NCBI GenBank assembly: GCA_026985565.1
Contig: JALSQG010000095.1
Span: forward strand, 6,634-38,633
DNA from: Deltaproteobacteria bacterium
GTDB lineage: Bacteria; Desulfobacterota; Dissulfuribacteria; Dissulfuribacterales; QOAL01
Direction of reading: 5' to 3'
DNA length: 32,000 nt
Positions 1 to 32,000 of this stretch are shown piece by piece. A program made the position numbers and the translations under genes. Position 1 is the stretch's first letter; each line of letters opens with the position of its first letter. Below the pieces are notes generated by a model, which had not been told where the DNA came from, searched no databases, and saw only the letters and a program-made list of their open reading frames with translations.

Positions 1-549
1 GAGCTCGGAACGGGTAACCTCGAACATCTCATCAGGGGCAAGATCGGTATTGTACACATTTGCCGAACCCACGGTCTTGCCACCTTTTATCCCGGATAGA
101 TCCGGACTGCTTGCCCAGTTCTTCCAGCCAGTGGATGCCGGTGGAAAGATATGGGCATTAAGATTCTCCATGTAATCGTGATCGAGGCGATGAAGAAAAC
201 GGCCATAGTCTGCCTCATAGATGAGGATTCTCTTGAAGGATACAAGCCCTCCATACTCCTGATCGTCCACGTCCCTGTAAAGGGCATCTGCATTAAAATC
301 GAGGCCGTTTTTTGAAAGCTCGAGATTTCCCCCAAGATATGTGGTCCACTTGTATCCAACTGACGAGTTGTATTCAGCACCGCCCTTTGCGCCACTTTCG
401 TCTCCGTGGAGCTTGTCAAGGGCAGTAGTTGCCCCCACCTTGATCTGGCCTGAATACCACTTGCCTTCCTCTTCACCAAAGACGGCGGACGCCCCGGCAG
501 TTGCCAGTGCAAAAATCGCCGTCATAAAAAGTATTGCTGCTTTTTTCAT
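1..549 (-). CDS. Outer-membrane beta-barrel protein, MtrB/PioB-like (5' part only; runs off the left edge)
   Basis: Not in the ORF track because there is no in-window stop. Reading triplets by hand from ATG (complement of 547-549) to position 1 gives 183 sense codons and no stop. GGAGGT lies 7 nt upstream of the ATG. The N-terminus MKKAAILFMTAIFALATAGASA looks like a Sec signal. It is followed by alternating-hydrophobic, Gly/Tyr/Asp-rich segments (YSGQIKVGATTAL, GGNLELSKNGLDFNADALYRDVDDQEY) typical of barrel strands. The gene starts 17 nt after the decaheme gene stop. The family call rests on context and composition. Confidence 0.6.
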   Translation of the reverse strand, partial: MKKAAILFMTAIFALATAGASAVFGEEEGKWYSGQIKVGATTALDKLHGDESGAKGGAEYNSSVGYKWTTYLGGNLELSKNGLDFNADALYRDVDDQEYGGLVSFKRILIYEADYGRFLHRLDHDYMENLNAHIFPPASTGWKNWASSPDLSGIKGGKTVGSANVYNTDLAPDEMFEVTRSEL

Positions 550-566
550 CGGCTTTACCTCCTTGG

Positions 567-1568
567 CTACCGGGTTAGTCCGTGTCCGCTTGTCACGGTC
601 TGGGAAGTGTAATCAGAGCCGTGAACATACTGGTGACACTGGGTACATTTGGTCATAAAAGACTTTTGGAAACCGTAGTTGGTTCCAAGAAGTTTCCTGC
701 CATTGTCATAGGGGCTGCCTCCGCCTGGTATTCCGTGTTTTTCAAGGCTTGAAGCCCTTGCAGCATGGAAATGTGCCTCATGACACTGGAGACACAGGAA
801 TGGCTCCTGCTGCTTGAGCAGGTTGTTGGCTACAGTGCCGTGAGGATCATGACAGATGAGACAGTCTTCAACCACCGGATCGTGCTCGAATACGAATGGC
901 CCCTGGTAACGGGTATGACATTTAAGGCAAAGATCGTTTACACGCTCATCTGTCTTTAGCATCCCAGGCTCAAGGCTGCCGCTTCCATGTGGATTGTGAC
1001 AGTCTGTGCACCCCATCTTCCCTTCTCTTACCGGGTGATGGGATTGGAGATACATCTGAGAAGTTATGTCACCATGACAAGATGCGCAAAGTGCCATTTC
1101 ATCAGCCTTTGTCAGAAGGTTCTTATTCTTGTTATGATGCACCTTGTGACACTCGGTGCAGGAAACATCCCTTTCTGCATGCACAGATCCGGGCCAGTTC
1201 ATATTTTCATCCACCTGATGACAGGTGGTACACACGCCTGCCACCTCTTCAGGGGAAAGTCCATGATCAAATTTCAGGATTTTCTCAGTATCCCCCTCCC
1301 CTTTGACATGAAGAGAACCAGGTCCATGGCAAGACTCACAACCTGTCTTATATCCGCCAGAGACCTCAAAATCGGCTATCTTCATGTGCACGTTGTATTT
1401 GTCACTGGAAAGATCCTCATGACATTCAAGGCAAGTTTTACTCCCTACATAGGTTGCACCAGGTGCCACTTCTGGAGCCTTTATGACATTTGCCCTCTTT
1501 TGAAGCACCTGGGCACAGCCGATAACAAAAAGCATACCGACTGTCAGACCAATAAATTTCCTAATCAT
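567..1568 (-). CDS. Decaheme c-type cytochrome, MtrA/DmsE family
   Basis: 333 aa with ten CXXCH motifs: CLECH, CESCH, CTTCH, CTECH, CASCH, CTDCH, CLKCH, CLICH, CLQCH, CTQCH. Size and heme count equal Shewanella MtrA/DmsE. The C-terminal CTQCHQYVHGSD resembles the family end. GGAGGG lies 5 nt upstream of the ATG. The N-terminal signal ends in a lipobox-like VIGC. Confidence 0.9.
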   Translation of the reverse strand: MIRKFIGLTVGMLFVIGCAQVLQKRANVIKAPEVAPGATYVGSKTCLECHEDLSSDKYNVHMKIADFEVSGGYKTGCESCHGPGSLHVKGEGDTEKILKFDHGLSPEEVAGVCTTCHQVDENMNWPGSVHAERDVSCTECHKVHHNKNKNLLTKADEMALCASCHGDITSQMYLQSHHPVREGKMGCTDCHNPHGSGSLEPGMLKTDERVNDLCLKCHTRYQGPFVFEHDPVVEDCLICHDPHGTVANNLLKQQEPFLCLQCHEAHFHAARASSLEKHGIPGGGSPYDNGRKLLGTNYGFQKSFMTKCTQCHQYVHGSDYTSQTVTSGHGLTR

Positions 1569-1670
1569 AGGTACCCTCCATAATCCTTGTTCTGGTTGGA
1601 AAATCCTCTTTTCCCAATGATCAGTCTACCTACGCCTGAAATCTGCTATCACCCCCTTTCATCCTGTAAT

Positions 1671-1710
1671 AAAAAAACCGCCAAGGCTTCATAGCAAAAA
1701 CCGTTGGCGG
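1671..1710 (-). terminator. Intrinsic terminator or attenuator hairpin between mobB and the cytochrome gene
   Basis: The minus strand reads CCGCCAACGG-TTTTTGCTATGAAG-CCTTGGCGG followed by TTTTTTT (plus-strand A-run 1671-1677). The stem is 9 bp with one bulge. Confidence 0.5.
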
Positions 1711-1884
1711 CTAATAAAAAAATGATGTTTGGCCTTTCAGTCTAAGACGGTGATACGACCCGACGGGCCGATACTCTATCAAGATTCAGTTAAATAAAAC
1801 AAAACCTCTTTGGGAATAACAGTGATACAATGCCCCCTCCCATGCACCCTGTTATTTGTTTTTTCTTCTTGTGATTATTTTTTT

Positions 1885-1912
1885 AAATTACATAAATTAC
1901 AAACCATGTCAA
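1885..1912 (-). promoter_or_regulatory. Candidate sigma70-type promoter for the cytochrome/porin operon leader
   Basis: Minus strand: TTGACA (1912-1907), 16 nt spacer, TAATTT (1890-1885). The background is AT-rich, so a chance match is possible. Confidence 0.3.
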
Positions 1913-1957
1913 GAGAAACAATTGCTGGTAAACTTATGGTAGATGCAAAAAACAATC

Positions 1958-2620
1958 TCAATTCTTTTTCATTTTTATGAAGATCTGGATGTCCTCGGCC
2001 CCTTCTGTAAATCTCAAGGAGCTTACATATCCGCAAATGGTACCTTTCATGGAATCTCGAACAAACCTTTTAAGGGGTATTTTTCTGCCGTTAACAACAA
2101 GGGCAATTTCATCCTTTTTTTTCTTTTGGCGTAACTGAAACGTCTCTTCAATGAAATCACAAAGCACAGGGACTTCTTCATGGGAAAAATGTCGTACACC
2201 TTGAACATCAAAGTCTGATACCACTGCCATCACCCCGTTTGTGCTCTCTTTAATCAGTTGTGTAGAGATATCTGAACGGGCTACCTCGATCTTTTTGATA
2301 TCCTTGGCATGCTTAAACCCTTCACAAATGACAAGATCAAGATCAGGGAAAAGGGATAAGGCCAAAACCTCAAGGCCTCTATCATCATGGGGCCTTATGG
2401 CAGTTACGGTAGAAGGGGTTACCACTGCCAAATGCTCTATGCCTTCTCTCTGATAAAGATCGGTGTCAGATCCTTCTTTTTCAAAAGGCTGAAGGTCATG
2501 CTTGGTGGACTTTATAATGCCAATCTTGTAGCCCCTTTTTCTAAGCTCATTGGCAACCTTTCTGATTAATGTTGTCTTGCCGCTATTGTGGTATCCTACA
2601 AATGCCAGTACGTGGCCCAT
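1958..2620 (-). CDS. mobB: Molybdopterin-guanine dinucleotide biosynthesis adapter protein MobB, with a C-terminal extension
   Basis: P-loop FVGYHNSGKTTL at the N-terminus and a MobB-like core. I prefer the ATG at 2620 (GGGAGA 6 nt upstream) over the track start at 2641. About 50 extra C-terminal residues have unknown function. Confidence 0.85.
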   Translation of the reverse strand: MGHVLAFVGYHNSGKTTLIRKVANELRKRGYKIGIIKSTKHDLQPFEKEGSDTDLYQREGIEHLAVVTPSTVTAIRPHDDRGLEVLALSLFPDLDLVICEGFKHAKDIKKIEVARSDISTQLIKESTNGVMAVVSDFDVQGVRHFSHEEVPVLCDFIEETFQLRQKKKKDEIALVVNGRKIPLKRFVRDSMKGTICGYVSSLRFTEGAEDIQIFIKMKKN

Positions 2621-2721
2621 TTTTATCTCCCTTGCAACCAATGCTTTTGCTTTGTAAGGCAGCTATGGTACTTTCAAAAGCTTGGCAGTGCAATAATACG
2701 AGGCAGATTGAGTCATAAGAG

Positions 2722-3489
2722 ATGATCCCTATCACCCTTGAATTTGAAACCACAGTAATTACCAAAGAAGGCTCAGAGCCAAAACAGGAAACTGTTGCCA
2801 TTGAAACACCCTTTAGGGTCGCCCTTAATGATAAACCAATTGGTACGTCCATGGTGCTGCCAAAAGGGCTTGAGGAGTTTGGTGTGGGTTTTTTGTTTGG
2901 CCAAGGCTACATAGAAGAGCCAGGCCAGGTCAAAGAGGTTTACGTATGTCCTGAAGGAAGGATAAGCGTCTATGCTGATGTTGAAGACGTTCAGCCCAAA
3001 GAGGTTATCATCACATCTGGTTGCGGCGGAACAGGCAGGATATCCAAGAAGATGCTTGAAGGTGCCTTTGGCCCCCTTTCCGAGTGTACTATCTCCATGG
3101 AGGAAATAGGGCAATTCGTGCTTAAGGTGCTTCATCTGTCAGACCTGGGACTGAAGACCCATTGCATACACGGATGCGGCTTTTGGGCCAAAGGGCAACT
3201 GGTTGCATTCTACGAAGACGTTGGCCGGCATAATGCAGTGGACAAGATCATCGGGGCCATTCTTCTTGGCAAGATACCGTCAAAGGGGGCCATATATACC
3301 ACAGGAAGGCTTACATCAGACATGGTGCTAAAATGCGCAAGGATAGGTATCCCCATTGTAATGTCACGAACGGCCCCCTCCTCCCTGGGCCTTGCAATAG
3401 CAAGACGGGCAGGAGTTACCCTTGCTGCCTATGTACGTCCCCACCGTATAAACTGTTTCCATGCACCACAAAGAATAATTCAAAAATGA
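2722..3489 (+). CDS. fdhD: Formate dehydrogenase accessory sulfurtransferase FdhD
   Basis: Motifs: ETPFRVALND, GFLFGQGYI, SGCGGTG, EDVGRHNAVDKIIG, SRTAPSSLGLAIARRAGVTLAAYVR. This is the classic FdhD/NarQ pattern. Confidence 0.9.
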   Translation: MIPITLEFETTVITKEGSEPKQETVAIETPFRVALNDKPIGTSMVLPKGLEEFGVGFLFGQGYIEEPGQVKEVYVCPEGRISVYADVEDVQPKEVIITSGCGGTGRISKKMLEGAFGPLSECTISMEEIGQFVLKVLHLSDLGLKTHCIHGCGFWAKGQLVAFYEDVGRHNAVDKIIGAILLGKIPSKGAIYTTGRLTSDMVLKCARIGIPIVMSRTAPSSLGLAIARRAGVTLAAYVRPHRINCFHAPQRIIQK

Positions 3490-3599
3490 CATGACAAACT
3501 GTATATGCTCCAAGGTCATACCTTTCACTTCAAATTTTAATACTTAACTTTTCAATAATTACAGTAATCACACCACGAAAGAAACTGAGGCTGCCAATC

Positions 3600-4568
3600 A
3601 TGTCAAATGAAGTGCAGGAACTTGTAAAAAGACTCAGGCCAAACCTATCAATAGGGCAATATGGCCGCATATACAGGGATACCACTGAATTTATGAAGAT
3701 ATCCTATGGAGATGTCATTGCCCTTGAGGACCAGCACTATCTGGTACTGCGGGATGAAGCCGAAAGGAGCTTTGGCATAGAAGATCCCAAGTATTGGGTA
3801 AAAAGATGCATCCATCTGGAAAGTGGTGAAAGAAAGATATTAAAGCTTGTCTTTTATGAAAAATTTACCCTTAAACTCGGAGACCTGGATATCCCCTGCT
3901 ACAGAAGCCCTCGAAAGGAGGGCAGGATCCTGGATTTGGTGAGAGGTGACAGTCGTTTTATGCAGGGTGTATCAAAAAAGGATGAAAAGGGCAATCTGGT
4001 TCGAATAATCGATGTAGTAAGTGGAAAGAGGCTTGATCACCATGTCTTTGAAATGGAAATGCCCCACAGGGAATATTTTTTTAAGGAATTTCCAGGCATC
4101 CTTGAAAAGTTCATAGATTCCTGTCGGGCCATTGAATTCTTGCATGAAAACAGGGAGATTCATGGAGACATAAGAAGAGATCATCTGTGGCGCGAGTACA
4201 AAAGCGGTAACTATGTGTGGATAGACTTTGATTATGCGTATGAATTTGAGGAAAATCCCTTTGGACTCGATATCTTTGGACTTGGAAGCCTTCTTATCTA
4301 CCTTGCAGGCAAACAGATCTACACCATGGCCAACCTGTCGCAAATCCTTGGAGACAAAGACCTTGAGTTTGAGAAACAGGATTTTTCACTTCTTTATAAG
4401 AATCGTATTGTCAATCTAAGGAAGCTGTTCCCATACATCCCGGAACAGATGAACGTCATCTTTATGCATTTTTCCCAGGGAGCAGAGGTCTTTTACGAAA
4501 CGGTTTCAGAATTTTTGGCTGACCTGGAACCTTGTCTTGAAATTATAAAAAATAAGGAGGCGTCATGA
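3600..4568 (+). CDS. Atypical protein-kinase-like fold protein (uncharacterised)
   Basis: Catalytic-loop-like IHGDIRRDHL, with His where kinases normally carry the metal-binding Asn. DFG-like WIDFDYA. Subdomain-IX-like GLDIFGLGSLLIYLAG. A candidate beta3 Lys sits in RKILKLVF. There is no clear Gly-rich loop. The stop overlaps the next start (ATGA). Confidence 0.7.
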   Translation: MSNEVQELVKRLRPNLSIGQYGRIYRDTTEFMKISYGDVIALEDQHYLVLRDEAERSFGIEDPKYWVKRCIHLESGERKILKLVFYEKFTLKLGDLDIPCYRSPRKEGRILDLVRGDSRFMQGVSKKDEKGNLVRIIDVVSGKRLDHHVFEMEMPHREYFFKEFPGILEKFIDSCRAIEFLHENREIHGDIRRDHLWREYKSGNYVWIDFDYAYEFEENPFGLDIFGLGSLLIYLAGKQIYTMANLSQILGDKDLEFEKQDFSLLYKNRIVNLRKLFPYIPEQMNVIFMHFSQGAEVFYETVSEFLADLEPCLEIIKNKEAS

Positions 4569-5023
4569 AGCATGAATTCAAAAAAATACTCATTGCAGTA
4601 GATGCATCAGAAAACGCCAAAAGGGCCGTAAGCTATGTAGGCGAAATAGTCAGCGATGGACGCGGATTTCGTATCACCCTGCTTTATGTGCTAAGGAGGG
4701 TCGAAAGAGACCTGTTCCCGGATGAAAGTACCTGGATGGAAAAAATTGAAAAGGAAAAGAAAAGCGCAACAAAGATGCTTGAAAGATTGAAAGGGCTTCT
4801 TGTGGAAAAGGGTCTTGATGCAAAGGACGTTACCCATGAACTAATTGAGATCAGTGATTTTAGTATTGCACAGGCCATCATGGACTTTCAGGAAAAAGGC
4901 GGTTATGGAACCGTAGTTATTGGAAGAAGGGGCATGTCAAAGGCAGAGGAATTCTTGTTTGGCAGCATCTCCAACAAGATAGTGCACTACGCAAAAAACT
5001 GTGCTGTGTGGGTCATTGAATAG
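4565..5023 (+). CDS. Universal stress protein (UspA family, ATP-binding type)
   Basis: KKILIAVDASENAKRAV at the N-terminus. The C-terminal GRRGMSKAEEFLFGSIS fits the G-x2-G-x9-G-S ATP motif. There is a 4-nt overlap with the upstream gene. Confidence 0.9.
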   Translation: MKHEFKKILIAVDASENAKRAVSYVGEIVSDGRGFRITLLYVLRRVERDLFPDESTWMEKIEKEKKSATKMLERLKGLLVEKGLDAKDVTHELIEISDFSIAQAIMDFQEKGGYGTVVIGRRGMSKAEEFLFGSISNKIVHYAKNCAVWVIE

Positions 5024-5028
5024 ATGGT

Positions 5029-5601
5029 ATGGGTGGCAAAAGAAGACTCGTAAACTGCATTGCCTTTGATGACAGCCCCTTTTCAAAAGAATATCATGGA
5101 CCTGTACAGGTGGTTGCAACGGTTTACGCCGGCCTTCGACTCGACGGCGTCCTCATAGGTTCTGTGGAAAAGGATGGATACGATGCTGCCACTCAATTGG
5201 TGGAAATTGTCAGTAAATCAAGGTTCCACGAACACTGCAATCTGATCATGCTACAAGGGATCTGCCTTGCAGGATTCAATGTGGTGGATGCCAAAAAGGT
5301 ACACAAAGGGCTTTCAAGGCCGGTCCTGGTGGTATCAAGGAAAAAACCTGATTACCAATCTATGAGAAAGGCCCTTTTTGAAAAAATTCCCAATGGCAAG
5401 GAAAAATGGAAGATCATTGAAGAACTTGGCCCAATGGAGCCCTGCGAAAGTTGCTTTGTGCAAAGGGTTGGCCTTGGTCGGGAAGAGGCCAGAGAGGTGA
5501 TCAATTTTTTTTGTATAAACGGCAACATTCCCGAACCGCTACGTACCGCACACTTAATCGCAGGTGCAATAGGTACCGGCCACAGTAAAGGCAGGGTGTA
5601 A
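5029..5601 (+). CDS. DUF99/UPF0215 family protein (EndoV-like fold; mostly archaeal family)
   Basis: N-terminal pattern CIAFDDSPF...VQVVATVYAGLRLDGVLIGSVEKDGYDAT matches my recollection of the DUF99 signature (IGxDDgxF ... vvG.v.rg ... idGvl...i.vDG.DaT). It starts 5 nt after the Usp stop. Confidence 0.7.
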   Translation: MGGKRRLVNCIAFDDSPFSKEYHGPVQVVATVYAGLRLDGVLIGSVEKDGYDAATQLVEIVSKSRFHEHCNLIMLQGICLAGFNVVDAKKVHKGLSRPVLVVSRKKPDYQSMRKALFEKIPNGKEKWKIIEELGPMEPCESCFVQRVGLGREEAREVINFFCINGNIPEPLRTAHLIAGAIGTGHSKGRV

Positions 5602-5691
5602 TGGGCAAACGGCTTTATAAAAATCTAAAATAAGTTTATGAAGAATTTTATTTACCGTTAAATTTTTTTATCCTTTTGAAAGACAAAAAAG

Positions 5692-5973
5692 CTACTGCAA
5701 TTTCTTTTCTTCCTTTTGGATCTCTTTCAATTTTTTCTTGTAATACCTCAAACACCTTTTAATAAAGCGCTGCTGTCCCCTCTTTGATGACAGGTTCTCC
5801 CTTTCGACCGGTGCATCCCAACAGGCCAGGAGTATCAATTTGATGGGAAGGTTCATGTCCATGAGGCAGTTTATCTTGCTTTCGTAATACTCCTTCTGTA
5901 CCTGCAATTTTATCCTTTTGTTCTTGGTAACTGCCGTTATTGGAACCTCTTTTTTGGTTGCTGTCATATTCAT
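5692..5973 (-). CDS. Hypothetical Lys-rich small protein in an AT-rich islet
   Basis: Open frame only, with no recognisable motif. I prefer the internal ATG at 5973 (MNMTATKK...) because the track start at 6072 has no SD. Coding status is uncertain. Confidence 0.3.
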   Translation of the reverse strand: MNMTATKKEVPITAVTKNKRIKLQVQKEYYESKINCLMDMNLPIKLILLACWDAPVERENLSSKRGQQRFIKRCLRYYKKKLKEIQKEEKKLQ

Positions 5974-6141
5974 GAGATGTCCCTGCCTTTCAATAATCTT
6001 ATACACGTCTAATGCAAGATTATTGCCAATTAAAAACCAGGATAAGGAGGAAAATTGGTAAATAAGTCCCATGAAATGACCGATAAAGCAGACTAAGAAG
6101 AATTATTTTTCCTACTGACAGAAATATTTTTCACTTAAAAT

Positions 6142-7020
6142 ATGAAAAAAAATATCCCAGTTATTGATCTTGATACCCAGAGAAGGAAGAAAGAAATCAT
6201 CTCAAAGATCAGGAGAATACCTCCCCTTCCGGCAGCTGCCCAAGAGGTCTTGACCATTGTGGCAGAAAACCCCAGCGACATCAGAAGGCTTGAGCAGGTT
6301 ATAATGCACGATCCCTCTTTATCATCTCAGCTACTAAAGGTGGCAAACTGTGCTGCATACTATCCGGCAAGCAAAATCACAACCGTGCATAGGGCCATCG
6401 TTTTTCTCGGATTTTCAGAGGTTAGAAGCATAGCCCTAAGTCTAAGCGTATCCAGCGTCTTCAGGGGTAAAAGATCAAAGACAGGCTTTGACAGGCAAAG
6501 ATTCTGGGAGCACTCCATAGCCGCAGCAATGATAAGCAGGATCTTGGCAAGCGAACTCGAACTTGAAGAAACAGACGTATATTTTACATGTGGCCTACTG
6601 CACGACCTTGGTCGAGCCGTTATGGATACTTGTTTTCAAAACGAGTGGGGAAAAATTTTAAACCATGCGCAAGAGCATGAGTGCCCTCTTATCGTGGCAG
6701 AAAGAAAGTCCGGTTTTCCACACAATGTAATAGGAGCGTGGCTCGTAAAGAATTGGGAGCTTCCTCCAATCTATTCACGGGTCATTGCCACTCATCATCT
6801 GCATCCTGGCCATCCACACTTCAACATGGACGGTGCCATCATACAACTGGCAGATCATTTGAGCCATGAACTTGGCCTTGGCTTAGGTGTTGCTCCAAAC
6901 TGTAAGCTGACTGCCTTGACAAATTACCTGGGTCTTGGTGAAGAAAAGATAGAGATTCTTATTGAACACATAAGAGACATTGCAGAGATTGCAGAGGCGA
7001 TTTCCATGGGCATGATATAA
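6142..7020 (+). CDS. HDOD domain signalling protein
   Basis: IPPLPAAAQEVLTIV...DIRRLEQVIMHDPSLSSQLLKVANCAAY and GLLHDLGR are typical HDOD (HD-related output domain) motifs. Confidence 0.85.
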   Translation: MKKNIPVIDLDTQRRKKEIISKIRRIPPLPAAAQEVLTIVAENPSDIRRLEQVIMHDPSLSSQLLKVANCAAYYPASKITTVHRAIVFLGFSEVRSIALSLSVSSVFRGKRSKTGFDRQRFWEHSIAAAMISRILASELELEETDVYFTCGLLHDLGRAVMDTCFQNEWGKILNHAQEHECPLIVAERKSGFPHNVIGAWLVKNWELPPIYSRVIATHHLHPGHPHFNMDGAIIQLADHLSHELGLGLGVAPNCKLTALTNYLGLGEEKIEILIEHIRDIAEIAEAISMGMI

Positions 7021-7045
7021 AATGAGGGCAATTGCTTCTTTCGAA

Positions 7046-8026
7046 TCACCCCTTTGCAGCCTTCTGGATATCTATTATGCCCTGTGTGCCAGGATAATCT
7101 TTTTTGGCATAACGGGTAATGTCAGTAAGCTTGTGTACCAGCTCTCCAAGATATTCCACCTGTTTTTCAAGCCTTGAAAGGGGCTTCTTATCCATTAGAC
7201 TTGCAGAGGAGCGAAGAAGCTCACAGTTTAAGAGGATGGCCTGAAGGGGCTGACTGAATTCATGGGCTACCGCCCCTGCCATTTCAACTATTCCCTCAAG
7301 CCTTTGCTGATCAAGAAGCAGCTCCTGGGCATGTTTAAGCTCTGTGATATCAAGAATGAGAGCTGCCACGTCATCTCCTTCTGGCCTCTTGGCAGTGGCA
7401 ATAAGAAACCATTTCCCTCTTTCCTTGTCGTGGTACTCCGTATTGCCCTTTGCCCCTTTTCCAACAAGATTTTTAATAAGTTCCTCATCAAAGGGAAGCC
7501 TTGGTGTCCCAAGCTGTTCCATAAGATTCATAAGGTCATAGGCAGACTTGTTGGCCCACTTTATGTTTCCATTAGTATCCATGATCACAAGGCCGGCACC
7601 TATCCGGGAGATTACCTTGCCCCACAACTCCCTTTCAACCCCGACCCGCTCTTCTATCTTACTGATCTCAACAGCACGCTGGATGATGTCTTTTAACTCT
7701 TTGGCATCAACAGGCTTTTCAAGATAGGAAAAGGCCCCTTCCTTCATGGAAACTACGGCATCATCAATCTTACCGTAGGCTGTCATGATGATGACCGGGA
7801 TGTAGGGGGCAATCTTTTTTATCTTGGCAAGAAGTTCCACCCCTTTTAGCCCATCCATCCTCTGATCGGTAAGGACCAAATCAAAATCCCCTTGTTTAAA
7901 GATCTCAATGGCATCAATGGGATTATCACAGGAGGTCACCTGAAGACCCATGAGTTCAAGGCGCATCTTTAAAACAGTAAGGATATTTTCATCATCATCA
8001 ACAAGAAGTATCTTTTTGGCTGACAT
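7046..8026 (-). CDS. Response-regulator receiver - PAS - HisKA(DHp) protein lacking a catalytic ATPase domain
   Basis: REC: KILLVDDDENIL...DLVLTDQRMDG...IIMTAYG. A central PAS-like segment follows. H-box: AVAHEFSQPLQAI. The protein ends about 70 aa after the H-box with no N/G1/F/G2 boxes. Confidence 0.85.
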   Translation of the reverse strand: MSAKKILLVDDDENILTVLKMRLELMGLQVTSCDNPIDAIEIFKQGDFDLVLTDQRMDGLKGVELLAKIKKIAPYIPVIIMTAYGKIDDAVVSMKEGAFSYLEKPVDAKELKDIIQRAVEISKIEERVGVERELWGKVISRIGAGLVIMDTNGNIKWANKSAYDLMNLMEQLGTPRLPFDEELIKNLVGKGAKGNTEYHDKERGKWFLIATAKRPEGDDVAALILDITELKHAQELLLDQQRLEGIVEMAGAVAHEFSQPLQAILLNCELLRSSASLMDKKPLSRLEKQVEYLGELVHKLTDITRYAKKDYPGTQGIIDIQKAAKG

Positions 8027-8048
8027 TTCCTATTCCATCCTTGATTTA

Positions 8049-8076
8049 TTGACAATCATCCAACATAAAATATAAG
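8049..8076 (+). promoter_or_regulatory. Candidate sigma70-type promoter for the M28 peptidase gene
   Basis: TTGACA (8049-8054), 16 nt spacer, TATAAG (8071-8076), about 25 nt upstream of the ATG at 8102. Confidence 0.4.
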
Positions 8077-8101
8077 CAAGATATATACCTTATAAAATAA
8101 A

Positions 8102-8989
8102 ATGAAAAGGGCAAACCCGAATAACATCAGAAACATAGTGAAGATATTGGCAGATGATATTGGCCCAAGACCAATAAGTAGGCCTGAAAGACTGGTTTTG
8201 GCCAGGGACTTTATTGCAGATTATTTCCAAGGACTGCATATGAGTGTTTCCTTTCAACCTGTGTACTACAAAGGAAAAGAATATCATAATGTCCTGGCCT
8301 CCATAGACGACACTTCACCCCTTGAACGAAATGAACGACAGATCTTGGTTGTAGGCGCCCATTATGACACTGTATCTTCCACACCTGGTGCAGATGACAA
8401 TGCAAGTGGCATAGCCGGGCTCCTTGAGACCGCTACCATTTTACGTCCTTTCTGCCCAGACAACGTAATTTTTGCTGCATTTTGTATGGAAGAGCCTCCA
8501 GTTTTCCGTACCAAGAAAATGGGTAGCTACCACTATGCCAAACATCTTAAACAAATAGGTCAAAAACTTGTTGGCATGATATGCCTTGAAATGCTTGGCT
8601 ATTTTTCAGACAGGGAAGGAAGCCAGAAATACCCATTTCCCCTTATGTCCAGAATCTATCCTAAAAGGGGTAACTTCATTGCAATAGTGGGAAACGTAAA
8701 AGCCAAACCCTTCACCATGACCCTGGCCAAATCCTTTTCAAGCCACACTCCAATCAAGGTTGAGACATTAAATGCCCCTGCCTTCATGATAGGCATAGAT
8801 TTTTCCGATCACTGGGCATTTCAAAAACTTGGCTATCAGGCAGTCATGGTGACTGATACAGCATTTTACAGAAACCCCAACTATCACAGACCAACAGACG
8901 TACCATCGACACTCGATTATGACCGAGCCGCCCAGGTAGTGGACGGCCTTGCAGGTGCCATCTCAGATATCTGCAGGCCCCGTCTTTAA
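8102..8989 (+). CDS. M28 family zinc aminopeptidase
   Basis: VVGAHYDTVSSTPGADDNASGIAGLLE and EEPP...G.S are M28 metal-ligand motifs. Confidence 0.85.
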   Translation: MKRANPNNIRNIVKILADDIGPRPISRPERLVLARDFIADYFQGLHMSVSFQPVYYKGKEYHNVLASIDDTSPLERNERQILVVGAHYDTVSSTPGADDNASGIAGLLETATILRPFCPDNVIFAAFCMEEPPVFRTKKMGSYHYAKHLKQIGQKLVGMICLEMLGYFSDREGSQKYPFPLMSRIYPKRGNFIAIVGNVKAKPFTMTLAKSFSSHTPIKVETLNAPAFMIGIDFSDHWAFQKLGYQAVMVTDTAFYRNPNYHRPTDVPSTLDYDRAAQVVDGLAGAISDICRPRL

Positions 8990-9474
8990 TCTCTGTGCCA
9001 GAAAACAGTGACGGTCTTTTCACCATCACCATATTCCAATTTATATTCCCCTTGATAGGATCGTCTGATCGCCTCTCCGATCCGTTTGGCAAGATGAATG
9101 CCCGTAGTTAACACATTGAGACCGGTTTCTGACTCTTTGATTTCCATTATCCTTTCAAGGGGATGCTGACTCTTTTCCGCCTTTTCCTCATTTCGAATAA
9201 GATTCAGTATCTCATCTCCATGACTCTTCAAAAACCTACCAGAAAGCTCTATTACACCTGCAGGCATCCTTTCTTTTATTCTCCTACAAGCAGGGCAAAG
9301 TGCACTATTTGCCTTTTCAGGCTTTTCCTCCAACCAAACCCACCGTCCATCCGTATAAACAGCGCCACATTCAGGGCATACAGTTGGCTCAGGAAATTTT
9401 TCCCTTGCCTGATAGGGATCATGACGTTTTTCCTTTACCAGCCTGTCCAACCTCCCAAACTTGCCCTTATCCAT
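8986..9474 (-). CDS. Conserved zinc-ribbon protein (two CxxC pairs; resembles the family annotated as BCAM0308/NMD3-like)
   Basis: CPECGAVYTDGRWVW ... CPACRRIK. GGAGG lies upstream of the ATG. The family name is from memory only. Confidence 0.65.
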   Translation of the reverse strand: MDKGKFGRLDRLVKEKRHDPYQAREKFPEPTVCPECGAVYTDGRWVWLEEKPEKANSALCPACRRIKERMPAGVIELSGRFLKSHGDEILNLIRNEEKAEKSQHPLERIMEIKESETGLNVLTTGIHLAKRIGEAIRRSYQGEYKLEYGDGEKTVTVFWHRD

Positions 9475-9584
9475 AGGTTACCTCCTTGGTATTGTGAGAA
9501 ACAGCGATGGGCTGTCTTGCTAATTGAAAGTTAGGCATTACTTGTTGGACAAACAAGATCGGCTGAGGTAAAGAGACAGCCTCA

Positions 9585-10139
9585 TTATCTCTTCTGATAG
9601 GTCCCGACCAGCACTGCCTCTGCCAAGATGTGTCCTTTCATTGCCTCAAGTAACTGAGGCTTTGAAGGCCGATCCAGTTGATCAAACACCGTGTCCAAAG
9701 CGTAGAGCTTGAAAAAATACCTATGACGACCAATTGGTGGACATGGCCCACCGTAGCCTGTCCTTTGCCAGTCATTGATTCCCGATTTAGCACCCTTTGG
9801 CAGATGTCCATCTGATGCACCCTCTGGCAGGTGATCCACATCAGGCGGGATATTGAAAAGGACCCAGTGAACCCACGTCATCTTTGGATTTGCCGGATCT
9901 GGCGCATCAGGATCATCTACAATAAGGGCGAGACTCTTTGTTCCTGCTGGCACACCAGTCCATTCCAATGGGGGAGATATATCCTCACCCTGACAAGTAT
10001 ATTTAGTAGGGATCTCGGAACCGTTTTCAAAGGCCTTTGAAACAAGCTTGAAAGACATAGTCACATCTCCTAAACAGTAGTGGATTGAAACCAAAAGGAT
10101 AAAGACGATGAGTGAGACGAAAGTTAAATATCTTTTCAT
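9585..10139 (-). CDS. YbhB/YbcL family Raf-kinase-inhibitor-like (PEBP) protein, secreted
   Basis: N-terminal signal peptide. Motifs: DISPPLEW, LIVDDPDAP, WVHWVLFNIP, GYGGPCPPIGRHRYFFKLYALD. Confidence 0.9.
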   Translation of the reverse strand: MKRYLTFVSLIVFILLVSIHYCLGDVTMSFKLVSKAFENGSEIPTKYTCQGEDISPPLEWTGVPAGTKSLALIVDDPDAPDPANPKMTWVHWVLFNIPPDVDHLPEGASDGHLPKGAKSGINDWQRTGYGGPCPPIGRHRYFFKLYALDTVFDQLDRPSKPQLLEAMKGHILAEAVLVGTYQKR

Positions 10140-10244
10140 AATATCTATTTTATCAAAAAAATGAATAATTTGAACAACAAATTACCCTTGACCATGAACG
10201 AAAAACACTTACCTTCAATTCATACAACAAGACAGGAGGCGGTC

Positions 10245-10634
10245 ATGGCAAAAACGAGAAGGCCACTTACCAAAAAGGAGATCGAAAAATTCAAAAAGAT
10301 GTTGTTGGAAAGACGGGACGAGATCTGGGAGGAAATAAGGCAGGATCTAAAATCCAGGGTAAGCGAAGAGTATCATTCTGCAATAAACGATGTTAAAGAC
10401 GAAGAGGATGTTGCCCAGCTTGATTTACAGGAAGAGGTGATCCTGGGGGTGATGGAGGCACGGAAAAAGGAACTTGAAGCCATAAACCAGGCCCTTTGGA
10501 GGATAGAGCATAACGAATATGGAAGATGCCTTGAATGTGAGGACTGGATCTGTCTTGAAAGACTAAACGTTCGGCCTTGGGCGGTTTACTGCCTAGAATG
10601 CAAGCAGGAACTTGAAAGGCTTGGAAAGATATAG
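10245..10634 (+). CDS. TraR/DksA family C4 zinc-finger protein
   Basis: CLECEDWI...(17 aa)...CLECKQ zinc finger preceded by an acidic coiled coil. I prefer the ATG at 10245 (AGGAGG upstream) over the track start at 10161. Confidence 0.8.
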   Translation: MAKTRRPLTKKEIEKFKKMLLERRDEIWEEIRQDLKSRVSEEYHSAINDVKDEEDVAQLDLQEEVILGVMEARKKELEAINQALWRIEHNEYGRCLECEDWICLERLNVRPWAVYCLECKQELERLGKI

Positions 10635-10646
10635 CTCTAAGATGTT

Positions 10647-11600
10647 TTATGGCGAAAATTCCTGTATCAGCCTCTTCTTTATGGATTTTTCATCGAAGTT
10701 ATGAAGGCAGATGGTGTTAGTACACCTTCTGTATGCATCTTCGCATGGACTGCAAGAGACCAGGCTTTTGAATGTATGAACACTGCCGCAGACTGGCCTC
10801 CAAAGACTTTCTTTAGTAGGGCCAAAGTTGATGAAGGTTCTGGCCCCACACCAGGCGGCAAGATGTGATATGCCTGAATCGTTGCCCCAATATACCTTAG
10901 CCATTCCAAGAAGTTCTGAAAGTGATACCAGATCGAAATTGCTTGCAATCTTAACAGAACCTTCATACATCAAGGCAAAGCCTTCCACCTCGTTTACCAA
11001 GTCCGCCTCTGCCGGTCCAAGAATGAAACAGATGGAAAGATCATCCATGCATTCCAACAGGGCCTGTGCCACCTTTAGGAAAAACGAAACTGGAAGATTT
11101 TTTTTGGGGCTTCCGCTTCCAGGATGGATTGCAAGATCAAAGCCCGTTCGATCATCACCACTTCTTGCATAGACAAGGGGTTTACAAAACTGATGAATAG
11201 AGCCTTCAGGAGCTTCCAACATCTTTTTTACCTGCTCAAATTGAAAGAGTGAGCAATTGGTCTCATCAGGGCCTTCATCTACTGTAAAAATGACCTTCGC
11301 CTGTTTTTCAGAATCTGGCATCATTAAAATAGTTGGTACCAGGCCTCTTCTTCTGGTAAACCACCAGATATCGTCAAAATAGTCCAAATGGGGAGGAATG
11401 GTGCCAGCATATAGCTGGGAAAATGCCGCTGAATTCGTTGGAAACACAGAGGAGACCTCTCCGCTCGCCTTTAGGAAAAGACATCTTTCAGGCTCGCCAG
11501 CCAGTGTGAAGTTACCCTTGTATCTGCCTATAAGTCGAAGGGCTGGAAGAGAAAGAAACAGATCCCCTAAGGCACCTTGATTTACCACCAAAGTTGGCAT
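10647..11600 (-). CDS. Glycosyltransferase family 9 (LPS heptosyltransferase-like)
   Basis: N-terminal LVVNQGALGDLFLSLPALRLI, GNDSGISHLAAWCG, and a C-terminal CSPC...C....C cluster. I prefer the ATG at 11600 (GGGGGA upstream). Confidence 0.85.
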   Translation of the reverse strand: MPTLVVNQGALGDLFLSLPALRLIGRYKGNFTLAGEPERCLFLKASGEVSSVFPTNSAAFSQLYAGTIPPHLDYFDDIWWFTRRRGLVPTILMMPDSEKQAKVIFTVDEGPDETNCSLFQFEQVKKMLEAPEGSIHQFCKPLVYARSGDDRTGFDLAIHPGSGSPKKNLPVSFFLKVAQALLECMDDLSICFILGPAEADLVNEVEGFALMYEGSVKIASNFDLVSLSELLGMAKVYWGNDSGISHLAAWCGARTFINFGPTKESLWRPVCGSVHTFKSLVSCSPCEDAYRRCTNTICLHNFDEKSIKKRLIQEFSP

Positions 11601-11706
11601 GACATTCCCCCTTGATTTAAGGATTTTCAACAAGCAGACAGTATAAAGTATGTAATTCCGGAAAAACAGCTACAAAGATCGGTACAAATACGTTACATTG
11701 TCCGTC

Positions 11707-11734
11707 TTGACAGTCAGCAAGATAATACTATCAA
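11707..11734 (+). promoter_or_regulatory. Candidate promoter for icd
   Basis: TTGACA (11707-11712), 16 nt spacer, TATCAA (11729-11734). The -10 element is weak. Confidence 0.3.
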
Positions 11735-11788
11735 AACAGCAACAGGGCTATACCAACTGCTCACACAACTAACAGAGGAGGAAATCTT

Positions 11789-13009
11789 ATGGCAGGGGAT
11801 AAAATTACCATAAACCCTGATGGCACATTAACAGTTCCAGACAATCCTGTAATACCATTTATCGAAGGTGACGGCATTGGTCCTGACATCTGGCGTGCCA
11901 CCAAAATGGTCCTTGATGCCTCGATTGCTAAGGCATACGAAGGCAAGCGCTCCATCCTTTGGAAGGAGATCTATGCTGGAGAAAAGGCAAAGGAAAAAAC
12001 AGGGCAATATCTTCCCAAGGAAACCCTTGAGGCCATTGCAAAGTATGTTGTTGCCATTAAAGGGCCTTTAACCACTCCTGTTGGAGAAGGCATAAGGAGC
12101 CTGAATGTCACTCTAAGACAGGTGCTTGATCTTTACGCATGTGTTAGACCGGTCAGATATTTTAAGGGTGTGCCAAGTCCTGTAAAGAGGCCAGAGCTTG
12201 TGAACATGGTCATCTTCAGGGAAAACACAGAGGATGTCTATGCCGGAATCGAGTGGCCTGCTGAAAGCCCGGAGGCCAAAAAAGTTATCGAGTTTTTGGG
12301 AAAGGAGCTTGGCGCAAAAATAAGGCCTGATTCAGGAATAGGAATCAAACCCATCAGCAAGACCGGAACCTTCCGCCTGGTTAGAAAGGCCATTAGGTAT
12401 GCCATAGAAAACAAACAGGAGTCCGTGACCCTCGTACACAAGGGCAATATCATGAAATATACAGAGGGTGCCTTTCGAAATTGGGGTTATGAGCTTGCAG
12501 AAACGGAATTTGGCCACATGACCATTTCTGAGGCCAAGCTTTGGGACGAGCACAACGGCAAGGTACCAGAAGGAAAGGTAGTGATAAAAGACAGAATAGC
12601 CGATGCCATGTTTCAGCAGATCCTTCTAAGACCTGCAGAATACAGTGTGCTTGCCATGCCAAACTTGAATGGAGATTACATGTCCGATGCCTTGGCTGCG
12701 CAAGTGGGAGGCCTTGGAATGGCACCAGGGGCAAACATTGGAGATGGGGTTGCCCTGTTTGAGGCAACACATGGCACAGCACCCAAATATGCTGGTCTTG
12801 ACAAGGTAAATCCTGGCTCGCTCATCCTTTCAGGTGCCATGATGCTTGAATATCTTGGATGGACAGAGGCACGCGATCTTATCTATAGTGGTCTTGAAAA
12901 GGCTATTTCAAAAAAACGGGTCACATACGATCTTGCCAGACAGATACCTGATGCAACCGAGGTTAAATGCTCTGAATTTGCCAAAAGTATCGTTGAATCC
13001 ATGGATTAA
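11789..13009 (+). CDS. icd: NADP-dependent isocitrate dehydrogenase
   Basis: 406 aa. [67 protein letters not shown] upstream. Confidence 0.95.
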
Positions 13010-13784
13010 AAAACGAATCCATCACCCGAGGGGTCGATTAGAAGGCAAAGTAAGTCTTTGTAGCCGACTCCTCGACTTTATCTTTCCACCCCTTTGTCCT
13101 TCATGCCAAAAACCCCTTGGCCTTCCTGCTTCATCTTCCCTTTGCAGCAGATGTCTAAAAGAAGTTCAAAGAATCACCCCACCCTTTTGTACCATTTGCG
13201 GGCAACCATTTCATGGAAAAGAGGGAATAAATCATGTGTGCGGAAAATGTACTGGGACAAAGACGCCAAAGTTGGATTTGACAAGGTCTTTTTTTACCTA
13301 TGAAGGAACGGTTGCACAACTTATAAAGGGCCTTAAGTATGGAAAAGACCTGACATGTCTTAGGGCAATATTGGAGCTGGCCACTCCTATTTTGCCATCC
13401 TTGTTAAAGGAGCTTCCTCCAAAGGCCTGTGACCTTTCAGAGACCTGCGTCATACCAGTGCCACTTCACAAAAGAAGGCTCAAATCTCGCGGTTTCAATC
13501 AGTCTTTGTTGATAGCAAAGGGACTTTTCCCAACCATGAAAATCTGCACCCTGACAGTTCAAAAAACGGTGGATACCAGACCACAAAGCTCTCTTACAGG
13601 CAAAGAGAGGGCCAAAAACATAAAAGGGGCATTTGATATAAAAAAATCACCCCTTCCATCTTCTTACTTTATCTTAGTAGATGATGTTGTTACTACTGGA
13701 AGCACTCTTAGGGAGATAGCAAAACTTCTTAAGAAAAATGGTGCAAAGGGCGTATGTGCCTTGACCATCGCAAGAACCATTTGA
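12993..13784 (+). CDS. comF: ComF family protein (phosphoribosyltransferase domain)
   Basis: [14 protein letters not shown]...C..C zinc-binding N-terminus and the PRTase motif [13 protein letters not shown]. The start is uncertain: no ATG follows the icd stop. Candidates in this frame are TTG 12993, TTG 12978 and ATG 12951. The track start at 12846 lies deep inside icd and I reject it. Confidence 0.75.
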
Positions 13785-13795
13785 AGGGTCAATTG

Positions 13796-14992
13796 TTATC
13801 TAACCCAGCTCCAATGGTTTCCAAAGAAACGAAGCAAAAGGAGAGATGAAGGATCAAGGCCCGAGTGATCTCTTTTGTCAAAATGAAATGTGCCTGTAAC
13901 GCCATAATAGGCCCTAACACCAGACTCAAGGGCGTTTCTAAGAGATCTCCTGCCATTAACTTTAAATGATCTCATGGCATGGGCAATCACACATATACCG
14001 TCCCACGCCTGTACAGCACACAACTTAGACCCAAAAGTCATGGAGGGAAAATCCTTGTCAAATCTGGCAAGAAAGTTTCTTGCAACAAACGATAGATTTT
14101 TCTTAAGCCCAGCAGGCGCAAGGACCCGTGGGATAGCAACAAAGACGAGTTTGGCAGTTGCGTTTGCATCGTAGGCCATATCTTGTGGAAACAGCGTGTG
14201 GGCAAGACCAAGAGGCAAATCAACTCTGTCAAGTGTCTCAAAAACAGGCTCTTTTGCCTTAGAGTTTGCCCATATGAGCCCAACATCTGGATCGCATCTA
14301 TTTAGCCACGAAAGCTTTCTTGAAATATCCTCCCTATTCAGATTGAACCCTTCTGCACACGATATAGAAAGACCATATTCAGGGGCATATCCCCTTATCC
14401 AGAGAAACAGCTCCCTATAAAAATCGCCTGTCTGCACCAAGACACCAATGCTTTCATAACCCCGTTTTTGAAATAGGGAAAAGAGTGCCTTTAGCTCAGA
14501 GGCAAAATTCAGTGTGACCGAAAAGGTCCACTTGGTCTTAATCCCTGAAAAGGTAAGAATCGGGCTAGAACCGGCTATCAAGACCAGGGGAATGTGATGA
14601 TTTTCTGCATAGCGTCTTAAGATAAGACAATTTTTAGGCGCTGTAGGGCCTAAAAAGGCCATTACGCCTTCAGCTTCAAGCCTGCTTGCACCCTCCAGAA
14701 GCTTGGTGGGATCTGACATGGTATCAAAAACAATGATTTCTATGGGCCTGCCCATTATACCGCCTTGGAGGTTGATATCCTCAACCGCATATCTTATCGC
14801 CTTGTAAGCTGCTGTTCCTTGGACACTGAGAGGCCCGGAAAGATCAAGAAGCGCCCCTATCTTAACCGAAGCGGAGCCTTGACATGATGATGCAAGTAAA
14901 AAGAACGCCCAAAAGAAGAAAATGATTGTCAGAAGGCCCCTGGCTTCCGACCTCATAAAAATTGGCCTAAGAAAAGCCATCAACACACCCAC
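13796..14992 (-). CDS. Periplasmic ABC-type substrate-binding protein (LivK/branched-chain amino acid-binding-like), orphan
   Basis: Signal peptide, then VKIGALLDLSGPLSVQGTAAYKAIRYAVEDINLQGGIMGRPIEIIVFDTMSDP, typical of the Leu/Ile/Val-binding family. No permease or ATPase gene is adjacent. The start is GTG 14992 or ATG 14980. Confidence 0.8.
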   Translation of the reverse strand: MGVLMAFLRPIFMRSEARGLLTIIFFFWAFFLLASSCQGSASVKIGALLDLSGPLSVQGTAAYKAIRYAVEDINLQGGIMGRPIEIIVFDTMSDPTKLLEGASRLEAEGVMAFLGPTAPKNCLILRRYAENHHIPLVLIAGSSPILTFSGIKTKWTFSVTLNFASELKALFSLFQKRGYESIGVLVQTGDFYRELFLWIRGYAPEYGLSISCAEGFNLNREDISRKLSWLNRCDPDVGLIWANSKAKEPVFETLDRVDLPLGLAHTLFPQDMAYDANATAKLVFVAIPRVLAPAGLKKNLSFVARNFLARFDKDFPSMTFGSKLCAVQAWDGICVIAHAMRSFKVNGRRSLRNALESGVRAYYGVTGTFHFDKRDHSGLDPSSLLLLRFFGNHWSWVR

Positions 14993-14996
14993 TTGC

Positions 14997-15836
14997 CTAT
15001 CTTAATAACTTAAGCTGTCTTTTGGCCGCCTTGGCCTGCGGCGTGTTGGGATAGTTTTTAATAATCCTTTTTAAGAGAATACGTGCACTTTCCTTATCAC
15101 CTAATTTTGCAAAGGCGAACCCTTGCTTCAGCAGGGCATCAGGAACCTTGTTGCTTTTTGGATACTTGTTTATGACCTTGTTGTATTCAAGTATTGCCTC
15201 TTCATATCTTGAGAGTCTATACTCACATTCTCCAATCCAGAAGTGGGCATTTGCCACCCTAGGAGATGTAGGATGTTCCTTGATAAAATTCCTGAAAGCC
15301 TTCTTTGCATCCTGATATTTCTTGAGCTTGAAAAGGCTTAAGCCTTCTTGGTAAAGATCGGTTTCCTTCTCCTTGGGGCTTACCTGGTTAGGTTTGGGAC
15401 TTATGGTTGTGGTTGCAGGCTGACTTTTTACAGAGGAGGCTGGGGCAACTGCTGTCGGCCTGGAAGCGGTTTTCTGAAGGCTATTTTGTATAGCCTCCTT
15501 AAGCTGGGCAAGCTCAGACTCTTCCCTTTCCTGATTGTACTTGAGCTGATCCACCAAGCCATTAATTCTCATTAGTTCGCTTTCAAGGCTATCCATCCTG
15601 GCGTTAAGCCTTGCAATGGACTTTCTGCCGCTTTGGCCAGCCTCTCCAGTTACCTGTGACAGTTGACGTTTAAGAGACTGGAGCTCCTGATCCATCCTGT
15701 TTGTTTCCACCTTGAGACCAGATACGTTTCGATCCAACATGTCGATCTGGGCCTGTGGAGCGCAACTTACCAGAAACATCGTAAGTATCACAAGAAAGAC
15801 CGTTTTTATTCCATTTTCATTACCTTTTAGCTTCAT
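14997..15836 (-). CDS. ybgF: Tol-Pal system protein YbgF/CpoB (coiled coil + TPR)
   Basis: Lipobox LVSC. An N-terminal coiled coil is followed by a Pro/Thr linker. C-terminal TPR: YQEGLSLFKLKKYQDAKKAFRNFIKEHPTSPRVANAHFWIGECEY...KYPKSNKVPDALLKQGFAF. Confidence 0.85.
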   Translation of the reverse strand: MKLKGNENGIKTVFLVILTMFLVSCAPQAQIDMLDRNVSGLKVETNRMDQELQSLKRQLSQVTGEAGQSGRKSIARLNARMDSLESELMRINGLVDQLKYNQEREESELAQLKEAIQNSLQKTASRPTAVAPASSVKSQPATTTISPKPNQVSPKEKETDLYQEGLSLFKLKKYQDAKKAFRNFIKEHPTSPRVANAHFWIGECEYRLSRYEEAILEYNKVINKYPKSNKVPDALLKQGFAFAKLGDKESARILLKRIIKNYPNTPQAKAAKRQLKLLR

Positions 15837-15866
15837 GAATCATCCCCTCTTTAAAATCTCACCATC

Positions 15867-17135
15867 CTATTTGAAATTGTTTGGACCCCAGAAAGGAAAA
15901 TAGTCCCTTTTGCCATATCTTAATAGCAATCGCTGATTCTGACCATTGGCCTGCATTACAAACAGATGTTTGTTGCCGTCAAGCCTGTTTGAACTAAAAA
16001 GTATGAGCCTTCCATCAGGAGACCACGTAGGATTTTCGTTGTTACCCTCAAAGGTCAATTGAACAGGATCACCACCGTCTGGAGATATGGTGAATATCTC
16101 AAACCTGCCACCAACCCTGCTAACATATACTATCCTATTGCCCTCAGGCGACCATTGTGGATCAGTGTTGTAACTTCCACTGTAGGTCAGACGTCTGACC
16201 CTTCCAGAAGACACATCAAGGATATATAACTGAGGCCCTCCTGCCCTATCTGATACAAAAACGATCTTGCTACCATCTGGGGAAAAAGAGGGGGAAACAT
16301 TTATCCCAGGCCCTCTCGTAAGCCTTCTAAGGACCCTTCCGTTTAGATCCAACATATAAATATCCGGGTTTCCAGACTTGCTCAGGGTGACAGCAAGACG
16401 CCTGCCAGACGGATGCCAAGACGGAGACATATTCACACCCTGAAAGCAGGCTATTTTCCTTATCCTGCCAGATGAACGATCTTTCAAATAAAGACAGGGC
16501 CTTCCTGTCTTGAATGCAGTAAAGGCTATGTATCTGCCGTCAGGGGAAAACCTTGGCGACATGACTATGGTATGAAGCCTTGTTTCTTGCCTGATGGAAC
16601 CACCATCAAAATCTGCCGAATATATTTCCTTACCAGAAGCACCATCTGAAACAAAAACGATACGTGAAAGCATTACACCCGGACTGCCAGTTATGGCCAG
16701 CACGATCTCGTTTGCAAACCTGTGAGCCACCTTAGAAAGTGCAGAAGAAGTCGCTATATATCTTCTGCCAACCATCATGGACCTACTGGAGAGGTCATAA
16801 AGTTTCATAACCACAGTTATGTCCGGACCTTTTCGTGCAAACGACGTGGTAACCTTGTAGTCAACCTTTTCGCCATGACCCAGGCTGGCAGACTCAAATA
16901 CAGAAAAGAAGCCTTGAAAAAGAAGATCTTTTGTAAGGGTTTTCACAACTCTTTGTGCCTCATGTCTATTTTCATAGGTCATGACTGACACAGTGGGATT
17001 TTCGATCAATATAGGAATCTTCTGAAAATAGGGCGAATTGATATCTATGAAGATTTTTGCACTAAGAGTGTTAGGACTTATGCACCACAAAAGAAAAAAA
17101 AGGGCCAATATTCTAAAACCACTCGTCTTGTTCAC
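15867..17135 (-). CDS. tolB: Tol-Pal system beta-propeller protein TolB
   Basis: Signal peptide and repeated PxWSPDG-type blades: PRFSPDGRYIAF, PSWHPSGRRLA, PSFSPDGSKIVF, PQWSPEGNRIVY, PTWSPDGRLILF. GTG start. Confidence 0.92.
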   Translation of the reverse strand: MNKTSGFRILALFFLLWCISPNTLSAKIFIDINSPYFQKIPILIENPTVSVMTYENRHEAQRVVKTLTKDLLFQGFFSVFESASLGHGEKVDYKVTTSFARKGPDITVVMKLYDLSSRSMMVGRRYIATSSALSKVAHRFANEIVLAITGSPGVMLSRIVFVSDGASGKEIYSADFDGGSIRQETRLHTIVMSPRFSPDGRYIAFTAFKTGRPCLYLKDRSSGRIRKIACFQGVNMSPSWHPSGRRLAVTLSKSGNPDIYMLDLNGRVLRRLTRGPGINVSPSFSPDGSKIVFVSDRAGGPQLYILDVSSGRVRRLTYSGSYNTDPQWSPEGNRIVYVSRVGGRFEIFTISPDGGDPVQLTFEGNNENPTWSPDGRLILFSSNRLDGNKHLFVMQANGQNQRLLLRYGKRDYFPFWGPNNFK

Positions 17136-17173
17136 TTCGGATTACCTTCTTGCTCAACTTGATTGCTCGCCAA

Positions 17174-17212
17174 TATAAAAGGCCCCAGCCAATTTGCAAA
17201 TCGACTGGGGCC
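17174..17212 (-). terminator. Intrinsic terminator closing the YedE-TusA-DsrE operon
   Basis: GGCCCCAG (17181-17188) pairs with CTGGGGCC (17205-17212), with an inner ATT/AAT extension. On the minus strand the hairpin is followed by TTTTAT. It lies 33 nt after the last ORF stop. Confidence 0.55.
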
Positions 17213-17244
17213 AATATAAGCAATTTTTTAGATCTTGTGCCCTT

Positions 17245-17436
17245 CTACCACCAACTGACTGTCTGATCCGCCTCAAAAATCATCTGCACAAGCACATCGT
17301 AATTGGGATCTCCAACATAGAGTTTAAATTCCATTGCATCACGATCACGACTTAATATCTCAACGAGCTTTTTGGTGTCATCGTTGGGTTCAGACCTGTA
17401 AACGTGTAATATCTTCATCTTTTTTTCGTCGCTCAT
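17245..17436 (-). CDS. Small conserved hypothetical protein (fifth gene of the YedE-TusA-DsrE cluster)
   Basis: 63 aa with no Cys, ending in WW. It starts 16 nt after the upstream stop, with GGGGGAGGGA upstream of the ATG. Confidence 0.6.
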   Translation of the reverse strand: MSDEKKMKILHVYRSEPNDDTKKLVEILSRDRDAMEFKLYVGDPNYDVLVQMIFEADQTVSWW

Positions 17437-17452
17437 CTTTTCCCTCCCCCTT

Positions 17453-17794
17453 TTAATCTTCTGAACATGCTGGTGGCGGTGTCTTGCTCTGTTTAGGGAG
17501 ACCGTAGGGTATGATCAGGTCTGCCTCTCTCAGCCTTTCGCCAAGCTCTTCTAAGCTGATCTTGGTAAGCTCCACCCCTTCGACGTCCTCACCATCCATT
17601 GTGAAGACATCACCCTCCATGTCTCTGATCCAGTCGATATTCTCTTTGACGTAATCAGAAAAACGGGGATACTCACTATACATAAAAACAGGATAGGCAT
17701 AATGGTTTTCCACTGCCAAGCCGAGGGCAGAACGCACGGCATCGCCCGAATACATCCTGTTTTGCATCAAGAAATAACATTTTTTTGATTCCAT
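17453..17794 (-). CDS. Conserved hypothetical protein, possibly a DsrE/F/H-like fold, with a Pro-rich C-terminal Cys tail
   Basis: 113 aa. It starts 18 nt after the DsrE-like stop. The C-terminus is ...PKQSKTPPPACSED. GGAGGAGG lies upstream of the ATG. Confidence 0.65.
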   Translation of the reverse strand: MESKKCYFLMQNRMYSGDAVRSALGLAVENHYAYPVFMYSEYPRFSDYVKENIDWIRDMEGDVFTMDGEDVEGVELTKISLEELGERLREADLIIPYGLPKQSKTPPPACSED

Positions 17795-17812
17795 GATATT
17801 ATGCCTCCTCCA

Positions 17813-18145
17813 TTAAAGAACCAGATATTTTCCGCACTCGTCAATAATTGCACCATGATAGGCCTGGGTCCTCATCTGACGAGGAGTCAACCCCTTTGGC
17901 ACATCCTTTTCCACATCATATCCTTCACATGTGTAGCTATCTGCACATATGGCCAAATCTTCCACTTCACACATATTGGCCAGCTTTACAAAATCAGGAT
18001 GCTTTGTCAGATGCACCGACTTAAAGGTGAAAAATACCATCACCTTCTTGCCGGCACGTGTTGCAGCAGCTGCCACACCTATCACATGTCTCATGTGCTG
18101 GGGAGACGTCACAAATATTCCAAGTTTGTTAGGATCGGTTGCCAT
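17813..18145 (-). CDS. DsrE/DsrF-like sulfur relay family protein
   Basis: 110 aa. LGIFVTSPQH...AAAATRAGKKVMVFF is Rossmann-like. The Cys-containing segment LAICADSYTCEGY resembles the DsrE active-site region. Confidence 0.75.
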   Translation of the reverse strand: MATDPNKLGIFVTSPQHMRHVIGVAAAATRAGKKVMVFFTFKSVHLTKHPDFVKLANMCEVEDLAICADSYTCEGYDVEKDVPKGLTPRQMRTQAYHGAIIDECGKYLVL

Positions 18146-18188
18146 CGGTATAAAACCTCCCTTTCTTCAGATTGGAAGAAACTTTTTG

Positions 18189-18446
18189 TTACTTTTTCTT
18201 AACGTAAAAACGAATGAATCCGTCGTCCTCTCTCTCGCCAAGGTACTCATGGCCAGCCCTTGCACACCAGCCTGGGATGTCATTTCTGGAGCCGGGATCG
18301 GTACCAAGAACCTCGAGGATCTCGCCAGAATTGATCTTCTCTATTTCCTTCTTTGTCCTAAGAAGTGGCATTGGACAACTGAGTCCCTTTGCATCCAGTG
18401 TACGTGCTACCTCTAAGCCTTCTGGGGCAATTTTGATGTCGCTCAT
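18189..18446 (-). CDS. tusA: TusA-like sulfurtransferase
   Basis: 85 aa. LDAKGLSCPMPLLRTKKEI carries the CPxP active-site motif, followed by ILEVLGTDPGSRNDIP. Confidence 0.9.
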   Translation of the reverse strand: MSDIKIAPEGLEVARTLDAKGLSCPMPLLRTKKEIEKINSGEILEVLGTDPGSRNDIPGWCARAGHEYLGEREDDGFIRFYVKKK

Positions 18447-18500
18447 GTTTCCTCCTTTTGCTATTTGTATGATTTTTTTATTTCAGTAGTTTTACATAAA

Positions 18501-19850
18501 CTACATTTCTACTATCAGCTTGTTGGAATCTTCATTCCAATCAACGATTATGTACCAAAGGGCCATGGCAATGGCCACCACGGCTAATGTACCGCCGTAT
18601 CCCAAGGCATCTGGAAGGTAAAGGTGCATCCCAAGCTTGCTTCCCTCATGTGTTGGCCCTACACCTTCCATATGTATTGCCCTAAACCATTTGGTCATTA
18701 TGGCATTTGAGATGCCAAAGAATGGAACCACCAGCCAAAGCTTCATCTGGCCTTCACCAACTCGCCAAAGGGTACCGGAGCCACATCCTCCTGCAAACAT
18801 GGCCCCAAGACCAAAAAGGAATCCACCCAAGATGGAACCCCATCCGAAGGTACCACGTACATAATTGACAGGATCAAGGGTGCGCCTTGCAGCTATGACC
18901 GCCTGGTCTGCAGCGTCCACCACGTCCTCAAGGGTGTCAGCCAGCTCTTCATCCTTTACTTCATCTGGATCTATCTCATCCACCACCTCGCTAAGTGTGG
19001 ACTGAACTGCCACTGCAGAACCCCTTTGAGGAACAGCATACTTTAAAACTGCAGCACCAATGGCAACAACCAGTATGCTAAGGGCAACAGATTTTGCAAG
19101 GGTACAGTCCCCAGTCATGTGGGGTTCCCTGAATGCTTGAACCATGCACCAGCGACCCCTTTGCATGGTATAGCCAAGCCCAGCCGAAATGAGGAGGATG
19201 CCACTTAAAGATGAGACATACTCGTCACTTTGGCCAGAGTAATGACAGGCGCCCCAAATGACTGCCGCCAGGGCTCCCAATCCAATCAGGATCTTGAGCC
19301 CATAGGGGAAATCAAAATTTTTACCGCCAGAAGTTCCCCATGTGATGTGCTCCATTTCCCAGTAAATATATTTGAGGCCAAGGACCACACCTATGACAAG
19401 CCCAAGCCACATGGTAAAACCGTTTGCAGCAAGATTACCAATGGCGTTGTACATGCCGCCAACATTACAACCTCCGGCAAAGGCAGAGCCTACTCCCATG
19501 AGGATGCCTGCGATAATCGCCTTTATAAACTCCCAAGGAGGAGGAAACTTGAATGAAAAATCGTTGCCGAGACATGCAGATATAAATGCCCCTGCCAAAA
19601 AACCTATTCCAATAACAGAACCGGAACTGATTACGACACTTGTGGGTTTGGCATCAAAGATTCCAACACCATAAAGAATCCACTCACCCCAGTTCCTGAT
19701 GGCACCAACAGCTCCCCACGGCCTCCACCAAGCCATTATTAGGATACTCAAAAGGGCCACTATCAAGCCAGCTGCAGTGGCGTTCCACTCGGTCTGGCAC
19801 AGAATCTTGAAAAAATTCTTCACCTTTTCCTTAAACAAACCATCGCTCAT
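18501..19850 (-). CDS. YeeE/YedE family sulfur-compound transporter-like membrane protein
   Basis: 449 aa polytopic protein with two half-domains, each carrying a GGC motif (AFAGGCNVGG; MFAGGCGSGTLWR), plus RWCMVQAF. A hydrophilic acidic insert of about 60 aa sits in the second half. Confidence 0.9.
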   Translation of the reverse strand: MSDGLFKEKVKNFFKILCQTEWNATAAGLIVALLSILIMAWWRPWGAVGAIRNWGEWILYGVGIFDAKPTSVVISSGSVIGIGFLAGAFISACLGNDFSFKFPPPWEFIKAIIAGILMGVGSAFAGGCNVGGMYNAIGNLAANGFTMWLGLVIGVVLGLKYIYWEMEHITWGTSGGKNFDFPYGLKILIGLGALAAVIWGACHYSGQSDEYVSSLSGILLISAGLGYTMQRGRWCMVQAFREPHMTGDCTLAKSVALSILVVAIGAAVLKYAVPQRGSAVAVQSTLSEVVDEIDPDEVKDEELADTLEDVVDAADQAVIAARRTLDPVNYVRGTFGWGSILGGFLFGLGAMFAGGCGSGTLWRVGEGQMKLWLVVPFFGISNAIMTKWFRAIHMEGVGPTHEGSKLGMHLYLPDALGYGGTLAVVAIAMALWYIIVDWNEDSNKLIVEM

Positions 19851-19926
19851 AAGGCGCTCCCCTCCTCAAAAAGATGATTAGTGCTAGCACGGGCTATCAG
19901 GATAAGCATTGCATGAAGAGAATATT

Positions 19927-19944
19927 AAAGTTATTAATAACTTT
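19927..19944. promoter_or_regulatory. Perfect 18-bp palindrome in the divergent yedE / M16 peptidase intergenic region (candidate operator)
   Basis: AAAGTTATTAATAACTTT is its own reverse complement. It lies 77 nt upstream of the yedE-like ATG and 149 nt upstream of the peptidase ATG. Confidence 0.35.
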
Positions 19945-20092
19945 CCAAATTGAATTGGTGTGTACCAAAATTCACGCACTGTGTCAAGAATTAGTTGAAT
20001 GGCCATTCAGTGACTGGTTCCCTGACATTCAACGTCAAAATTACTTTTACAAACAACTCAAAGGAACCTTGCTGCCAAATAGGAGCAGAATC

Positions 20093-22750
20093 ATGAACAG
20101 ATTTTTTTTCTTCATAACCATACTCACCTTATTTTCCATTTTTAATTATTCCCTTTCCTTTGGCGCCACCACATCCCGTATGACAGGGCTTTTCAAAAAG
20201 ATCTTGCCAAACGGACTCACTGCCGTAGTCAAGGAAAGCCACAGGGCACCTGTGGTGGCAGTCCAAATTTGGGTTAAAGCAGGCAGTGCATACGAAACGG
20301 ACAAACAGGCAGGGATTACCCATCTTATCGAACACATGATCTTCAAGGGCACGGAAAAACGAGGCCCAGGCGAGCTTGCAGCCATAATAGAGTCCCTTGG
20401 TGGCACCATAAACGCCTATACCTCTTACGACTATACGGTTTATCACTGTGTTGTTCCAAGTTCCCATCTTTCAACCGCCCTTGACGTCTTGGAAGATGCG
20501 GTCTTTCACTCCAAATTCGATCCAGACGAGTTGGAACGTGAGAAAAAGGTCGTCCTCGAAGAGATGAAGATGCGCATGGACAATCCCCATACCAGAATGT
20601 TCGAAAACCTAATGAGGATCTCATACAAGGTTTATCCATATAGACGCCCAATCATAGGCTTTGAAGAGACAGTAAGATCCTTTACGAGACAAGATATACT
20701 ATCCTACATGGCTGAGCATTACAGGCCATGCAACATGACAGTCATCGTTACAGGTGATGTGGATGGGGAGCAGGCCCTATCCCAGATTGAGCATTTTTTT
20801 GGAAAGGAACAAGAGCGCCCATGCAAAGAGGCTGCCTTCCCTAAAGAGCCAACTCAACAAGGCCCCAGAATCATAGAGACGTCCATGGACTGCAATGAGG
20901 GCTATCTTGCCATTTCATTTTCAGGGCTTCCAAGTTTTACAGGCAAGGATACGCCGGCCCTTGACCTTCTTTCAAGCCTTCTTGCAGATGGTGAAAGCTC
21001 CATTTTGGTTTCCAAACTCAAAAATCGGCTTCAGATTGTCCACTCCATACAGGCCTCTGCCTTTACCCCAAAAGGGCCTGGACTTTTTGAGATCACAGCA
21101 GATATTGATCCACAAAATCTGGAAAGGGTACTTCTAAATGTGCTCAAGGAGATCTCAAGGCTGAAAGAGCAGGAGGTTTCTCCAAAGGACCTTAAAAAGG
21201 CCAAGACTCAGATCGTCACAGACTTTTTGTACAGTCAGGAAACCATGGAGGGAGAGGCAAGAAAACTTGGCGTATTCCAGACCCTGGCAGGGGATGCATC
21301 CAAGGAAATTGAATACATTGAAAGTGTTAAGGCTGTTACTGCCAAAGACATAATGGATGTTGCAAAGAAGTATCTTGACCCCCAAAGAATCAATGTATCC
21401 TTGGTATCTCCAGAGTCGGCTTCTGTATCCTTTGATGACAAGGCCCTTGCTAAGGTTATAAAACAGGCCTCCAATCCGGAGCTGGAAGAGGCCTCTGGTG
21501 CCACAATGATAATAGGAAAAGGGAAAGTAAAGAGATTTACCGTGGGAAATGATGTGACTCTTTTATGTCTTGAGGCACACGATCTTCCGACAGTGGGCAT
21601 CCGCATAGTGTTGCCAGGGGGTTTGAGATATGAAAACCAATCCACCAACGGCATATTCAACCTGCTTGCACAGGCATGGACAAAAGGCACAACCCTTCAC
21701 AACTCGAAGACACTGTCAGAGCTGATAGACTCCATGGGAGCTGATATCCACGGTTTTTCAGGACAAAACTCCTTTGGTTTAAAGGCACGATTTACGAGTG
21801 ATACTTTTAGAAGAGGGCTCGGACTGCTTGCGGAAATCCTGCTTTCTCCCTCTTTCCCAGAAGATGAAATAGAAAAATTAAAACCCCAGATCCTTGCCTC
21901 CATCAGGCAACAAGACGATTATATGCCTTCGGTTGCCGTTCGGGAGTTCAAAAAGCTCCTTTTCTCTCCACATCCATACTCCATGAATATGCTTGGCACT
22001 CCAGAAAATGTCATGAGATTTTCAAGGGATGATATTCTAAATGCTTACCATAACTTTGTTGTGCCAGACAGGGCAATAATTGCTGTGGTGGGAGACTTTG
22101 ACGCTGATCAATTGAAACAGGAGTTGACTGATCTGTTAAAAGATTGGCAGAATCAGGCAGAAGGCTTTTTGCCAACCCCTCCTTCACCTGCCCCCTTAAA
22201 CAGCCCCAAAGTAGTCAATATACACAGAGACAAGCAACAAGAACACATTGTTCTTGGTTTCATGGGAACATCCATCTCTGACCAAGACAGATATCCCTTA
22301 GAGGTGTTGAATGCCATTCTTGCTGGTCAAGGTGGCAGGCTCTTTAAGGAGCTTAGAGATAAGGAATCTCTTGCATACTCCGTAACCTCCTTTCTGAACT
22401 TTGGAGTTGATTGTGGCTTTGTAGCAGCATACATAGCCTGCTCTCCTGAGAAAAAGAAAAAGGCCCAAAAGGGACTTTGGCGCGAGCTCTACAAGATCCA
22501 AGAAGAACCTCCCGAGGTGACTGAGGTTCAAAGGGCCATAAACTGGCTTCTTGGAAGATATCAGATTTCACTTCAAACGCCTGGCGCCAAGGCCATGGAT
22601 ATGGCAATAAACGAGCTTCTCGGCCTTGGTTATGATTTCTCTAACAGATACCCTGCCCTGCTTAGGCAGGTTACCCCTCAACAAGTAATGGATGTTGCCA
22701 AGAAATACCTTGGCTCCCAGGCCTATGTACTTGTGAGCGTTGGACCATAA
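20093..22750 (+). CDS. M16 (pitrilysin/insulinase) family zinc peptidase, tandem two-unit form
   Basis: HxxEH zinc motif in GITHLIEHMIFKGT. The second half is M16-like but lacks HxxEH. Signal peptide MNRFFFFITILTLFSIF. I prefer the ATG at 20093 (AGGAG 7 nt upstream) over the track start at 19874. Confidence 0.9.
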   Translation: MNRFFFFITILTLFSIFNYSLSFGATTSRMTGLFKKILPNGLTAVVKESHRAPVVAVQIWVKAGSAYETDKQAGITHLIEHMIFKGTEKRGPGELAAIIESLGGTINAYTSYDYTVYHCVVPSSHLSTALDVLEDAVFHSKFDPDELEREKKVVLEEMKMRMDNPHTRMFENLMRISYKVYPYRRPIIGFEETVRSFTRQDILSYMAEHYRPCNMTVIVTGDVDGEQALSQIEHFFGKEQERPCKEAAFPKEPTQQGPRIIETSMDCNEGYLAISFSGLPSFTGKDTPALDLLSSLLADGESSILVSKLKNRLQIVHSIQASAFTPKGPGLFEITADIDPQNLERVLLNVLKEISRLKEQEVSPKDLKKAKTQIVTDFLYSQETMEGEARKLGVFQTLAGDASKEIEYIESVKAVTAKDIMDVAKKYLDPQRINVSLVSPESASVSFDDKALAKVIKQASNPELEEASGATMIIGKGKVKRFTVGNDVTLLCLEAHDLPTVGIRIVLPGGLRYENQSTNGIFNLLAQAWTKGTTLHNSKTLSELIDSMGADIHGFSGQNSFGLKARFTSDTFRRGLGLLAEILLSPSFPEDEIEKLKPQILASIRQQDDYMPSVAVREFKKLLFSPHPYSMNMLGTPENVMRFSRDDILNAYHNFVVPDRAIIAVVGDFDADQLKQELTDLLKDWQNQAEGFLPTPPSPAPLNSPKVVNIHRDKQQEHIVLGFMGTSISDQDRYPLEVLNAILAGQGGRLFKELRDKESLAYSVTSFLNFGVDCGFVAAYIACSPEKKKKAQKGLWRELYKIQEEPPEVTEVQRAINWLLGRYQISLQTPGAKAMDMAINELLGLGYDFSNRYPALLRQVTPQQVMDVAKKYLGSQAYVLVSVGP

Positions 22751-22754
22751 GATC

Positions 22755-23579
22755 ATGCTAAGACGCATCAATCTTACAGTTAAGGAGGGATCGCTTCGTG
22801 CAAAAGATGTTGCAGATCAGGTGCGCAGCTTCCTTAGGGCCAGGGGTGTACAAATAGGACAAGGACCAATTGGCCCTGAAGACCAGGCAGTTGTCGTGGT
22901 AGGTGGTGATGGCACACTCTTACACGTAGCTGCAGATGCATTTGAAAAAAAGGTGCCTCTTCTTGGAATAAATGCCGGGGGGCTTGGCTTTCTAACAGAA
23001 GTGCATACCGACGAGATGGAAGAGGCCCTTAAAAGACTTATTGATGAGTCCTTTTCCCTGGATGAAAGGATGGTACTGTGCGTTGAGGTGGAAGACGAAA
23101 GGGGTGGGCCTGTCAGTAGTTACACCGCCCTGAATGAAGCGGTTATCACAAAGGGGGCACTTTCAAAGATCATACAGATTGACACTTGGGCAGACGACAG
23201 CTTTCTTACCACCTACAGGGGAGACGGGCTTATCGTTTCTACTGCAACAGGCTCAACAGGATACAATCTTTCTGCAGGTGGCCCGATTATCCATCCTGGT
23301 CTTGAGGTCATGGTCCTTACCCCAATATGCCCTTTTGCCCTAAGTGCCCGTCCTCTCATCCTTTCGGGTTCATCCCTAATAAGAATAAAGGTACAAGACA
23401 TCAAAGACGAGGTATGCCTTGACATTGATGGACAGGTGGGCATGCATCTTTTAAAAGGCCATGTAATAAGAATATCCCGCAAACCCGGTTTCTTAAAACT
23501 CGTTAAATCCCCCCATCGGGACTATTTCACCATACTTCGCGAAAAACTTGGATGGACAAGGGCCATTCCTCCTTATTGA
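22755..23579 (+). CDS. nadK: NAD(+) kinase
   Basis: VVVGGDGTLLH, GINAGGLGFLTE, YRGDGLIVSTATGSTGYNLSAGGPI. The start is ATG 22755 or TTG 22740. Confidence 0.9.
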   Translation: MLRRINLTVKEGSLRAKDVADQVRSFLRARGVQIGQGPIGPEDQAVVVVGGDGTLLHVAADAFEKKVPLLGINAGGLGFLTEVHTDEMEEALKRLIDESFSLDERMVLCVEVEDERGGPVSSYTALNEAVITKGALSKIIQIDTWADDSFLTTYRGDGLIVSTATGSTGYNLSAGGPIIHPGLEVMVLTPICPFALSARPLILSGSSLIRIKVQDIKDEVCLDIDGQVGMHLLKGHVIRISRKPGFLKLVKSPHRDYFTILREKLGWTRAIPPY

Positions 23580-23612
23580 GAAAATACAAGTCAAAAAACG
23601 AATTCCGTGTAA

Positions 23613-23640
23613 TTGACTAAGTTCGCTAAAGGCATAAGAT
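23613..23640 (+). promoter_or_regulatory. Candidate promoter for the small secreted protein gene
   Basis: TTGACT (23613-23618), 16 nt spacer, TAAGAT (23635-23640). Confidence 0.3.
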
Positions 23641-23695
23641 TATTTGGTGTCAACGATAGAGCCCTTGGCAGTAAAAGAATGAAAGGAGGAGCTCC

Positions 23696-24073
23696 ATGAT
23701 GAAAAGACTTTTCGTGACACTTTCAATCCTTATGTCTGTTTTATTATTATCATTTGGGCTTAGCTTTGCTGGCAGAGTTATCCTAAGCGTTCCAGGCCTT
23801 GGAAAGGTTGAGGCCTATCCGTCTTCAAGGCAGCTCGTGTTTACTGCCTTCAACCCTGGACGGGTGCCTATGGAATATTCCATTTGGTCGCCAAGAAGCT
23901 ATAAACAGAGCGAGGCAGGCGGATGGGCAAAACCAGAATTTAGACCTGCTGTCAAAAGAGAAAGGATGCCACACTATGTGCCCTTTATCATAACAATTTC
24001 AAGATATGAAAAAATTGGTGCTGCTATCTGCAGGGAAAATGATGGAAGGCTTGGCTGTAAGGTTATGAGATAG
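23696..24073 (+). CDS. Hypothetical secreted protein
   Basis: AGGAGG SD and signal peptide MMKRLFVTLSILMSVLLLSFGLSFA. No recognisable domain. Two Cys lie near the C-terminus. Confidence 0.55.
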   Translation: MMKRLFVTLSILMSVLLLSFGLSFAGRVILSVPGLGKVEAYPSSRQLVFTAFNPGRVPMEYSIWSPRSYKQSEAGGWAKPEFRPAVKRERMPHYVPFIITISRYEKIGAAICRENDGRLGCKVMR

Positions 24074-24097
24074 CCTCACTCTTCATTGATTAAAAAC

Positions 24098-24133
24098 GAG
24101 GTCAAGGTAACCTGCCGTGGCTACCTTGGCCTC
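24098..24133. terminator. Bidirectional hairpin terminator between convergent genes
   Basis: GAGGTCAAGGTA (24098-24109) pairs with TACCTTGGCCTC (24122-24133): 12 bp with one G-U. It is flanked by an A-run on the left and T-rich sequence on the right. Confidence 0.55.
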
Positions 24134-24139
24134 TTCTCT

Positions 24140-24478
24140 TTATGCTTCCTTTGCCTTTTCATTGAACTTAATCTTAGTTAGCAATCTTTCCTTTTCCTTT
24201 TCCATGGCATCTTTTCCTGCCTCAAGGGCAGATTCGAGGATCTCCTTTTTGGTCTCCACCACTTCCTTGCTTTTTTCAAGAAGCTCGGTTGCCTTTTCCT
24301 TTACATCATCTGCAACCTTTAGTGCCTCGCCCTTTGCAACGTTTGCCTGCTCCTTTATTAGCTCCCTTGTCTCAGGACCAGATTTTGGAGCAACGAGCAA
24401 GGCAAGGCCAGCACCAACGGCACTCCCCAACAGAAATGCCAATGTCACGCTTCCTGCAGAAAAACCTTCACGACTCAT
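24140..24478 (-). CDS. YtxH domain-containing stress protein
   Basis: N-terminal TM FLLGSAVGAGLALLVAPKSGPETRE, followed by a Lys/Glu-rich helix. The start overlaps the upstream stop (ATGA). Confidence 0.8.
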   Translation of the reverse strand: MSREGFSAGSVTLAFLLGSAVGAGLALLVAPKSGPETRELIKEQANVAKGEALKVADDVKEKATELLEKSKEVVETKKEILESALEAGKDAMEKEKERLLTKIKFNEKAKEA

Positions 24479-25098
24479 TTATCTTCACCTCCTTTTTGCA
24501 TATTTTCTGTTACATACTCTATTGAAGCCTTCATCCCTACGGCAAGGCTGGCAAGCTGTACTGCCAGACCAGTAAAGCCACCTCGCACAATGCCAGTGAC
24601 CATTCTAACCGTCTTACCGGCCTCATCTATTGCCTCAAAAAGCTCGTCTGCCGCTCTTATCTTGGTTTGCACATCATTTGTAATTTCGTTTACACCACTA
24701 ACCAATTCCTTTGTCTCCTTTAGAATGGGCGGAACATCATCATCAAGGCGCTGTTCAACAGAAGTCTCGATCTGTCTTAGCCTTTCCAATGCCTCAGCAG
24801 CTTCTGACATAACCCTCGATGCATCTTTTTGAAGCCTTTCAATATAAATCTGTATATCTGAAAGCATCTCATTAAGATTCTCTTCTACCTTTGACACCCC
24901 ATCAAGAACAGGAGCAAGCTGGCGAACCCGCTCATCCACCACATCAAGACTTCTGTTGACCCTTTTAAGAGTCGATCTGATTGCAGATATCAAGAAAACA
25001 AAACAGATACTCAACACTACCATGCAAAGGCCCACCACCGCATAGAACAGATATTGAGGATTTTCCATAACCACATTTAGATTCACCTGATCCTCCAC
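24475..25098 (-). CDS. DUF948-like membrane-anchored coiled-coil protein
   Basis: One N-terminal TM (YLFYAVVGLCMVVLSICFVFLI), then long heptad-like helices. It pairs with YtxH as in the Bacillus ytxG/ytxH arrangement. The start is ambiguous: GTG 25098, GTG 25086 (GGAGGA 4 nt upstream) or ATG 25068. Confidence 0.6.
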   Translation of the reverse strand: MEDQVNLNVVMENPQYLFYAVVGLCMVVLSICFVFLISAIRSTLKRVNRSLDVVDERVRQLAPVLDGVSKVEENLNEMLSDIQIYIERLQKDASRVMSEAAEALERLRQIETSVEQRLDDDVPPILKETKELVSGVNEITNDVQTKIRAADELFEAIDEAGKTVRMVTGIVRGGFTGLAVQLASLAVGMKASIEYVTENMQKGGEDK

Positions 25099-25288
25099 TT
25101 CTACTTAACTATTTAAGCAAATTATGCACCAGCCTTTCATATTGGACATTAAGTCATGCCCATTGTCATTTCAACCGGTAATTATTCACCATTTTGTTTG
25201 TCTTAGCGGTTGAATCGTTTTTCCCTATACCTATCTTATTTTTAAAATAGAAGTTTCGATAAAACCAAATGTCGAAAGGGGGCGCGTC

Positions 25289-25777
25289 ATGAGAAACTTG
25301 GTAGTTTATTCATCAAAGACTGGTAATACCAAAAAACTTGCAGAGGCGATCTACGATTATCTTCCTAAGGAAAAAGAGATATATTCCATAGAAAAGGCAC
25401 CAGCGCCGGATGATTATACCTTTGTAGCCGTAGGTTTCAGGATCGAAAATGGGGCGCCTGACAAGGCAACACAAGAGTATCTCAAAAAGTTTATTGACGA
25501 AAAGGAACTTTTTCTTTTTGCAACCCACGCATCAAGTCCAGAATCAGAAGAGGTGAAAGAGGCCATGAATCTGGCCAAGGAACTGGCCAAAAGGGCAAGA
25601 ATAGTAGGAACTTTTGACTGTCTTGGCGAAGTTCCAGAAGATGTGCTTGCAGAGGCAAGGAAACAAGACCCTGTGCCCAAGTGGGTATTGGATGCAGAAA
25701 AGGCAAAAGGACATCCAAACGAAGAAGATATAGAAAGGCTAATAAAGCTATTAAACAGTCTTGATCTTCCTTTATAA
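25289..25777 (+). CDS. Flavodoxin family protein
   Basis: VVYSSKTGNTKKLAEAI is an FMN phosphate-binding loop (S/T-x-T-G-x-T). 162 aa. GGGGG SD upstream. Confidence 0.8.
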   Translation: MRNLVVYSSKTGNTKKLAEAIYDYLPKEKEIYSIEKAPAPDDYTFVAVGFRIENGAPDKATQEYLKKFIDEKELFLFATHASSPESEEVKEAMNLAKELAKRARIVGTFDCLGEVPEDVLAEARKQDPVPKWVLDAEKAKGHPNEEDIERLIKLLNSLDLPL

Positions 25778-25798
25778 GCGTACCGGTTCCTTCCATTT

Positions 25799-25827
25799 GC
25801 AGGAGGCACGTTTTTCGTGCCACCTGC
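25799..25827 (+). terminator. Possible terminator after the flavodoxin gene
   Basis: GCAGGAGGCACG-TTTTT-CGTGCCACCTGC with one A/A mismatch. The T-tract after it is weak. Confidence 0.4.
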
Positions 25828-25922
25828 TGTTAAATTACCCCTCCATCAATCTGTTTATGAACAGATACCTGCAACAGTTTCCTTATTCATAGATTTTATA
25901 TTGAATAATTAAGCTTTTTATC

Positions 25923-25950
25923 TTGAGTATGTTCAAAAAAGGTGTATATT
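25923..25950 (+). promoter_or_regulatory. Candidate sigma70-type promoter for cmk-marR
   Basis: TTGAGT (25923-25928), 16 nt spacer, TATATT (25945-25950), 40 nt upstream of the TTG start. Confidence 0.4.
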
Positions 25951-25989
25951 CTTGCTCCGCTAAAAAATTAGTCACTTGGAGCGAAACCT

Positions 25990-27120
25990 TTGATCATCAC
26001 CATAGATGGACCTGCTGGGGCTGGGAAAAGCACCGTTGCCAAAGAACTGGCCAACAGACTTGGATTTACATACCTTGACACAGGCGCCATGTATAGGGCA
26101 TGTGGTCTTTTCATGCTTGAACACGGTGTTCGCCTTGATGACGAAAAGGGCGTCTCGGCCCTTTTGGATCAGATTGACATTGGGATCGAAAATGGAAGGG
26201 TGCTTTTAAACGGCCAGGATGTATCTGAAAAGATAAGATCGCCTCAGATCGATCAGGCTGCGTCCCAAATTTCCAGGATTCCTTCTGTTAGACAAAAACT
26301 TACAGCCCTTCAAAGAAAAATAGCCCAAGGTAAAGATCTTGTTGCCGAAGGCCGCGATATGGGAACCGTAGTCTTTCCCAAGGCAGATCTAAAAATCTTT
26401 CTGACAGCCACTCCTGAGGAAAGGGCAGAGAGGAGAAAAAAACAACTTGATAAGGAAGGCAACATAATTTCATTTGATATTATATTGCAGCAAATCAAAA
26501 AACGTGATAAAGCAGATAGTGAAAGGGAAATTGCCCCACTTAAACCAGCAGATGATGCAGTTATGATCGATTCTACCAGGTTGTCTGCTGAACGTGTGGT
26601 GCAAGAGATAGTAAAACTTGTAAACAGACAGGAGAGAAAAATGGACAAAAACAAAGAGGCATCAGGATTTTCATTCAGTGTGGATAACTGCTTAGGCTTT
26701 ATTGCAAATCGTCTCGTCAAGGCCTTCTTGAAACTTCTTGACCACAAACTGGAAGACTTCAATCTGACTGGTGCCCAGTTTTGCGTTCTAACCAAGCTTT
26801 TCGAGGAAGAGGGCCTGACCCAGACACAGCTTGCCCAGAGACTTTACATAGAAAGCCCTACCCTTGTTAGAACCCTTGACAGGCTCGAGGAGGCAGGGCT
26901 GATTGAAAGAAGAAGGGTACCCTCTGACAGAAGGGCCTTTCATATTTTTCTAACTCCCAAAGGGCATGATCTCAAAGACATCCTGATGCAAAAAGGTAAC
27001 GAAGTGCATGACATAGCGGTAAAAGGCCTCGAAGAGAAAGAAATAGAGCTTTTAAAAGACCTTCTTTACCAGTTATGGAGAAACCTTGAAGATGGGGCAA
27101 AAGAAGCAAAAAATAAATAG
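25990..27120 (+). CDS. cmk: Cytidylate kinase fused in frame to a MarR-family winged-helix regulator
   Basis: N-terminus IITIDGPAGAGKSTVAKELA...LDTGAMYRA and GRDMGTVVFP indicate Cmk (aa 1-217). The C-terminus TGAQFCVLTKLFEEEGLTQTQLAQRLYIESPTLVRTLDRLEEAGLIERRRVPSDRRAFHIFLTPKG indicates MarR (aa 218-376). No stop separates them. An internal GGAG lies 6 nt before the ATG at 26641. TTG start with GGAG upstream. Confidence 0.85.
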   Translation: MIITIDGPAGAGKSTVAKELANRLGFTYLDTGAMYRACGLFMLEHGVRLDDEKGVSALLDQIDIGIENGRVLLNGQDVSEKIRSPQIDQAASQISRIPSVRQKLTALQRKIAQGKDLVAEGRDMGTVVFPKADLKIFLTATPEERAERRKKQLDKEGNIISFDIILQQIKKRDKADSEREIAPLKPADDAVMIDSTRLSAERVVQEIVKLVNRQERKMDKNKEASGFSFSVDNCLGFIANRLVKAFLKLLDHKLEDFNLTGAQFCVLTKLFEEEGLTQTQLAQRLYIESPTLVRTLDRLEEAGLIERRRVPSDRRAFHIFLTPKGHDLKDILMQKGNEVHDIAVKGLEEKEIELLKDLLYQLWRNLEDGAKEAKNK

Positions 27121-27129
27121 AAGATAGCA

Positions 27130-27510
27130 ATGCCGAGCCGCCTTTTTACATTTATTCTACTTTTTTGGGGATTACTCCTTTTTTCCAGCTGTTCCAGGCA
27201 GGGTGTAATCGTTAGTGCTGACCGTGAACGATTAAGCGATATGGAAGGATGCTTTCAACTACTCGGAACTTCTGTTGAAACTGGAGGCCCAATATTAAAA
27301 CGTCTTTGTACCCAAGATATAGAGCGAATCATCTCTTTTTCAAAACTTTCTGAGGACCACGGAGCAAAGGTTAGGGAGCTTGTCTGTGGCCCTAAGGCAA
27401 CGCCTGAAAAATTCAAGACGTTTTTTGAGTCTTTGCCCACCAGGGAAAGGACAAGGCTTATTAGAAGCTTTGAGATGTTCGGATACAATATTAATGGTTA
27501 TGGATGCTGA
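27130..27510 (+). CDS. Hypothetical small Cys-containing (lipo)protein
   Basis: The signal-like N-terminus LLFWGLLLFSSC could be a lipobox. Five Cys. No clear SD. It ends 3 nt before the convergent kinase stop. Confidence 0.4.
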   Translation: MPSRLFTFILLFWGLLLFSSCSRQGVIVSADRERLSDMEGCFQLLGTSVETGGPILKRLCTQDIERIISFSKLSEDHGAKVRELVCGPKATPEKFKTFFESLPTRERTRLIRSFEMFGYNINGYGC

Positions 27511-27513
27511 TTT

Positions 27514-29658
27514 TCACGTCCTAAACAGACTTGAAATGACCTCTAATATGTTGTCGAGCCGAAATGGCTTTGCAAGAAGGGCATCTATCCCCTTGGCTTT
27601 TAAATCCTTTTCTTTGAAAGACTCTCCCCAACCAGTCATTATGACAACGAAGGTCTCTGGGCTATACTCTTTTACCGTCTTGGCAATTTCCCAGCCACTG
27701 ATCCCGGGCATGCCAAGATCCGTAAGGACAAGATCAAAATGTTCCTTTTTAAAAACAGACAAGGCCTCTTTCGGGTCACTCATGACCTGGACCTCATGAC
27801 CTATATTTTTAAGCATAAGGCCAATTAGTTCAACGATCTGTTCCTCATCGTCTACGGCCATAATCCTCAGGCTGCTTGTATCACGTTCTTCGTCCGATTC
27901 TTCCTCCCTTTGCCCCTCATGATTCGTATTGGAAGAAGGAAGGGAAATAATAAAGGTGCTTCCGCAGCCCTTTTGGGATACAACATCTACCTTACCGCCA
28001 GCATTTGAGACAAGTCCATAGACGATGCTGAGCCCAAGACCGGAGCTCCCAGAATCTTTAGTTGAGAAATAAGGATCGAATATGTGAGGTATAACGTCGT
28101 CTTCCATGCCTGTGCCTGTATCTCTAACCTCTATGATGGCCCTTCCGTCTTTTTTATAGGATGTAATAAATATCTTACCTCCATGAGGCATGGCATCTAC
28201 GGCATTTATGATGAGATTTATGAGCACCTCTCTCAGCTCATAGGCAGCGATATTTGCAGTAAGGCTCCTGTCAAGCTCTGTCTCGATGGATATATAAATC
28301 CCTTTCTTCTCACATTCGTCTTTCCAAAGAGGTCTTGTAAATTGAACCGCCTCTTCTATAACCGCCCCCGTATCTATGGCCTGATTGTGAAGCTGACCGT
28401 TTTGCTTTCCTTTGACAAAGGCCTGGATTCGCTTGATTGTCTCTGCGCCATCATGCACACATTTTTCAATATTTTGAAGACGTTTTTTATGACGCTCATC
28501 CTCAAGCTCCATCTGCAGCAGCTCCACATTACCCAGTATGGCCATAAGGAGGTTATTGAAATCATGAGCTATACCCGCTGCCATGGACCCAAGCGCCCTA
28601 AGTTTTTCCTCTTTTATTCGCTGCTCAGAATCCTGTAAATGTTTCGAAAGATCGTGTACGAAAAGTACTCCTCCAAGTTTTTTCCCTTCTTTACTTTTAA
28701 CAGGATGATAGAAGAAGTCAGCAAGTACAGTAGTGCCATCAGGACGGACAAGCCGAATCTGTGAAATCTTTCTAAATTCATCAGATCTTGTAGCCTTGGT
28801 AAATTCCAGAAAAACAGAGGCGTCCATAAAGAATCGACCAAAGCCATAGTCTTTCAAAAAGGCTTCATCAATCTGCATAAGATTGCAAAGGGCAGGGTTT
28901 GCATGAATGATGGAACTATCAGCGTTTAGAAGGCATACACCCTGAGGTGCATTTTCCATTGCAGCCCTTAGATAGTTTAGTGACACCTCATGATCAATGT
29001 GCCCATTGGCTCTGTTATTACTTTCCACCAGGTTTTGAATGTAGAAATGTCCATCAGTGACCACATCAGCGCCTTTGTAGCCTTGCACAAGATGGGCAAT
29101 AACCTGAGAAATTATAATAAGATTTCTCTTGAGGCTGTTTGAAAAATCGATCTTTTGCGAAGAGCTGAGATTAAGTATTCCCTTTGATGAAACCGGCAAA
29201 CAGGCAAGGGAGCGCGGAATATTCTTGGCATTTTCTACAAGTGGAATCTCAATGCAGGAATCGTCATTTATAAAGATGGGCTGCTGAGAGTCGAACACTT
29301 CCCATGCAATACTTTTCCCTTTTTTAAAAAAAAGCCCCTTGTTAAACCTCCTGTCAAACTCCTTGACCTCATCTTTTACTATCTGGTTTATGCCAATTGC
29401 AGCTACAAGCTCAAGAATCTCTTTTTGTGGCCTGTAAAGGAGAAGAGACACATTTTCCATGTCTGTCTCTTGGGCAACTATCTTAACGATGGCCTTATAA
29501 AGCTCGTCTTCGCTTGAGACCGAAGAAGGGACCTCTATTAACCTGAGAACTATCCCCAAGGCCTTCATGTGAAGAAGCCTTTCCTGATCCATTTCAAGGA
29601 CAGCCGACTCCATCTCCTTGAAGTCTATTTCCCCATGAATATGGTTACGCTTAGACAT
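27514..29658 (-). CDS. Hybrid sensor histidine kinase (GAF - PAS - HisKA - HATPase_c - REC)
   Basis: H-box AAGIAHDFNNLLMAILGNVELL. ATPase boxes: INLIINAVDA, EVRDTGTGM, GSSGLGLSIV. C-terminal REC: RIMAVDDEE...DLVLTDLGMPGISG...VIMTGWG. Confidence 0.9.
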   Translation of the reverse strand: MSKRNHIHGEIDFKEMESAVLEMDQERLLHMKALGIVLRLIEVPSSVSSEDELYKAIVKIVAQETDMENVSLLLYRPQKEILELVAAIGINQIVKDEVKEFDRRFNKGLFFKKGKSIAWEVFDSQQPIFINDDSCIEIPLVENAKNIPRSLACLPVSSKGILNLSSSQKIDFSNSLKRNLIIISQVIAHLVQGYKGADVVTDGHFYIQNLVESNNRANGHIDHEVSLNYLRAAMENAPQGVCLLNADSSIIHANPALCNLMQIDEAFLKDYGFGRFFMDASVFLEFTKATRSDEFRKISQIRLVRPDGTTVLADFFYHPVKSKEGKKLGGVLFVHDLSKHLQDSEQRIKEEKLRALGSMAAGIAHDFNNLLMAILGNVELLQMELEDERHKKRLQNIEKCVHDGAETIKRIQAFVKGKQNGQLHNQAIDTGAVIEEAVQFTRPLWKDECEKKGIYISIETELDRSLTANIAAYELREVLINLIINAVDAMPHGGKIFITSYKKDGRAIIEVRDTGTGMEDDVIPHIFDPYFSTKDSGSSGLGLSIVYGLVSNAGGKVDVVSQKGCGSTFIISLPSSNTNHEGQREEESDEERDTSSLRIMAVDDEEQIVELIGLMLKNIGHEVQVMSDPKEALSVFKKEHFDLVLTDLGMPGISGWEIAKTVKEYSPETFVVIMTGWGESFKEKDLKAKGIDALLAKPFRLDNILEVISSLFRT

Positions 29659-29659
29659 A

Positions 29660-30535
29660 TCAACAATGCCCTATGACAATATCTGAAAGTGCCTCTACAT
29701 CGTCGTAAGATTCCTGAATTTTTCCCATTAAAAGATCTGTCTCGTCCAAATTGGTGCCAGCAAGCACCAGGATCTTTTGCCCAGGCATTTTAGGCTCTGG
29801 CAGCTGTTCTGCCTTTGCCTCAAGCGTTTTTGCAATGAAGGCAGAGATATTTACTGCGGCACACTCTCTTGAAAATACCCCCGATCTTAGTGGTTCGTGA
29901 TGATAGGCCAAGATATGGGCCATCTTTTCTGTAAGACCCCACCTTTTAGCCAACCTCTGCCCCCAAAAAGTATGGGTAAGCCCCTTGGCCCTTTCCACGT
30001 CCCAAGGCAATACCCCAAGTTTCTTTGCATTTAAATGAATAAGGTGGAACTCTTCAGGCATAACCTGAGCCATAACCAGCCTGCCAATATCATGAAGAAG
30101 GCCAAGAAGGTACAGCTCATCAGGGTCAAGGAAGGGTTTGTCTTTTGCAAGCTCCTTTGCACTCAGGGCTGTCAAAAGATTGTGAATCCAAAATCTTTTT
30201 AAATCAAAGCCCTTTGCCAAACTTACCCTGTGAAACTGATTGACAAGACATATGGCAAGAGACAGGTTTCTGACCTCATTTACACCGATCAACATGATGG
30301 CCTTTTCCAAGGTGTTCACCTTGCCTCTCAGGCCAAAATAGGCACTGTTTGCCACTTTCAAAAGCTGAGCGCACAAGGCGGCATCTGGCTCAACTATGGC
30401 GGTGATGCCCTCAAAGGTAAAATTCTTCTCTGCTATGGTACGAAAAAGATTCAAGATAATAGAACTTGGGACAGGGAAATATTTTATATCAAGAACCTTT
30501 TGCGAAAGGTCGGCTATTTGTGATTGGGCTTCCAT
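29660..30535 (-). CDS. HDOD domain signalling protein (second copy)
   Basis: VEPDAALCAQLLKVANSAYFGLRGKVNTLEKAIMLIG and GLLHDIGRLVMA. Its stop lies 1 nt before the hybrid kinase start. Confidence 0.85.
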   Translation of the reverse strand: MEAQSQIADLSQKVLDIKYFPVPSSIILNLFRTIAEKNFTFEGITAIVEPDAALCAQLLKVANSAYFGLRGKVNTLEKAIMLIGVNEVRNLSLAICLVNQFHRVSLAKGFDLKRFWIHNLLTALSAKELAKDKPFLDPDELYLLGLLHDIGRLVMAQVMPEEFHLIHLNAKKLGVLPWDVERAKGLTHTFWGQRLAKRWGLTEKMAHILAYHHEPLRSGVFSRECAAVNISAFIAKTLEAKAEQLPEPKMPGQKILVLAGTNLDETDLLMGKIQESYDDVEALSDIVIGHC

Positions 30536-30607
30536 CTATTCTCAGCCTTTAGAAACATTTTTTCTATTTATCGGCAGACAAGTAACCAAAGTGAAGAAAA
30601 AAGAATA

Positions 30608-32000
30608 TTATTCGCCGTTAGTAGATGCGCCTTTTGGTTCTTCTGTATTTGAGATTAATACAAGTTGCCTAAGAAGAAGATTTGGATCGCTATAGGTATA
30701 AGGTATTTGGAGAACGAGTTTCCTTAATCTTTCGTAACGTTTGGTATCAAGTATGAAAAATAAAACGGGCGTTTTTTTATGGATTGCAATAACTGCCTTA
30801 TCAAGGTCGACCCTTTGAATCTTGCGACCAAGGTAAAATGTGCACTCTTCGTCCCAAAACCCTGCATAATAAAGATCCCTCTTTCCAACTACATTCCTGA
30901 CATATTTGCAAAAAGGCCGGACATCTTTCCCCTTATAGATGGCAGGTCCAATCTGCGTACCAAACAAAAGGGTCACCAATCCGGTTAAAATCAGAAACGG
31001 AAACAGGCAGAAGGTAATCTCACGCTGTTTTCTTGTTTTCATAAGAAAATGGATACAAAAAAGACTTGAGATCAAAAGGACGAAAAAGGTCAAAAGATTT
31101 TCTTTCAATAAGAAAATCACGAAGATAGCAAGCTTTTCCCCTCCAAGTAAAATAGACAAATAGTGTGAGATGGCAAAGGTCCTGCCTGCATGAAGCATAG
31201 GCGTAAAAAGGCAGACGGTAATGCCTGAAAGAAAGGCTACCCCTGTCAAAAAATAAGTGATTATGGACAAAATGGTGTCACCTTTTTTTGTCCTTAGAAC
31301 ATAGACTGCGCAAAGATATGCCGCTGCAGGATAAAGAGGCAGTATGTAGTCGCTTCTCTTAGATGTAGCCAGGGTGAAAAAGACAAACACAAAGACAAAA
31401 TAGACAAAAAACAATCGTTCAGTAGCGCTCCTTTTTGCCCATGTCCTTAGTGTTGAAAAAAGGGCAAAGGGCGTTATTAGTGACCATGGAAAAAAACCTG
31501 TAAGAAAATAAACGAAGTATCTGGACAAAGGCGAGTGGTTAAACTCCTTGAAACCCCCTCCTGGAAAGAGGCTTGTAAACCTTGACAGGTTCTCTTCAAG
31601 GATGAATCGGTGGAAGAAGCGAAAGTCCGTCTTAATGGTTGCATAAATAAACCAGGGGAGACAAAAAATTAAAAAAATCAAAAAAATGGGAGATAAAAAA
31701 AGCTTCCTTAAAAGAAAAGGTTTTTTCTCTAATAAAAGAAATAGGGAGACTGGTACAAAAACCAAGATAGCGCCAACCGGCCCCTTAACCATCACAGCCA
31801 TTGCTGCAAAGAAAAAAAAGGCTGAAATCTCTCGGCCTTTGAAATAGGTATCGGGTGACTGCTCCCTGCCACAAAATCTCCATGCCTTGATGAAGAAAAA
31901 GATGCTTGTAAAACAAAGGAGGGAGAAAAAAAGGTCCATCCTTGCGATCTGACTCATCCAAATGATTTTCGGACAGGAAAGAAAGATTGTGGTAAGGAGG
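30608..32000 (-). CDS. Glycosyltransferase family 39 (ArnT/PMT-like) membrane protein, 5' end beyond the right edge
   Basis: Polytopic, Phe/Leu-rich protein. AMAVMVKGPVGAILVF resembles the ArnT-family KGP loop. The frame stays open from 31957 to the window edge (…LLTTIFLSCPKIIW-MSQIA…), so the true start is probably outside the window. Confidence 0.75.
   Translation of the reverse strand, partial: LLTTIFLSCPKIIWMSQIARMDLFFSLLCFTSIFFFIKAWRFCGREQSPDTYFKGREISAFFFFAAMAVMVKGPVGAILVFVPVSLFLLLEKKPFLLRKLFLSPIFLIFLIFCLPWFIYATIKTDFRFFHRFILEENLSRFTSLFPGGGFKEFNHSPLSRYFVYFLTGFFPWSLITPFALFSTLRTWAKRSATERLFFVYFVFVFVFFTLATSKRSDYILPLYPAAAYLCAVYVLRTKKGDTILSIITYFLTGVAFLSGITVCLFTPMLHAGRTFAISHYLSILLGGEKLAIFVIFLLKENLLTFFVLLISSLFCIHFLMKTRKQREITFCLFPFLILTGLVTLLFGTQIGPAIYKGKDVRPFCKYVRNVVGKRDLYYAGFWDEECTFYLGRKIQRVDLDKAVIAIHKKTPVLFFILDTKRYERLRKLVLQIPYTYSDPNLLLRQLVLISNTEEPKGASTNGE

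Follow-up and report, generated by a model that had tools for sequence, protein, structure and literature searches.

An omcK-omcL gene pair of the GSU2203/GSU2204 family in a Dissulfuribacterales genome: a probable outer-membrane electron conduit with an in-frame UGA in its barrel gene

We analysed a stretch of 32,000 nucleotides (the window) from contig JALSQG010000095.1 of a Deltaproteobacteria bacterium belonging to the Dissulfuribacterales. Its left end carries the following features, numbered from the first letter of the window.

1..549, minus strand: 5' part of omcL, encoding a GSU2204-family barrel of the MtrB/PioB type, codons 1-183 of 786 (NF041027, E = 3.6e-20)
175..192, minus strand: HRLDHD motif, barrel residues 120-125, at the outer end of strand 5 (located by alignments; strands from models)
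558..564, minus strand: Shine-Dalgarno sequence AAGGAGG inside the 17-nt omcK-omcL spacer (read from the sequence)
567..1568, minus strand: omcK, encoding a GSU2203-family decahaem c-type cytochrome homologous to MtrA and DmsE (333 aa, ten CXXCH motifs)
1515..1526, minus strand: lipobox VIGC, decahaem residues 15-18
1669..1712, minus strand: intrinsic-terminator-like hairpin with a U7 run, between mobB and omcK (-20.9 kcal/mol)
1958..2641, minus strand: mobB, a neighbour outside the conduit; the likely ATG at 2620 gives 220 aa, as called on public contigs
2722..3489, plus strand: fdhD, formate dehydrogenase accessory sulfurtransferase, a neighbour outside the conduit, divergent from mobB

A previous reading made from the letters alone (the sequence-only reading) had described a ten-haem cytochrome of 333 aa whose next gene follows after 17 nt, and this was borne out at 567-1568 on the minus strand. 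The profile search gave the decahaem protein 441 bits against NF041028 (cutoff 325), covering residues 10-333. The same protein also passed the DmsE-family model TIGR03508 (254.8 bits, cutoff 192.2), and its residues 41-322 matched MtrA (PDB 6r2q_A) with an E-value of 4.2e-47, all ten haems being aligned. Its signal is of the lipobox type (MIRKFIGLTVGMLFVIGC), which predicts a lipid-anchored product. Nearly all related loci with a selenocysteine-type (Sec-type) barrel have this decahaem lipobox, and the Cys-type loci have none.

The barrel gene starts with an ATG at 549, and its frame leaves the window at the left edge after 183 codons, so that 23% of the gene lies within the window. This part holds the signal peptide (MKKAAILFMTAIFALATAGASA), about the first five beta strands and the beginning of surface loop 3. 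The 183 residues gave a weak OMP_b-brl match and 72.3 bits against NF041027 (cutoff 350; model positions 3-149 of 580). For the complete omcL we used contigs that run colinear with the window at 99.5-99.6% identity across 11,568 bp; on one of them (L001; 62 mismatches in 11,568 bp) the gene occupies 11020-13383. Three features lie beyond the window edge, namely the CXXCH motif at residues 220-224, the UGA/Sec codon at residue 633 and the final five strands; the haem motif, the Sec codon and the fold were accordingly read from these 99.5%-identical contigs and from relatives 23-32% identical. On L001, the part of the barrel before the UGA reached 465.5 bits against NF041027 (cutoff 350) over positions 3-580 of the 580 in the model, and the full barrel scored 56.1 bits against Pfam MtrB_PioB (PF11854; cutoff 23). 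Thus, of the sequence-only reading's barrel-like protein with a signal peptide that runs off the window, the signal and the run-off are seen in the window itself; the barrel-like nature was undecidable from 183 residues and was confirmed on the near-identical contigs. The profile searches that it had proposed turned out positive for both proteins, TIGR03508 for the decahaem and MtrB_PioB for the full barrel. Similarity to the MtrB sequence was marginal (profile E = 1.3e-4, 13% identity).

We investigated the in-frame UGA of omcL on L001 and found that the TGA follows a conserved ...YCIAxYDG and is followed by 153 in-frame codons ending in ...LSYSF and then by a terminator. These codons carry the outer-membrane beta-signal and the last five strands. 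A UGA occurs in the same column in 42 related loci, with 137-156 codons beyond it and Phe at the end, and 12 distant loci have Cys in this column in an unbroken ORF; one lineage (L037/P0091) has Gly in place of Sec. The differences in the 15 codons past the UGA fell mostly at third positions (281, 181 and 851 at codon positions 1, 2 and 3). A conserved SECIS-like hairpin with AGU in its loop lies 17-19 nt past the UGA; it was 84% paired, against at most 55% when the partners were slid, and it showed compensatory changes, one pair being found as AU, CG, GC and UA. In Cys forms the hairpin was weak or absent (mean -5.7 against -10.0 kcal/mol in UGA forms).

It may be argued that the TGA is a real stop, leaving a truncated barrel of 632 aa and a separate protein of 138 aa, or a pseudogene. 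Public gene callers do annotate the locus as split, the hairpin matched no Rfam SECIS family, and Sec machinery was not located, a tRNA search of the 32-kb window having found none. However, a UGA in one column of 42 loci with Cys there in 12 more, a stretch up to the next ATG that evolves like coding sequence, a covarying hairpin limited to UGA forms, and the position of the beta-signal and five final strands after the UGA all speak against a real stop. NF041027 ends at the residue just before the UGA, an NCBIfam model has been built for exactly this split, and the GSU2204-type barrel family is on the list of prokaryotic selenoproteins. We therefore regard a real stop as highly improbable. 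Conservation suggests instead that selenocysteine is inserted, and omcL would be completed only by such decoding of the UGA. Another cytochrome gene, about 6 kb further to the left, also contains an in-frame UGA, which indirectly supports the presence of selA, selB, selD and tRNA-Sec. Most public gene calls truncate the barrel at the Sec codon: the Gly before the UGA is the last residue in 35 of 36 database homologues and in 106 of the best 150 cluster representatives. Surveys of extracellular-electron-transfer genes consequently use incomplete porins.

The sequence-only reading had also proposed to count the barrel strands on the full-length protein. Structure models of two full-length relatives (P0091, pLDDT 78; P0045, pLDDT 85), which are 31% and 23% identical to the barrel, showed 26 strands each, so the strand count comes from relatives. 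The best Foldseek match of the barrel model was MtrB (6r2q_B; E = 7e-23, TM 0.66/0.75), the next matches having TM values of about 0.4. In MtrB, strands 1 and 2 are joined by a surface loop, and the turns on the periplasmic side are tight (PMC7198977). With loops assigned by strand order, both models place the CXXCH between strands 7 and 8 (loop 4) and the Sec/Cys between strands 21 and 22 (loop 11), two loops that are about 14 strands apart and roughly opposite across the barrel. The alignment and the models together showed that every invariant barrel residue lies at the long-loop end of a strand.

The haem motif CLACH is the sole CXXCH of the barrel, and its C, C and H were unchanged in 72 of 72 aligned sequences. 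Across the 58-locus cluster, essentially every intact copy has one CXXCH per barrel; it was lost only in broken or partial copies. The motif and its conservation suggest that haem is covalently bound to the beta-barrel. HRLDHD is invariant or nearly so across the Sec and Cys clades alike and might provide this haem with a distal ligand or pocket.

We then examined the neighbourhood of the pair. The mobB gene (TIGR00176, 92.4 bits, cutoff 76.2) lies 389 nt upstream of omcK on the same strand, and fdhD (TIGR00129, 150.7 bits, cutoff 140.9) diverges from it, as had been read from the letters. From these neighbours it had been supposed that the operon continues leftward into a molybdopterin oxidoreductase and that the pair wires an outer-surface enzyme, as in DmsEFAB, the extracellular DMSO reductase system of Shewanella, with mobB and fdhD maturing its cofactor. 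The decahaem that passes the DmsE-family model and is followed by an MtrB-like barrel resembles that system, and mobB and fdhD adjoin the pair in the window and in its three closest public relatives. However, when the contig was extended leftward by about 9.4 kb, the barrel gene was followed directly by a terminator hairpin, then by a 345-aa lipoprotein (of a family not recognised), iorA, iorB, DUF5052 and scpB. No molybdopterin oxidoreductase or 4Fe-4S subunit, and thus no equivalent of dmsA or dmsB, was found in these 9.4 kb or in the 32-kb window. The hairpin that parts mobB from omcK had a z-score of -5.0, and 0 of 200 shuffles folded equally well; terminator-like hairpins thus stand on both flanks of omcK-omcL. 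The adjacency of mobB and fdhD was confined to the four closest loci; in relatives at most 68% identical neither gene lay within 8 kb, whereas the decahaem-barrel pair was retained. Over about 60 loci, the decahaem lay directly 5' of the barrel in 57-58, and no other neighbour was conserved. The DmsEFAB-like reading is therefore largely refuted, and we give it very little probability; mobB and fdhD are unrelated neighbours of omcKL. The fallback offered beside it, an electron conduit to metals or minerals, is more plausible than the molybdoenzyme reading. No other multihaem ORF was found in the window, and the nearest other multihaem gene, encoded on the opposite strand at a distance of about 6 kb, is ExtM-like with 11 haems.

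By sequence, the pair belongs to the porin-cytochrome conduits of the MtrAB superfamily, more exactly to GSU2203/GSU2204 (OmcK/OmcL). The MtrAB part of the type first named for it stands, and the DmsEF-type wiring of a molybdoenzyme falls. Window positions 1-1568 (minus strand) quite probably hold a two-gene omcK-omcL operon that forms an outer-membrane electron conduit, with OmcK inside the barrel and a haem/Sec rim. OmcK would thread through the periplasmic opening of the barrel, much as MtrA threads into MtrB, would be tethered in this lineage via its N-terminal lipid, and would form a haem wire of about 80 angstroms across the membrane. The barrel itself would supply the site of electron exit or entry at its outer mouth, replacing a separate MtrC-like surface cytochrome; this site would consist of a c-type haem carried by surface loop 4 together with a selenocysteine in surface loop 11. 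The partner of the conduit could be an Fe(III)/Mn(IV) mineral, another cell or a sulfur species.

The pair is closest to OmcK/OmcL of Geobacter sulfurreducens and the OmcKL of sulfate reducers that partner ANME: both NF041028 and NF041027 were passed, the decahaem precedes the barrel, the barrel has a single CXXCH and a Sec at the family position, and neither a periplasmic nor a surface cytochrome is encoded next to the pair. It differs from them in host and neighbourhood only, since it lies in a hydrothermal-type Desulfobacterota MAG lineage with a YedE/TusA/DsrE cluster. A role as porin:cytochrome conduit has been proposed for OmcKL, whose expression is high in HotSeep-1, and OmcK has been viewed as an extracellular partner rather than an in-barrel one (PMC10553843). 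However, the OmcK found here aligns with MtrA. Neither the Sec nor the location of the haem motif is taken up in the publications that treat OmcKL as a conduit.

Compared with MtrAB of the Shewanella MtrCAB complex (PDB 6R2Q), the pair shares a decahaem homologous across ten haems, the A-then-B gene order, the 26-strand barrel (in models of relatives) and MtrB as the nearest structure. It differs in that the cluster lacks a gene for an MtrC-like surface decahaem, the barrel has its own CXXCH and Sec on surface loops, and the decahaem has a lipobox. Cyc2, a fused cytochrome-porin, is a precedent for a c-type haem motif in an outer-membrane barrel polypeptide (PMC8406198). It is likened to OmcL by architecture; however, its haem domain is N-terminal and precedes a much smaller barrel, and it does not need a separate decahaem.

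The same conduit could run inward, taking electrons from Fe(II), a mineral or a partner cell. PioAB and MtoAB, the conduits of Fe(II) oxidisers, have a two-gene architecture of decahaem and porin without an adjacent surface cytochrome, which the present pair resembles. To our knowledge, the PioAB and MtoAB porins have neither the haem motif nor Sec. The high expression of OmcKL in ANME partner bacteria thought to receive electrons would also agree with inward flow (PMC10553843). However, hematite and magnetite induce GSU2203 and GSU2204 in G. sulfurreducens growing with iron oxides (PMC4070692), and an 'mtrAB' lineage that may be the same one is expressed by Desulfuromonas acetexigens on anodes and on iron oxides. 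Because haem wires are reversible, the direction of flow is not decidable from sequence, and we consider inward flow possible, if rather unlikely.

The haem and Sec of the outer rim might also be a catalytic site for the reduction or oxidation of an external chalcogen (S0, polysulfide, thiosulfate or selenite) and not a mere electron exit. Sec is normally catalytic, the invariant residues all gather at the surface rim, and the family is present in sulfur disproportionators (Dissulfuribacter, Thermosulfurimonas, Dissulfuribacterales); the YedE/TusA/DsrE cluster of the window and the ArsR-family regulator at Cys-type loci would fit as well. However, this explanation is improbable: about 14 strands lie between loops 4 and 11, metal reducers and Aminicenantes commonly have the family too, and one lineage has Gly in place of Sec. 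As a long shot, the MtrB-like barrel would be a redox enzyme whose loop haem and Sec form a catalytic site at the outer mouth, fed by the decahaem inside the barrel. The Sec might serve as an axial ligand of the barrel haem, an arrangement analogous to the His/Cys haems of SoxAX and TsdA. With such a site, sulfur-disproportionating and syntrophic Desulfobacterota could directly reduce or oxidise insoluble or external S or Se species at the cell surface.

The OmcK/OmcL family is already catalogued both as a conduit and as a selenoprotein, and this locus adds one member. Among the papers that we found, the conduit literature and the selenoprotein literature on the family do not cite each other, and the family merits more attention than it has been given. 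The layout proposed for the conduit, with an MtrA-like wire in the barrel and a haem motif and selenocysteine on the barrel's surface loops, offers a concrete hypothesis for a two-component conduit without a surface cytochrome. The tempting link to a molybdoenzyme has been removed as wrong. The locus itself is routine, another OmcKL pair in a lineage with a gene cluster of the sulfur-disproportionation type. The YedE/TusA/DsrE genes lie in the same 32-kb window as the pair, and an ArsR-family regulator is carried by the Cys-type loci.

The left edge of the window carries a porin–cytochrome gene pair. The sequence-only reading had described a ten-haem cytochrome of 333 aa, a signal-peptide protein starting 17 nt later and running off the window, mobB upstream and a divergent fdhD. 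Our ORF and profile analysis confirmed this arrangement:

Left edge to 549, minus strand: omcL, 5' part, 183 codons from the ATG at 549; typical signal peptide, AAGGAGG ahead
567-1568, minus strand: omcK, decahaem cytochrome, 333 aa, ten CXXCH, N-terminal lipobox ...LFVIGC
1958-2641, minus strand: mobB, upstream of omcK across a 389-nt gap (TIGR00176, 92.4 bits against a cutoff of 76.2)
Divergent from mobB: fdhD (TIGR00129, 150.7 bits against 140.9)

The 17 nt between the omcK stop and the omcL ATG contain the AAGGAGG. OmcK passes the NCBIfam profile of the GSU2203 family (NF041028, 441 bits against a cutoff of 325) and, as the sequence-only reading had suggested, TIGR03508, the more general model of the DmsE family (254.8 bits against 192.2). 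In a comparison with solved structures, it aligned across all ten haem sites (E 4.2e-47) with MtrA, chain A of 6r2q. The 6r2q structure is the Mtr complex (PMC7198977).

The 183-residue OmcL fragment matches the start of NF041027 (E 3.6e-20), a model entitled 'GSU2204 family CXXCH-containing (seleno)protein'. The exact OmcK sequence was also found on longer public contigs, and two contigs colinear with the window over 11,568 bp (L001 and L002, with 62 and 47 mismatches) were used as its leftward extension. On this extension omcL is annotated as 632 aa. The call passes NF041027 (465.5 bits against a cutoff of 350), with the model ending exactly at its last residue, and Pfam MtrB_PioB (56.1 bits against a gathering threshold of 23), which agrees with the proposed MtrB/PioB-type barrel. 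It has one CXXCH, CLACH at residues 220-224. A search of 1.84 billion cluster representatives found 241 members of the barrel family at E 1e-30 or better, and at least one CXXCH was present in 143 of the best 150. GSU2203 of G. sulfurreducens is named OmcK; the pair has been termed the OmcKL porin:cytochrome conduit (PMC10553843). The locus is a further member of this known OmcK/OmcL family.

The called stop of omcL is a TGA, followed by 153 further open codons in frame and then a TAA. The read-through protein ends in ...LMGYLSYSF, a classic outer-membrane beta-signal, and 35 of 36 database homologues end at the same place as the 632-aa call, about 80% along the read-through sequence. Among 59 related genomic loci, 42 (Sec-type) have the TGA directly after the conserved ...C-x-A-x-Y-D/H-G, with 137-156 in-frame codons after it, the last one Phe. 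Cys is found instead of the UGA in 12 more distant loci (Cys-type; Aminicenantes, Acidobacteriota and others), where the ORF is uninterrupted and about 720 aa long, and Gly in one. In the 15 codons from the UGA to the next ATG, most variation falls at third positions (281, 181 and 851 differences at positions 1, 2 and 3), a pattern shared by the 15 codons before the UGA. Located 17-19 nt after the UGA is a hairpin whose loop contains AGU. In 26 diverse sequences it is 84% paired; sliding the partners lowers this value to at most 55%, and one pair occurs as AU, CG, GC and UA. A consistent hairpin is missing from the Cys forms (mean −5.7 versus −10.0 kcal/mol in the UGA forms).

An Rfam search around the UGA for a SECIS family gave nothing above noise, a result not counted against selenocysteine because bacterial SECIS elements are poorly covered there. 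No RNA family rose above noise in window positions 1-3700, and a tRNA scan of the window found no tRNA-Sec. Several independent lines of comparative sequence evidence argue for readthrough and indicate that the 'stop' of omcL is a selenocysteine codon. The OmcL family is already among the listed prokaryotic selenoproteins (PMC9312934, PMC13188914). We also considered a C-X6-U selenenylsulfide pair as a universal family feature and rejected it, the upstream Cys being missing in the Cys forms and in many Sec forms. At the Gly locus (L037, 7327-9543, plus strand) the Sec codon has become GGA, the barrel (protein P0091) is an uninterrupted 738 aa, and the hairpin after that position has partly decayed. 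At least one lineage, then, can do without selenocysteine or has lost it lately.

A second candidate selenoprotein cytochrome lies about 6 kb beyond the left edge of the window. It is an ExtM-like multihaem cytochrome with 11 CXXCH (L001 18821-20605, minus strand), whose gene is split by one in-frame TGA (...VVILVPG-U-QDFISF...) and annotated as separate 443-aa and 126-aa proteins.

Two full-length relatives, P0091 (31% identical; from the Sec clade, with Gly in place of Sec) and P0045 (23% identical; a Cys form), were modelled with a 72-sequence alignment to stand in for the protein of the window species. The models reached pLDDT 78.4 and pTM 0.75 for P0091, and pLDDT 84.9 and pTM 0.76 for P0045. 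Both are 26-strand barrels, within the roughly 26-28 strands expected from the sequence alone, in which the even-to-odd turns are short and the odd-to-even loops long. For the P0091 model, the top-ranked PDB structure was MtrB (6r2q_B, E 7e-23, TM 0.66/0.75), followed by 22-strand TonB-dependent receptors (TM ~0.4), and the sequence profile of the barrel family found only 6r2q_B (E 1.3e-4). The loop joining strands 7 and 8 contains the CXXCH in both models, and the loop joining strands 21 and 22 the Sec/Cys position. Because five strands and the beta-signal come after the Sec, a product that stopped at the UGA would be unable to close the barrel. Full-looking proteins ending at the Gly before the Sec codon make up 106 of the best 150 cluster representatives. 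In public protein sets this family is thus systematically truncated, with entries of about 570-690 aa from which the last five strands are missing.

The residues invariant in both clades (the HRLDHD motif, R-x-G-x-x-Q...C-x-x-C-H, a single Asn, Ser, Arg, Asn, and G-U/C) all lie at the long-loop ends of strands. In MtrB, the tight turns are periplasmic, the strand 1-2 loop is at the surface, and MtrA has its distal end covered by the surface loops (PMC7198977). Because of this orientation, homology with MtrB and the strand order of the models would place the OmcL haem motif and Sec at the outer mouth, on surface loops. The presence of both in an MtrB-like barrel is already recorded in curated databases and reviews; we offer their topological placement as a hypothesis.

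Only two gene families are conserved across the loci, the barrel in 58 and the decahaem cytochrome directly upstream in 57. We found no conserved third partner (surface cytochrome, oxidoreductase or rhodanese) across the loci, and the other neighbours are housekeeping genes common only within sub-clades. Only the window lineage and the three relatives nearest to it have mobB and fdhD next to the pair; in relatives with no more than 68% identity, their place is taken by serA, an aminotransferase and further housekeeping genes. A hairpin between mobB and omcK (−20.9 kcal/mol, z −5.0) is followed by U7, and a second terminator-like element, a GC-rich hairpin then a T-run, is immediately 3' of the barrel's TAA. 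Co-transcription of mobB and omcK was rejected on the terminator-like hairpin and the AT-rich character of the 389-nt gap. A consensus scan of window positions 1-3700 for sigma-70 promoters and terminators gave no more hits than shuffled sequence. omcK and omcL form an insulated two-gene unit.

The sequence-only reading had suggested that the operon may continue leftward into an extracellular molybdoenzyme. The genes found 3' of the barrel are a 345-aa lipoprotein without a family, iorA, iorB and scpB. The conduit stands, but its link to a molybdoenzyme does not: a DmsEFAB-type reading is unsupported because no molybdopterin oxidoreductase occurs among the genes downstream of the barrel or elsewhere in the window. 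In the 220/227-aa mobB product, the MobB domain is limited to residues 11-166, leaving a C-terminal extension of about 60 residues without a family match. Adjoining fdhD, and kept there in the closest relative, is a 322-aa protein (window 3600-4568, plus strand) without a Pfam or NCBIfam match; its HGDIRRDH...DFDYA resembles a protein-kinase-like catalytic core.

The system comprises an MtrA homologue and an MtrB-type barrel bearing a haem motif and Sec. OmcK probably sits inside OmcL, as MtrA does in MtrB, because it is homologous to MtrA, because OmcK of the Cys-type loci has an MtrA-like plain signal peptide and no lipobox, and because the conserved site at the outer rim of the barrel would extend, not duplicate, the haem chain. 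The haem and Sec of the barrel may then stand in for the missing surface cytochrome. In the published view, OmcK is the extracellular partner and it is the periplasmic cytochrome that is missing (PMC10553843), whereas here the missing part would be the surface cytochrome. Hematite and magnetite induce both GSU2203 and GSU2204 (PMC4070692), and in methane-oxidising consortia HotSeep-1 expresses OmcKL at a high level (PMC10553843). On electrodes and iron oxides, Desulfuromonas acetexigens expresses an 'mtrAB' that is possibly of the same lineage as omcKL (PMC12133095). Such expression data are indirect support for a role of the family in extracellular electron transfer.

The sequence-only reading had also remarked on a sulfur-disproportionation marker cluster. 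This fits a gene group 16 kb from omcKL:

17245-19850, minus strand: YedE-like (PF04143; the one member compared with a profile), TusA-like (85 aa, CPMP motif), DsrE-like (110 aa), and ORFs of 113 and 63 aa

Judged by its gene content, the group looks like a YTD-type cluster. Sec-type OmcL occurs in Dissulfuribacter, Dissulfuribacterales, Thermosulfurimonas and many others, a distribution that, as a correlation only, would fit a role in handling metal oxides or external sulfur species. The Cys-type loci L045-L065 (e.g., L045 5449-7716), of Aminicenantes and Acidobacteriota type, have an ArsR-family regulator and a tetrahaem c554-like cytochrome directly upstream, and in L045 11- and 21-haem cytochromes follow downstream.
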